Under the pieces are notes generated by a model. It did no database searches and had not been told where the DNA came from. It saw nothing but the letters and a program-made list of their open reading frames with translations. From the NCBI RefSeq assembly GCF_006345805.1, contig NC_043003.1, positions 88,598,001 through 88,662,000 on the forward strand: a stretch of DNA of 64,000 nt, in the 5' to 3' direction. Shown here piece by piece: positions 1 through 64,000 of this stretch. The position numbers and the translations under genes were made by a program. How positions within the stretch are numbered: position 1 is the stretch's first letter; the number at the start of each line of letters is the position of its first letter. The DNA comes from Octopus sinensis. Lineage: Eukaryota.

Positions 1-1160
1 GTTCTGCACAGAAATGAAAGATGAGACTCAGTTGGTGGAGAATTTAGTGAAACGTTTGCAGTGAAGCATGGTGTGCAGCAGAGGTGTATGTTTACCCTTA
101 CACTCTTCTCTCTTTACATCACAGTTTTGCTTTGACACCATGAGGGTCAATCTGCACAAGGGGTTTCATCTGCATCAGAACAGATGGGAAGCTCTTCAAC
201 TTGGCCTATCTTCATGTTTCCACCAAATTCACCGAATTGTGTGTCAAAGAGCTGCTCTACGTAAACGACTCAGTGCTCGTGGCCAGCAGCATTGAAAACA
301 TGCACCACATTGTGGATCTGTTTTCTTGTGCAGCAAACATGTCTTGTCTCAAGATCAACACTACCAATTTCCAACAAGATGTCCTAATAGATCACGAGAG
401 CCAAAACCAGTGACAGTACAAGGAAAGCCCCTAAAGTACACAGAAACTTTTGCCTATCTTGGCAGTGCATTGACTTGTATTAACTCTTCTGACCTTGAAG
501 ATGAGAGGTGAATGCACTCTGCCACAAAGGCTTTTGGCTCTCTCAAGAAGCAGCTATGGAGCTGCCATGAGATTGCTTGCCACATGAAAATAAAAGTGTC
601 TCCTCTACATCATGGAATGTATGACCATCTACCACAGGCACATCAAAGCCTTGATGTGAGTCCAACTTCATTATCTGTGCTCTATCTTGCATATCAAATG
701 ATGGGATCTCATTCCTGATGTAGAGGTCCTGCACTGTACTGGTTCAGTTAGTGTAGAGGCCATCATTACCTCATTGCAGCTGTGTTGGGTGGGCCATGTT
801 TGTAGGGTGGGTGGTGGCAGGCTCCCAAAGACAGTTTGAACTGCATCAGGGCATGAGGAGCTGTGGTGGCCAGAAGTTGCAAAACAAGAATATGTTGAAG
901 AGACATATGAAGAACTCCAGCATCTCCACAGACAACTAGGAGAAGGCCCTATGATGCAAAGAATGGCAACAGTTGCTGTGCAGATGTTCATAATTCCAGC
1001 CATTGAGAACAACAAAGAGAATGCAAATGAGCACATGAAAGGCATCATTTCTTCATTGTGATAAGTAAATTCACCTGTAGCAGATGTTATCACCGACACA
1101 GTTCAAGAGCAGGCTTTGTGGCCCACATGCCAGTCAGAGATAACCTCTGAACAAAACAGT
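1..1160 (+). mobile_element. Degraded RTE-BovB-like LINE, 3' part of ORF2
   Basis: Broken frames give ETFAYLGSAL, SATKAFGSLKKQLWS and WVGHVCRVGGGRLPKTV...GGQKLQNKNMLK, matching the RTE/BovB C-terminus (WAGHVVRM...RIPK...GGQKKRYKD); many stops and frameshifts. Confidence 0.7.
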
Positions 1161-2369
1161 TAACATCGACTTATGATGAAGAGCCACTGTGTTGACATCA
1201 CATAATGCTTATAGGAAATGACAAGATATTTCTGTTGTCACACACACACATACAGAGGATCGTTACAGATCACCATGGTTTGTGGCTGGTTAAATTTTCC
1301 ATAATTTGTATAAAAACACATAATCAACAAAGTTTTTAGTATTTACTATTTACTATTTCTATATAAACTCAACCTATAAATAATTCGTAGCATGGTATGA
1401 AATAGACTTGGAAAGCTGATATTTAGAAAAAAAAAATTCATCAGAAATTGTTTCTACACAAGCAAAATTATAGTTCAACTTCAATTGAAATTATGATCAG
1501 CTTTTTTTTATTTTGCAATTCATGAGAGGATGAAAATAAAGTAAAATAAATAAATAGCATCAAGAGGTTAAGCTTTTATTAAAGTTAAATTTTATTTTTT
1601 CAGAATTCATACAATACAATTAAATCCCTTAAAAATTTGAGGATTTTAGCAACTGATTACATTGTTTATCTTTCATAAATCCTATGACAAGAGTTGAAAA
1701 TGATTTTTTTTTGTAACAAAAATTTGCCTGTACTCTTTTCATTTGTCACAAGTCCACCTTGTTCTGTAAGCCGAGTAGATTGTAATTAAAAAAAAAAGAA
1801 AAATTTATATTTGACAGGAAAAATACCTTTTTTTACTTGATTTCAAAATTTAAAAATCTGTGACACCAACAGAAAAAATATTTAAAAAAAAACAAACTTA
1901 GGTAATTTCGTATTTGACGTTCATAAAATCATAGTTATGCCCAAAGTTTATTTCAATAAAGCATTTAGTAGTCATAAGTGGTACACATTGCAAACAGCGA
2001 ATAAAACGTGAGGGAAAATGTTAGATTTATTTTGAACAGTTTCACTCTGGGTACATGTGAGAATTCTTCAATACCTCACGACAGGCATACAAAGCAATAT
2101 AAGTAGCTGAATCGGACAAAGATTGAGCCAGTAATTGAATGCCTTTGATTGATTGATTCTCTGCTGATCTGGAAGTATTTCGTAGGAAGATGCAGCAAGG
2201 CTTCCCGATGACATGCTAATTGAGTTGAAACTAAAGCAAATTCGATTTTACGGACGTCAAATAGGAAATTACCAGACCTTTCTCAGAGCAGAAAAAAAAA
2301 GGTGACTTATTTCTAACATCTGAAGTTTTCTGCTGAGGTCTTGATCCTTTTTTCGACTGTAATTTCAGG

Positions 2370-2460
2370 GGAATTCTACGCATGCGCAAACAAACATCCT
2401 GAAAAGCGTCAAGAAGTGGAGAGGGGCGACATGGAATTTTTTCTATGAAAATTTGAAATT
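2370..2460. promoter_or_regulatory. Candidate CpG-enriched promoter with NRF1/Ewg-like motif
   Basis: ACGCATGCGCA at 2378-2388 in a locally CpG-rich stretch; possible minus-strand donor GTAATT near 2272; no product recognised. Confidence 0.3.
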
Positions 2461-2914
2461 TAGAAAAATACTTTTCTAGATTCGTAATCTTTGTATTTTG
2501 CCACAAAGATTACAATAAATAAATTTATAAAATTCGGAAAAAAGTGAAAAATAAAAGATGGAGTCGGGGGAAAGAAATTAGTTTCGAAATTGTGGGGGTT
2601 TTTTTGGCAAAATCGTGTGTGTGTATGTATTAGATAAAGATAATTACGACTGGTCTATAGGGCGATTAGCTTTACGATATTTCCTCAGACCTTAATACAC
2701 GAAAAAAAAAAGACCTCGTTTGTTCAACACATTGACAAAGAATTAAATGCAAGGGATTACCTCCCTTAGACCGCTACCTTAAGTCGACGCGATCGACTTA
2801 TGGGTCCTGGGACTTCAATTGAAATTTCCTGAACTGAAAGCAGATTCCGTAAAGCTAAGCGCTTAATGGACGCAAAACCCAATGTAACCCCATAGACCGG
2901 ACATAACTATCTTT

Positions 2915-3132
2915 AATTCTATTTTACTCTAGGCACAAAGCCCGAAATTTTTAGGGAGGAGGCCAGTCAATTAGATCGATCCTAGTATGCAACTGGTTTT
3001 TAATTTATTTAACCTGAAAGGATGAAAGGCAAAGTTGCCCTTGGCGGAATTTGAACCCAGAGCGTAAAGACAGACGAAATACTACTAAGCATTTCGCCCG
3101 ACGTGCTAACGTTTTTGCCTGCTCGCCGCCTT
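2915..3132 (-). mobile_element. tRNA-derived SINE, family B
   Basis: Reverse complement of the AAGGCGGCGAGC...GTTCAAATTCCGCC...CCTTTCATCCTTTC family also seen at 9775 and 48850. Confidence 0.85.
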
Positions 3133-3335
3133 AATAACTATTTTAATTGCTCTTATGGATTTATGATTTACAGACGAAATATGTACGGTGTTGGCCAAAA
3201 GTCACCTAACAGTAAATCAAAATTACATAAATATTTAATATTCAATTTTATTTATTCATTCCATGAATGTTTAATAATCGAATGCTGTGAGTCAAAATCA
3301 CCGTTTTCTTTTTTTTCAACATTTACCTATTAGTG

Positions 3336-4745
3336 CTACTCTGGAGCAGTGGAAAACTGCCAGTGTCATTCCTCTGTTCAAAAAGGGCGACCGCACATCA
3401 CCTGTCAACTATCGCCCAGTCAGTCTCACTAGCTGTATTGCAAAACTGATGGAATCGTGTGTCAGAGAAACACTCTGGAACTTCTGGAGCTCTCACAGTC
3501 TCATCCGACCCTCACAATAGGGATTTGTCCCTAACTCCAGCTGCAGTGATCAGCTTGTCGAGTTCCTTGAGGACATTACTCAGATCACTGACAGTGGCTC
3601 ATGGGTAGATGTTGTCTACCTTGACTTTGCTAAGGCTTTCAACTCTGTGCCACACAAAAGGCTTATGGTGAAACTCTCTGCAATGGGTGTGAGGGATGAC
3701 CTTTTTAACTGGTTGAAATCCTTCATCCTCAGCCGAAAGGAGGTTGTCACAGTTCTAGGACAGCACTCTACACCATATGAGATGTCATCGGGTGTACCAC
3801 AGGGATCTGTCCTTGGTCCCCTCTTGTTTGTGGCATACATTAATGACATAGATGCCAATTTAAAGAATGCCACAGTATTGAAATATGCAGATGACATCAA
3901 GCTGTACCTTGAAATCAAGAGGACAGATCCTGATGTCTACAACTCTTTCCTGCAATCAGACTTAGACACAATGCAGCAATGGATCACAGACTGGCAACTG
4001 AAACTGGCTGTGGACAAGTGTACCACCATGCATTTTGGGAGAAAAAACCCTGCGTCCACATACTCCCTCCACAACACTGATATCAAGAAATCCTCTTGCA
4101 AGCGTGACCTAGGCATCACTGTCAGCAGTGATTTGCATTGGACAAAGCATATCTCTAAAATTGTCAAGAAGGCCGAGGGTGTCTTGGCATCACTCAGCAA
4201 GACTTTTGTTAGCCACTCTCCAGCCATCTATTTAAAACTGTATACAGCTATGGTACGACCACACTTGGAATTCGCATCATCAGTTTGGAACCCTTATCTT
4301 GCTCAGAACATTGACCTCCTGGAATCTGTCCAGAGACGTGCAACCAAACGCATACCCTCCATCAGATACCTACCATATTCTGAGCGCCTTGTTTCCCTGG
4401 GCATGGATTCACTGAAACTCCGGCGTCTGGCGACGGACTTGGTAAGCACCCACAAAGTTATCAACCACCTCACCAACAACAACACTGAACACCTTTTTGA
4501 TCTTCATGTGTCTAACACACGTGGACATGCCTACAAAGTCAGAAAACAACACAGCTCCCATGACTTTCGGAAACATTTTTTCACGCTCAGAGTTGCTGAA
4601 GCATGGAATAAACTGCCTGCGTCAGTTGTTGACTGCCATGACACTGCATCCTTTAAGGCCCTCATGCTTTCCGAAATCCGCCGAAACTACACCTGATTAT
4701 ATATACACTTTAGATGAGTTGTAGTGCACCTGAGCACTGTACACA

Positions 4746-4778
<33 letters not shown>

Positions 4779-4779
4779 T
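3336..4779 (+). mobile_element. 5'-truncated CR1-group LINE (RT and C-terminus) with (TTA)n tail and 8-bp TSD
   Basis: RT motifs YRPVSLTS, YLDFAKAFNSV, GVPQGSVLGPLLF, YADD, RDLGI; one in-frame TAG (3518-3520) joins ORFs 3287-3520 and 3647-4696; (TTA)n at 4746-4779; TATTAGTG at 3328-3335 and 4780-4787. Confidence 0.92.
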
Positions 4780-4976
4780 TATTAGTGAAGTCTCATAAAA
4801 TAATTTTTGTTTTAATCTTGGAATTAAATAGTTTTGATTTACTGTCAGGTGACTTTTGGCCAATCCTGGTATCTTTTCGGTTTATTTACATTTTGGAAGA
4901 AAAAAAGATACCTTTCCCCCATCCCTAATCCTTACCGTTAGAAAAAACTGCCGTTCAAACCGAAAAGATCCCAACC

Positions 4977-5019
<43 letters not shown>

Positions 5020-5079
5020 GAGGACATGGGGGGGGCGACAAATTTTTGGTGACCCTTATATATTCTTTTTTTCTTTGTC

Positions 5080-5236
5080 AAACAAATTGACCCCAGGATT
5101 CATTCTATGTAAGCCTTGTACTTATTCAACCGATCTCTCTTTTGCCGAACCGCTAGGTTACGGGGATGTAAACACACGAGCATCGGTTGTCAAGCGATGG
5201 TGGGGGGACAAACAGAGACACAAACATATACACACA

Positions 5237-5273
<37 letters not shown>

Positions 5274-5805
5274 TCATCGTTTAACATCTGCTTTCCATGC
5301 TAGCATGGGTTGGACGATTTGACTGAGGTCTGGCGAACCAGATGGCTGCACCGGACTCCAATCTGATCTGGCAGAATTTCTACAGCTGGAGGCCCTTCCT
5401 AACGCCAACCTCTCCGAAAGTGTAGTGGGTGCTTTTATGTGCCACCGGCACGATGGCTAGTTGCTCAAATGATGCTTTTTATGTGCCACCTGCACAGGAA
5501 CCAGTCCAGTGGCTCTGGCAACAACCTTGCTCAAATGCTTTTTTCATGTGTCACCAACACAAGTGCCAGTAAGGCAATGTAGGTAACGATCATGCTCAAA
5601 TGGTGCTTTTTCCGTGCCATCGGTACAGAGGCCAGTTTGTAGCTCTGGCAACAATCACGATCGTATGGTATTCTTAGTGCTCTAAAGCTTTGGTCAGCCT
5701 GAGGCTATAATAGAAGACACTTACTCAAGGTGCCACACAGTGAGATTGAACCTGGAACTATATGGTTTGTAAGCAAGCTACTTACCACACAGCCACTCCT
5801 GCTCC

Positions 5806-5810
<5 letters not shown>
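5080..5810 (-). mobile_element. tRNA-derived SINE, family A, split by an RTE 3' end inserted in its central (TA)n
   Basis: Head (reverse complement GGAGTGGCTGTGTGGTAAGTAGCTTGC...) at 5690-5810; body and tail (GCCGAACCGCTAGGTTACGGGG...) at 5080-5270. Confidence 0.8.
5271..5680 (-). mobile_element. RTE LINE 3' UTR fragment
   Basis: CATCATCGTTTAACATC...CTACAGCTGGAGGCCCTTCCTAACGCCAACC, homologous to the 3' UTR of the RTE at 10141. Confidence 0.85.
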
Positions 5811-5842
<32 letters not shown>

Positions 5843-5866
5843 ATATATATAAACACACATATATGT

Positions 5867-5902
<36 letters not shown>

Positions 5903-6524
5903 GTATACAACTGATGGAGGGGCAGTCTTTGTGTTACTTGCCCTGTTTTCCATTTTTTCTCTTGTTTGCATATTTAATTTGTTTGTTTTCGTACTTCTAG
6001 TGTTTACAGTTGGTGGCGTCCTGTACCCATATATGCATATATATATATTATTTATATTATTATTTCATTGTATGCCACGCATCCATTTCCAAGTAAGTTC
6101 ATCTTAACCATTTTGATGTAACTCTTCTCTGTACTGTTTTCTCCCCCATTCTTCTCTAATTCCCTTTTTCTCACCTTCACCACGTTCTATCTGTCTCTCT
6201 CTCTCTCTCGCCCTCTTTCTCCTTTTCTCTCTCACATTGCTTACATGTGACCATCGTCCATCTTCCTTTTCCTCACGTGACCATCTTTCTTTTCCTGCAC
6301 GACAACCTAAGGACTGGACATTTTCCATCTTTTCTCTTTTCAAAGAAATTATTTATCCCAGTGTTCATTATTTCCCCCTTGTTCTGGTCTAACAACCCTC
6401 CAGGTTTGTTTTCATTCAGTTTCCTTATATGTCTCCACTGTCCTGTCTCTGTTCCCAACTTTGAATCCCAGAATTTAATTTGGAAGTTATAGGAGCAACT
6501 GTCTTCAAAGACTCATATTGGACA

Positions 6525-7142
6525 TTCCTTTGATATAACTCGACAACTTTTGACAGTTCAGTTCAGATATCTTCAATATAACTTGACAATTTATTTCGGA
6601 TGTCTCTGTGACAGCTGCTAAAATGGGAGGAGGAGAAGGGTCTTGTCTATGTCTGTATGTGTGCCTGTTCTGTTTTTATGTATTTGTGTGTTGTGGAATA
6701 AAGATATAACGAAATTATGCCAGCAATGTCTCATTTTAAACTTGAAGAAAAATCTTCAATTCTGTTTTCTGTTTGGAAATTTGCAGATTTTATATACACA
6801 CATGAAGTAGGTAAGAACAAATATGCAAGGCCTTTTTTTCTTCTAGTTTAAAATAAAACATTGCTGGCATAATTTTGTTATATCTATATTCCACAACACA
6901 CAAATACATAGAAACAGAACAGCCACACACACACAGACAGACAGACAAGAACTAGCATGCACACACACACAGATACACAGACAAGAACAAGCACAAACAC
7001 ACAACCCATTAGCTTTCTTCCCCTCCTCCCATTTCAGCAACTGTCATGAAGATATCCAAAGTGAATTGTTGAGTTATAGCGAAGCTTTTCACGTAAAGTG
7101 TCAAATTGATGTTTTGAAGTTGTTGAGTTATATCGAAGGAAC
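6525..7142. repeat. Diverged long inverted repeat (MITE/foldback-like), arms about 6525-6775 and 6830-7142
   Basis: TTCCTTTGATATAACTCGACAAC...ATGGGAGGAGG...TTATGCCAGCAATGT...TTTTAAACT mirrored by AGTTTAAAA...ACATTGCTGGCATAA...CCTCCTCCCAT...GTTGTTGAGTTATATCGAAGGAA. Confidence 0.75.
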
Positions 7143-7149
7143 TTAGTTA

Positions 7150-8065
7150 TGGGGCAGAACTTAGTTATGAAATATTTTTCCATATTCCTCCTGAAGGAGG
7201 AGTCATTCTTTGGACATTTGTAGAAGGGAAAGATCTTAAATTTTCCTTGTCCACATGTATCTGGTGTTTACTCAGTGGTATCTTGCGCAGTTCCTCCTGT
7301 TGGACATGTTGTCGGTGAATCCTGGCTCGTTGGCATAAAGAATTTCCAGTTTCAGCTATATAATCCTCCTTGCACATGGGGCAGGTTATGCAGTATATTA
7401 CATTCTGCGTTTTGCAGTTCATATCTGCATTTATTTTAAATATGTGACCACTTTTAAATGTATTTGTAGGTGGGGTTACTGCAGATCCCACACCTATCAT
7501 CTCCGCACTCTTTTACAAAGAATTCAGTTTTAGTTTCTGAAGAGAATTTCGCTCTTGTTAGATGTTTCTTTAGGTTTTTGTCTTGTCGTCTACTGTTTTT
7601 TTATGCAATATTTATTTAGTATGTTTTCCATTTTGGGGCTTTGTAAGGCCATTGGCAGGTTTGAATGTATGATTTGGAACATGTTGGTAACTCCAGGGTT
7701 GTGTGTGTTTATGAAAGGGATAATGTTTCTTTATTTTTTTGTTTTGGGTGTCCTGAGTTGTGTGATGTCCAGTTTCATTGCTCTTGAGATTCTATTTTTT
7801 ATTAGTTGAAGTGGGTATTTTTGTTCTAGTAGGAAGTTTTTAAGTTCATCTAGCCTTATTAGTCATGTTTGTGAGTCAGTTACTATGCTGTATATGCGTC
7901 TTGCCATACTATATGGGATGTTTCTTTTTGTGTGGGATGGGTGGCATGAGTGGAAATTTAAATATTGGTGTGTATCAGTTTTTTTGTAGTGGATGTCTGT
8001 TGTGATGATGGAGTTGTGTATCTTGATGTTGATGTCTAGGAAGAGAAGTTCATTGTACCAACCAT
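7150..8065 (-). mobile_element. Penelope-like element fragment (RT thumb and GIY-YIG endonuclease)
   Basis: Minus strand gives LFLDINIKIHNSIITTDIHYK..DTHQYLNFHSCHPSHTKRNIPYSMARRI and NCKTQNVIYCITCPMCKEDYIAETGNSLCQRARIHR. Confidence 0.85.
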
Positions 8066-8672
8066 TATTGTTCTTATTTTACGTCCTTTGTTTGGAAGTA
8101 TTTTGTCTTGTAGACAAAGAACATAAAAGAAGAACAATAATTAACAAGTGAAGAACTAATGTGTAGTGCATGTTTATTTGGCAAGATGACAGTCCTGAAA
8201 TATAACAATATCTCAGCACACAAATTTTCATCAGGACTCTTAACTGTGTGTATTCCTATATATATATATATATGGTGGCTGCCCCCTCGTTATCGAGTGT
8301 GGCCATTGCATGAAGTTTAATCAATGTTGTTATTGTGCAATGTATGTGCAAGAAGATTTTTTTTTAAAGTGAGGAAAGGCTGTGCACTGAGTCAATCCCA
8401 CTCACTAAGCAACAGCAGCCATAATTCGAAAAGAAGAACAAGTCAACATCATCGGTAACCACTGAGCTGCAGGTTTTATGTCAGAGTTATCCCAGTTACC
8501 TGAGTTACCTTCTCCTAGCAGGATGCCCTAACAAAGGCTAGGAGTCCTTCACTCCCAATGGTTTAATCGTGCGATCGGGTATTCAGTCCGATTATTTCTA
8601 TCTTCCCACACATGATACAGCCTTAAGACATTTATTGGATGGCCGTTGACTCTCAAGAGTTCCTCCACCCTA

Positions 8673-8910
8673 TATTCTTTTACTCTTTTACTAGTTTCAG
8701 TCATTTGACTGTGGCCATGCAGGAGTACCACCTTTAGTTGAGCAAATCGACCCCAGGACTTATTCTTTGTAAGCCTAGTACTTATTCTATCGGTCACTTT
8801 TGCCGAACCGCTAAGTTACGGGGATGTAAACACACCAGCATCGGTTGTCAAGCAATGTTGGGAGGACAAACAGACACACACACATACATACATATATATA
8901 TATATATATG
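8673..8910 (-). mobile_element. SINE family A, 3' half
   Basis: TTTCAGTCATTTGACTGTGGCCATGC...GCCGAACCGCTAAGTTACGGGG...(CA/TA)n. Confidence 0.85.
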
Positions 8911-9011
8911 TGTGTAACAGCAAAAATTTATTAGTAAACATTATTATGATGTCTGAGTCAGTATTTGTGACGATAATTATTTGCTGTTATTTTATATATT
9001 TTTTATTCTAT

Positions 9012-9060
9012 CTAGTGTCAGCTCACGAGCCGTGGCCATGCTGGGGCACCGCCATTCATG
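9012..9060 (-). mobile_element. Isolated 3' tail of the CR1-group LINE family
   Basis: CAGCTCACGAGCCGTGGCCATGCTGGGGCACCGCCA nearly identical to 13807-13841. Confidence 0.7.
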
Positions 9061-9478
9061 ATTGCTTACTTTAAGATATGAAAGATAGACAATGCATGAA
9101 GTTTTAAGGAAATGTTTATTTACCGTTACGTTACAATACCTAGCCTTGACAGGCAGGTTTTGATTCATCCAAAAGCATGCTAAGTAAAGTTTGTATATGT
9201 GTCCTCTTCATTGTTTAGTAGTAGTAATTACAGAGAGAGATAGAATGATGTTGTAAGGGACAGAATTGATGGATGTTGTCTCACAGCTGCTGACAGGAAT
9301 TTTCATTTCTCTCGCTGACCATTATATTTTGTAGAGGTATCCCTTGTGATCATATTCTAGCTGTCCTTTCCTTAACTAACCGAGTTGTCATGAGCTGTCT
9401 GTTCAGTTGTGGACAAGTGATTAACTGATTTTTGCTTGGGGTGTGCTTGCTTATATAAAGATCCAGAAGGATAGATAC

Positions 9479-9681
9479 ATCATTGAGAATAATAGATTTA
9501 GTTCGTGGTCTTGTTATCTCTATTCTCACTTTTGGTGAAGTAGAAGATGTTAGAAAGGGTCAAGTAGTGAAAACATTATTTTGGCCTAGCTAAAGGCATC
9601 TGGAAAATGTAAAACTGCTGTCAGAGAAAAACCATTGTTCCATCGTGGGAAAAGTTCTGTTGCAGCGTTAATTTAAATTTG
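9479..9681. repeat. Left arm of 203-bp inverted duplication (partner 13543-13745)
   Basis: Read base by base: reverse-complement match with about 4 mismatches. Confidence 0.9.
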
Positions 9682-9719
9682 GCTAAGGTGGATTGAATCC
9701 ACTTCATGCATGTAAGATT

Positions 9720-9771
<52 letters not shown>

Positions 9772-9774
9772 TAT

Positions 9775-10000
9775 GGCGGCGAGCTGGTAGAAACGTTAGC
9801 ACGCTGGGCGAAATTCGTAGCAGTATTTCGTCTGTCGTTACGTTCCGAGTTCAAATTCCGCCGAGGTCGACTTTGCCTTTCATCCTTTCGGGGTCGATAA
9901 ATTAAGTACCAGTTACGCACTGGGGTCGATGTAATCGACTTAATCCCTTTGTCTGTCCTTGTTTGTCCCCTCTATGTTTAGCCCCTTGTGGGTAGTAAAG

Positions 10001-10004
<4 letters not shown>
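9775..10004 (+). mobile_element. tRNA-derived SINE, family B, full length
   Basis: A-box-like TGGTAGAAACG, B-box GTTCAAATTCC, central GGTCGACTTTGCCTTTCATCCTTTCGGGGTCGATAAATTAAGTACCAG, tail GTAGTAAAGAAATA. Confidence 0.9.
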
Positions 10005-10044
<40 letters not shown>

Positions 10045-10140
10045 TGCCTTTCGAAACACGTGTAGAATGAAATAAAACGATTTCTGTTCAATCTTCGTTC
10101 AACTCCATTTCTTAAATTCACTAATAATATATATATGTAT

Positions 10141-13100
10141 CATCATCATCATCATCATCATCGTTTAACGTCCGCTTTCCATGCTAGCATGGGTTGGACG
10201 GTTCAACTGGGGTCTGGCAAGCCCGAAGGCTGCACCAGGCCAGTCAGATCTGGCAGTGTTTCTACAGCTGGATGCCCTTCCTAACGCCAACCACTCCGAG
10301 AGTGTAGTGGGTGATTTTATGTGCCACCGACATAGGTGCCAGACGAGGCTGGCAGACGGCCACGCTCGGATGGTGTTTTTTATGTGCCACCGACAGAGGT
10401 GCCAGACGGGGCTGGCGGACGGCCACGCTTGGATGGTGTTTGTTACGTGCCCTCAGCACGGAGGCCAGTCGTTGCGGTACTGGCTACGATCACGTTCGGA
10501 TGGTTTTCTTATGTGCCACCGGCACTGGTACCACAAGGATACAAATTCCATTGATGTTCATCTATTTTGATTTGGTTCGATTTGATTTGATTTGATTCGA
10601 TTCGATTCTCACTTGCCTCAACAGGTCTTCACAAGTGTCACAAGAAGGAAGGTATGCACAGGTGGACTGACTACGTCCCAGGTAGGGGCCACGGATTATG
10701 GCTTCACTAGTCTTGCCGGGTCTTCTCAAGCACAGCATACTTCCATAGGTCTCGGTCTCTAGTCATTTCCATGGTGAGACCTAACGTCCGAAGGTCGTGC
10801 TTCACCACTTCGTCCCAGGTTTTCCTGGGTCTACCTCTTCCACGGGTTCCCTCAACTGCTAGGGATTGGCACTTTCTCACACACCTATCTTCATCCATTC
10901 TCGCCACATGACCATACCAGCGCAATCGTCTCTCTTGCACACAACAACTGATGCTTCTTAGGTACAACATTTCTCTCAAGGTGCTAACGCTCTGTCGAGT
11001 AAGTACACTGACATTACACATCCATCGGAGCATACTGGCTTCGTTCCTCACGAGCTTACGCATGTCCTCAGCAGTCACGGCCCATGTTTCACTGCCATGT
11101 AGCATAGCTGTTCGTACACATGCATCATACAGTCTGCCTTTTACTCTGAGCGAGAGGCCTTTAGTCACCAGCAGAGGTAAGAGCTCCCTAAACTTTGCCC
11201 AGGCTATTCTTATTCTAGCAGTTACACTTTCAGCGCACCCGCCCCCACTACTGACTTGGTCACCTAGATAGCGGAAGCTATCAACTACTTCTAGTTTTTC
11301 CCCCCGGAAAGTGACGGAAGTTGTTTTCTGCAGATTTTCGGAGGTCAATGCTCCAGAGCATCTGCCACATACAAAAACTATCTTCCCAGTTAGCCTACCT
11401 TTGACATTGCTGCACCTCTTATGTGTCCATAGCTTACACTGGGTACATCTTATAGAGTTTCTACCTACACCTTTTCTACAGATCGAGCAGGGCCATCTTC
11501 CTGAGGATATTTGTGGATTTTCTAACTTTCTACTTATTAGTACTTTGGTTTTAGCTAGGTTGACTCTAAGGCCCCTCGATTCTAAACCCTCCTTCCACAC
11601 CTGGAACTTCTCCTCCAGTTCTGATAGTGACTCAGCGATTAGAGCGAGGTCGTCAGCATAGAGGAGCTCCCAGGGGCAGCCTGTCTTGAATTCCTCCACA
11701 ATTGCCTGGAGGACTATGATAAATAGGAGGGGGCTGAGTACTGAACCCTGGTGGACCCCAACCTCTACCTTGAATTCTTCTGTGTACATGCTGCCAACTC
11801 TAACCTTACTTACGGCATCTCTGTACATGGCTTGCACAGCCCTCACCAGCCATTCATCTATCCCTAGTTTCTTCATTGACCACCAGATGAGGGATCGGGG
11901 GACCCTATCAAAGGCTTTCTCCATGTCAACGAAAGCCAGGTACAGGGGCTTATCTTTGGCTAGGTATTTCTCCTGCAGCTGCCTTACCAGGAATATAGCA
12001 TCAGTGGTGCTTTTCCCTGGGACAAACCCAAACTGCATCTCATCTAAACTAACTCTCTCTCTAATTAGTTGGGCTATGACCCTCTCCGTAACCTTCATTA
12101 CCTGATCCAACAGCTTGATACCTCTGTAATTATTTGTATCCAGGGCATCGCCTTTACCTTTGTAGCAGTTGACTAGTATGCTGCTACACCAGTCATTGGG
12201 TATGACTCCTTCGTGTATCACCTGGTTGACTATACGGGTGACTAGGTTATAGCCGACACTGCCAGATATTTTGAGCATCTCTGCAGTAATTCCTGATGGG
12301 CCTGGGGCTTTCCCTGTCTTCATGCTTCTAATTGCCTTAGCTACCACGGAACTATCAACTCGGCTAGCTGGTCCCTCTGTTGGGTCAACATTCGGCAGAC
12401 TCTCTTTATCCCATTCATTTTCTTTATTCAGCAACCTTTCATAGTGGCATCTCCAAACCTCTCTCTTTGCATCCTCATTTAGCGCAAGTGAACCATCATC
12501 CATGCGAACACACTTCTCTCCTACCACATCACGATTCTCTCTCACACACTGTCTTGCAACACGGAATACCTCAAGTCTTTCATCCTCACGGCTCAGAACA
12601 TTGGCAAATTTTTTCTTATCCGCTTCCCCTCTGGCTAAATAAACCTGTCTCCTAGCTTCCCTTTTGGCTGTCTGATACAATTCCCTGCTACCACCGTTCT
12701 TCCAGTCCTTCCAAGCCTGTCTCTTTTGTCTAATAGCCCTGTCAACCACATTGTTCCACCACCATGTTACTCTGGGTCGAGATGGTACTTTGCTCCATCC
12801 ACAGATCTGGTCAGTGGCTGTCAGCAGATTGTCCCGTAGGAATCTCCAGTTGTCTTCCACATTAAGTGAAGCTATATCCCCTTCTATTTCGTCAGAGGCT
12901 TCGAGTAGTATGTCTCTAAATCTCTGTCCATTTGCAGGATCTTTAAGCTTCCAGACCCTTCTCCTCCAAGCCGGTCTTCTTCTGGGCAACCATTTAGCTC
13001 TGATCCTGAAGTTGCTAACTACTAATCTATGTTGGGGAGTACATTCTTCGCCTGGGAAGGTTTTGGCATTTATAATCAGCCCTCTTTCCCTTTTTCTGGC

Positions 13101-13503
13101 AAGGATGTAGTCAATCTGGCTGGTGTGTCTGCCAGAACGGTAGGTGACTAGTTGAGAGGTGGGTTTCCTGAAGTGGGTATTGCAGACCATAAGGTCATTT
13201 GCATCGCAGAACTCCAGCAGCCTGGTTCCTTCCTCATTTCGAGAGCCAAAACTGTAGCCTCCATGGACGCCATGGAAGCCCCCGACATGTCATCCAACAT
13301 GTCCATTGAAATCACCTGCCACGAAGAGAAGGTCACTGTCATTTGTCAATGAGGTAGTCCGCAATAGGGTGTCATAGAATTGGTCCTTTTGTCCTTCCGG
13401 TAGCCCTGGTTGAGGGGCATATGCCGAGATGATGGTAGCTGTCCTATGGTGAAGAACTAATCTAATTTTAATTACTCTGTCACTTACTCTGACTACCTTG
13501 CCT
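10141..13503 (-). mobile_element. Near-intact 5'-truncated RTE LINE (partial APE, RT, PHD finger, 3' UTR repeats, (GAT)n tail)
   Basis: ORF 10707-13190 has YRGIKLL, FVDMEKAFDRV, GVHQGSVLSPLLF, LYADD, FRYLG; the APE part upstream is in the same frame, separated by one TGA at 13290-13292; (CAT)n at 10141-10162 on +; possible TSD TATGTAT (10134-10140, 13503-13509). Confidence 0.95.
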
Positions 13504-13542
13504 ATGTATATATATATATATACATATATATACAAATATATA

Positions 13543-13745
13543 CAAATTTAAATTAATGCTGCAACAGAACTTTTCCCACGATGGAACAATGGTTTTTCTC
13601 TGACAGCAGTTTTACATTTTCCAGATGCCTTTAGCTAGGCCAAAATAATGTTTTCTCTACTTGACCCTTTCTAACATCTTCTACTTCACCAAAAATGAGA
13701 ATAGAGATAACAAGACCACAAACTAAATCTATTATTCTCAATGAT
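13543..13745. repeat. Right arm of 203-bp inverted duplication (partner 9479-9681)
   Basis: CAAATTTAAATTAATGCTGCAAC...ATTCTCAATGAT is the reverse complement of 9479-9681. Confidence 0.9.
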
Positions 13746-13761
13746 ATATGTATTATATATT

Positions 13762-15910
13762 TTGATTTGATTTGATTTGATTTTAGATTTGATTTTTTAG
13801 TTTCAGCTCATGAGCTGTGGCCATGCTGGGGCACCGCCATTTGGTGTTGCTACATGGTTTTACTTCACGAAAGCTTTTTAGCGACTGCCATTTGGTGCAT
13901 GAGAGAGTTCGATGCAGCTGCCATCATCTGCACATCCTGCCGTGAAGTTGGTTCATCTGGGACACCTGACAGGAAGAGATCCAGTTTCATTTTAAAGACA
14001 TCTGCATCCACCCCATGCAGGTCTCTCAGGTTCTTCGGGAGGATATTGAAGAGCTGTGGGCCTCGGAAGCCCAGGCTATCACAGTATCTTGTTCTACATC
14101 TTGATGGCAAATTCGGAGTCCTAGGCACCACGCAGTGGCGCCCAGTTCTGGCATTTGTGTAACTCTCGATGCCAAAGTTTGGGACATGTCCCTCCAGGAT
14201 CTTCCAGATGTATATTATGGCATATCTTTCCCGCCTACGCTCCAAGGAATATAGTTTTAATCTCTTGAGTCTTTCCCAGTAGCTTACATTCTGCATAGAG
14301 GCTATCTTCTTCGTGTAGCTACGTTGGATCGCCTCGAGTTCTGTGATCAACTTGACATTGGATGGTGACCATAACTGAGAGCAATAGTCAAAGTGGCTTA
14401 GGACAAGTGTCCTCCAGAGGACCATCATGGTTTCTTGTTCTCTTGTTCTAAAGGTTCTGAGAATCCATCCGGCCAGTCGTCTACATTTCATTGCCAATTT
14501 AGCAACATGTACACGAAAGGTTGTGTCATTACTCATGTAAATACCCAGGTCACGCACTGATTGTGCCTCTGGGATTGCTATTCCTCCGGGTCCAGTGTAT
14601 TCATTGGGTATTGCATTTAGTTTTGCATGCTGATAGTATAAAGCTTGAAACTTTTCAGCATTGAACTGCATGCTATTCTTTTCAGCCCACTTGTATATTT
14701 TGTCCAGCTCACATTGCAGGCGTTTAGTGTCCTCAGGGTTCTGTATTGCCTGTGAAACTTTTGTATCATCTGCATAACTTGTGATCGTGGCTCTCTGCGT
14801 GGCTGAGGGCATGTCTGAGAGGGCCATTATGAACAGTAGTGGTCCCAAAACAGTGCCCTGCGGAACACCGCTCACTATTTGCGTGTTAATGGAAGTGGCT
14901 ACTACCACCTGACTTCTATCTTTCAGAAAGTCATAAACCATTCTCCCAGTTTTCCAACTATGTTGAGATCACGCAGTTTGTGACATATCATTCCATGATC
15001 GACTTTATCAAAGGCCTTTGCAAAGTCGAGATATATCACTTCCACATTTGAGTGGTTGAGCAGCCGTTTCAGCACCCAGTCATAGTGTTGTAGGAGCTGA
15101 GTTAAACAGCTTCTCCCTGGTCGGAAACCATGTTGGGTGTCGGGCAGCAAGTCATTTTCTTCAAGGAAGGTGATCAGTTTCCTTCTGACTATTCGTTCCA
15201 TGACCTTGCTGATGTGTGAGGTCAGAGAGATAGGTCTGTAGTTCTTTGCCTCCGCTCTGCTACCTCCTTTATGAATGGTGCATATTTTTCCTTCCTTCAG
15301 TTGTCTTGGAAGTTTGCCAGCTGCAAGGAAGCTCTGAAAGAGGAACTGCAGTGGTCTTGCTAGGACTCTCTTACAGGAGGATTGCCGGGAATCTATCGGG
15401 GCCAGTAGCTGAGTCTGTTTTCATTTCATCTATAGCCTTTATTACATCGTCTTCCTTTATATCGATGTAATCTATCGTCGCCGCCTCTGATTTTATATCT
15501 GCAGTGGTAAAAAAAGTCAGTTGGATTGGTGATTTGGAGATGCCCAAGGGGTGGAGTGAAAACACTCTTGAATTGCTCATTCAGTATTTCACTTACCCTC
15601 ATTGGTTTTCCTGTAAGTGTGCCATCCTTTTCAAGGAGTGGCCCTATCCTACAGTGCGCCGTAGCTGTTTCTTTGGCATACCTGTAGAAAGCTCTGGGGT
15701 TAGATTTTATGTTGTCTATAGCCCAGGCTTCTTTGTCTGCTCTTTCCTTTTCATGGGAGAGTTGCAGACATTTTTCAATTTGCAACAGTTTTATTCTCAG
15801 GCGGGACTTTTCACTGCTTTCAATCTGTTTGTTTAGGCGATTTGAAATTTTTGTACGCCGTCTCATTAAAATTTTCCTCTCTCTGGGGATTTTGTTCTTG
15901 TGTACAGTGG
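13762..15910 (-). mobile_element. 5'-truncated CR1-group LINE, second family, frameshifted
   Basis: QHGFRPGRSCLTQL, YLDFAKAFDKVDH, GVPQGTVLGPLLF, YADD, VRDLGI, VPDEP; 3' stem-loop and (ATCAA)n tail at 13762-13800. Confidence 0.92.
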
Positions 15911-16029
15911 CTTTTCTCTCTTTATATATATCTTTATATATATATACATATATATGTGTGTATATATATATACACACACATATATATATTAGCCATTACA
16001 CACATTTTTTCCTCACCTTGTTTTTTCTG

Positions 16030-16160
16030 TGTCCCTTTCTGTTGAAGAGCATAGGCTCGAAACGTAAAAGACTTTTTCTATTCCTGAGCGTTATACTAAC
16101 ACACCTGTTGGTTTTGTACACCACCTGTCTTCGTCTTTTGTTTTTTTCGTAAACTCTCCC
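16030..16160 (+). mobile_element. Penelope-terminal-repeat-like fragment
   Basis: TGAAGAGCATAGGCTCGAAACGT resembles the CTGAAGA...CGAAAC motif of Penelope termini; no coding part adjacent. Confidence 0.4.
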
Positions 16161-16182
16161 TATATATATATACGGCGGGCTT

Positions 16183-16335
16183 CCTTCAGTTTCCGTCTAC
16201 CAAATCCACTCACAAGGCTTTGGTGGGCCCGAGAGTATAGTAGAAGACACTTACTCAAGGTGTCACGCAGTGGGACTGAACCGAGAACAATGTGGTTCGT
16301 AAGCAAGCTACTTACCACACAGCCACTCCTACGCC
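16183..16335 (-). mobile_element. SINE family A head
   Basis: Reverse complement GGAGTGGCTGTGTGGTAAGTAGCTTGCTTACG...GGTTCAGTCCCACTGCGTG. Confidence 0.85.
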
Positions 16336-16639
16336 TACACACATATATATACAGAATAAAAGTAAAACGAAGCAAGCCATGTAGATATGTTATTGCAATT
16401 TAATCGTAGTATTGCTATGTTAAAGCAATTGGCATATATACACAAATACGCCCAACCACTTCGTTTCGTCATAAGTCCTGCAACAAATAGATATTGTTTA
16501 ATGAAATTTTCTACAAATACGCATCAGAGCATGTAGATTCTGATTATATCTGAATTTGTGGAAAAAATATTTTCGGGGAAGTGTGGACAGAAGATTCAGA
16601 AAATTCACATGGGTCAGCTGTAGGTAATTTTAAACGAAG

Positions 16640-16929
16640 TTTCAGACAAACGAAACATTGCCATAATATTAAACATGTACGATAATACCCAGCAGTTGAA
16701 GGACGCCGTTCCGGCAGCCTTTGCAACAATCACCAATGCACAGCTTCGTATAATATCACACAGGACATGGCGCCGCACCATTTTGTGCCACGAATGTGCG
16801 ACAGTATCAGTGTGAATGAAAGTGAATAAACTAAAACCAGTACATGTGTTTGATATTATTTTATTGTTCTTCTATTCTTATTACTTTTTAAAAATCTGCC
16901 GGTCAAAGTGAAAAGATCCGGACCCTGTA
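16640..16929 (+). mobile_element. Tc1/mariner-type remnant (transposase C-terminus and right TIR)
   Basis: Frame reads QQLKDAVPAAFATITNAQLRIISHRTWRRTILC; ends AAAAGATCCGGACCCTG+TA; similar end AAAAGATCCCAACCCTG+TA at 4963-4981. Confidence 0.5.
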
Positions 16930-17201
16930 CAAACTGACACCCATCACATTTGTTTTGCGAAAAATTTATAATCGCAACAAATTCCTATATAATCTGAATC
17001 TACCTGTATTGGTAGTGTATTCGTAAAAAATTTCATTAAAAATATATCCATATTTCTGAAAGTTATAAAAAAGGAATTCATTGGGGCGCACATGAATGCT
17101 TCAGCTAACTCCGGCCGCTTACTGTATATCATTGCTCAATCGTTACAGGAAGTCCATAGTAAACATTATTTTAAATATAGGGTGAATATATATATACACA
17201 C

Positions 17202-17250
<49 letters not shown>

Positions 17251-17394
17251 ATTATATATATATATATCTCAAGAGAGAAAGAATTAGCCTTTGATATATA
17301 TATATAAATATACATACATATACGCATATAGATATTTATATATTTTAATAAATATATTTACTTTTACATGAAGTATAAAAGATACACAAAACTA

Positions 17395-17570
17395 AGGGGA
17401 GAATGCATAAAGAACTGTTAGCACGTCGGGCAAGATGCTTAATGGTATTTCGTCCGTTTGTACGTCCTTAGTTGATAAAATAGGTACCAGTTGAACACTG
17501 ACTGGGTCGATGTAGTTGGCTTATCCCTCCCATTAACTTGCTGGCCACGTCCCACATTTGAAACCAATAG
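17395..17570 (+). mobile_element. Degraded SINE family B
   Basis: GTTAGCACGTCGGGCAAGATGCTTAATGGTATTTCGTC...GATAAAATAGGTACCAGTTG. Confidence 0.7.
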
Positions 17571-18300
17571 ATGTAAATATCTCTATACTTGTACTTGTGT
17601 TTATCTTAATATATTTAATTTTTGTATCTCTCTGTATGCCTATTTAAATCTATATGCATATATATCAAGCATAATCGTGTTTATCTGCATCACTATGTCC
17701 ATAGCAGCTCACCTGGATTTCTCTTACTGCCAATTGGCTCTGTGTGCCTAGTCCCCCATAAAGACCTCGGTGTTGAAGTTCAAATCATTTGAGAACTACT
17801 GCTTTGTTTTCTATATTTAATATCTATCTATCTATATATATATAAGCACACATACATAGATTGGTGTATATATATATATAAATATATACCTTGATACTTG
17901 GATCTTATCTTTACGTATATATGTATGTATGTAAACCGTATAGGCCACTAACATTATCTCTCATGAGTATTAATGTCCTTCATATATTTATATGTATGTA
18001 TACATACATGCAGTATACAAGTTATAAAGTCTTGACAAGCGGCGAAAGCAAACATGAGATTAATTTTATTATATTCATATTTATTTGATTTATAAGAGCG
18101 GAAAAATATCAATGAAGGATGAATTTTATAATGTTTAATATCGCTTGCATAGATATAACATGCAAATGCACATTTTAAACACGCTTTGGCACTAAATTTT
18201 AAGCCCTTGATACACTAACTTCCATACAAACAGACATATACACATCCATTACAGTCACATACACACACAAACAGAATTGGGTTATACACTATGCTAATGA

Positions 18301-18366
18301 TGACGTCAATCTGCTACTAACTGAATCAACCAATCAGAAAACGAAGCCGAGCAGGAGTCGTCATTT
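18301..18366 (+). promoter_or_regulatory. Candidate promoter of the hnRNP-like gene: CRE, CCAAT box, Inr-like
   Basis: TGACGTCA 18301-18308; AACCAATCAG with CCAAT at 18330-18334; TCATTT (TCAKTY) 18361-18366; about 220-280 nt upstream of the ATG. Confidence 0.55.
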
Positions 18367-18580
18367 CTGTTTCTCAGATATTGCTTCACTTAGTCTTGTT
18401 TATGTTTTGTCAAGAGATTTATTGTAAAAACAAGGCTTTATTTCATTGAAAATTCATTGAAAAATACTATTTTCTTGATATATAATCTTTCCGTTTGTGT
18501 AATCCCGAAGAAATATGTCCGTATAGAAATTGGAAATTACTGTTGGAAAATATTTTTAAAAGGAAAAATAAGAAAAGAAA

Positions 18581-19570
18581 ATGGCAGATCGCAGGTTTGT
18601 AGCGATGGACGATCGAGATTATTGCAAACTGTTCGTTGGACGTTTAAATCGAGATATCAATGAAAAACATCTGAAATCTTATTTTGAAAATTGGGGAGAA
18701 GTGGCCGAAGCTCGAATTGTTAGAGACTCATACGGTTTCGTAACTTTCCGATATCCACAACATCTGGACGACTGTCAAGGCGCGCGGCCTCACTCCATCG
18801 GCGAGCAACAAATAATCACGCGAAGGGTTAATTCTCGGGACAAAAACACAGCTGAAGTGTACAAGTTGTTTATCAAGGGCGTCAGCGAGGATACAACAGA
18901 GACAGACATCAAGCAATCATTTTCACCGTATGGTATTATTAAGGATATAGAAATGCCGAAGGATCTACGAACTGGACAACAGAAGGACTTCTGCTTCGTT
19001 ACTTTTGATGATTATGACAGCGTTGATAAGTGTGTGATCCAGCAAACATTCTCCGTGGCCGGCCGCGACGTATGGGTGCAGAAAGATAGAAAACAGGATT
19101 TACAGGGTCGCAGTGTAACATATCGAAAAGGTGGGTATGAAGACGGTTATTCAAACTCGTCTAATTACCGCCGTGACCAGGGTTGGCACAACGGTGGAAT
19201 TAGTAATGGTGGTAATAATAATAATTATAATGGTGGTGGTCACAACAGTTCGAATTACAGTGGTGACTCGGCTTGGAGAAATGGCAATAGTTACTCGCGT
19301 AGCAACTATCGACGCGAGAACAACTGGAACGGTCGGTCGAGTTACCATCAGAGGGATGACGGCTTCACTAATCGCCTCAACTTCAACCGTGACCCGAACT
19401 GGAGTAATAGTCACACCTCAAGTTATCACGACCAGCAAAGGTCGGGTGGTCACACCAACACCAATTACCACCGGGAACGAAGCTTGGGTCGTGTTAGCTC
19501 CAGTTATGGCAATAATAAAGACCAGACACGTTCTTCTAAGAGAAACTACGATAAACAGGGCCGCAACTGA
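18581..19570 (+). CDS. Intronless divergent hnRNP A1/A2/Hrb-family RNA-binding protein, 329 aa (2 RRMs and low-complexity tail), probable retrogene
   Basis: RRM1 KLFVGRL...YGFVTF...ARPHSI; RRM2 KLFIKGVSEDT...FCFVTFDDYDSVDKCVIQ aligns with hnRNP A1 KIFVGGIKEDT...FAFVTFDDHDSVDKIVIQ; single uninterrupted ORF. Confidence 0.9.
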   Translation: MADRRFVAMDDRDYCKLFVGRLNRDINEKHLKSYFENWGEVAEARIVRDSYGFVTFRYPQHLDDCQGARPHSIGEQQIITRRVNSRDKNTAEVYKLFIKGVSEDTTETDIKQSFSPYGIIKDIEMPKDLRTGQQKDFCFVTFDDYDSVDKCVIQQTFSVAGRDVWVQKDRKQDLQGRSVTYRKGGYEDGYSNSSNYRRDQGWHNGGISNGGNNNNYNGGGHNSSNYSGDSAWRNGNSYSRSNYRRENNWNGRSSYHQRDDGFTNRLNFNRDPNWSNSHTSSYHDQQRSGGHTNTNYHRERSLGRVSSSYGNNKDQTRSSKRNYDKQGRN

Positions 19571-20030
19571 AAATGGCAGGAATGAGGTCCAAACATGATG
19601 TAGAGAGGGGCCAGGTTCTATATTTTCTAGTTCCTCACCTACATTGGATCTAAAAGAAAAAAAAAAAAAAAATAGGGAGACAAAAGAAGAAATTTGAAAA
19701 CAGGAAAAAAAAAAATTCAAAAATATTTGAAAGATGTAGAAGAAAAGAAAAATATAACTTTGGATGTTTTTTGTAATTAATTAACTGTATCGAATAACTT
19801 TTTTTTTTCAAATTTAATTTGTATTGTTTTTTTTCGTTTCTTAGAAATTTTGATCTGAATTTTTAAACTGTGACTCACATGGGTTATTAAAATATTACCT
19901 GTGTTGACGCTGATGTGTATTCTACATGTATATATTATAGGATATATATATATATATATATATTCTATATATTATAGTAGTATTAAGTTTTTATGTAATA
20001 TTTTTCATATATATCTATTGAATATTGTAG

Positions 20031-20101
<71 letters not shown>

Positions 20102-21473
20102 ATGTCGAATAGACATTTCTATAATTCCAAGTTGTCTAGAAATATGATCGGGTGGGACAACATTTGGTAAATTTGCCAAATCTTAAAAACTATTTCTAAA
20201 ACGTTTCACTAATAACATTAACCATTATTAAAGTATTATTGTCAACAACAGCTGAGGGTTAATCTGTTGTTTATAATGCAGTTTTAGCCGAACCCTTTCA
20301 TATATTCATCTAAAATCCAGGCCTTTATTTTTTATTTCCTTGCATTTTAAAATTTCACATCATAGAAATGAACCTGATATTAAAAAAAGTTGGGTTTCTG
20401 AAGGGAAAGCCGCTTGACCTATCCCCCCGTTTCTGTTAAATATGGACAACTTGTCTGAAGATATCTTTTCTAGTTATAATTGTGCCCTTAGAAAATCTGG
20501 GATTGATTGTAACCCCTACCCCTTTTAACAATGTGACCTCTCAGCTATTCTCTTCATTATTGCATAGAGAAATCTGTAGAATGTCAAAACTTGACTGACA
20601 TCAAATATGATGCTCTTTGACTGAGTTCGAGTTCCGTCACTTGAAAATAATAATGACGTCGACCGTTAATTATTTTCACAAGGATTTAAATGTTTCTCTT
20701 TTATTGTTTTGTTTCTTGAATCAAAGATAGAATAGGTTTAAGCATTCCAGTTAATGAATGAGATTCCATAGACATTGGTTTAGACTTCGATTTACAGGAA
20801 AATTACCATAATGACATAAAAGGCTCGCTATAATAGAATTTAGTTAGGATTTAAGAGAAACGCAGTCAAGAACAAGATCAGTAAATTTTTATTTTAATTT
20901 ACGTGAAAAATTCTCCCTGTAACAAATATCGGATATTCTTTCGTTTTATGATCAGAAAGTGAAAGTAAGTGGACATATCGAACCTATTCCGCAAAATCCT
21001 TAGTCGACGCGTCGAATTCGCACCACACCCACTTTTTTTCTCTCGGAATTTTTCCATTTTGATCATAAAATGAACGAATACCACACTTCGTTCAGCATTG
21101 GTGAAACATCGTCATTCAGTGGGTACAGTAGTGTTTAATGACCAGAGAATTGTTCAGTTGTTTTATTAAATTTATATCGGAACAAGGACAAAGCCAAAAT
21201 AGAATAATTTTGCATCTAGTGAAAGTAAATAATGGAAAATATTTTCATAATTCAATTTCGAGATGGGTGGAATCTATAATTTTTTCAGAGTTGAGTATTT
21301 TATCTGTTAGTGACCAGACCTCTTTTGCTTGACCACTACAACCGGAATATTTAGCGCAGTACACATGAACTTGTCTACAACATTCCAATAATTTTTACCT
21401 TTACTGATTTTGGCCATCAACTATAAAAAACAAATTTCAAATATATATATATATATAATATATATATATATTC

Positions 21474-21514
<41 letters not shown>

Positions 21515-21519
21515 TTTGT

Positions 21520-21690
21520 CATTAAACTGCGTCCATGCTTTGGAGAAATATAGTCGAACAAATCGACCTCAATATTTATTTTATTGGTACTTATTCTATA
21601 GGACCTGTTGCGAACCGCTAAGTCACGGGGACATAAACACACTAACACGGGTTGTCAAGCGGTTATGGGGGATAGATACACACAGTATAA
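21520..21690 (-). mobile_element. Degraded SINE family A, 3' half
   Basis: GCGAACCGCTAAGTCACGGGGACATAAACAC...GGTTGTCAAGCG. Confidence 0.7.
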
Positions 21691-21947
21691 TTTCCAATAT
21701 ATAGTTAGTTATTACTCTACTAAATGTATGTGTGTGTGTATGTATATATATATAAATATATATGTGTGTGTGTGGTGTAATTTCCAGTATATAGTTATAT
21801 TCTAAAATAATCGTATATCGTTGTCATTATTGTACTATATATATAATATATATATATATTATATATATGTAATATAAATTTATATATATATGTGTGTATA
21901 TATATATATATATGTGTGTGTGTGTATATATATAGCTATATACTAAA

Positions 21948-21981
<34 letters not shown>

Positions 21982-24900
21982 TTTAGTACATAGCTGTCAT
22001 TATTGTTCTAAAAATTATCTGGTTGTTTATAACACTAACTCTAACTTGTAGAAGCCAGTGCACTGCCGAAGCAAATTCCTCAGTTGATCATAAGTGTGTT
22101 TGTTGAAACAGAATGTATGAGAAATTTTCTTCTGTCAGTAAATTAGAGAGAGGTTGCCAGAACGATTTATATACATAGGCAGTTTTCAACAGCCCTAACA
22201 CTGTAGTTTTCCTAGCATTAAATTTTAACTGAATGTAGGAGTCACTCGAAAATAGCAAATTCATTCTTTCTCAGAAAGTAGATCATAACTGCAATAAGTA
22301 GGGTAGTACTAGTTAAAATTTTTATTTTTCTCAGAATGTTTTTACTGTATTGGTTATAAATAATCCAATCCTATGCTGTTTTGAATTTGGGAAATTTATG
22401 CTACTGACAGAATCGGAAAGTCTGATGAATAGCAGCATTCCCCCATTGCTTTGGATGATTTCTCCCCCTTTTTTACTCTTATCAACAGTTGTTTCACGGT
22501 GTCTCCAAAAATATCGTTATTTGTGAGAGTCTGTATGAAAGTAATTGTTCCACAAATAATTTAAGGACGTAATTAAGATAAAAGAAGGCATTATAATAAA
22601 GAAACCTTGAAATAAAATATAAATTGTGTGTGCGGGTGTCATCTCAGTACTTTCCCCAGTATTCCTTATATTTTAAATGTAGCAAGTAACAACATACTTT
22701 CAAAGTTGCTTCCTTTGGCTAATTAAGATACAGTTAAGATATTTAAACTTATTTTTCATTTTATAATTTTACTTCATTTTTAAATATGTTATTTTTCAAA
22801 TAACTTAAGATGTGTATTTGAAATTTTATTTAATAAATCTTAAGGCAATAATCCATATGTACTTTTAAACTTTTCATAGTATTCATATTTTGTACTCCTA
22901 TTGTGTTAACATTTTAAATTAAATTTCCATTTTTCTCCATTGTTTGTATTTTCTTTCACTTCATGTTTCCGATAAATTTCAAAGAAACTTTGTTACCTGC
23001 AAATATGCTTTAGCTGGCACGAATTCAGTTGATTATAACCCTAGAAGATGTAAAAGCAAGTGGCCACATACTTTTGTATTTACAGCATGTTAATTGACAG
23101 AAACGTTTTTTTCAGCTATAAACAAAATTATGCGTCTTCCAGAAGTATAGTGTAACGAAATCATGCCCACTAAAACATAGTCATGGGTTCAAAGGGTTAA
23201 ACCTCATTGTTTCAGGTTTTATTCATGTATTTATAGTTGTGTGGTTGTGATTGTTAGAGACTCTTATGAAATTTTTTCCTGAGAAATATAAAAGATTATA
23301 TATTTTTGTTTTTAATCTAAAAAGAAAAATAATGCAGATAGGGGAAATTCTATTTCTGAAACAAAATATGATTCATGACTGGAGAATCAGTTCTCTCCGA
23401 ATCTGAAATTCTAATTTATGTCTTTTTATAATTGCAGTCAAAGCTACAAAAAAAAAAAAAAAAGTAACGTTTTAAAGACCATTTCTTTTGGAAAAAATAA
23501 GGGTTTTCAAGCAATCAAATATATTGTCTGTGAATGCAAGCAGTCCAAAGGAGAAATTGTGTATGTTATGTCAACTGCTTATATTTGCACACACACACAC
23601 GTGTGTGAAGTGCTGCAAATAAACTGATCAATTCGGTCTCTTTAAAAACAGTGTTTATGATTTAATCTCTATTCTTTTGCTGGTTTTGGTCATTGAACTA
23701 TGGTCATTCTGAGGCATCACTCCAATTTCTTTAAAACTTTTAATTAAAATTAATCATTTGAGTTTTAAGTCTTCTAATGTATAAAATTGGTTTCTATAGA
23801 AAAGCTCCCAAATGTATCATAATGATATTGTAGGAACATTTGAATTAAGCTTTACTTAAACAGTAAATAATACCTCACATTAAAGCTTTTGGTAGTATCA
23901 AGTGTTGGGAGTCTACCTCAGTTTTATGTTACATTTAGTAATGAATGTAGTTCACTCCTAGCTAATTGAAGGTAACAATCTATCTTCATAAATTCATCCT
24001 TCCATATCCCTTAAAGTCTTTCATCCAATAAACAGTTTAGTGGTTAATAAATAAGCAGCTGTGCTGGTAACCTAATACATAGGAATGATTCTCTATCTGG
24101 AAACTCCACAGTGACAAGACTTTCATGCATCTACCTCCTTAACTATAATCCAAGTGGTTCTTGAAGCTAAGCTATTATAACTTACTTTTAACTAACTTCT
24201 CTCTCATGCACAACAAACCTATAGTCCTCTCTCTATACTATCTTGTACATATATCCACTAGGGATGGGAATTTCTGTGAGTGAAGACTGATTGTCCTTGT
24301 TATCTCTACAGCTATGATATATCACTGACTATCAATTATCCATGTTTAGTTTTCACTTTCAATTTTCCCAAGAATAAAAATGATAATGAATGATCTTATG
24401 ATCTGCTGTCTCTCTTATCAGAGACCAGTAACTTTTGCAGAGTAAAGTCAAATCAAATGAGACTACTTAATTCACATACCAAAGGTCTCTTGTTTTGAAA
24501 ACTTGGGTGAAAATAGGTTCGTAATCTTGTCATCAGCAAAAGTCTTAACTGATATCTAACAACAATTCCTGCTAAGAGGTTTTACCACATGTCTGATAAC
24601 ATGAATTAGAAGCTTTCTCAATTTCAGTTTACTTCAAGGATGTGTAGTCTCTGTCAGGGCATGCTTCTGTGAAATTATGTTATACTATCCTCTTCTACAT
24701 GACTCAAATGTCATGTAGCCTCAGTTCTTGGCACATTGGTCTTAACCAAATTTCTGATTGTGCAACTCAAAATATAATCATGCTATTGATTTCTTGAATA
24801 TCCATCACTTACCCTGTAAATACTTTAGCCTTTTTTAAAGTTTACTACAGCTATTTGACCATTGCTAAGATATATCCTTTCCTGTTTGTAAACCACTTCC

Positions 24901-25242
24901 ACCTAAACTAATTTGTTTTACATACCTCTACCTTCATTCAATCCTAACCCAGTCAGTATTCTTCAGAACTGCATTTTCCTGAAACTCCCCTCCCAACATC
25001 TGATTTTAAATATTAACTGTTATTTCCCTTGCTCTTAGATAAGAATTTGGTGCATATGCTCTGACACCAACCTATTTCATTAACCTCTTTTGTTTGGACT
25101 ACATTTATTCATATGACTAGGAATTTTTCATTTGCTTTTTACTCAAAAATTGAACAATACATGGTATAAACTCTAAACTTCATACTTCATCCAAACTGCT
25201 TTTTTCATTACATCTAATTATATACACATTGACTATACATTC

Positions 25243-25340
25243 ATCATCATCATCATCGTCGTTTAGCGTCCGTTTTCCATGCTAGCATGGGTTGGACGGT
25301 TCTACTGGGGTCTGTGAAGCCAGAAGGCTTCATCAGGCCA
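25243..25340 (-). mobile_element. RTE extreme 3' end
   Basis: (CAT)n CGTCGTTTAGCGTCCGTTTTCCATGCTAGCATGGGTTGGACGG. Confidence 0.85.
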
Positions 25341-28300
25341 TCAAGTGATTTTCAATCTTTTTTAGACTGTTTGTATAAATAACCACAGAACCCTGTTATC
25401 CTTATTCCTAAATTACCATCTGCTTCACATTCTTTTAATCAAAATTTCCTCTCAGAAAATTTAGGCCTTAATTATTGTTTTTGTATAGCTCTTACCCTAT
25501 GACACTTCACTGTTTTTTTGGAACTTGTGAATGCATGCTTTCCAAAAATGGTGTGTTATTGGCAATAATTTCACAGTCTACATACTGAGCAAAGTAAGCC
25601 TTACTAATTTTGCTCTGTGAAGGTTTCTGTCACTTTGTTATGTTCCCCACAACCCCTTTTGATTTCAGATTCTGTTTCCAGTTTTCATGCTGCAGTACTT
25701 CCCATTGATTCAGCACTGACAACTAGGCCATACTTAAGTTGGACTCTGCCATAAGGGCCTGGAGAAGCAGTATGAAAAGTAGAAGATACCTTTTTGTACC
25801 TCAGATTTTTCACTGTACGTATTAACTCTGACCTGATTTCTCAGAATTAACTAATGGCTTTTGCACAATATTTGCCCATGTCTTGCATCTAGACTTCTGT
25901 TCAATACTAAGCAGAAAATGTTTGAAACACTCTAAGAGTGATTGTAGACTTGTGACAGTAAACTAGTTCTAATTGATGTTCATCAGATTTAGTTATACCA
26001 ATGAAGCTACTAAGTCATTTAGCCAGTACTTGTGGGCAAATTATATTTCTAATCCATGCAGAATACATAATATATGCCTTGACTACTTGTAGGTAAGCTA
26101 GCCTCAATAATATCATTTTGTAATCTTAAACCAATTTCTTAGTCACTCATCATATTTTATTATATATTTTTGGTTCTTCTTCCTCTTTATGGTAACCAAA
26201 TATTTCTTAATTTTTTTCTTCATATTCTTGCACAATTTGGAAACTGTTACCAATCTAACTTTTAAGTTACTGCAAACAGAATGTTCAACATTCAAGACTG
26301 AGAAAAGATTTGCTTTACTATTTGGTATCCAGTTGTTCTCTTTCACTGGTCGCTGTACATTTAGCATACTGAGTAGTAGCCTTTTGTCATTACAACTATT
26401 GTGCTAACAACTTCACTATCGGCATCAATTTAACATCCAGTTTTCCATGTTTGCATGGGTCAGACATAATTTATTGAGGATACCCTTCCAGACACTAACC
26501 CTCATCTGTTTCCAAGCAAGTTATTTCCTTGTGGTATGACACTTGTATGATGATGATACTCATTGACAACTATCGTGATATCAAGACAAGGGTACACATA
26601 TATACATACATGTTATTTCAAGTAGTAAAAATATTATGAACATCTTTTTATAATCAATTTTCTACTGTTGATTCAGTTGGTCAGATATAATTCTTAATAG
26701 ACATTTTTTCTCAATGGTTTTGTGTTTTTTTAGTGGCCTTCACATAGGCACTGTTGAAGATCATGGAAAATAGACATAAAATATAAATTGGTGAAACGAT
26801 GTTCAATAGAGTAATCTTTTCATAATTCAAAAAAGTGTTCTATGAAGGTGTTAAAAGTCTGAAAATCTTGAATATCAATGCATATAGATTAATTACTAAA
26901 AATTTTTTTTTTGTTAGCAGCCTTCTCTTAACCAAAGTGTTCTTCAAGAAAATTGCACTTGCACTATGTTGATATTAACAGTGTTGTTTTACACTCAAAT
27001 AACTATCTGAGATTACATTCCACTTGCATCTGTTTTGCTTTCAGCTTTATATATTCATTCCTTATTGGAATTGGAGCTTTTTATGAAATTTACTTCTATT
27101 ATTATCATCATTATCAGATTCATAAAATTACTTTCTATATAAAATCGGGATGCTTTTTATATTTGTTTTGAAACTTCAATTGTAGTAAGTTATCTGAAAA
27201 TTTGTATTCAGTTTAAGAAATAAATGTTAAGAATACCCATCTTATTTTTTTCCTTTTCTCTCTTCTTTTTTAGATCACAGAAGATCATAAGTGCTGTCAT
27301 TTGATGGGACTACAATTCACCTTCTTTCTTGTGAGTGATGATGCAGGATATTTTAATGAGACTGACAACCAACCCCAATTATTTATGTTTCACAAATAAT
27401 TGTTTTAGTCAGTAAATTGTATAGGATTCAAAGTCAACAGTTTTAGTTTTTAAGTGTAGCAATATTAACAAGTCACTCTGTTGGTCAATGTATGGAGTCA
27501 CTTCAACTTGTTTTTGGGTGTTGAAGAGAGAATTTCTTGTTTTCTTAAAAATGTACTCTTAAACTTACTAAGATAGTTAAAAGTTTCCTTTTTTGACTTT
27601 AAGGTTTGGAAATAGGTAAAAGTAAGTTTTATTGTTGACTGTAGCATACTTCACAAATATAAAGATTAAAGAATATGAAAATTAGATCTCTGTTGATCTG
27701 AGGTTAAAATTCTGGATCATGTAAGTACCTAACTTATTACAGCTACTTTGATATACTCGGAGCAAAGCTTTTAAGTTTACCTGCTAGCCTTTCACTCCTT
27801 TGTTTACGGTTGTGTTGATAGTTCTAGGAGAACATCCAGCTGTAAACAACTATTGCTCTAATGCAAAAAAAAAGAAAAAACTATCTTTACACTCATCACT
27901 CTACACACCAGTCATTATGATGGATTGTATATAGTATACCAGATCCGACTGAAGTATGGCATATACTGCCAAACATTCAAATGACCAAAATTTTAATCTA
28001 ATCTATGCTAGCATTGATAAATTAATGCTGTAAAATCCTTAGCTCTTTGAGGAATATTGTCCATATCTATCTAGAGAAGCAATGAAAACTACACAGTGGT
28101 GTGCTCTCTAAGCAGTATCCAGTAATAGATGCAGTGCATTAGAATATTTGGAAATATCTTCTATTAAAACCTTGATAACTATCTTCTCTAACTTCCCATT
28201 ACAAAGTAAGTTGTTGCCTTTAACTTTATTAAACTTGACATTAGTATTTTATATTTCTTTTGACCATTGTTTGATAGCTATAATCGTTGGTTGCCATTTA

Positions 28301-28839
28301 ACCATGACATATTTGTATGTATATATATATATGTGTGTATGCATTACCATCATCATTTAATGTCATCATTCAAGCACAGTAGTGGTTGAATAATATTCTT
28401 AACGTAGTTTTTTTGTTGCAGTCCACATCTTCCAAGCAGTCTCACTAATTCAGTTTTAATTGAAATCAAATTTAGTTTTTTGAATTATGTTTGACTCGTC
28501 ATAAGCTACATTTAAACATAAAATACTTAAAATCTGGTGCAGTAGAACAACAGTTAAGAGAAAAATTGTATAGACAAAACTGGTTGACTGATGGGTAGTA
28601 ATGCCCAACATCGACACTTTGAATCCACATCATTCTTTTAATTTTGATTAAGAATTTTACCGGTGAGTGTGTTAAATTATAAGGCACAAAAAGAAAATGA
28701 CTCTCCCCAGACACAACAGAATATGCTTCAACACACGAACTCATATAAAGAATCTTGCAAACCAAATCCCAAAACGAAATATGATTAAGAATTATTATAT
28801 TAATATTAATATGAAAGAGAAATGTTAAAGGAATATATT

Positions 28840-29340
28840 GGTAAAGGTTTGTTTATAGTCTTAGCATATGACAAATGGACAAGGAACTGGGTTCTCTCCA
28901 AGGTGAATGGCAAGTTAGGCTTTGCTTGGAGCCAGCTTTATTCTGGAGATGAGGACACAACTGCCAATTAGTGAGCTGTCAATCAAGTAAGCCTCGATTC
29001 AGTGTTGATGCATGGCCACCACTTCCAGTCTTGTACTATTGTAGAGTCCATTCTGGATAGAAATATTATGAAGAAGCATTACTATTGAGCCAGGTTTTAA
29101 ACTCAATTAATGAGGAGGGATTCCTGATGGTGTCAAAGAGTTTAGAAATTCAAGTGGATAGCGCTCAGTCTCAGTAGGATCATTTGTCAAAACTTTACCT
29201 ATATTATAATAGGTGTGGCAGTCAGCTGGAAGTTGTCTCAAAACTTCTTCATTGATCAGGAGGCAGTCTGAGTTCTTTGATGAAAGAATTACTCTGCTTC
29301 TTCTCTCTTCCTCAGATGTTGAAGATATCATCCATTATGC
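28840..29340 (-). mobile_element. Helitron RepHel helicase (Pif1-like) fragment
   Basis: INEEVLRQLP...YPLEFLNSLTPSGIPPH*LSLKPGSIVMLLHNISIQNGLYNSTRL...ISRIKLAPS, then after a frameshift PFTLERTQFLVHLSYAKTINK. Confidence 0.88.
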
Positions 29341-29359
29341 ACTCGTAAAAAAAAAATTC

Positions 29360-30630
29360 CTCCACATTTTGAGTAACATTTGATTTCAATGTCAAAATTT
29401 GTTTCATTAGATATATAGATAAAAATCCCATCCCTGATTTACAGTTTACACATATCTATACATGTATGTATAGATGCACATACAGAATGTCACACATTCA
29501 CACACACTCACTTTCTATCACTACTCTCTCTCTCCCTCTCACTACCTCTTTGTCCCCCCTCAGTATTGAAAAGTAAAAGTAACATCAAAAATTTGCTGTG
29601 GTTATTTCTCTTTGATTCAACGATCTGTCAATGTATTTATCTATCTACTTGTGTTCCATATAGATATGTGTCTATCTATAAACACACAGAAAATGTCACA
29701 CCTTCACACACACACACACACACTTTCTCCCACCACTGTCTCTCCCTCTCCATCTGACTCTGACTCTTTCTCTTTCACTACCTCGCTGTTCCTCCGCTTA
29801 TATATTATATGAAGAGTGTAACAGTTGGACGAACTAACTAAAGAAGGAACATTACCATGACAACTGCACATTGTATCTGGTTGTGTGCACCCTCGAAAAG
29901 AAACCTCCACATTTTAAGTAACATTTTATTTCAATTTCAAAATTCATCATCATTTAGCGTCCGCTTTCCATGCTAGCATGGGTTGGATGGTTCAACTGGG
30001 GTCTGGGAAGCCAGAAGGCTGCACCAGGCCCAGTCTGATCTGGCAATGTTTCTACAGCTGGATGCCCTTCCTAACGCCAACCACTCCGTGAGTGTAGTGG
30101 GTGCTTTTTACGTGCCTCCGGCACAGGTACCAGACGGGGCTGGCAAACGGCCACGGTCAGATGGTGCTTTTTACGTGCCACCGGCATATTTTTCCACAGC
30201 AGATTACTTTTGAATAATATTTGATTTCAACTTCAAAATTTGTTTCATTAGATATATAGATAAAAATCCCATCCCCAATTTACAGTTTACACATATCTAT
30301 ACACGTATGTATAGGTGCACACACACACACTTTCTGTCACCACTCTCTCTCTCTCTCACTACCTCTTTGTCCTTCCTCTATATTGAAAAGTAAAAGTAAC
30401 ATTGAAAATTTACTGTGGTTATTTCTCTTTGATTTAACAATCTGCTGATGTATTTATCTATCCACTTGTATTCCGTATAGATATGTGTCTATCTATCTAT
30501 AAACACACAGAATGTCACACTATCACCACTATCTCTCCCTCTGACTCATTCTCTCTCACTACCTCTCTGTTCCTCCTCTTATATATTATATGAAGAACGT
30601 TACGGACGGACAAACTAGCTAAGGAAGGAA
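29360..30630. repeat. Direct duplication of about 450 bp (about 29360-29860 and 30205-30630) separated by an RTE 3' end
   Basis: AAAATTTGTTTCATTAGATATATAGATAAAAATCCCATCCC...TATTGAAAAGTAAAAGTAACAT...CTTATATATTATATGAAGA occurs twice. Confidence 0.85.
29945..30185 (-). mobile_element. RTE 3' UTR fragment
   Basis: CATCATCATTTAGCGTCCGCTTTCC...GGATGCCCTTCCTAACGCCAACC. Confidence 0.9.
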
Positions 30631-33049
30631 TAAGCAGATTATAATATGGTTCAATATTTTATTTATTTAAAATAAAGTCATTAAATTTGTATCCTCATTT
30701 ATTTTTTTCATTTTAAAAATTCTTTAAATATATTCATTTGTAACTTCATCTCTGTACAGTACCGAAATTTTATTAATATGAAAGAGAAATGTTAAAGGAA
30801 TATATTGGTAAAGGTTTCGTAATATTTTATCCATTAGCAAAATAGATATTTAATTTTTAATTCTCAAACTTTTATCAATTTTTGCTAATTCATTTTATAG
30901 TAAATAGAATATGATCATGTGTAGCATTGTCTCTATGAGCAGTGCTGAAGTCTGTAGTATGTTCAGAAAAAGTAAATGCCACTTGTTATTATATTCTATT
31001 CAATATTAATTTATTTAAGATAAAGTTATTTTCTTAAATTTGTATCCTCATTTTTTTTTTTGATTATTTTAAAAATTCTATAAAATATATTCATTTGTAA
31101 CTTTTGCAAAGTTGCAATGATTATCATTCATTTTTAATTTAATTTCTAAATGAGAATTAGTAAAATGGAAAAATCAAAATTTTGTTTGAATTTTCTTGAA
31201 AATTTTTGTATTCAAAATGACTGTTAAAAATTGTAACAGTATTCTTAATTAAACCTGGAAAAGTAGAGGACAAGAAAAAAACTCATTAAAAATAGAGCTT
31301 AAATATTGCTGCTAAAATTAAATTTTATATATATGTTTTTTACTAAGTAAGTAGTCTATGGTTTAAGATAAAAATACCTTGTAGGTACTTTTTCATATTT
31401 TTTAAAAATTCAATTAATTTCACTTTTCCTTTTTTAATTTAGTTTTAATTTTTTGTACTAAATGAATTAGTAAACAGTATAAAATTTTAATTTTAGTAAC
31501 AAATTTTAGTTGAACAACAACTGAACATTTTAAAAGGTATCTGAAATTAGTTTTCAGTTCTGATGACATCATGGCTCTTTAACAACAATCAAACTAATGT
31601 TTGATAGTTAAAATTGATGGAATAATTAAAAGGTGAATAGAGTTTCAGAAGGCCTTTTCTTCTAAACAACTGTATAAAAGCCCTTACTATTTCACTTAAA
31701 TTTAAGCTATATGTGAAAATTGGTTTTGGTACTTGATGAAGTATCTTTAGATTAATATAAAGACTGGATTTAGTATTTGATAACATGGACAATACCATGC
31801 TATAATTTGGTACACTAAAGAAAGCAGATTCAAACATTAAAACAAATATCGCTAACAGCTTGGTTTTTCTTAAACAGGAATATGAATGATTAAAAGGCCT
31901 ATTACCTTTTCAATTTTTAATTCCAGTTTTTCATTATTTTGTCTTTAGAATCTCAATACTTCTGTAATTCTAAGATTGTTATTAAATACATTAGTGCAGA
32001 TCATAAAGTTAACCGTCATTTAAGATGTAAGAGAGGGTAACCAAGAAAATGTTTTCTTTATAGAAAGACTGGTAATTCTATGGTAATGAAAGTAATAACT
32101 TAGTTGAATACACTGTTAGATGTGCAATGTAAACCTGAAGGAGATACAGTAAATATGGTTGTTGTGGAAAAGTAACTGAGTTTTAGGGAATTCTCTTGTA
32201 GATTATAAAGATAGCCGATATGGGTGTGTGTAATGGGTACACAGAATCAACTTTGGATAGGGTATTTAAATCAACTTGTAAGACTTGATAGATAACAGGA
32301 AAAGATTGACTAATAACCAGAATGTTGTTTATCATATATATATTCCCTGAATTAAATAACATTGTGAACTTGTGGATTTCTTGGATGAGTTAGTGGAGTT
32401 TTGTTATCTAAGTAGCAATTGTAGTGAATTTAATGAATATATTGGTTAAGTTTTGAAGAGCGTAAAACGAAAGATCTTTTAGCTCGTTTCTCAAGAAAAG
32501 ACAACTATTTGTTGTATAATGTTTTTGAATGTACAGTACAAGTAAAATGAAAAAAAGCACTCAGCATCATAAGTGTCATTTAGTAATGAAAGATTGATGT
32601 AAATTTGGACAAATGTATAGGAATGATGCATGCTGGCATTAAAATGTTCTTTAGTTATTGCATGAGAGTGCTTTCAGATGTAGACAATGGAAAGTTTGGG
32701 AAGTAGTCAAATCATTCTTTAAATATTGAGTTTCGCAAATGGCATCATAAAATTAACATGTTGTATATTGATCACTCCAGCATTACCCAAGGCAATGTGG
32801 AAAAACAAGTCCTAACAGATGATGGTGCTTCAAAATTACAAAGTAAGTATTCTAACAAATTTTTTGGTTTGCAAAGATGGCATATTTCTTCTTGAAAATT
32901 TAAGTTATTTTCTTATGGATTGTTGGAATGTTCCAAGTTTCTGTGTCTCTTTTTAATAAAAGATATATAACCTGATTATGTCTTTTTCTGTTTTTTTTTT
33001 ATAATGTTCTCTTCACTTTTGAGTACATTATGTGTGTTTTTGTATATAT

Positions 33050-33190
33050 ATATGTGTGTATATATATATATGTGTGTATATATATGTATATGTGTGTGTA
33101 TATATATATATGTATATGTATATGTGTGTGTGTGTATATATATATATATGTGTGTGTGTATGTATATATACACACACACACACACACACA
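33050..33190. repeat. Compound (TA)/(TG)/(CA) microsatellite, representative of many in the window
   Basis: Direct reading; similar tracts near 4981, 9725, 17190, 20047, 21440-21980. Confidence 0.95.
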
Positions 33191-33261
33191 TATTGCTGTT
33201 GTTTAGCAGATAGTGTCTCAGTGATATCCTGCAAACACTGAAAAGGCTGCCTGTGTTGATC

Positions 33262-33440
33262 TTAACCCTTTAGCATTCAAATCACTCTGTCAGATGTAAG
33301 ACTTATTTATTCATATTGTTTTAAATTAAACATTTATCAAGATCTTGATGATGTAATTGTTTATTTTTAAGATGACTGGCTGGTTTGAACATAAAACAGA
33401 TAGAATACTTGGGCTTGATATGGCTTAGAGGGTTAAACTT
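33262..33440. mobile_element. Degraded short MITE with TTAA/CCCT termini (piggyBac-type ends)
   Basis: TTAACCCTTTAG...TAGAGGGTTAA; a similar degraded element near 23030-23200. Confidence 0.45.
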
Positions 33441-34845
33441 CTATTTTCTTCTGAGATAGTCTGTCAATGTCACTTTTCCTGTGGGGAACTTTATGTCGGG
33501 GTCTTGCAAATGTAATATGCCTAAGAATTTGTTATCTCCCAATACTAATCCTTTGGCAGTCAGTTTTACTTTCCAGCCTTTCAATGCTTTATGAGCGAGT
33601 GAACAAATGAAAGTAGCACTCAACACATTTCATTGGAGTTACATGCTTTTTTTATAGTTTTCTCAGCTTCACATTGCTTGAAGTTTGATGGGCATAGATG
33701 TCCTTCTCAGATTTGGGAGGGAGAGAGAGTCTGTCTCAGAACATGTGATGGGCTGGACATGTCCTACACCCATGAAACTTGAAGTAATGTAAAACTGATT
33801 CAAAGTATTATTAAATAAAGTATGTTTTAGCAATATACTCAAGTCATTAGCTGTGCAACCTGATTTATAATGAAGCAGTAGAGTATCTATTGTATTACCT
33901 GTTGCTTAGAACAATAGGGCAACATTTTTATGTATAGATACAAAACAGGGGCTTCAAATTGATATAGAAAGTGACATTTGTAGAAATGACTAATGAAGAC
34001 TTTGAAAATAAATCAAAGCTAAAATCATGAACATTAAGGATTAAGTGATAGGGAGAGATGCTATATTGTAAATTCTGTGAGTGGTAAATTTTCTGGGGTT
34101 TGGGTTGACATTTTGCTGGTGCAAATTACTCTAAATGTCTGGATTGTTGTTATTAAAAATTACAGTTAAAATATATTTTTAACTCATACTATTCAAGGTG
34201 TTGCTTACTTTCTGTGAGTGCTAAATTTTCTGGAGATTGGGTCGACAGTTTGCCTGTGGTTTCTTTGTTAACCAGGATAAACTCTGCATACCCATTTGAT
34301 TTTGTAGCCAAAGCTAATGTATGTAGAAGAATGATGTATCTAGCCTCATGATTCTAATGGTTTTCATGGATTGTTACATCAAGTAAATGTGGCTCAACTG
34401 TCAAATAGTGATACATTTATATAGAAGCCCTTGCTGGAGTAAATATCTTAATTCTGTAGCCAATGGGATTGTTCAGGTGTGATGAGAATGACCTAACACG
34501 TTTACCCTTAGTATGAGGGCTAGAGATAGATGCTTCTGAGATGTCACTTGGTAACTGTTTTGTACCATCACACATTCTAAAGTAATAAAATTTACTGGTG
34601 AACTCGGTCTTTCAATCTGTGACATTGACACATTTGGAAGAACTGGATCACTCACAAAGAACTTATTGTCATTGTTGATATCCCATCTTGCCAAAGTATC
34701 AGGTGATGCTTGTGAGAGTATCTTTTCCTCAGTTATCCATGGGAATGTCAAGTATTTTGGGCTTCCTTAAAAGGTTTTAGAGGAAATCCTCTGTTGTGTA
34801 TGTAACATTTTGACAAATGTTATTGTTAACCATTTCATCATCATT

Positions 34846-36870
34846 GTCATCATCATTTAATATGTTTTCCATGCTGGCATGGGTGGGATGGTTTGATCAG
34901 AGCTGGTAAGGCCAGGAGCTGCACCAGGCTCCATTGTCTGTTCTGGCATGGTTTCTACAGCTAGATGCCCTTCCTAACACCAACTACTCCACAAAGTGTA
35001 CTGGGTGCTTTTAATGTGGCACCAGCACCAGTGCTTTTGTGTAGCATCAGCATCAGTATTAACTCTGCTGTGACAGACAGGTCTTCTTGAGTATAGCAAG
35101 TCACCAGATATCTTGGTCCTTTGTCATCTTTTGTAAGGTGCAGTGTCTTGAGATTGGAGCTTCAATACTTCATCCCATGTCTTCCTGGTCTCCCTCTTTC
35201 ACAAGTTCCATCCACCCTAAATGATTTGCACTTCTGTATGCAACTGTCTACATTCATATGCATTGCACAACCAAACCAGTGCAGTCTTCTCTTTTGCGCA
35301 CTGCATCTAATTCCTCTTATGCCCAAATTTTTTCTCAATACACTAGCGCTCTGTCACGCATTTACATTGCATATCCAGCAGAGCATACTAGCTTCATTAC
35401 TCCCTAGCCTTCACATGTCTTCTGTATTTAGGGCCCATGTCTCCCTACCATGTAGCATTGCTGTTCGTATACATGCATCATACAATCTTTTTTCTATCTC
35501 GTCTCTTGGAGAGAGAGGCTTTTGGTTATCAACAGAGGTAGAAGCTCTCTGAATTTTCTCCATCCTATTCTTATTCTAGTGATTACACTTTCTGTGCTTC
35601 CTTCTCCACAACTAATTAGGGCTCCTAGGTAACAGAAATTATCCACTACCTCTGAAGAGCCTCCAGGGCATTTGAGAAAATTGGTTTCCTGAGGAATTCC
35701 TGCCTACACCTTTTCTACCTATATAGAGCTAGGCCATTTGCCTGATGGAGAACGGGTCCTGTCCATTTTCTTGCCTACTGGAACCTTAGTCTTTGCTAAG
35801 TTAACCTTAAAGCCCTTTGATTCTAGGTTTTGTTTCCACCCTTGGAATTTCTTTTCTAGTTCTGTTACAAAGTCTACTATAAGAGCAAGATCATCAGCAT
35901 ATAACAGTTCCCAGAGGCAGCCAACCTTGAATTTCTCTGTTATAGCCTGGAGAATTATAATGAATTGGACTGAGAACTGAACTCTGATGAATGCCTACCT
36001 GTAAACTAAATTCATCACTATACTCACAGTTAGCTCTCACCTTACTAACAGAACCTCTGTTCATGGCTTGTACGGCTTTCACAAGCCACTTGCCTACCCC
36101 TAGCTTCCTTAGAGCTCAGCATATCATGCAGCGGGGTACTCTGTCAAAGGCTTTCTCTGAGTCAATAAACACTAAGTACAATGGTTTATTCTTGGCCAAG
36201 TACTTCTGCAGTTGTCTTGCCTGTAAAGATAGTATCAATTGCGCTTTCTGGCACAAAGCCAAACTGCATTTCATCTAATCTAATTCTGCTCCTAATTTAC
36301 TGGGCTGTAACTCTTTCCATCACTTTCATGACCTGATCTAGCAACTTGATACCTCTCTATTTAATTCTATCTAAAGCATATCCCTTACCTCTGTAGCAGC
36401 TGACCATAATGCTGCTATACCAGTCATTGGAGAAGACACCTTCCTGAATAACCTGATTAACTATATAGGTGACTAGAGCATATTGTACTCTTGCAGATAT
36501 TTTAAGCATCTCATCAATGACTCCCAATGAGCCAGTGGCTTTCCCTGTCTTCCTATCCTTAATTCCCTTATCTATTATACTGCTGTCAATATGAATAGTC
36601 ATTCCCTCTGTTGGGTTCACTTAGGGGAGATACCTTTTCTCCCATTCATTCTCCACATTTAAGAGTCTGTTATAGTAGCACTTGCACAGCTCTTTCTTTT
36701 CAGAGTCAGTGTGTGCAAGCATGCCATTATCCATACACACACACACTTCTCTCACAGCTAATTCCAACACAAATGTTTTTAACAATAAAGGATTAATTAC
36801 ATGGACATATAGTAGTGACAGACCTTTATAACATGAAACATTTACTAAACACGTTACACAAAAACATTCC
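34846..36870 (-). mobile_element. Old, degraded RTE LINE
   Basis: (CAT)n tail and 3' UTR at 34846-35040; broken RT/C-terminal frames (KATGSLGVIDEMLK, MKAVQAM...QVGIHQSSVLSP). Confidence 0.85.
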
Positions 36871-37885
36871 TGGATGTCACTGAGATTTGGTGAAGATATT
36901 TCTATCCACATCTCTATGCTCATTTACAAACAAAACTTTTATCTTGATTTAATTTTTTTGTATTCTTACTGTAAATATGACTTTACTAGAGTTACTTGTT
37001 TTCAATCACAGAATTAAGGGACATGACCAACTCAGATATAATCCACAATGGATTAGATGTAGTAGTTGACGAAAGTGATACTCTGTGAATAATTGTGGAA
37101 GATAGATTATTGTAAGTATAGTGCTTAAAGAAAAGGAGAACTGAGGAGTGAGAAATATTTTTACATTGGCAGATCTATTCAAACTAGATTCTATTTAGCT
37201 GTATGTTGATAATCTGGCACACAAAAATGGAAAATATTTTTGTCCACATTGACGAATTTTAGTGTAAGCCTCCTGTATTACGAAATTAAAAACAATTGAA
37301 AGAGTTAATTGAACTAAATGATTTCTACCATTGAAGGACATGGTCATTTTAAGTCAACTGCATCCAGTCCAGGGAAAGGTTATAAGGGTGATTGGCATAA
37401 ATGATACCTTTACTACTGCTTTTATAATGGCATCTGTTCCTTGGAATTGACTTGTTTCCTGTCACTTCCATACAGACACACTCAGCTTGCCTTTCTCTTC
37501 TCAACTCATCACCCATGTTGTCTGAACCTCCAGGTCTTTCCCACACAAACAATTCCATCTTCCCCCAGAACATGAAACCTCTGGAACTCTCCCCACCTGC
37601 TGGTGTTTTTTCTGCAGGTACTGACATGCAATAGTTTAAATGGAACATCTCACTAGTCTTGGAGAGAGGCTATCACAGTCACTGACCCTTCCAGCAAGGA
37701 AAGAAAAAGATTACTAATACATTTAGATTCTCACTCAAATTGGTACTTTATTCAATAAGTCAATACTTTATTCAAATAGTCTACTAAAAATTAGAACTTG
37801 TACAACAAACTCAATTAAAAATAAGAATCAAGAAAATCCATTACTAAATTAATACTAGATCTCTGTTGAAAATATAAGATTTGTA

Positions 37886-39728
37886 TTTCATCATCATCAT
37901 AATTGTTTAATGTCCATTTTCCTTGCTAGCGTGGGTTGGGTGGTTCCACTGGGGTTTGAGAAGCCAAGAGGCTGCACCAAGCTCCAGTCTGATCTGGCAG
38001 TGTTTCTACAGCTGGATGCCCTTCCTAATGCCAACCACTCCGTGATTGTAGTGGGCGCCTTTTACGTGCCAGCGGAGGCCACAAACGGTTGGTGCTTTTT
38101 ACATGCCACCAGCATGGAAGCCCGTCAAGGCAGCACTGGCATCGGCCATGTTCGGATGGTGCTTTTTACGAGCCACTAGCACGAGTATCACAACTACAAT
38201 TTCCATTTGATTTTTATTTTGATATTGATGTACTTGACTCAATAGGTCTCCTCAAGCACAGCAGGTTGCCCTACAACCCAAGGTAAGCACAGCAGGCCGT
38301 CCTGCAATCCAAGGTACTTTGGATGGGTCGGGGCTGCTATGTGAAGCTGGTGCAGGAAACAGTCATGAACTCACATTTTTTGTCAGGTCTTCGCAGTCAC
38401 AGCATATCTCCAGAGGTCTCAGTCTTTCGTCATTGCCTCTGTGAGGCCCAACGTTCGAAGGTCATGCTTGACCACCTCATCTCATGTTTTCCTGGGTCTA
38501 CCTCTACCCTGGATTCCTTCAACTGTTTGGGAGTGGCACTTCTTCACACCTCTCCTCATCCATCCGTAGTACATGACCATACCAGCACAAACGTCTCTCT
38601 TGCACGCTACATCCAATGCTTCTTATGTTCAGCATTTCTCTCAGGGCGCTTACACTCTGTCCTGTGGTCACACTGACAATACACTTCCAATGGATCATGC
38701 TAGCTTCATTTCTTTCAGGCCTATGCTTGTCCTCTGCAGTCATGGTTCATCTTTCACTGCCATGAAGCATGGCAGTTCACACACGTGTCGTACAATCTAC
38801 CTTTCACTCTGAGCAAGAGACCCTTTGTCACCAGTAGGGGTAGAAGCTTTCTAAACTTTGTGCAGGCTATTCTTATTCTAGAGGTGACACTCCCTGAGCA
38901 TCCACCTCCACTACTAACTTGGTCACCTAGGTAGCGGAAACTATCAACTACTTCTAGTTTCTCCCCCTGGAGTGTGATGGAATCTGTTTTCTGAGTATCT
39001 GTGGTGTCTATTGCCCCTGTTCATCTGCTGCACAAGAAAGCTATCTTCTTGGTTAGTTTTTCTTTGATGTTGCTGCACCTCTTATGCATCCATAGCTTAC
39101 ACTGGGTACATCTTATGGAGTTTCTACCTACACCTTTTCTACAGATCGAGCAGGACCACCTACCTGAGGGGATGTGTGATGAGTTCACCTTCCTACTTAC
39201 TATAACTTTGGTCTTTGCTATATTGACTCTAAGGCATTTTGATTCTAAACTTTGCTTCCACACCTGAAATTTCTTTTCTAGTTCCGGTAGTGATTCTGCT
39301 ATGAGGGCCAGGTCATCAGCATAGAGGAGCTCCCAGGGGCAACCTATCTTGAATTTCTCTGTTATTGCCTGGAGTACTATGATGAATTCTTCACTATACT
39401 CATTGCCAATCCTAACCTTACTAATAGCCTCTCTGTATAGGGCCTGTACAGCCCTTATTAACCATTTGTCAATCTCCAGTTTCCGCATCGCCCACCAGAT
39501 AAGGGATCAGGGAACCCTGCCAAAGGCTTTCTCCAAATCCACAAAAGCTAAGTATAGGGGTTTATCTTTAGCTAAGTATTTCTCCTGCAGTTGTCGAACC
39601 AGGAATATGGCATCAGTGGTGCTTCTACCTGGCACAAAACCGAACTGCATCTCATCTAAGCAGACTCTCTCCCTGATGAGATGGGCTATGACCCTCTCCG
39701 TGACCTTCATCACCTGATCTAGCAGTTC
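37886..39728 (-). mobile_element. Degraded, internally deleted RTE LINE
   Basis: (CAT)n tail; MMKVTERVIA...FVDLEKAFGRVP; PWELLYADDL; PHD segment CSICRKGVGRNSIRCTQCKLWMHKRC. Confidence 0.9.
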
Positions 39729-41139
39729 TGTTTGTTCTTAATAATCTAAAATATTCCAACTAATTTGTTTGGGTGAGGGAGAGACAATGCTGACACCTCT
39801 GCTGCAAAATTTCCAAAGTTTTTATAAAAAGACAAAGCAATAAAATGAATGGAAAGAAGGCTGAAGATACTCATGCTTCAAAACACTTGAAGATTCCACC
39901 ATACAGAAATGACAAAGGACTGAGATGATTGGTGATATATGAAGGCCCATATATCTCAACAAAAGTGAGGATCTAAAAGCATTGTTTATGTCTACACACA
40001 CAGTAGGCCCAGCTTTGCACCCAATCTGTTCTTGTCAAGCCTTCCCCCTACCTCTTACCTTCTTACTATGTATCTTCTCAGTTTTCTAACTAAAGCATTG
40101 TTCAGCTACTGTAATTGTATGAGACTAGAATATGCATGAAATATTAAATAGAATTCTTCCTCCTTTACTTGTCACCTGTTAAGAGGCAACATGGCTTGTT
40201 TCAGTGATGTCAGAGACTTAACAAATCTCTTCTTTTCACCCAACAACCTTCACAGAAGCAACCAAATACCAATGCCAACTAGATCTGCAATGACACATTT
40301 CTTCCAAGCTTTTATATCCTTTCACATCACTTAGTAAGTAGTAAATTGTCTATGATAACCAGAAATTTCTTGAGAACTACTAATAAGCTTTATAAGTTGT
40401 TTATCTTGTAATGGTAAATAAAAACCAATATTTTATCCCATTTTTGTGCTTCAGTTACCTCCCTCTCTCCCTGGAACTACTTCATTGAAGTATACATAGA
40501 ACTGTATTTTAGAATATATGCGTAAAATTTCCAAGTTACTTTTTTTTTTTTTTGGCAATATTTACAATATTCCACCAATCCTCCCTTTCTGTGTTTCCAG
40601 TAATCTCTGAGCTATGTCTTAAGACTGCCATATCTCATCCTTAACACCCTCTCTTATCTGGTATCATTCTTAACACCTATTGATGGCCTTCCTGTTTTTG
40701 TCCCCTATTCATTATAACTTCCTCTGCAAACCCTTGATACCCAGCTTTCTCTTTCTCTCTGCCACCACCCTTCCATCCTGCCCATCATCTTCCTGTTTTC
40801 CGACCTACCAACAAGCTTTTTTATTCTGCTGCTTCCCACCCTTCTTGAATCATCACTTATCACCTCCTCCTTCCTGAACAACTATTTCTTTTGCCTCCCC
40901 CAACATACTAATATTTATTATTGACCACATATCCATCCTTCACAACATTAACTTCTACTCTTATCTCTAACTACCTGTCACACTTCTATGAACTTATCCA
41001 TCCACTCCACCTAGTCCTTTCTCCATATTCACCTTCTTGTAACATGAGAGTACAGTAAGACACCTGTTCCTGTCACTTCTACCATACTTTAGCCTTTCCT
41101 GCAACTGGCATATAGCTACCTCCCACTTTACTACAACCC

Positions 41140-41310
41140 CATTCAGTCGATGGGTCAGCCAGTACACTCTTTAAAGTGGTTGGGATTAGGAAAGGCATCA
41201 AGCCATAGAAACCATGTCAAAACAGACATTGGAGTTCATTGGATCCTGTTAAACCAGCCAATCCATGTTAGTAACGAAGATAGATATTAATTGATGATAA
41301 TGATGACTCA
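41140..41310 (+). mobile_element. Degraded RTE-type 3' end in plus orientation
   Basis: GTGGTTGGGATTAGGAAAGGCATC...TAGAAACCATG...GATGATAATGATG is the reverse complement of the usual tail. Confidence 0.6.
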
Positions 41311-41769
41311 GTTATTATTATATAAGGTTTAAATTTCAAGTAAAAGATCGTCTGAGAATTCCTTAATGTTACTACCAGTATGTGACATAAAAAAAAAAAT
41401 CATTCTATAGAAATATTTCTCAGAATTGTGACATAGCACTTTTCTGATCCATGTAAAACTCCTGCTTTATCATAGGTCTTCACATTTGGTAATATTATTA
41501 CTATTATAAGGAAGAGAGAATATATCTACCTGTTTTTTTATAATTGTAGTCATTTTGACAAATATTTGAAGATTAAATCATGATATTAAAAAAAAAATAA
41601 TCACATCATCTTTTGACTAGATATCCAGATATTCAAGCATTTTTTCCAACCTGTCTACACTCGGAAATATTTTTTTAGTTAGATGCACTAGTTCTTTATT
41701 TAATCAAAATCTTATTTCAATGAATTCTACCGATTAAGCTACGCGATAAAATGGAAAGTCACGAATGTC

Positions 41770-41812
41770 GGCCATCTGATCACGTGACTTTACGGTGGCA
41801 AAATGGCGACTA
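41770..41812 (+). promoter_or_regulatory. PPIE promoter-proximal motifs (E-box TCACGTGA, YY1-like AAAATGGCG)
   Basis: GATCACGTGAC at 41779-41789; AAAATGGCG overlapping the start codon; locally CpG-rich. Confidence 0.5.
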
Positions 41813-41833
41813 ACAAACGTGTTGTGTATGTCG
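41803..41833 (+). CDS. PPIE: Peptidyl-prolyl isomerase E (cyclophilin E/Cyp33), coding exon 1
   Basis: ATG GCG ACT AAC AAA CGT GTT GTG TAT GTC G then GTGAGT donor = MATNKRVVYVG (human MATTKRVLYVG); phase 1 matches exon 2. Confidence 0.88.
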
Positions 41834-42934
41834 GTGAGTATTTATAATACAGATGGTAATTCAGTTTTTAACTTGTATTTAAAAAAAAAGTTATAGCTTT
41901 GATAATAGTTACTTATTTCACTTTGGTGACTTTTGTTGCAATCGCCCGAAAGAAGTTAGATTTTATTACTCTATCCGGTACCCCATATGACGCCGGGCAA
42001 AATGCATTTTGTTCGACTTCAAATTCAAATTCCGCCGAGGTCGACTTTGTCCTTCACCCTTGCAGTGTCGATAAAATAAGTACCAGCTGAGTACTTGAGA
42101 TCGATGAAATAGACTTCCTCCCTCCCTCGAAATTGTGCTAATGTTCGAAACTGAAGCATGCGCTATATATAGTTTGTCTTCCTCTGTAAAAAGGAGCCCA
42201 TTGCACCATATATATTTTCTCTTCTGTAAAATTGCTTATATGTTTACACACGAAAGCTATACGCGTAGTTGTCGTCAATTTCATATTTTAAGGTGTGCAT
42301 GTTCAGTTTTAAGTTTCAAATTTATTTACCCTCCCCCCCTAATCAGATTTTTACTGTTCGAGCAAACCTATAGTCAAAAACCTTTCCAGCTGTGACCATC
42401 TTATCCTGACTTTGCTCGAATTTTGAATTAATTGTTAATAGCGAAATGCTGTAGTGTAAATGGGAAGCTACCAGCAAATCAGATAAACTTAAGCATTTAC
42501 CTCTGTTATAACATTTTCTCTCACTACAACATCCTTTCAACCTCCCCCACCAAAAGAAAAAGTGTGTTGGGTGGACTTCTGTCGTACGTTGCTGTTCAAA
42601 TAGCGCGACTACCTTATTTCATTGCATTCCTCTTTTTTAAAGTCTTATGGAAGACATTTCACTACTATTCTCGCAGTTCGAGCGACTGGTTACTTGGTTG
42701 GGTTGATGATATCTTAACTAAACATATATTCCTTCACAAAAACTTGTACATCTTTTTCTGGAGACTAAAATTAAATTATGCCTCTTCGCTACTTCATTTG
42801 TAGTTTTTATTAACCCCGACCAACTCTAGACAATATCCATTGCCACAAATAATGGGATCCATATATATTGTAAAGGTTTTCAATGAAAAATGTTCCCTGC
42901 CCCCTCTTATATTTTATCAAATCTTATTTACGGC

Positions 42935-44150
42935 GGAGTTTCGGGTCAGGACGTCCACCTAAGTTGGATTTTCTCCTTTTCGACGAGGATTTTTCCAAAT
43001 TCTTTTCACTACGGCCTTCGAAACGTTGGTAGGGTGGGGGTGTTGATGCATCTTTTTATGAAATGAAATTTTTTGAAAATTTATGGTTTTTATCCACCCC
43101 GACTTTCTTTTTTGTGCTACACACTTAAAAACCGCGGGAAAAGCGGTACTATTTAAGAAGTGTGGTCCCGGTGCGCGCACTCGCGTTAGCTAGTCGTGAC
43201 TAGTCGATCCTATAACGACTACCTAGCAAAGTAAATAAAACACAAAATATATAATTGTTGTTTCTAGCATATCTCACAATCACCTTCTTCGTTTCTTTGT
43301 CACTCACACATATTGATTCTTTGCAATAATTTCTTTCCAATTTTCGTCTGTCTTTACATTCTGAGTTCAAATTCCGCCGAGGTCGACTGTCTTTCATCCT
43401 TTCGGGGTCGATAAATTAAGTACCAGTTGCGTACTGGTTCGATCCAATCGACTGTCCCCCTCGCTCACCAAAAATTTCGTTCCTTGTGCCTAGAGTAGAA
43501 AAGAATATTTTCTTCCCACAAGCGCATTTTATGGAATGAAGTAACAAATGCGTGGTACATTGCTGATATATAAGCACGTACAAATATATAATTTTTATTT
43601 TTAACCATCCCCCAAACCAAACGAGGCCATGTGTTAGAAAAATCATTTACTAACAGAGACGTATACTATCAAAATAAATTATTTTACATGCCTTTGTTAA
43701 ATCACTGGACAACTTTCTTAGTCTCTTCAATATTATAAACAATTTTTTGAAAAGATTACAAATTTTCAATTGTATTTTTAAAAGCATAAATGTGTTTATG
43801 GGGAGAAAAATATTGAAAAACATCAATACATGTGCAAGTGACAAAAGAGACGAGGAAGATGGTCATGGGATGTGCTAGAAACAACAGCTAAATTTCCCGT
43901 ATATCAATCACACCTTTTCGTTTGAAAATACGTTTTTTTTCCACTGAAAAGACTTTACGTAATGGTTTTCAAAACAGTTGGCCGAAATCAATCGAGGGAG
44001 GTGGGGAAAAAAATCATAAATTTCCCCAATTTTTTTTTCATAAAAGGATGGTCTTTATCATTTCGAAGACCGTGGTGAAAAGAAATTGGGAAAATCCCCG
44101 TCAAAATGGATAAAATCCAACTTATGTGAGTGTCGTGATCCGAAATCCAG
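42935..44150. repeat. Older inverted-repeat element (arms about 42935-43135 and 43955-44150) containing a SINE B piece (43345-43510)
   Basis: TTTCGGGTCAGGACGTCCACCTAAGTTGGATTTTCTCC...TTCTTTTCACTACGGCCTTCGAAA mirrored, with divergence, by TTTCGAAGACCGTGGTGAAAAGAA...AAAATCCAACTTATGTGAGTGTCGTGATCCGAAA. Confidence 0.75.
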
Positions 44151-44199
44151 CAATGTACACTACTTCCTATTACCTTTATTACAATACATATGATTGAAG

Positions 44200-46125
44200 G
44201 GTTAATATAGGGCGTAACAAATATCAGAAAATCAAAAAAAAAATGTGTGTAATAGGTGTAAAACAACTTCCTATGAACGAATATGAAAAAAAAAATTCGC
44301 GCACGCGAAAGGGGGGTGGGGGAGAGGCCTCGGAAAATTCACATCGGGAAGTTCCGAAAGCGTCTGAGGGGCTGACCCGGGCACCAAAACAAAAAAAAAA
44401 TAGTGTAATATGTGTAAAACAACTTGCTCTAAACGAATATGACAAAAAAAATGCGCTCTCGCGAAAGAGGGGTGGGGGAGAGGCCTCGGAATATTTATAT
44501 CGGGAATTTCCGAAAGCGTCTGAACCGGGCACAAAAACAAAAACAAAAACAGCGTAATAGGTGTAAAACAACTTGCTCTAAACGACTATCATGAAAAAAA
44601 TGCGCGCTCGCGAAAGGGGGGTGGGGGAGAGGCTTCGGAAATTTCACATCTTCAGTCCACGGCCTTTAAACTAAGAAAAAATAGTGTAATTGGTGTAAAA
44701 CTACTTGTTCTAAACGAGTATCAAGAACACACACTCACACATGAATCATAAACTCCGTATTTCGCAAAAAAAAAAAATAAAGAGAAGAAATTCTGGAAAA
44801 AGTGAAGAAATGTTGGATCTCCGCCATGTGAATCAAAATACGTGTCAGAAACATCTTGAAATACTACAGAAATTATGTTACGAAAATGATAATGTATACA
44901 TACCTCTTTGAGTGGTCCATCGACAATGATGATAAAGAAATGAGTTGGATTTGAACTCAGAATATTGACTAACACAACTACATACTACAAGACTCAAAAT
45001 ATTCAGCCAAGTCACCACCCTTTAACTAGCAATAATAATAACATCAATAACATAACAGCCAAAAGATTTATTTGTTCTGAAAATAACAATCATAGTAAAT
45101 AAATATGTTCTTTAATATTCACATTCATGTGCACAGTTAAACACACTTACATACAAACAGTCACGCATGCATAATACAGAACGGAACACATAAATGAAGG
45201 ATGCATTACTTAGTATATATTACATCTAGAGAATTTTGATTAATAAGTCAAATATGCAAATTATAAAGATAATTAATTGCTTTACTAAACAGTGTTGTAA
45301 AGGTGAAAAAATAAATTTGGGAAAAAAATACACGCCAAAACTAATTAATAAAGGATAATTAGGGAAGGATTGACACAAAATAATAATTTTTTCTGTCTCT
45401 TTTTTCTGATAAATGCATCTTAATAAGTGAAAAGAATTGCATATATCTGAACTATTTCAAAGAAAAGCATAAATTTAATGTTTAAAATAGCTTTAACCAA
45501 GGAATGAGATCCAACATTTCTTCACTTTTTCCAGAATTTCTTCTCTTTATTTTTTTTTTTTGCGAAATACGGAGTTTATGATTCATGTGTGAGTGTGTGT
45601 TCTTGATACTCGTTTAGAACAAGTAGTTTTACACCAATTACACTATTTTTTCTTAGTTTAAAGGCCGTGGACTGAAGATGTGAAATTCCGAAGCCTCTCC
45701 CCCACCCCCCTTTCGCGAGCGCGCATTTTTTTCATGATAGTCGTTTAGAGCAAGTTGTTTTACACCTATTACGCTGTTTTTGTTTTTGTTTTTGTGCCCG
45801 GTTCAGACGCTTTCGGAAATTCCCGATATAAATATTCCGAGGCCTCTCCCCCACCCCTCTTTCGCGAGAGCGCATTTTTTTGTCATATTCGTTTAGAGCA
45901 AGTTGTTTTACACATATTACACTATTTTTTTTTTGTTTTGGTGCCCGGGTCAGCTCCTCAGACGCTTTCGGAACTTCCCGATGTGAATTTTCCGAGGCCT
46001 CTCCCCCACCCCCCTTTCGCGTGCGCGAATTTTTTTTTTCATATTCGTTCATAGGAAGTTGTTTTACACCTATTACACACATTTTTTTTTTGATTTTCTG
46101 ATATTTGTTACGCCCTATATTAACC
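44200..46125. mobile_element. Young non-autonomous foldback DNA transposon; TIRs 44200-44821 and 45506-46125, 8-bp TSD GATTGAAG
   Basis: Near-perfect arms of about 620 bp built from about 155-bp tandem subunits; 684-bp AT-rich spacer; GATTGAAG at 44192-44199 and 46126-46133. Confidence 0.92.
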
Positions 46126-46133
46126 GATTGAAG

Positions 46134-46552
46134 TACACCATTTCACCGGTCGTAACTTTTTTTTTAGTTTTGATATTTTCAGAAAATTTCTCACAATGAC
46201 AAAAAAGTTTTTTCCTAAATCTTCTTAAGTTTATCCTAAATTTCCCCATTTTGTTTACCTGAATGATGTCCTATTTTTGTTTGTTCCTAATGAAATATTG
46301 CTTCTTTTTTATATTGTTCCAAATAATTATTTTGTTTATCTGAAAATAATACCTTATGTATCTTCCAAATGATTTTTATTTATAGTTTGTCCCGAATTAC
46401 CCCCCAAAATTTGAGAATTTCAGACAGGCGATAAAAAAATTTCAATTAAATATTTTTTTTCTCGTTTAACTGTACAAGATGGACTTTGTAGAACTCAAAT
46501 TTGAAAAAAAATCTGAAAATATCAAACGTTACGACTGGTAAAATGGAGTCTT
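46134..46552. repeat. Short diverged inverted-repeat (MITE-like) element
   Basis: CCATTTCACCGGTCGTAAC...TTTGATATTTTCAGA mirrored by TCTGAAAATATCAAACGTTACGACTGGTAAAATGG. Confidence 0.6.
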
Positions 46553-46616
46553 TTGATCAGAACTCTACACATCGGTGTCTGATTCTTCAAATATCTGCAT
46601 AATTTTTAAAAACGTG

Positions 46617-46980
46617 CAGGCATGGCTGCATGTGTAGGCATGGTTCAGTCCCACTGTGTGGTACCTTGAGCAAGTGACTTCTACTATAACCTTGGGCTAA
46701 CTAAAGCTTTGTGAGTGGATTTCTTAGACGGAGACTGAAAGAAACTTGTCATATATATGTATATCTATGTTTGTCCTCCACCACCATTTGACAACTGATG
46801 TTGGTGTGTTTACGCCTCTATAACTTAGCAGTTTGGCAAAGAAACCAATAGAACAAGTACTGAGCTTTACAAAAATTAATATGTACTAGGGTTGATATAA
46901 GTTTGAGTAAATTTCTTTTAGGCAGTGCCTCAGCATGGCTGCAATCTAATGAATGAATCAAAAGATAAAAGATTAAAAAG
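46617..46980 (+). mobile_element. SINE family A, degraded full length
   Basis: GGTTCAGTCCCACTGTGTGG...GACAACTGATGTTGGTGTGTTTACG...CAGCATGGCTGCA. Confidence 0.8.
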
Positions 46981-47649
46981 GTTTGCAAAAGACGCCAAGG
47001 CTGAAATATTACAGAAAGGGGTGAGGTAGGGGTAAACATCTTCCTGCTAAGTTTAGTAATCTTTAATATCTTATATCTCTCAATAATAATTGTTTCTAAT
47101 GAATATAAGTGTGTTTATGTTTGTTATTTATTTTCAGACTTATATGATATTTAATATTACAAATTCTGCCCTGAAACATGCTGAGTATATATGTTGCTTG
47201 CTTTGATATGTGCATATAACAACACATCATCATCATCAATATTTGATGTCTGTTTTCCACCATCATCAATATTTAATGTCTGTTTTCCATGGTTTGGATG
47301 GCTTGACAGGAACTGACAAGTACAGGGGCCACACCAGGCTCCATAGTCTGTTTTGGTTTGGTTTATACAGCTGGATGCCCTTCCTAATGCCAACCACTCC
47401 ACAGAATGTATTGGGTGACACCAGCACCCACACCAAAAAATGTGATGGAAAGAATGCCAAATAGACATTTATTAGGATGAATTCTTACACCAAATTGTGA
47501 TAATTGAGTAAAAAGTTATTCCAAATTAAGAAAATGTTGCTTGTCTGTACAGCTAAATCATCAGTGTAGGCAAAAACAAATTGCAAACCACAAATGAACT
47601 CATCAATAAACCTTTGAAAAGTATTAGCTGCATTACAAAATCTGAATTC

Positions 47650-48030
47650 ATCATCATCATTTAATACCCTCCTTCCATGTTGGCATGGGTTGGATGGTTT
47701 GACAGGAGTTGCCCATGCAGGAGCCTGCACCATGTTTCTGGTTTGTTGGGGTAGAGTGTGTGAAAATTTTTTTTGTTATGTGTCAGGTTCACTGACATGG
47801 GCAAGTCTTCTCTAGAACCTCATATCACTAGACATCCCTTCCATTGTCATTTTCTTTGTGAACTCCAACATCCTGAAATTGCTCCTCACCACTTCAGCCC
47901 ATGTCTTCCTGAGTCTCCATCTTTCACAGGTACCACCCACTTTCGTTGACCAACATCTCTTTATACAGGTGTCTTCATTCATATGCATCACATGTCCAAA
48001 CCAACATAGTTTCCTCTCTTGCATGCTGCA
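47650..48030 (-). mobile_element. RTE 3' fragment nested in Gypsy RT
   Basis: (CAT)n tail; MQERKLCWFGHVMHMNED...GRLRKTWAEVV. Confidence 0.8.
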
Positions 48031-48849
48031 TTTGATTCCTCTGAAGGGTATTTTAATAAATTCAAAATGTCTAAAATGGGTAGTTATAGCTGTCTTAGGA
48101 ATGTCAGGTAGCGCAATCAGAATTTAGTTGTAAGGAAATGCTAAATCAATATTCAAAAAGACAGTACAGTCATGTCTAAAATATGTGGAATAGGATACTT
48201 ATCTGGAACTGTTAAGGCATTTAACTGCCTGTAGTCTCTACAAGGATGCCAATTGCCCCAGACTTTTTTTTGACTAAATGTAGCAGTGAGAAACAGTTAC
48301 TACCAGAAGGTCGGATTATTCCAACATAAGACCAAATTCTCCCTTTACAATTTTAAGCTTGTTTATGGTAAGATGTCTGGGATGAGACGAGAACAGGAGG
48401 TCCCTTTGTAATAAAATGATGAGCAACAGAATGTACTGGACTCTTGTTATTAAAAACAGTAGGAGTGATACTTGGAAATTTCTGAAGACTCATGATAATG
48501 GTTATATGCAAATGGAACAAAGAAAAGCAGACTCACATAAAGATTTGAATACATACTCTGTGCTGATAGCTTGGTTTGCATATCTATCAGTTGCCTGTGC
48601 TTCAAACTGACAAGACCAAAATGATGCAAGAAGTAAAAAGTTGGCATCAAGAATAGGATACAGAAGGTTGGCAGTGATGAATATCCATTTGAACTGTTGC
48701 CTTTAGCTCCAGTGCTAAAAATTTTTTGCCGAAAGTAGTGATTGGTGAATGATTTATGGCTTGCATTGCTATGGCAGGTGGTTTTAATGAATCAGAAGTT
48801 TGACAGGCCATATACTACTGGCTGCTCCAGTGTCAACTAATATTGCCTG

Positions 48850-49084
48850 AAAGGCGGCGAGCTGGCAGAAACGGTAGCACGCCGGGCAAAATGCGAAGCC
48901 GTATTTCGTCTGCCGTTACGTTCTGAGTTCAAATTCCGCTGAGGTCGACTTTGCCTTTCATCCTTTCGGGGTCGATAAATTAAGTACTAGTTATGCACTG
49001 GGGTCGATGGAATTGACTTAATCCGTTTTGTCTGTCCTTGTTTGTCCCCTCTGTGTTTAGCCCCTTGTGGGTAGTAAAGAAATA
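48850..49084 (+). mobile_element. SINE family B with 11-bp TSD, inserted beside the Gypsy protease DTG motif
   Basis: AATATTGCCTG at 48839-48849 and 49085-49095; A box TGGCAGAAACGG, B box GTTCAAATTCC. Confidence 0.92.
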
Positions 49085-49544
49085 AATATTGCCTGGAGAT
49101 GGTGTCATAAGTGAAGATGATACAACAGGCTGATAATCCATCCAGAGATTTAGTTGTGTTTAATCTCTGGCAACAATGTTTTACTGGTCTTGAGTAGATG
49201 ACTTAAAAGTGCAAGGAGAGATATGCTTGTGCACATTCATTCCGAAATGACTGTAATACTAACAGAAAGATAAAGAATTTTTTGAGCGCTATAAAATCAC
49301 TTTCTCAAAATTCTCTGGCCATAAGAATTCAAGTACTGATGGAATCTTGGAAGCTCAAACTGCTCGAGCTTGTCCATTAGAACTTGTATTGTCTCATCAG
49401 TTGACTTGCAGAACAAGGCCAGTCCAGAGGGTATTGAAGACACAAAAGGATAAGTTTTGGTACTGTTTGTATTTGGAGAAGAAATATCCATAATACTGTG
49501 TGCTAGCTCCACTAGCTAGTTAATAGAACCCTGCTCTCTTATCA

Positions 49545-50090
49545 TCATCATTTAATATCCGTTCTCCATGCTGGCATGAGTTGGATGGTTTGACAGGAGT
49601 TGGCCAGCTGCAGAGCTGCCCATGCTCCATTTGTCTGTTTTGGCTTGGTTTCTATAGCCAGATATCCTTCTTAATGCTAACCACCTACCATCCACATAGC
49701 CCACCAGATAAGGGAGCAAGAGACCCTGTCAAAGATTTTCCCCGTGTTAACAAAAGCTAAATACAGTGGTTTTTGGCCAAATACTTCTCCTGCAGCTGTC
49801 TTGCCAGGAAGATAGCATCGGTAGTGCTTCTTCTTGGCACAAAACCAAACTGTATCTCATCTAGATTAACTCTCTTCCTAATTAATTGAGCTATGGCTAT
49901 TGCTGTAACTTTCATCACTTGGTCCAGCAATTTGATACTTCTTTAATTATTTCTATCTAAGGTATCACTTTTACCTTTGTAGTTGTTGACTATAATGCTG
50001 CTTCACCAGTTGTTGGATATGACTCCCTCATGGACAACCTGATTATCTATATGGGTGACTAGGCCATATTCCACGCTGTCAGAATAGCTT
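49545..50090 (-). mobile_element. Internally deleted RTE fragment nested in Gypsy gag
   Basis: (CAT)n tail and 3' UTR joined directly to the RT segment FDRVSCSLIWW. Confidence 0.8.
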
Positions 50091-52679
50091 GTGCATTATG
50101 TGGAAGGTGGGGAAAAAAAAAGCTGCCGTAACATAGATTCATTAAGTTGGTTTGTCTTCTACCAAATCCCACATTTTTCTCAATAGTTGAGAAGGTTGTT
50201 TGCTGCTTAGGGTTCCCTTATGGAGGAGTTAATGGAATCTCTTTTGCTTGAACATAGAAGTACATCTCATAATTTCTGCCTTCATACTTTTATATGAGCG
50301 GTGATCAAGTCTTTAACTTTGCTGCTCAAAGCTGGTGGCAAAACACTGACTTGTATATGGAACTGCCATGCATCAGAGGATATCTTGTTAGCTGCAAATT
50401 TGGCTTCATGTTGCAAAAACCAAATCGATGGGTCCCCTGGGTAAGGTAGTGATGCAATCAGTAATGCTGCCTGCTTTGTTAGACTGTTGCTAGTTTCTGG
50501 GGAAATTGAAAGAACAGGAGAAGACGCTATAACAGTGTTGTTAAGAAATTAAAAATTATAGAAAGACAAAAATACTGGCTATTTTTGAGCTGGTAAAACT
50601 TATTATACTGCTGCCATGTAGATTTAACTGCTATTTTGAGGAAAAATGAAAGTGTGACTTGTAGCCAATAGTGGTTACTTGATATGGTGGTGGAAAGTGG
50701 CTGTAAGGAAAAGATGCCGTTGGCTTCTTGCACCCTTGTTTTACCTTTCTCAGTCTTTAGGGTTTTAAATGACTTAAGTTACGCTTTCCTGAATGAAAAA
50801 AAGCATTCAAAATGAGTTGTCAAGAAGGTCAACAGGACTTTATGTATATATTGTTGCAGGCATGTAGAAGTAATTCATGATTCAAGTCAATAAGTAGCCA
50901 TGATAACTAAGCGTTAGCTTTGTCATAGGTCACCAATGTTGTTTGGAGGGTATACATGTGAGGCTGTGTGTGGATGATGTATCAACACCATGCAAACATT
51001 TAATAGTAAATTTTATTTTGCTTCACAAGTAATATTTTCAGATTGGTCATGAATTATAAAGTTTCCACAGCAAGTCAACACTGTTGAAAGAATAATTGTG
51101 CAGCATTCATCATCTGTACTGAAGTTTGCCAGGATAGGAGAGAATATACAGTATATTGATATTGGTCAACTATTATAACATATCCAGGTTGAGCAGAAAG
51201 TCATGAAAAAACTATTATAAATGACAAGAGAGTGTTTGGAGCTGGACTTCAGGTTACCATTCACTGAAAGTTGATGCTAAAAACAAGCCTTGTACTGAAA
51301 TGTTCCAGAACGAGCTAGAAGAACCTATTACGTGAAGTCTGGCTGCTGATTGGTTAATAACTTGACCTCTCACAGGAACAATTTTGTGCTATGTCATAAC
51401 TTAAACATTGCAATCTGTCGACTTGGTTTTGAGTTTGTTACACATACAATGTGTTTATGATTACATTTAATAAACATATTTTGTGTAGCTGTGAATTTAG
51501 GACCATATTCTGATGCATTGGTGCTCTATGAATGAGAAAAACAATACCCCCCAACTATGACATATAATGTGTCATCCTTTTTACTATTTAGTTGTTGTTT
51601 TTTTTTAGATGAAGCTGTTAAAGGAAAAGGAAGACTTGGTTGTTGTTTCTAGTAGGTTGAGAGACCAGGTAGCAGTTTCAACTTCATTGTGTTTGCTGAG
51701 CTTCATAACAAGGATTTTGATTGGCTAAAATTATTTAACTTTAAATGCTTGTAACTTCTTTATTATTACTTTCTGTAAAAAAATTAATTCAGTTTTTGTC
51801 ATCAGTATGCAAAACTACACCAGAACGAAATTTTTTGAAAATTATCTGATGGAAATTTGAAAAACTTTAAGTGGTTGGAAGTGTCACAACGGCATGGTGT
51901 TAATGAAAGATGTTGTGAAATGCTGGTGGTGGTTGAGTATAATGATGCATAACAATTAACAGAACTTTATTGACCACTCAAAATAGTTTCCATGTTGGTC
52001 TTGAATTTAAAATACAACAAAATTAACACACTGGTAGAATAATTCTGCAGTTATTACAAAATAGTTGGTGAAATAAACTGTCATGACAGGAGAAAATGCC
52101 ACGTGGGGTTCATGACTGCAGAACTGTAACTGCTGTCTAATGCAGCAAAGTGAGAATGTGGTTTGCATGATGGTGATTGTCTACAAACTGAAATTGGGCA
52201 CCCAAAGCATGCCTATTTATAAAACCCATTAGGAAATGTTATAGAAAATTCAAGAAAATTGCACCAGGTGACGTCTTGATGCTGATTAGCCAGTTAATCA
52301 GCTGATCACAAGAAATAGCTGTCACTAAGCTATGGCTTTTACTTGGCAATTTGATAATTCAGTTTCAAATCTGCTTTAGAAGAAATTTAACATGGTCTAT
52401 TTCTAATACAGATGCAGGCCAGAAATTTGGGAGAGGGTTGTTGATTATATTGACCCCAGTACTAAACTGAAAATAAATTTTATTGACCTCCAAAAGGGTG
52501 AAAGGCAAAGTTGACCTCAGCAGGATTTCAACTCAAAATATAAATAGCCAAAAGAAGTTCCACAAGGCATTTTATTGAACAATTTTACCAATCCATCACC
52601 TTCAACTTACATAGGTAACACAAGTCCACAGATATTTGTTATGCTGAATCCAAAAATGGATCCAATTTTTACCATTGTG

Positions 52680-52985
52680 TCTAGATTTGAAGATATCCAA
52701 ACCCCACCAAATCATCTGTAGGTAATGTGTGTGGACTTCAAGATGGTCAATTATTTCTTGGGGCAACAATGTGGATACATGAAATATCCATGCTTTTTAT
52801 GTATGTAGGACAGCAGTGTCAAGGGAAATCATCGAGTGATCAAAGAATGGCTTCAGTAAACTTTAGTTTCAGGGTCTTTTAATGTGCCTTTAATTCAGCC
52901 AGGAAAAATCCTACTTCCTCTCCATATCAAACTTGGCATTATAAAGCAGTTTCTAAAGCTCTGTATAAAGATGGACCATGCTACT
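52680..52985 (+). mobile_element. DNA transposase remnant, Chapaev3-like (family assignment inferred)
   Basis: VDFKMVNYFLGQQCGYMKYPCFLCM*DS...ILLPLHIKLGIIKQF. Confidence 0.7.
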
Positions 52986-52994
52986 CAGTGTTAC

Positions 52995-53900
52995 TGGAAA
53001 CTTCAATATCAGTGAAAATATAGACAAGCTATACATTCCTTGTAAGGATGGTGGCTATAGTCTTAAACCTGTAATGATGTCATATCAAGCACATATTGTG
53101 ACACTGAAGCAATATCTATAGCAGAGAAAAGAGGCCAGTAAGTATCTTGCCCAAGTTTGCAAGCATGAACTCAACAGTATAATTAGGATAGCTAATGAAT
53201 TCAAGGAGAAGTATGAAATAAGAACTGATATAGATCTCTTTCCAAGGAGCATTAGTAACTTCTCTTTATCAGAACAACACAATAAAACAATGGATCAGTT
53301 TACTGGTAGTGCATGGATACTTGACATGAAAAATACAAGCCATTGAGGGAATTAATCATAATTTAAGTTTATAATTATCTCACTTTGAACTCTACTTTCA
53401 CGTAATTTATGAACAAGAAATCTAGTACCTGCAACATAAAAAGCAGAAAAAATTGACAAACATCAAATGCAGGCTGTGCAGAACTAAGGCTGAAGACATC
53501 AACCAGATTATTGCCAGCCACAACAGAATGTCTTTTAATATTATCTTCCCATGAGGCATGATGCAGTGGCCAAAACAGTCTAAGAGAAAAGGAAAATAAC
53601 AATAGATGAAGTTGACTATACTAAGACCAACGGGTCAAAAGAATATTAGTGGAACTTAAAAATTAAAACAGCCAACAAGTTAAAACTCAACTGGTCAGAT
53701 AATGTGTAGAGCTACAAGAAAAAATATACTCTTGTGGAAATTATCTGCCTTCTGGATGCTAATGCGGTTAGAAAATCCAGGGAAAAGAGGATATTCATGG
53801 ACTATTGATAAGGAATTTGTATATCCAGTACCCAAAATACACTTTTAACTTCATACTTATCATTATTGAACCACAGGATATGTACTAACCTGCCTGGAGC
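52995..53900 (+). mobile_element. Degraded R4/Dong-like non-LTR retrotransposon C-terminus
   Basis: KLYIPCKDGGYSL (cf. LYLPRKEGGRGL), CRLCRTKAEDINQII (degenerate CCHC), restriction-like endonuclease remnants. Confidence 0.5.
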
Positions 53901-54470
53901 TAAGTGGCTGGACTTGGGTACTTGGAGAGAGAATGCACTCCATAATTTAAATACTACAAATGTTCATGATATCTAGGACGGTAAAATCTGGAAGTGATCA
54001 AAATTTGAAGTGAATAAAACAAGATGCTTTCTGTCACAACTTTGCTGCCAAGCAGGTGGTTGATCAAAATTAGATCTAAATAAAAAAGAGAAAAAGAACA
54101 CATATTTACACACACACACACACACACTCTCTCTCTCTCTCTCTCTCTCCCAAACCATGAGCTTCTGCACAATTTTTCTTTACCTAATTCCACTCTCATG
54201 ATATTGATCACTCCAAGGTTGCAGAAGACACTTCACCAAGAAGGTGCATAATGCGATTGTACTTAGAACCATGTAGTTGTGAAGCAAAGTCTTAACTTCA
54301 TGGCTATGCTTTGAGAGAAGAAATAAAGACAATATGGTCACAGTTAGAATACCTTTATTCATAGGACCTTTCAGTGAAGGCTGACATAGGTTGAGCAGCA
54401 TCATTAAGTCACGTACTTAGCCTCTACTCTGATGTTTGATTTCTTAAAAAAATATTTATTTCTATTGTAG

Positions 54471-54569
54471 GTGGTTTGGCTGAGGAAGTAGACGAAAAAG
54501 TGTTACAAGCTGCATTCATTCCATTTGGTGATATTGTTTACATTCAGATCCCTCTTGATTATGAAACTG
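54471..54569 (+). CDS. PPIE: PPIE coding exon 2 (RRM)
   Basis: TATTGTAG acceptor and GTAAG donor; 99 nt = (G)[32 protein letters not shown](E); human [34 protein letters not shown]. Confidence 0.95.
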
Positions 54570-54774
54570 GTAAGAAACTCATGACTTTTTTTTTGCAAAC
54601 ACAATATTGCGACACATTCAAACATGGTTTTTGATTCAGTTCCACTGTGTGGCACCTTGGGTAAGTGTCTTTTGCTATAGCCTCAGGCTAATCCAACCTT
54701 TGCATATAGATTTAGTGGACAGAAACTGTCTTTCGCTATAGCCACAGGCTAATCCAACCATTGCATATAGATTT

Positions 54775-57700
54775 ATCATCATCATCATCATCGTTTAACG
54801 TCCGCTTTCCATGCTAGCATGGGTTGGACGGTTCAACTGGGGTCTGGCAAGCCCGAAGGCTGCACCAGGCCAGTCAGATCTGGCAGTGTTTCTACAGCTG
54901 GATGTCCTTCCTAACGCCAACCACTCTGTGAGCGTAGTGGGTGCTTTTTACATGCCACCGACACAGGTGCCAGACGAGGCTGGCGAACGGCCACGCTCGG
55001 ATGGTGTTTTTTACGTGCCACCAGCACGGAGGCCAGTTGATGTGGTACTGGCTACGGCCACGTTCGGATGGTTTTCTTATGTGCCACCGGCACTGGTACC
55101 AAAAAACTACAAATTTCATTGATGTTCATCGATTTTGATTTGATTCTTTGATTTTTGATTTTCACTTGCCTCAACAGGTCTTCACAAGTAGAGTTATGTG
55201 TCCCAAGAAGGAAGGCATGCACAGGTGGACTGACTACATCCCAGGTAGGGGCTATGGGTTATGGCCTCACTTGTCCTGCCGGGTCTTCTCGTGCACAGCA
55301 TACTTCCAAAGGTCTCGGTCTCTGGTCATTTCCTCGGTGAGACCTAAAGAGCGAAGGTCGTTCTTCACCACCTCGTCCCAGGTTTTCCTGGGCCTACCTC
55401 TTCCACAGGTTCCCTCAACCGCTAGGGTGTGGCACTTTTTCAGACAACTATCTTCATCCATTCTTACTACGTGTCCATACCAGCGTAGACGCCTCTCTTG
55501 CATACCACATCTGATGCTTCTTAGGTTCAACTTTTCTCTTAAGGCACTTACACTCTGTTGGGTTTGAACACTGACATTACACATCCATCGGAGCAAACTG
55601 GCTTCATTTCTTGCGAGCTTACGCATATCCTCAGCAGTCACGGCTCATGTTTCACTGCCATGTAGCATGGCTGTTCGCACACATGCGTCATACAGTCTGC
55701 CTTTTACTCTGAGTGAGAGGCCTTTTGTCCCTAGCAGAGGTAAGAGCTCTCTGAACTTTGCCCAGGCTATTCTTACTCTAGCAGTTACACTTTCGGCACA
55801 CCCATCCCCGCTACTGACTTGGTCACCTAGGTAACGGAAACTATCAACTATTTCAAGTTTTTCTCCCTGGAATGTGGCGGAAGATGGTCTCAGAGCATTT
55901 TCAGTGTTTATTGTTCCTGAGCATCTGCCACATACAAAAACTATATTCCTAGTTAGCCTTCCTTTGACATTGCTGCACCTCTTATGTGTCCATAGCTTAC
56001 ACTTGGTGCATCTTATAGAGTTCCTACCTACGTCTTTTCTACAGATCGAGCAGGGCCATCTACCTGAAGGCGTTTGAGATTTGTCTACCTTCCTACTTAT
56101 TAGGACTTTGGTTTTCGCTAGATTGACTCTAAGGCTCTTCGATTCTAATCCTTGCTTCCACGCCTGAAACTTGTCCTTGAGTTCTGATAGTGATTCAGCA
56201 ATTAGAGCAAGGACATCAGCATAGAGGAGCTCCCAGAGGCATCCTGTCTTGAATTCTTCCGTTATTTCCTGGAGGACTATGATAAATAGGAGGGGGCTGA
56301 GGACTGAGCCTTGGTGGACCCCAACCTCCACCCGGAATTCTTTAGTGTACTCGTTGCCAACCCTCACCTTACTAACAGCGTCCCTGTACATGGCATGCAC
56401 AGCTCTCACTAAGCATTCATCTATCCCTAGTTTCTTCATTGACCACCAGATAAGGGAACGGGGGACCCTGTCAAAGGCTTTCTCCAACTCAACGAAAGCC
56501 AGGTACAGAGTTTTATCTTTGGCTAGGTATTTCTCCTGCAGCTGTCTCACCAGAAATATGGCATCAGTGGTGCTTTTCCCTGGCACGAAACCAAACTGCA
56601 TCTCGTCTAGGTTGACTCTCTCTCTAATCAGTTGGGCTATGACCCTTTCCGTAACCTTCATTACCTGATCCAACAGCTTGATACCTCTGTAATTATTTGT
56701 ATCTAGGGCGTCACCTTTACCTGTGTAGCAGTTGACTATTATGCTACTACACCAGTCATTGGGTATGACTCCTTCGTGTATCACCTGGTTAACTATACGG
56801 GTGACTAGGCTATAGTCGACACTGCCAGATATTTTGAGCATCTCTGTAGTAATTCCTAATGGGCCTGGGACTTTCCCTGTCTTCATGCTTCCAATTGCCT
56901 TAACTACCATGGAACTGTCAACTCGGATAGCTGGTCCCTCTGTTGAGTCGACATTCGGCAGACTCTTTTTATCCCATTCATTCTCTTTGTTGAGCAATCT
57001 TTCATAGTGGCATCTCCAAACCTCTCTCTTTGCATCCTCATTTAGCACAAGTGAACCATCATCCATGCGAACACATTTCTCTCCTACCACATCACGATTC
57101 TCTCTCACACACTGTCTTGCAACACGAAACACCTCAAGTCTTTGGTCCTCACGGCGCAGAACATTGGCAAATTTTTTCTTATCTGCTTCCCCTCTAGCTA
57201 AATATACCTGTCTCCTAGCTTCTCTTTCCGCAGTCTGATACAATTCCCTACTACCGCCTTTCCTCCAGTCCTTCCAAGCCTGTCTCTTGTCTCTAATAGC
57301 CCTGTCTACAACATTATTCCGCCACCACGTTACCCTGGGATGAGATGGGACTTTGCTCCATCCACAGATCTGGTCAGTGGCTCTCAGCAGATTGTCCTGT
57401 AGAAACCTCCAGTTGGCTTCCACATTATGTGATGTTATATCGCCTTCTATTTCGTCGAAAGCTTCGAGTAGAACTTCTCTAAATCTCCGTCCATTTACAG
57501 GATCTTTAAGTTTCCAGACTCTTCTCCTCTGAGCTGGTCTTCTGGGCAGCCATTTGGCCCTGATCCTGAAGTCGCTAACTACTAATCTATGTTGAGGAGT
57601 ACATTCCTCGCCTGGGAAGGTTTTGGCATTTATAAGCAGCCCTCTTTCTGGCGAGGATGTAGTCGATCAGGCTAGTGTGTCTGCCAGAACGGTAGGTGAC

Positions 57701-57875
57701 TAGGTGAGAGGTGGGTTTCCTGAAGTTGGTATTGCAAATCATAAAGTCATTTGCATCGCAGAACTCCAGCAGCCTGGTTCCCTCCTCATTGCGAGAACCA
57801 AAACCGTAGCCCCCGTGTATGCTATGGAAGCCCCCGACATGCCATCCAACATGTCCATTGAAGTCACCTGCCACA
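54775..57875 (-). mobile_element. 5'-truncated RTE LINE, same family as 10141-13503, in PPIE intron 2
   Basis: ORF 55645-57423 (RT and PHD), in-frame TGA at SETW, 8-bp deletion near 57640, 3' UTR repeats and (CAT)n. Confidence 0.95.
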
Positions 57876-57879
57876 AAGT

Positions 57880-57979
57880 GGCAACATGCAGGAGAAACAG
57901 GTGAGGGTTGGCAACATGCAGGAGAAACAGGTGAGGATTGGCAACATGCAGGAGAAACAGGTGAGGGTTGGCAACATGC
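57880..57979. repeat. 30-bp tandem repeat, 3.3 copies, at the RTE 5' junction
   Basis: GGCAACATGCAGGAGAAACAGGTGAGG(G/A)TT. Confidence 0.95.
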
Positions 57980-59169
57980 CCATAGAAAATCTGCTTCAAC
58001 AGATTCTTTCTAACCCAATGCAGTCACAAAAAAGTGGATGTTAAATCAATCATGATTTGAGATTGAACTGAGATAAGAACTTTGGCATATCCTTTTAGCC
58101 TTTATTTGCATTTTCAATATGCTGTAAATATGATGCATGTAAGTTGATTTAATGCAAGAGATATGACCATTCTAGACTGGGAATATTACAGAAATGGATC
58201 ATACATTCAAGTTAATAAAGGTGAGACAGAGGCTTTGTGTAATATTGATAATACCAAAAAAAAAAAAAAAGATTGGGAATTTTGGCCCCAACACATGAAA
58301 TGCATTGAGAAACATTTATAGTACAAAATTGTCCAACCTATATCAACATGCAAAAAATGAGTATTAAAATGATGATGATAATGACATTAACATCTGTGTT
58401 TCATACTGGCATAGGTTGGATGGTTTGACAGGATGCAATGTATCCAAGGACTGCATTGTGCTCCAATGTCTGTTTTGGCATAGTTTCTACAGCTAGATGT
58501 GCTTCCTAATACCAACTACTTTACAGCATGGACTGGGTGCTTTTTTCATGTCACCTGCACTATTGAGGTCACCATGCAGCTCACAGAACTTCAAACCCTG
58601 TTGGTGGGAGTATGGATCGAACTATAAGGTTGGTGGGGAGTCAGTGCAGGTTCTTGTAGAGGATTTGCATGACTGCTCACATCTTATAGAAAAAGGGAGA
58701 GCAAAAGATGAACAGTAGGAGCTGCAAGAAATAAATAATGACAATGAAGTACATAGATGACCCTACAAGGTATAAATAAGCTGAAGAATTGGTTTGTATG
58801 ATTGTATGGGAAGGAGGGCTAGTGGGGTAATGGGGAAGCAGACTGACAGAAGGGGCAGAATTGAAGGGTGGATGAGCAAGGAGACATGAGTTGGAAAAGA
58901 TAGCAGGATACAGAAGAAAGTGGAAGTGAGGCAAGCAGCAAGAGTAGTAAGAATGATACAGTTGTCAGGTAGGGAGGACAACAGAGATGAATGACATGGT
59001 AGTCTGCAAGAGCTGGGAGGCAGGCCTAATACATGGGATGCTGTGGGGATGAGTGACTGTAACATGGATGGAGAGCACTTGCAGAACAAGGTTTCTTTTC
59101 AAGAATCTCATATTGTTAGAAATCTTAGTCCTTAGTCATTTCCTCCATTAGGCTTAGAGTTTCGAGGTC

Positions 59170-59900
59170 AGCCTTAACCACTTATCCCATGACCTCCTGG
59201 ATCTCCCCCTTTTGCAAGTTCTGGCCACATTTAGTAATCAGCACTCTTTTATACAGCTGTCCTCCATACATGTCACATGCCCATACTAGCACAGTGTTCT
59301 TTGTTGCACACAACAACTGATTCCTCCTGTTTTCCACTCAGCACTTTTGTTCTATTACTTTCATGCACCCTCATGCATACTCTGCATATCCAGCAGAGTA
59401 TACTCACTTTGCTTCTTTCTAGTCTTCTCAAGACCAATACTTTCACTACTATGCATCATTGTAGCTCAAATCCAAGCATCATACAGTCTTAGGGAAAAAT
59501 GTTTGTTGTTAGCAGTTAGCACTCCCTGAACTTTCTCCAACCACTTCTCAATGAAGCCACTATACTTTCAGGGCAATCACCTCCCTTGCTAATTACATTT
59601 CATAGGTGACAAAAGCCACTTTCAATGAGTTATCTGGGTATTTAAAAGACTCAGCTTTTGGTGTGCGTGTATGAACTGCATATGAAGCTTACATTTTTGG
59701 AAAATCTGCTAATTATTCCACTAGATCCTTGAATGTCCATTGCTTACATCAAATACAGTGTATGGAGTTTATACCTACTCCTGTCTTTGCTAGTTATTAT
59801 AACCTTCGTCTTTGCTAGGTTTACATTATGACTTCTCAATTCCAGGTTTAGATTCCATGCCTGGAATTTCTTCTCTAATTCCTCTATGGATTCAGCTATA
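59170..59900 (-). mobile_element. Highly degraded RTE C-terminal fragment
   Basis: Residual similarity to the RTE 3' ORF region (AACTTTCTCCAACC...TTCCATGCCTGGAATTTCTTCTCTAATT); related tail at about 58370-58600. Confidence 0.6.
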
Positions 59901-60074
59901 AGAACTAAATCAGCAGCCTGTAGGGTTTCTGTGGATAGTCAGTCTTACTCTCCTCTGTGGTTGATTTTATCCTTGGTAATACCGGATTAAAAAAAGAACT
60001 TGAGTTAAGGTTTTTTATTTGTTTACATTCCGAGAATTTATGGCAGCAAATTCGCTACGGAACATTTTCTTTTC

Positions 60075-60445
60075 ATTACTCTTTTACTTATTTCAGTCAT
60101 TTGACTGTGACCATGCTGGAGCACTGCCTTTAGTCAAGTAAATCGACCCCAGGACTTATTCTTTGTAAGCCTAGTACTTATTCTATCGGTCTCTTTTGCC
60201 GAACCGCTAAGTTATGGGGACGTAAACACACCACCATCGGTTGTCAAGCGATGTTGGGGGACCAAACACAAACACATAAACACACACACACACACATATA
60301 TACAACAGGCTTCTTTCAGTTTCCTTCTACCAAGTCCACTTACAAGGCTTTGGTCGGTGTGAGGCTATGGAAGAAGACACTTGCCCAAGGTGCCATGCAG
60401 TGGGAATGAACTTGGAACCATGTGGTTGGTAAGCAAGCTACTTTT
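60075..60445 (-). mobile_element. SINE family A, near full length
   Basis: Tail TTTCAGTCATTTGACTGTGACCATGCTGGAGCACTGCC, central (CA)n, head ...CCATGTGGTTGGTAAGCAAGCTAC. Confidence 0.9.
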
Positions 60446-60477
60446 ATTCATAATATTGACCATGAAAGCCGTACATA

Positions 60478-61770
60478 CGAGGGGCATTCAATAAGTAATG
60501 CCCCTGACCCACTTGCCGTTGTTTGATCTAGCTGAAATTTTGCGTGTGCAATTATTTATATCTCTATAGAGTAGGTGGCAAATTACAGCTCTGAACTAAT
60601 TGGGGTTTCTGATTTACAGGTGTTTGAACTGAGTCAAGTGTGAAATGGAGCCTGTTGAGTGTCGAGCAGTGATCTGGTTTTTGTATTTGAAAGGACGCAC
60701 ACCACGGGAGACTTTTGATGAAATGAAAGTAACTTATGGTAATGATGCCCCATCATATGACCTTGTAAAACGCTGGCATCGTGAATTCAAACATGGTCGG
60801 AACTCGGTGGAAACAGCTCCTAGATCTGGTCGCCCCCCCCTTCTGCAATTGATGAGGCATCTGTCTGTCAAGTTGAGGCTGCCATTTTGGAAGATCGACG
60901 CATAACTATTCGCCAAATAGCCCATGAGGTCAAGATTAGTACCGGGTCTGTGGAAACTATCATTCATGACCATTTGCATATGCAAAAGGTGTCTGCCAGA
61001 TGGATTCCCAGGTTGCTCACACCTTTCCAGAAGCAAGAACGCTTCGAGTGCTCGAGGATAAATTTGGAGATGTACCAAGAAGATGAGTCAAAATTTTGCA
61101 AAAGACTGATTACACAGGATGAAACCTGGGTCCATCACTATGATCCAGAGACCAAAGCCCAGTCAATGCAGTGGAAGCACCGTGACTCACCTCCTCCAAA
61201 GAAGGCAAGGGTGCAGCCCTCCGCTGGCAAGGTCATGCTCGCAGTCTTCTGGGACCAGGACGGAGTATTGATAACAGATTTCCTGGCAAAGGGTACCACA
61301 ATTACAGGAGCCTATTATGCTTCACTTTTGAAGAAATTAAGAGAAACTATCAAAATCAAGAGGCGGGGCAAGATCAGCAAAGGCATCCTCCTCCTGCAGG
61401 ACAACGCTCCGGTCCACAACTCGCTTGTCGCTAGATCAGAAGCACAGGCATGCGGCTATGAACTCCTCCCTCATCCCCCTACTCTCCTGACCTTGCACCC
61501 TCTGATTTTCACCTCTTCCCAACCATGAAGTTGTTTTTGAAAGGAAAGCGTTTCCCAGATGATGCAGCCTTGATTTCTGAAGTCACGTCGTGGTTGGAGG
61601 ACCAAGCTGGGTCTTCTAAAAAAACGGTCTCCAGAGCTGTATCAAATATTGGGAGAAATACGTAACTCTGGGTGGTTCCTATGTAAAGAAAGACTAATAA
61701 CTGTGCAAAGTTTCGTTGCTCTACTGCTATGGGAAGTGGGTCAGGGGCATTACTTATTGAACGCCCCTCG
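60478..61770 (+). mobile_element. Full-length mariner (DD34D) transposon, 1293 bp, TA TSD, frameshifted transposase
   Basis: TA|CGAGGGGCATTCAATAAGTAATGCCCCTGACCCACTT ... AAGTGGGTCAGGGGCATTACTTATTGAACGCCCCTCG|TA; ITQDETW, LQDNAP, HPPYSPDLAPSD (34-residue spacing); frameshifts near 60833-60840, 61480 and 61620. Confidence 0.97.
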
Positions 61771-62104
61771 TAGATGAATAGCTGCGGGCTGGACAAAAAC
61801 ATTAATGAAATGAGGATGATAATAATGAACAAAAATGGGAGGGGCACCGGTGTCTGCCGACCGATAACCCCTTGAAATCACTTTTCTTTTATTCAATTTT
61901 ACACAAAAAAATCACAAAAATTACAAAATTTTTCTTAATCTTCCTCTTTCTCATCCGAGCCCCTGCATAAGTTCCCTGCTGCCTGCAGGAAAGCCTGTAT
62001 TGGCAGGTCAGAGTCTGGAAGAAAAGCAAATTCTTCTTTTCCAAAGGTCACCAAGACCTCAAAAAGTTCTTTTTGTGTTATGACCTCCGCAGCCACCTGC
62101 GGAG

Positions 62105-64000
62105 GCCAACTTGCAAAGTCAATGTAGACCAAGTCGTAGCGTATGCGAAAGAAACGGCTTCAGTACACAAGATAGGACCCCTCCTCCAAAAGGATGGCTC
62201 CCTCACAGACAGTCCAACTAAGATCAGTGAGATACTGAATGACCAGTTCAAAAGTGTCTTTACCACCCTGTTGGAACACAGACAAGTGAACGAACCAGTG
62301 GACTTCTTTGCTGCCTCACCTATAACCAGCGAGGCAGTTACAATGGAATACATTGACTTTAGCAAAGAAGATATACAACTAGCCATAGATGAAGTGGACA
62401 CAAACTCAACTGCTGGTCCTGATGGTTTCCCAGCAATCCTCCTCAAAGCATGTAAGCATGCCCTGGCAAAACCCCCAAGATTCTCTTCCAGAGCTTTCTT
62501 GCGAATGGCAAACTGCCAAGCAAGCTGAAGGAGGGAATAATATGCCCCATACATAAAGGGGGAAGTAGAGCAGATGCCAAAAACTATAGGCCTATCTCTC
62601 TGACTTCACACATCAGCAAAGTCATGGAACGGATAGTCAGAGGGAAACTAATCACATTCCTTGAGGAAAATAACTTGCTGAGTGATACCCAGCATGGTTT
62701 TGGACCAGGTAGGAGCTGCCTGACCCAGCTCTTACAACATTATGACTGGGTGTTGAGGCAGTTACTCAACAAATCGAATGTGGACGTAATCTACCTTGAT
62801 TTTGCAAAAGCTTTTGACAAAGTGGATCATGGTATGATATGCCACAAACTGCGTGACTTCGGCATGGCTGGAAAACTTGGAGTGTGGTTACATGACTTCC
62901 TGAAAGATAGGAGTCAGGCAGTAGTGGTTAATGGAGCCACCTCTATGAACACAGAAATAGTGAGCGGTGTTCCACAGGGCACTGTCTTAGGACCACTGCT
63001 TTTTATAGTGGCCCTCTCAGATATGCCCTCAAATGCCCGGGTAGCCACTCTGGAAAGCTATGCAGACAATACGAAAGTCTTGCAGAAAATACAGAACCCC
63101 AGCGATGTTGCACACCTGCAGCAAGAGTTGGACTCAATGTACAGATGGGCTGAGGATAATAATATGCAGTTTAATGCTGAAAAATTCCAGGCCCTGCACT
63201 ACCAGCATCCAAATCTGAATATGAAACTTACAGGGTACACCGGTCCACAGGAAATTTTAATCCCAGAGCCTAAGTCAGTGAGGGACCTGGGTATTGACAT
63301 GAGTGATGATACCTCTTTCCAAGTGCATATTACCAGGATGGCGACAAAGTGCAGATGATTGGCTGGATGGATCCTAAGAACAGTCAGAAGCAGAGATAAG
63401 GAAACCATGATGGTCCTCTGGCAGACATTTGTCCTCAGCCGCCTGGATTACTGCTCACAGCTATGGTCACCCACCAGTGTGAAATTAACAGCGGACCTTG
63501 AAGCAATCCAGAGAAGATTCACAAAGAAGATCGTCTCTTTGCAACAGCTGAACTACTGGGAAAGATTGAAACAGCTAAGACTCTACTCCCTGGAGAGAAG
63601 ACGGGAGAGGTATGCAGTAATGTATATCTGGAAGATCCTGGGAGGAATTGTGCCAAATTTTGGCATTCTAAGCTACACCAATGCTAGAACAAGACGACAC
63701 TGCATAGTGCCAAAGATCCCAGCAATGCCATCACGTTTCAGGACCAGCTACTGCAACAGCCTGGGTTTCAAGAGCCCACAGCTTTTTAATAGTCTCCCAA
63801 AGAGTCTGAGGAACTTGCACAAAGTAGATGTAGCGGTTTCTAAATCAAAGCTGGACATCTTCCTGTCGAGAGTCCCAGATGAACCTACCTCACAGCAAGA
63901 AGTGTAAATAAGGGTAGTTATATCAAACTCCATTCTTCACCAAGTGCCACATATTAGAGGAGGTTCTTAGTAATAATAGTGTAGCACTAAACGGCGGTGC
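62105..64000 (+). mobile_element. 5'-truncated CR1-group LINE, same family as 13762-15910
   Basis: RT ORF 62624-63358, in-frame TGA, then 63359-63907 ending VPDEP; the window ends inside the GGCGGTGC tail. Confidence 0.93.

What the first reader, a model, noticed from the sequence alone, without database searches (positions are those of the whole stretch)
18581..19570. Intact, intronless, fast-diverged hnRNP A1/Hrb paralogue with remodelled RNA-binding motifs
Seen: one open 329-aa frame with two RRMs and no introns, in a window where the TE ORFs are broken; an A-rich tract (19652-19672) lies about 80 nt after the stop. The RNP motifs depart from the very conserved family consensus: the RRM1 beta2-beta3 loop is shortened (RDSYGFVTF vs RDPNTKRSRGFGFVTY), RNP2 is LFVGRL/LFIKGV, and RRM2 RNP1 is KDFCFVTF vs RGFAFVTF, while the A1-diagnostic FDDxDSVDK.VIQ is kept. 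Established: hnRNP A/B proteins control splicing and bind nascent RNA, and retrocopies of RNA-binding genes often become germline-expressed. Inference: a lineage-specific retrogene with altered RNA specificity, notable in a clade with very extensive A-to-I RNA editing.
Basis: partly seen in the sequence, partly recalled or inferred. Interest (0 to 1): 0.75.

Follow-up and report, generated by a model that had tools for sequence, protein, structure and literature searches.

The report
Divergent intronless octopus hnRNP A paralogue
This is a real, conserved, single-exon octopus gene for a strongly modified relative of the RNA-binding protein hnRNP A1, one of at least four intronless copies of that gene family in octopuses; it is an unstudied variant of a well-known kind of gene, not a new kind of system.

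Summary
Window 18581-19570 (+) is one open 329-aa frame with two RRMs, most similar to hnRNP A1/A2B1. The window is Octopus (100% identical to GCA_006345805.1, CM016865.1). The gene is syntenic in O. bimaculoides and present in a third octopod. dN/dS is 0.08-0.16 and all indels are in frame, so it is a functional gene.

An intronless CDS is not special to this gene. Paralogue groups B and D and a second divergent family ('para-2', 12.3 Mb away on the same chromosome) are also single-ORF. Only the tandem groups A and C have introns. A retroposed origin is therefore well supported. Whether this gene had its own retroposition event or copied an earlier intronless gene is unresolved. The A-rich tract lies inside a conserved 3' block and no target-site duplications were found.

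Some 'remodelled' motifs are normal for cephalopods (Cys in RNP1, Cys before RNP2). Unique changes are a 7-residue loss in the RRM1 beta2-beta3 loop, three RNP glycines replaced by R, K and D, and a Gly-poor N/S/R/Y tail with no RGG or PY motif. All stacking aromatics and inter-RRM salt-bridge residues are kept, and the model matches UP1. Germline expression, altered specificity and any link to RNA editing are untested.

The parts
18581..19570 (+). Complete single-exon CDS, 329 aa plus stop, of the divergent hnRNP A paralogue
   Evidence: ORF list. The identical protein is encoded in GCA_006345805.1 and GCA_951406725.2. Orthologues exist in O. bimaculoides and a third octopod, with dN/dS 0.08-0.16 and in-frame indels only.
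18626..18826 (+). RRM1 (residues 16-82)
   Evidence: Pfam RRM_1. AlphaFold2 model with pLDDT >90 and beta-alpha-beta-beta-alpha-beta topology. F18, Y51 and F53 occupy the RNP aromatic positions.
18722..18733 (+). Shortened beta2-beta3 hairpin of RRM1 (R48-D49-S50-Y51). Seven residues are missing relative to the family, including the basic first residue of RNP1.
   Evidence: HMMER alignment to UP1. In 371 tandem-RRM domains the A1 R47-F57 stretch is 11 residues in 334 and 4 residues only in this gene's three orthologues. The missing residues span the exon junction NTKR|SRGFGF of intron-bearing group A; group C's junction maps to the same loop region.
18863..19084 (+). RRM2 (residues 95-168), including LFIKGV (RNP2), KDFCFVTF (RNP1) and FDDYDSVDKCVIQ
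   Evidence: Pfam RRM_1 best stretch 96-152. pLDDT >90. F97, F137 and F139 are retained, as are D144 and D146 (the salt-bridge partners of R69 and R82).
19097..19567 (+). C-terminal low-complexity domain (residues 173-329). It is N/S/R/Y-rich with 13% Gly and has no RGG, RG or PY motif. It is predicted to be disordered.
   Evidence: Composition and motif counts against the canonical tails. pLDDT <50. No nonsynonymous change between O. sinensis and O. bimaculoides; dS 0.10 against 0.29 in the RRM half.
18365..18580 (+). Probable 5' untranslated leader (216 nt), colinear with the genome, so no 5'UTR intron
   Evidence: The O. bimaculoides Logan contig L004 starts exactly here, in unique sequence, where cross-species conservation begins. 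Identity is 86% between O. sinensis and sp3, against 80% upstream.
19571..19882 (+). Conserved 3' flank, probably the 3'UTR. It contains the A-rich tract 19652-19672 and a second A11 run at 19705-19715. ATTAAA follows at 19886-19891.
   Evidence: Alignment of three species. Identity is 97.4% before the A tract and 89.9% after it. L004 runs through the tract to 19808. Poly(A)-signal and A-run offsets.
18301..18334 (+). Candidate promoter motifs: TGACGTCA (18301-18308) and CCAAT (18330-18334), 57-64 and 31-35 nt upstream of the putative transcript start
   Evidence: Sequence. Both are kept in O. vulgaris and O. bimaculoides, but the segment is deleted or rearranged in the third species. This is weak evidence.

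Best explanation
The ORF is a functional single-exon Octopus gene for a highly divergent member of the hnRNP A family. It is already auto-annotated: the O. bimaculoides orthologue XP_014782589.1 is named 'heterogeneous nuclear ribonucleoprotein A1(-like)'.

Origin. Octopods have an intron-bearing tandem pair (paralogue groups A and C). They also have at least four dispersed copies with an uninterrupted coding region: groups B and D, a second divergent family (para-2), and this gene. The gene therefore descends from a processed (retroposed) mRNA copy. It arose either by its own retroposition or by DNA duplication of an earlier intronless copy, possibly the ancestor it may share with para-2 on the same chromosome. 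A long stem branch was followed by strong purifying selection.

Mechanism (inferred). The protein keeps the UP1 architecture: two RRMs held by the R-D salt bridges, with all six stacking aromatic residues. It most likely still binds single-stranded RNA on the two beta-sheet faces. The RNA-contacting rim is altered. RRM1 has lost 7 loop residues, including the RNP1 basic residue. Three conserved glycines next to the RNP aromatics are now R21, K99 and D136. The tail is a Gly-poor N/S/R/Y low-complexity domain without RGG boxes or a PY-type nuclear import motif.

I infer a specialised hnRNP A variant whose RNA preference or affinity, partners and probably localisation differ from the canonical proteins.
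For: Real and conserved gene:
- Identical ORF in two assemblies, and syntenic in O. bimaculoides.
- dN/dS 0.14, 0.11 and 0.08; every indel is a multiple of 3.

Probably transcribed as one unspliced unit:
- L004 is 100% identical to the O. bimaculoides genome. It begins in unique sequence 216 nt before the ATG, and a second mRNA-sized contig comes from the same run.

Family membership:
- Pfam 2x RRM_1; UP1 best by sequence and by fold (TM 0.88, rmsd 1.5 A over 164 columns).
- Aromatic and salt-bridge residues retained.
- Nested among the cephalopod paralogues in NJ trees.

Processed origin:
- Group A has at least 9 coding exons, with junctions at aa 56/57, 96/97 and ~165 inside the RRM region. 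Group C next to it is also split.
- The query lies on a different chromosome from A, B and C.
- Single-ORF paralogues: B, D, para-2.

Link to para-2:
- NJ bootstrap 72-88%.
- Five near-exclusive shared residues.
- 7 of 14 co-varying sites share the same derived state, against 0-30% (about 19% pooled) in eight controls.

Unique changes and tail.
Against: - No tissue expression, RNA-binding or localisation data could be obtained. The functional consequences are inferred from sequence alone.
- That L004 derives from RNA rests on its contig boundaries, not on run metadata.
- The retroposition hallmarks are absent or ambiguous. There are no target-site duplications, and the A tract is internal to a conserved block.
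- The grouping with para-2 could be long-branch attraction. Group profiles for A, E and B score the query higher (140-144 bits) than the para-2 profile does (115 bits). The query also shares 'K[RD]FCFVTF' and 'CVIQ' with groups B and E.
- Absence outside Octopus is based on protein collections, not on tBLASTn of other cephalopod genomes.
- The inter-RRM arrangement comes from an AlphaFold2 prediction guided by family alignments.
Confidence: 0.7

Rival explanations
1. One reading: a separate, Octopus-lineage retroposition of a canonical hnRNP A mRNA (A-, B- or E-like), followed by a burst of divergence. The resemblance to para-2 would then be long-branch attraction or convergence.
For: - The query keeps canonical features that para-2 has lost: CKLF, GF.FVTF/FCFVTF, K-D in the RRM2 loop, and an N/W/Y/G-containing tail (14 such sites; tail).
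- Group profiles A, E and B score higher than the para-2 profile.
- No orthologue was found outside Octopus, whereas para-2 orthologues are found in Argonauta and in more distant taxa.
- The loop deletion spans an exon junction of the intron-bearing genes, as an aberrantly spliced template would produce.
Against: - The canonical features it retains are ancestral states and say nothing about sister relationships.
- NJ bootstrap for query + group B is only 6%.
- There are 0-2 residues shared uniquely with any canonical group, against 5 with para-2.
- No poly(A) end or target-site duplications mark a discrete insertion.
Confidence: 0.35
2. The RRMs have lost ordinary RNA binding, and the protein acts mainly through its low-complexity tail, for example as a condensate scaffold or a decoy for hnRNP A partners.
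For: - The changes sit next to the stacking aromatics: Gly to R21, K99 and D136, loss of the RNP1 arginine of RRM1, and S50 in place of Gly.
- The tail is the most conserved part of the gene, with no amino-acid change between O. sinensis and O. bimaculoides.
Against: - All six aromatic positions and the inter-domain salt-bridge residues are retained.
- The RRM region itself is under strong constraint (omega 0.04-0.18).
- The model superposes on nucleic-acid-bound UP1 structures.
Confidence: 0.15
3. A decaying or neutrally evolving retrocopy whose frame is open by chance.
For: It sits in TE-rich, AT-rich DNA with no neighbouring annotated gene within 10 kb.
Against: - dN/dS is 0.08-0.16 over a dS of up to 0.2.
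- Five indels are all in frame, and the start and stop are conserved.
- The conserved UTR-like flanks exceed neutral identity.
- A probable transcript contig exists.
Confidence: 0.02
4. The gene is functionally tied to coleoid A-to-I editing, either as a regulator of editing or as a heavily edited transcript.
For: The only evidence is indirect. The tail-coding half plus the proximal 3'UTR folds unusually stably (z = -3.72). It also has reduced synonymous and non-coding divergence, as reported around coleoid editing sites (my own recollection of the literature, not checked here).
Against: - No editing data were examined.
- There is no covariation.
- The stable folding may simply reflect repetitive GGT/ACC-rich codons.
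- Nothing links the protein itself to ADAR.
Confidence: 0.05

Closest known systems
Vertebrate hnRNP A1 / A2B1 (UP1 two-RRM unit)
   Same: Two RRMs with a UP1-like predicted fold (TM 0.88). The RNP aromatic residues are retained, as are the equivalents of R75/R88 and D155/D157, ARPH, and FDDxDSVDK.VIQ. There is a disordered low-complexity tail.
   Different: - About 35% identity.
- The RRM1 beta2-beta3 loop is 7 residues shorter and lacks the equivalent of R55.
- G20R, G110K and G147D.
- The tail has 13% Gly, against 40% in the vertebrate A1 sequence compared here (rabbit); no RGG and no PY (M9-type) motif.
- Single exon.
Octopod hnRNP A groups A and C (P0220/P0072 and P0082): the intron-bearing tandem genes
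   Same: Same family and same lineage signatures (CKLF, GFCFVT). The group A tail is also N- and W-rich.
   Different: The canonical genes have at least 9 coding exons, normal loop length, consensus glycines, and RGG and PY motifs. They lie on a different chromosome and are about 42% identical in the RRM region.
Octopod groups B and D (P0261, P0291): canonical-looking paralogues with an intronless CDS
   Same: Single uninterrupted ORF. Group B shares K at RNP1 position 1, a non-Gly at position 2, and 'FCFVTFDD.D.VDKCVIQ'.
   Different: B and D keep the full loop, the RNP glycines and a Gly-rich RGG/PY tail, and they have short branches.
para-2 family (P0333 O. sinensis 'hnRNPs A2/B1-like', P0335 Argonauta, P0008, P0119)
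   Same: Intronless, long branch, non-Gly tail, same chromosome (12.3 Mb away), omega 0.12-0.14. It shares the rare residues R24, V47, R81 and K88-N89. It is the query's NJ sister at 72-88% bootstrap.
   Different: para-2 keeps the full-length loop, has F[SLV]F[LV] RNP1 variants and a P/Y/S/L-rich tail, and is found beyond Octopus. It is only ~41% identical to the query.
Mammalian RNA-binding-protein retrogenes such as RBMXL2 (hnRNP G-T), PABPC3 and CSTF2T
   Same: An intronless copy of a multi-exon RNA-binding-protein gene, kept under selection as a specialised paralogue (PMC6345566, PMC12151635 and PMC3482194, from abstracts returned).
   Different: Those genes are shown to be testis-expressed and functionally required, or have been tested. 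No expression pattern or phenotype is known here, and divergence from the parent is much greater.

Membership tests
hnRNP A/B (A-type, UP1-like 2xRRM) family | Two tandem RRM domains at the N-terminus | tested here: met
   Pfam RRM_1, two stretches, E 1.2e-28. Both are modelled with pLDDT >90.
hnRNP A/B (A-type, UP1-like 2xRRM) family | Closest by sequence and fold to UP1 rather than to other 2xRRM families (hnRNP D, Hrp1, Musashi, TDP-43) | tested here: met
   A1 and A2B1 at E ~1e-28, against Hrp1 at 1e-19 and hnRNP DL at 2e-19. The top 36 Foldseek hits are all UP1 or A2B1.
hnRNP A/B (A-type, UP1-like 2xRRM) family | RNP-1 and RNP-2 stacking aromatics (A1 F17, F57, F59, F108, F148, F150) and inter-RRM salt bridges (R75-D155, R88-D157) | tested here: met
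   The query has F18, Y51, F53, F97, F137 and F139, plus R69, R82, D144 and D146. The role of these residues is from established UP1 structural work (my own knowledge).
hnRNP A/B (A-type, UP1-like 2xRRM) family | Consensus glycines and basic residue of RNP-1/RNP-2, and the standard beta2-beta3 loop | tested here: not met
   G20R, G110K and G147D; R55 deleted; the loop stretch is 4 residues against 11. Each state occurs in fewer than 2% of 371 family domains.
hnRNP A/B (A-type, UP1-like 2xRRM) family | Glycine-rich C-terminal domain with RGG box and M9/PY nuclear localisation signal | tested here: not met
   The tail has 13% Gly against 33-49% in the canonical tails, and 0 RGG, 0 RG and 0 PY. 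Similarity to the canonical tails disappears after composition adjustment. This was tested at sequence level only.
hnRNP A/B (A-type, UP1-like 2xRRM) family | Phylogenetic nesting within the family | tested here: met
   NJ trees place it inside the cephalopod hnRNP A radiation, away from the Hrb27C-like and squid-like outgroups. This is a distance method only.
Processed retrogene | Intronless coding region where family members carry introns | tested here: met
   Single ORF. Group A has at least 8 introns, three of them within the RRM region, and group C is split at the same loop.
Processed retrogene | Location unlinked to the intron-bearing parent | tested here: met
   The query is on OX597820.1 / CM016865.1. 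Groups A, B and C are on OX597819.1 or on a 120.5 Mb O. sinensis chromosome.
Processed retrogene | Poly(A) remnant at the 3' end of the copied unit | tested here: inconclusive
   An A16 tract exists, but conservation and the L004 contig continue beyond it.
Processed retrogene | Flanking target-site duplications | tested here: not met
   Only AT-rich or chance-level direct repeats were found. This is expected for an old insertion, so it weighs little.
Processed retrogene | An identifiable intron-bearing parent as the closest relative | tested here: inconclusive
   The closest relatives in the trees (para-2, then B/E) are themselves intronless or of unknown structure. The intronless state may be inherited from them.
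Functional protein-coding gene (not a pseudogene) | Purifying selection and frame conservation across species | tested here: met
   omega 0.08-0.16; five in-frame indels.
Functional protein-coding gene (not a pseudogene) | Transcription | tested here: inconclusive
   The mRNA-sized contig L004 has ends in unique sequence. The run's library type could not be verified.

The most novel reading that the evidence does not exclude
Octopods have diversified the hnRNP A family by repeated retroposition into at least four intronless paralogues. Two of these (this gene and para-2) have replaced the glycine-rich, RGG/PY-bearing tail and altered the RNA-binding rim. This gene would then be an Octopus-restricted RNA-binding protein with new sequence preference that is not imported by the M9/transportin route. 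It would act in a tissue-restricted RNP granule (neuronal or germline), and its own mRNA would carry a conserved structured element in the tail-coding and 3'UTR region.
Probability: 0.2. Interest if true: 0.6.

Novelty: new variant of a known kind. Interest (0 to 1): 0.35.

Why it matters
hnRNP A proteins are central regulators of splicing, RNA transport and RNA granules, and their RRM surfaces and Gly-rich tails are among the most conserved features of animal RNA-binding proteins. This gene is a naturally selected variant. It keeps the UP1 scaffold but has a truncated RRM1 loop, charged residues in place of the RNP glycines, and a tail without RGG or PY motifs. That makes it a useful comparison for working out what those elements contribute.

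The wider observation bears on how cephalopods expanded their RNA-regulatory toolkit: an intron-bearing A-C pair plus at least four dispersed intronless copies in octopods. However, retrogene paralogues of RNA-binding proteins are a well-known phenomenon. The gene is already auto-annotated in RefSeq, and nothing found here ties it to RNA editing or to the germline.

Tried and rejected
- Target-site duplications around the transcript unit: only AT-rich or chance-level repeats. These include an 11-mer at both the start and stop codons and a 33-nt pair at 73% identity.
- A-tract as the retrocopy end: rejected, because conservation and the L004 contig continue past it.
- Identifying the source species or library type of the Logan and ENA runs (SRR11869384-94, SRR32601320, SRR9969973, ERZ21867824) from the literature: no hits.
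- Literature on this gene by accession, or on cephalopod hnRNP retrogenes: nothing. An O. maya paper only uses HNRNPD as a qPCR reference.
- Conserved RNA structure in the tail and 3'UTR: stable fold, but 0 compensatory pairs with three near-identical sequences and no Rfam family.
- Overlapping gene in the alternative frame over the tail: the frame is open in all three species, but 6.5% of synonymous-codon shuffles do as well. Not supported.
- Group-profile scoring to pick the parent: it does not discriminate (A 144, E 144, B 140, para-2 115 bits), because para-2 is itself divergent.
- Gene structures of group E (P0299) and of O. sinensis group A (P0220): not on record. Group A structure was taken from Argonauta instead.
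- Pseudogene reading: rejected on dN/dS and the in-frame indels.
Full report
OBSERVATION

Window 18581-19570 (+) is a single ATG-to-TGA frame of 329 aa. Pfam finds two RRM_1 domains (E 1.2e-28). The best solved-structure relatives are hnRNP A2/B1 and hnRNP A1 UP1 (E ~1e-28), well ahead of Hrp1, hnRNP DL, PABP and TDP-43. The alignments show a 7-residue gap in the beta2-beta3 loop of RRM1. The A-rich tract (AAAAG + A16, 19652-19672) and all the quoted motifs are present. The other large ORFs in the window are reverse-transcriptase (+PHD) and mariner-type transposase fragments.

SOURCE AND ORTHOLOGUES

The exact protein is encoded on two chromosome-scale Octopus assemblies. The window is 100% identical to GCA_006345805.1 CM016865.1 and 98.5% identical to GCA_951406725.2 OX597820.1.

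Its 90%-identity cluster holds two further members:
- O. bimaculoides XP_014782589.1, named 'heterogeneous nuclear ribonucleoprotein A1(-like)'.
- A 332-aa version from five Logan runs of an unidentified third octopod ('sp3').

The O. bimaculoides locus is syntenic over about 13 kb of flank. Nei-Gojobori dN/dS is 0.14 (O. sinensis vs O. bimaculoides), 0.11 (O. sinensis vs sp3) and 0.08 (O. bimaculoides vs sp3), with dS up to 0.20. All five indels are multiples of three. This is a gene under strong purifying selection. It is not a decaying retrocopy, and it is not fast-evolving at present.

TRANSCRIPT UNIT

The O. bimaculoides Logan contig L004 (1453 nt) is 100% identical to that genome. It starts in unique sequence at the equivalent of window 18365, exactly where cross-species conservation begins, and runs colinearly to 19808. 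The same run gave a similarly mRNA-sized contig for another intronless paralogue, L017. I take this as probable, unverified evidence for an unspliced transcript with a 216-nt leader.

The A-rich tract is internal to this unit. Identity between O. sinensis and sp3 is 97.4% in the 81 nt before the tract and 89.9% in the 210 nt after it, against 80% upstream of 18365. The tract is therefore not a convincing retrocopy poly(A) end. No target-site duplications were found.

FAMILY CONTEXT

A word-index search of 5.8 billion clusters, and an exhaustive HMMER search of 1.84 billion representatives, found nothing between ~46% and 90% identity. As far as these collections show, the gene is confined to Octopus.

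Searches seeded with the Argonauta relative P0072 and with P0008 revealed the octopod hnRNP A repertoire:
- Groups A (P0220/P0072) and C (P0082) are adjacent in Argonauta and multi-exon. Group A has at least 9 coding exons, with junctions at aa 56/57, 96/97 and ~165 inside the RRM region. Group C is split at the same RRM1 loop.
- Group B (P0261, O. vulgaris) is one uninterrupted ORF.
- Group D (P0291, O. bimaculoides) is one uninterrupted ORF.
- A second divergent family, 'para-2', is also single-ORF. Its members are P0333 (O. sinensis), P0335 (Argonauta), and P0334, P0008 and P0119 (unidentified sources).

P0333 lies on the same chromosome as the query, 12.3 Mb away, inside a PDE gene on the other strand. 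para-2 is old and constrained: dS between Octopus and Argonauta is ~1.5 and omega is 0.12-0.14. Groups A, B and C are on another chromosome.

So the family shows repeated generation of intronless copies. That strongly supports a processed-mRNA origin for the lineage leading to the query. It also removes the claim that intronlessness is peculiar to this gene.

WHERE THE QUERY ATTACHES

NJ trees on 171-173 RRM columns place the query inside the cephalopod radiation as sister to para-2. Bootstrap support is 88% with two para-2 sequences and 72-76% with five. That pair sits next to groups B+E.

Evidence for the para-2 link:
- Five query residues are shared with at least 4 of 5 para-2 sequences and at most 1 of 25 canonical sequences. 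Any single canonical group shares 0-2 such residues.
- Of 14 sites where both lineages depart from the cephalopod consensus, 7 carry the same derived residue. Eight control lineages give 0-30%, about 19% pooled.

Evidence against it:
- Both branches are long, and several of the shared states are conservative.
- Group profiles for A, E and B score the query higher than the para-2 profile does.
- The query shares 'K[RD]FCFVTF' and 'CVIQ' with groups B and E.

I regard a shared intronless ancestor with para-2 as somewhat more likely than an independent retroposition, but the question is unresolved.

WHAT IS AND IS NOT REMODELLED

Cys in RNP1 of RRM2 (FCFVT) is present in all cephalopod groups A-E and in 83 of 371 surveyed family domains. 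'CKLF' occurs in groups A-C. K at RNP1 position 1 occurs in groups B and E. These features are not remodelling.

Changes that are unique or rare:
- The stretch from A1 R47 to F57 is 4 residues in the query, against 11 in 334 of 371 domains. It is the shortest seen, and the deletion removes the equivalent of R55.
- G20R occurs in 7 of 371 domains, G110K in 6 of 371 and G147D in 5 of 371.

The deleted residues span the exon junction NTKR|SRGFGF of the intron-bearing genes. This may be coincidence, or it may be a trace of an aberrantly spliced template.

Retained features are all six stacking aromatics (F18, Y51, F53, F97, F137, F139) and the salt-bridge residues (R69, R82, D144, D146).

An AlphaFold2 model from a 48-sequence alignment gives both RRMs pLDDT >90, a tight two-residue beta2-beta3 hairpin and a disordered tail. 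The model superposes on UP1 with TM 0.88 and rmsd 1.5 A over 164 columns, and the top 36 hits are all A1 or A2B1.

THE TAIL

Residues 173-329 are N 18%, S 16%, G 13%, R 12% and Y 8%, with net charge +10. There is no RGG, RG or PY motif. The canonical octopod tails have 33-49% Gly and 2-5 RGG motifs, and most have a PY motif. Similarity to the canonical tails is compositional only.

The tail is nonetheless the most conserved part of the gene. It has no amino-acid change between O. sinensis and O. bimaculoides, and its dS is 0.10 against 0.29 for the RRM half (Fisher p 0.009 and 0.025).

The tail-coding half plus the proximal 3'UTR also folds unusually stably (z = -3.72, with 0 of 100 shuffles as stable), whereas the RRM half does not (z = +2.23). 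Three sequences give no covariation power. Rfam has no match. An overlapping alternative-frame ORF is not significantly supported. This remains unexplained.

MECHANISM (INFERRED)

The conserved UP1 scaffold and aromatic platform argue that the protein still binds single-stranded nucleic acid on its two beta-sheets. The charged replacements at the RNP glycines and the truncated RRM1 loop lie at the rim that contacts the backbone and flanking bases in UP1 complexes (established structural knowledge). Altered affinity or sequence preference is therefore plausible but untested.

Loss of the RGG boxes and of the PY motif predicts loss of arginine-methylation sites and of transportin-type import. 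The Tyr/Asn/Ser-rich tail remains of the kind that drives self-association.

The best reading is a specialised hnRNP A variant maintained by selection. Germline expression is only an analogy to mammalian RNA-binding-protein retrogenes (PMC6345566, PMC3482194). A link to A-to-I editing has no direct support.

VERDICT

This is a new variant of a known kind: a divergent, retroposition-derived hnRNP A paralogue, already auto-annotated but unstudied. Interest is moderate-low at 0.35. The most interesting by-product is the series of intronless hnRNP A paralogues in octopods, together with the conserved, structured tail and 3'UTR block.

Noticed in passing
L013 10001-10930 (GCA_006345805.1 CM016865.1 100956482-100957411); L014; L011 9404-10333; L012: A second divergent hnRNP A-like family with an intronless CDS ('para-2': P0333, P0335, P0334, P0008, P0119). 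It has a P/Y/S-rich tail and is conserved from Octopus to Argonauta and beyond (omega 0.12-0.14). The O. sinensis copy lies inside a GAF+PDEase gene on the opposite strand, 12.3 Mb from the query.
   Followed up: partly
L015 10001-10855 (O. vulgaris OX597819.1); L016 6001-7011 (O. bimaculoides CM046620.1): The canonical-looking hnRNP A paralogue groups B and D, which have Gly-rich RGG/PY tails, also have uninterrupted coding regions. Only the tandem groups A and C (Argonauta L010) are multi-exon. This implies repeated retroposition in this family in octopods.
   Followed up: partly
window 19106-19651: The tail-coding half and the first 80 nt after the stop are the most conserved DNA at the locus (96.8-97.4% between O. 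sinensis and sp3; dS 0.10 against 0.29). They also fold far more stably than shuffles (z = -3.72). No covariation power, no Rfam hit, and the alternative-frame ORF is not significant.
   Followed up: partly
window 18722-18733, compared with L010 14073/15907: The 7-residue deletion in the query's RRM1 loop spans the exon junction (NTKR|SRGFGF) of the intron-bearing group A gene; group C's junction maps to the same loop region.
   Followed up: no
window 18577-18587 and 19569-19579: The 11-mer GAAAATGGCAG overlaps both the start codon and the stop codon. At the stop codon sp3 keeps only the last 10 nt. Its frequency is about chance level for a region of this size.
   Followed up: no
window 18301-18334 and 18515-18526: A palindromic TGACGTCA and a CCAAT box lie 57-64 and 31-35 nt upstream of the putative transcript start. 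Both are kept in O. bimaculoides but lost in sp3. A 3-codon upstream ORF (ATG TCC GTA TAG) is conserved in all three species.
   Followed up: no
window 3647-4696, 10707-13190, 13865-14941, 39021-39488, 55645-57423, 62624-63358; 60887-61528: Several reverse-transcriptase ORFs, some with a PHD finger and the longest 827 aa, belong to related non-LTR-type elements (88% nucleotide identity between the copies at ~10 kb and ~55-58 kb). There is also a mariner-type transposase fragment.
   Followed up: partly
L003 ~11255 onward: The O. bimaculoides assembly has an N-gap starting about 17 nt after the 3' end of contig L004, so the 3' end of the gene cannot be compared in that species.
   Followed up: no

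Follow-up and report, generated by a model that had tools for sequence, protein, structure and literature searches.

What kind of structure occupies the first intron of the cyclophilin-E gene PPIE in Octopus sinensis, and how did it come to be there? Within the 64-kb stretch of genomic DNA analysed here (the window), a 1,926-bp segment at positions 44200-46125 (CM016865.1:~88,642,192-88,644,133 when the flanking duplication is included) is composed largely of two long arms in inverted orientation. An earlier reading of the letters alone, hereafter the sequence-only reading, had taken it for a recent foldback transposon. Such a structure might also be a local inverted duplication that was never mobile, a functional hairpin RNA locus, or a palindrome generated during assembly, and the evidence on each of these is weighed below.

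The host gene was located by tblastn with PPIE, and the splice sites (GTGAGT...TAG) were read directly from the sequence, which gives the following gene structure:

41803..41833, + strand: coding sequence of PPIE exon 1, with the ATG at 41803 and MATNKRVVYVG matched by tblastn
41834..54470, + strand: PPIE intron 1, 12,637 nt, bounded by GT..AG
54471..54570, + strand: PPIE exon 2, from tblastn and splice-site reading

The element lies inside intron 1; 2.36 kb separate it from the 5' splice site and 8.3 kb from the 3' one. This is where the sequence-only reading had placed it, and the tblastn matches of exons 1 and 2, the GT..AG boundaries and the same exon 1/2 split in PPIE of Argonauta hians, whose intron 1 measures ~8 kb, all agree with that placement. 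At the protein level, an X-padded PPIE query retrieved full-length PPIEs with no Octopus entry among the 120 matches listed, a 45-aa N-terminal query gave only matches of 79 aa or less, and the Argonauta and Acanthosepion PPIE protein clusters contained no Octopus member. The neighbourhood is rich in transposable elements, including LINE reverse-transcriptase ORFs and a mariner remnant. In addition, it contains an intronless two-RRM gene at 18581-19570 (329 aa), which encodes the same protein in O. sinensis GCA_006345805.1 (CM016865.1) and O. vulgaris GCA_951406725.2 (OX597820.1). The O. sinensis sequence around this gene is identical at every base to positions 8581-29570, which places the window at CM016865.1:88,598,001-88,662,000.

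The element itself is divided into two modular arms and a middle domain, and is bordered on both sides by a short direct repeat:

44192..44199, no strand: left target-site duplication GATTGAAG, an exact match to 46126-46133 that adjoins the end of the inverted repeat
44200..44821, + strand: left terminal inverted repeat, 622 nt, which aligns with the reverse-complemented right arm
44200..44228, + strand: outer (terminal) domain of the left arm, 29 bp, GGTTAATATAGGGCGTAACAAATATCAGA, unique within the arm and without counterpart in units 2-4
44229..44721, + strand: tandem sub-repeat domain of the left arm, from TRF, repeat families, unit alignment and motif counts
44722..44821, + strand: inner domain of the left arm, ~100 bp, non-repeated but inside the inverted repeat, where it pairs with 45506-45605
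44822..45505, no strand: middle (loop) domain, 684 bp, AT-rich (28% G+C), non-palindromic, with no coding signal
45506..46125, - strand: right terminal inverted repeat, 620 nt, which mirrors the left arm domain by domain, from alignment, TRF and repeat search
46126..46133, no strand: right target-site duplication GATTGAAG, an exact match to the left copy

Global alignment of the left arm against the reverse complement of the right arm revealed 3 differences, with 620 of the 622 positions aligned and an identity of 99.5%. The sole substitution is a G at 44370 against an A (the + strand reads T at 45955). The other two differences are one-base indels, A8 at 44444-44451 against T7 at 45875-45881 and A3 at 44639-44641 against T2 at 45686-45687, both of which concern homopolymer lengths and may be consensus errors in a long-read assembly. 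The near-perfect arms of ~620 bp described in the sequence-only reading are therefore recovered at the same positions, with one substitution and two one-base indels in A-runs. The arms were also recovered by repeat search, as three collinear inverted blocks, and together they account for 64% of the element (622 + 620 of 1,926 nt).

The exact octamer GATTGAAG abuts both arm ends. The adjacent flanking bases are not the same on the two sides and the inverted repeat goes no further than the octamer, so that the duplication is exactly 8 bp long, the length first claimed for it. Both ends of the element read 5'-GGTTAATATAGGG, giving the termini GGTTA, and the 19-nt terminus GGTTAATATAGGGCGTAAC is found within the 64 kb only at these two ends, with 0.02 occurrences expected by chance. 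The flanks share no similarity with the arms. When the flanks were joined in silico and compared with the window and the loci, no repeat extended across the junction, so that an empty site lends the boundaries no independent confirmation. The exact duplication of flanking DNA outside sharply ending inverted repeats points to integration by a transposase that makes staggered cuts.

Each arm is built around a tandem array. In the left arm, three units begin at approximately 44229, 44386 and 44535 (156, 149 and 132 bp), followed by a partial fourth at 44667-44721, which resembles units 1-3 over their first ~55 nt only in the unit alignment. TRF detected one array per arm with a period of 156/155 and ~2.8 copies (85% matches in the left arm, at period 156), and repeat search identified a 54-nt unit core present in four copies per arm at a spacing of 156/149/132. 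The G-rich motif GCGAAAGGGGGGTGGGGGAGAGGCCTCGGAA occurs three times in each arm, six times in total, with 0 expected by chance; it is carried by units 1-3, with one substitution each in units 2 and 3, and is missing from the partial fourth. The sequence-only reading had counted ~3.3 copies of a 155-bp motif-bearing unit, which holds for the modular array but not for the fourth unit, and its version of the motif was one G short. The G-rich core contains no G-quadruplex by the standard four-run pattern. As for an origin of the units from a structured RNA or a tRNA-derived SINE, the region matched no Rfam family at E<=1 and contains no tRNA.

Small palindromes, TTCGCG-CA-CGCGAA and TCGGAA-N16-TTCCGA, are present in each full unit. 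Together with the invariant unit core GTGTAAAAC, they are candidate protein-binding sites, whereas the outer domain is presumed to be the end recognised by the transposase. Units within one arm are 74-88% alike, compared to the near identity between the two arms. That the units had already diverged while the arms remain nearly identical indicates one inverted duplication of a diverged array, rather than a recent tandem expansion.

The middle domain shows no similarity to any other part of the 64-kb window, and its ORFs do not exceed 84 aa. Neither the ORFs of the middle nor those of the arms matched Pfam at E<=1, in agreement with the initial claim that the element contains no transposase. The two longest left-arm ORFs, searched as a concatenated query, have no homologue among 5.8 billion proteins at E<=0.001, and exact look-ups found neither a left-arm ORF nor ORFs from the flanks on record. 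Among the ORFs of the 64-kb window there is no MULE/FB-type DDE transposase and no DDE_Tnp_IS1595 transposase; the only remnant of a DNA transposase is of the mariner type, at 60887-61528. Since the element codes for nothing, we infer that it must be moved in trans, by a transposase from another locus of the genome. We propose that this enzyme, a DDE transposase, would bind the 29-bp outer domains, and probably also the motifs repeated in the ~150-bp sub-repeats. It would then excise the 1,926-bp element and integrate it via staggered cuts 8 bp apart, the repair of which would create the GATTGAAG duplication.

The structure thus displays the features by which foldback elements are recognised: long arms that make up most of the element, a modular organisation of these arms, a non-coding middle without transposase, and a target-site duplication. 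The canonical foldback layout of FB and Tetris likewise consists of an outer domain, tandem units and an inner domain flanking the middle (PMC4079207). We consider it highly likely that the element is a non-autonomous foldback-type class II (terminal-inverted-repeat, cut-and-paste) insertion in PPIE intron 1 of O. sinensis.

A local inverted duplication that was never mobile, arising through replication template switching or hairpin-primed synthesis, would suit the single copy documented, as neither the rest of the 64-kb window nor ~21 kb from the O. vulgaris assembly contains a second one, nor does the 44-kb PPIE locus of Argonauta hians, where nothing is similar to the element. The lone copy likewise weighs against a transposon, for which repetition and mobility are defining. 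Short direct repeats, for their part, can originate from microhomology at a rearrangement junction. However, template switching copies adjacent sequence and produces one junction, which leaves the same 8 bp outside both ends unexplained. Neither arm resembles the surrounding intron, and the observed/expected ratio of CpG, 1.29 in the arms compared to 0.53 in the element middle and 0.45 in the window, marks the arms as foreign to the local sequence. A duplication of this kind would also have had to reproduce the outer/tandem/inner layout of known foldback transposons, and we regard it as very improbable.

For the foldback insertion favoured here, the near identity of the arms bears on its age. 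The arms differ by 1/620 substitutions (0.16%), and O. sinensis differs from O. vulgaris by 74 substitutions in 20.8 kb (0.36%) over a neighbouring region of the window (8581-29570) that ends 14.6 kb before the element. In either comparison changes build up on two lineages, and the time elapsed since identity of the arms is accordingly estimated at about half the divergence of the two species; resting on one substitution, this point estimate has a very wide Poisson interval of ~0.01 to 2.5 times that divergence. This range is so broad that the insertion may or may not be common to O. vulgaris, where the corresponding site is extrapolated to ~108.257 Mb of OX597820.1 (reverse strand). The CpG retained in the arms is consistent with an interval too short for decay or with absence of methylation. 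As the arms are nearly identical and have kept their CpGs, the inverted structure, and hence the insertion, is probably recent, and these two observations are the evidence that fits the recent insertion originally proposed. Judged from this divergence, the insertion probably dates from around the time when O. sinensis and O. vulgaris separated, or from after it. Gene conversion between the arms could make an old element look young.

Folding of the sense-strand RNA of the 1,926-nt element with ViennaRNA gave a minimum free energy of -1254.9 kcal/mol, compared to -420 +/- 10 for ten shuffles. In the predicted fold, the right arm pairs with 620 of the 622 bases of the left arm, and the lone arm substitution forms a G-U wobble on the sense strand. 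The prediction of a ~620-bp duplex from the sense strand of the intron supports the long double-stranded RNA that the sequence-only reading had envisaged in the PPIE pre-mRNA. Upon transcription of PPIE, the intronic copy would fold into a near-perfect duplex of ~620 bp, the kind of substrate suited to ADAR and possibly Dicer, and both ADAR editing and siRNA production from the hairpin may follow. Metazoan A-to-I editing, with octopus among the sampled species, mainly targets double-stranded RNA from young repeats (PMC9989829), so that hyper-editing of the hairpin is a reasonable expectation rather than an observation. The effect on PPIE mRNA is expected to be small or nil, because both arms lie deep in one intron. 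Sharing this intron at >2.3 kb from either splice site, the arms are unlikely to affect splicing; their pairing would loop out 1.9 kb and sequester no splice signal.

The very stable duplex predicted for the sense strand, with a G-U wobble at its only substitution, might also be read as the mark of a domesticated or functional hairpin RNA locus, acting either as a source of endogenous siRNA or as an editing inducer within the intron, by which ADAR would be brought to the PPIE pre-mRNA. Octopuses edit RNA heavily (PMC9989829), and long intronic hairpins in mammals can induce editing at distant sites (PMC3479170). Yet a recent insertion fully explains the structure, and the arm identity expected of a young element needs no selection. 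Furthermore, the Argonauta PPIE locus is without similar sequence and the nearest exon is 2.4 kb off, and a functional role of this sort appears highly doubtful.

An assembly artefact, in which a chimeric palindromic long read (e.g. one in which a SMRTbell adapter was overlooked) or an erroneous join yields a false inverted duplication, is extremely unlikely: although the O. sinensis assembly was presumably built from noisy long reads and homopolymer-length differences such as the two seen here are typical of consensus error, palindromes of this origin duplicate local sequence around a symmetry point, whereas the element has a non-palindromic centre of 684 bp, sharply ending arms unrelated to the flanks, and an exact 8-bp direct repeat on both sides as the mark of integration.

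When metagenome, viral and prokaryote-genome collections were scanned for the patterns of the terminus, the unit core and the G-rich motif, 0 hits were obtained, and plasmids and phages yielded no BLAST match; a vector or contaminant origin is excluded by these results. A literature search found no paper on foldback elements in octopus. Among the terminal and core sequences, a 13-mer appears in one paper, which is unrelated.

The transposon superfamily is less certain than the foldback type. The sequence-only reading had called the element "FB/Mutator-type", of which the full foldback anatomy stands but the Mutator assignment does not, since an 8-bp duplication combined with 5'-GG termini fits Merlin as well as Mutator/Foldback, and either of them better than hAT or P. 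Elements of the hAT superfamily reportedly possess YARNG termini and short inverted repeats of 10-25 bp. The present element shares the 8-bp duplication with hAT-derived non-autonomous elements but differs from them in its GGTTA start and its 622-bp arms. The P superfamily is characterised by duplications of 7-8 bp and CANRG termini, and Galileo by 7-bp duplications and CA... termini, compared to 8 bp and GGTTA in the element. Mutator/MULE elements, including the foldbacks assigned to Mutator, typically have duplications of 9-10 bp (range ~8-11), against which the 8 bp of this one copy lie at the low edge.

Merlin, which is related to IS1016/IS1595, has a duplication of 8 or 9 bp, a conserved terminal 5'-GG-3' and inverted repeats of 24-462 bp (PMC8101967). 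The element shares the first two, which are weak characters in a single copy, whereas its modular arms of 622/620 nt exceed the third, a range that has been described but is no strict rule. Among molluscs, Merlin, Novosib and Zisupton are almost restricted to cephalopods according to automated repeat libraries, whereas MULE and hAT are ubiquitous, with hAT abundant in cephalopods (PMC10294476). From these sequence characters, Merlin and Mutator/Foldback appear to fit best, and for a single copy the two are about equally open.

Among cephalopods, the element offers a clean instance of a foldback transposon with well-defined bounds. As mobile elements go it is ordinary, and nothing suggests a new mechanism. 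Transposable element content is very high in cephalopods, with 57% reported for O. sinensis (PMC10294476), and the young long inverted repeats of Galileo, DAIBAM and Tetris in Drosophila are hotspots of ectopic recombination and inversion (PMC4079207). A more far-reaching reading combines three propositions: that a currently active, uncatalogued octopus foldback family is mobilised by an 8-bp-duplicating Merlin, Novosib or Zisupton element, that the PPIE insertion is absent or polymorphic in O. vulgaris, and that the hairpin is hyper-edited or diced in vivo. Their conjunction is rather unlikely. If true, it would offer a natural presence/absence allele for the effect of a new perfect double-stranded RNA in an animal with exceptionally active ADAR. 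An active family, together with an insertion that differs between O. sinensis and O. vulgaris, would provide a natural test of the action of ADAR and Dicer on new repeats in a housekeeping gene.

Compared to known systems, the element resembles FB of Drosophila melanogaster, Tetris of D. virilis and TU of sea urchin, which are likewise non-autonomous and possess very long modular arms and a short non-coding middle. The likeness is structural only, and no sequence similarity is expected. The duplications of these foldbacks span 8-10 bp, with 8-9 bp in complete copies of Tetris (PMC4079207), and that of the element is 8 bp; its sub-repeat unit of ~150 bp is shorter than the 220 bp of Tetris. Tetris itself was placed in Mutator on its duplication (8-10 bp) alone (PMC4079207). 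Most foldbacks have been assigned to Mutator and Galileo to the P superfamily, and the architecture is thought to have arisen repeatedly (PMC4079207). Galileo and other long-arm derivatives show that the foldback architecture arises independently, in elements that lose their transposase and extend their arms (PMC4079207, citing Marzo et al. 2008; PMC4168063).

The CpG observed/expected ratio of the foldback element, a 1.9-kb non-coding DNA transposon in PPIE intron 1, is 1.29 in the left arm (44200-44821), whereas the value for the middle domain is 0.53 and that for the window as a whole is 0.45; the right arm (45506-46125) is 99.5% identical to the left arm, for which this ratio is given. CpG depletion is strong in the host sequence, whereas it is absent from the foldback arms. 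The following features were also found in the window:

10707-13190 and 55267-57423, both minus strand: pair of closely related LINE-type ORFs with RVT_1 and a PHD-like finger
18581-19570, plus strand: intronless ORF of 329 aa, encoding two RRM domains plus a long tail rich in Gly/Asn/Ser/Tyr
42939-43023 (minus strand) versus 44061-44145 (plus strand): 85-bp inverted repeat pair, 84% identical
60887-61528, plus strand: mariner-type transposase remnant (PF01359, E=1e-24)

The second 85-bp copy lies just upstream of the foldback insertion site, with its partner 1.1 kb farther upstream, and the ORFs across both copies encode similar peptides (..VVKRxWxNPRxxG..). The repeat stops short of spanning the insertion point, and the pair is probably an older small repeat close to the target site. 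The mariner remnant is the sole DNA-transposase sequence in the window; it has no relationship to the foldback element, because mariner elements make TA duplications.

One LINE-type ORF is intact (827 aa), and the other, which is located in PPIE intron 2 just 3' of exon 2, is split into segments of 592 and 124 aa. As the two ORFs are closely related, one being intact, and share an upstream ORF (MLAWVGRFNWGLASPKAAPGQSDLAVFLQLD..., at 10181 and 54811), we suggest that this retrotransposon family has been active recently.

The O. vulgaris site orthologous to the insertion was approached via the 45-aa PPIE N-terminus. In a word-indexed protein search, this query returned only targets of at most 79 aa, whereas the same query, once extended to 305 aa by X padding, retrieved full-length proteins; thus, short queries in such a search miss full-length homologues.

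Comparison of window 8581-29570 with its O. vulgaris counterpart (GCA_951406725.2) revealed 74 substitutions over ~20.8 kb (0.36%), in addition to many small indels. This substitution difference is low for assemblies labelled as two species. The sole gene on record within these 21 kb is the RRM gene, whose protein is identical in the two assemblies and resembles an hnRNP-like RNA-binding protein.
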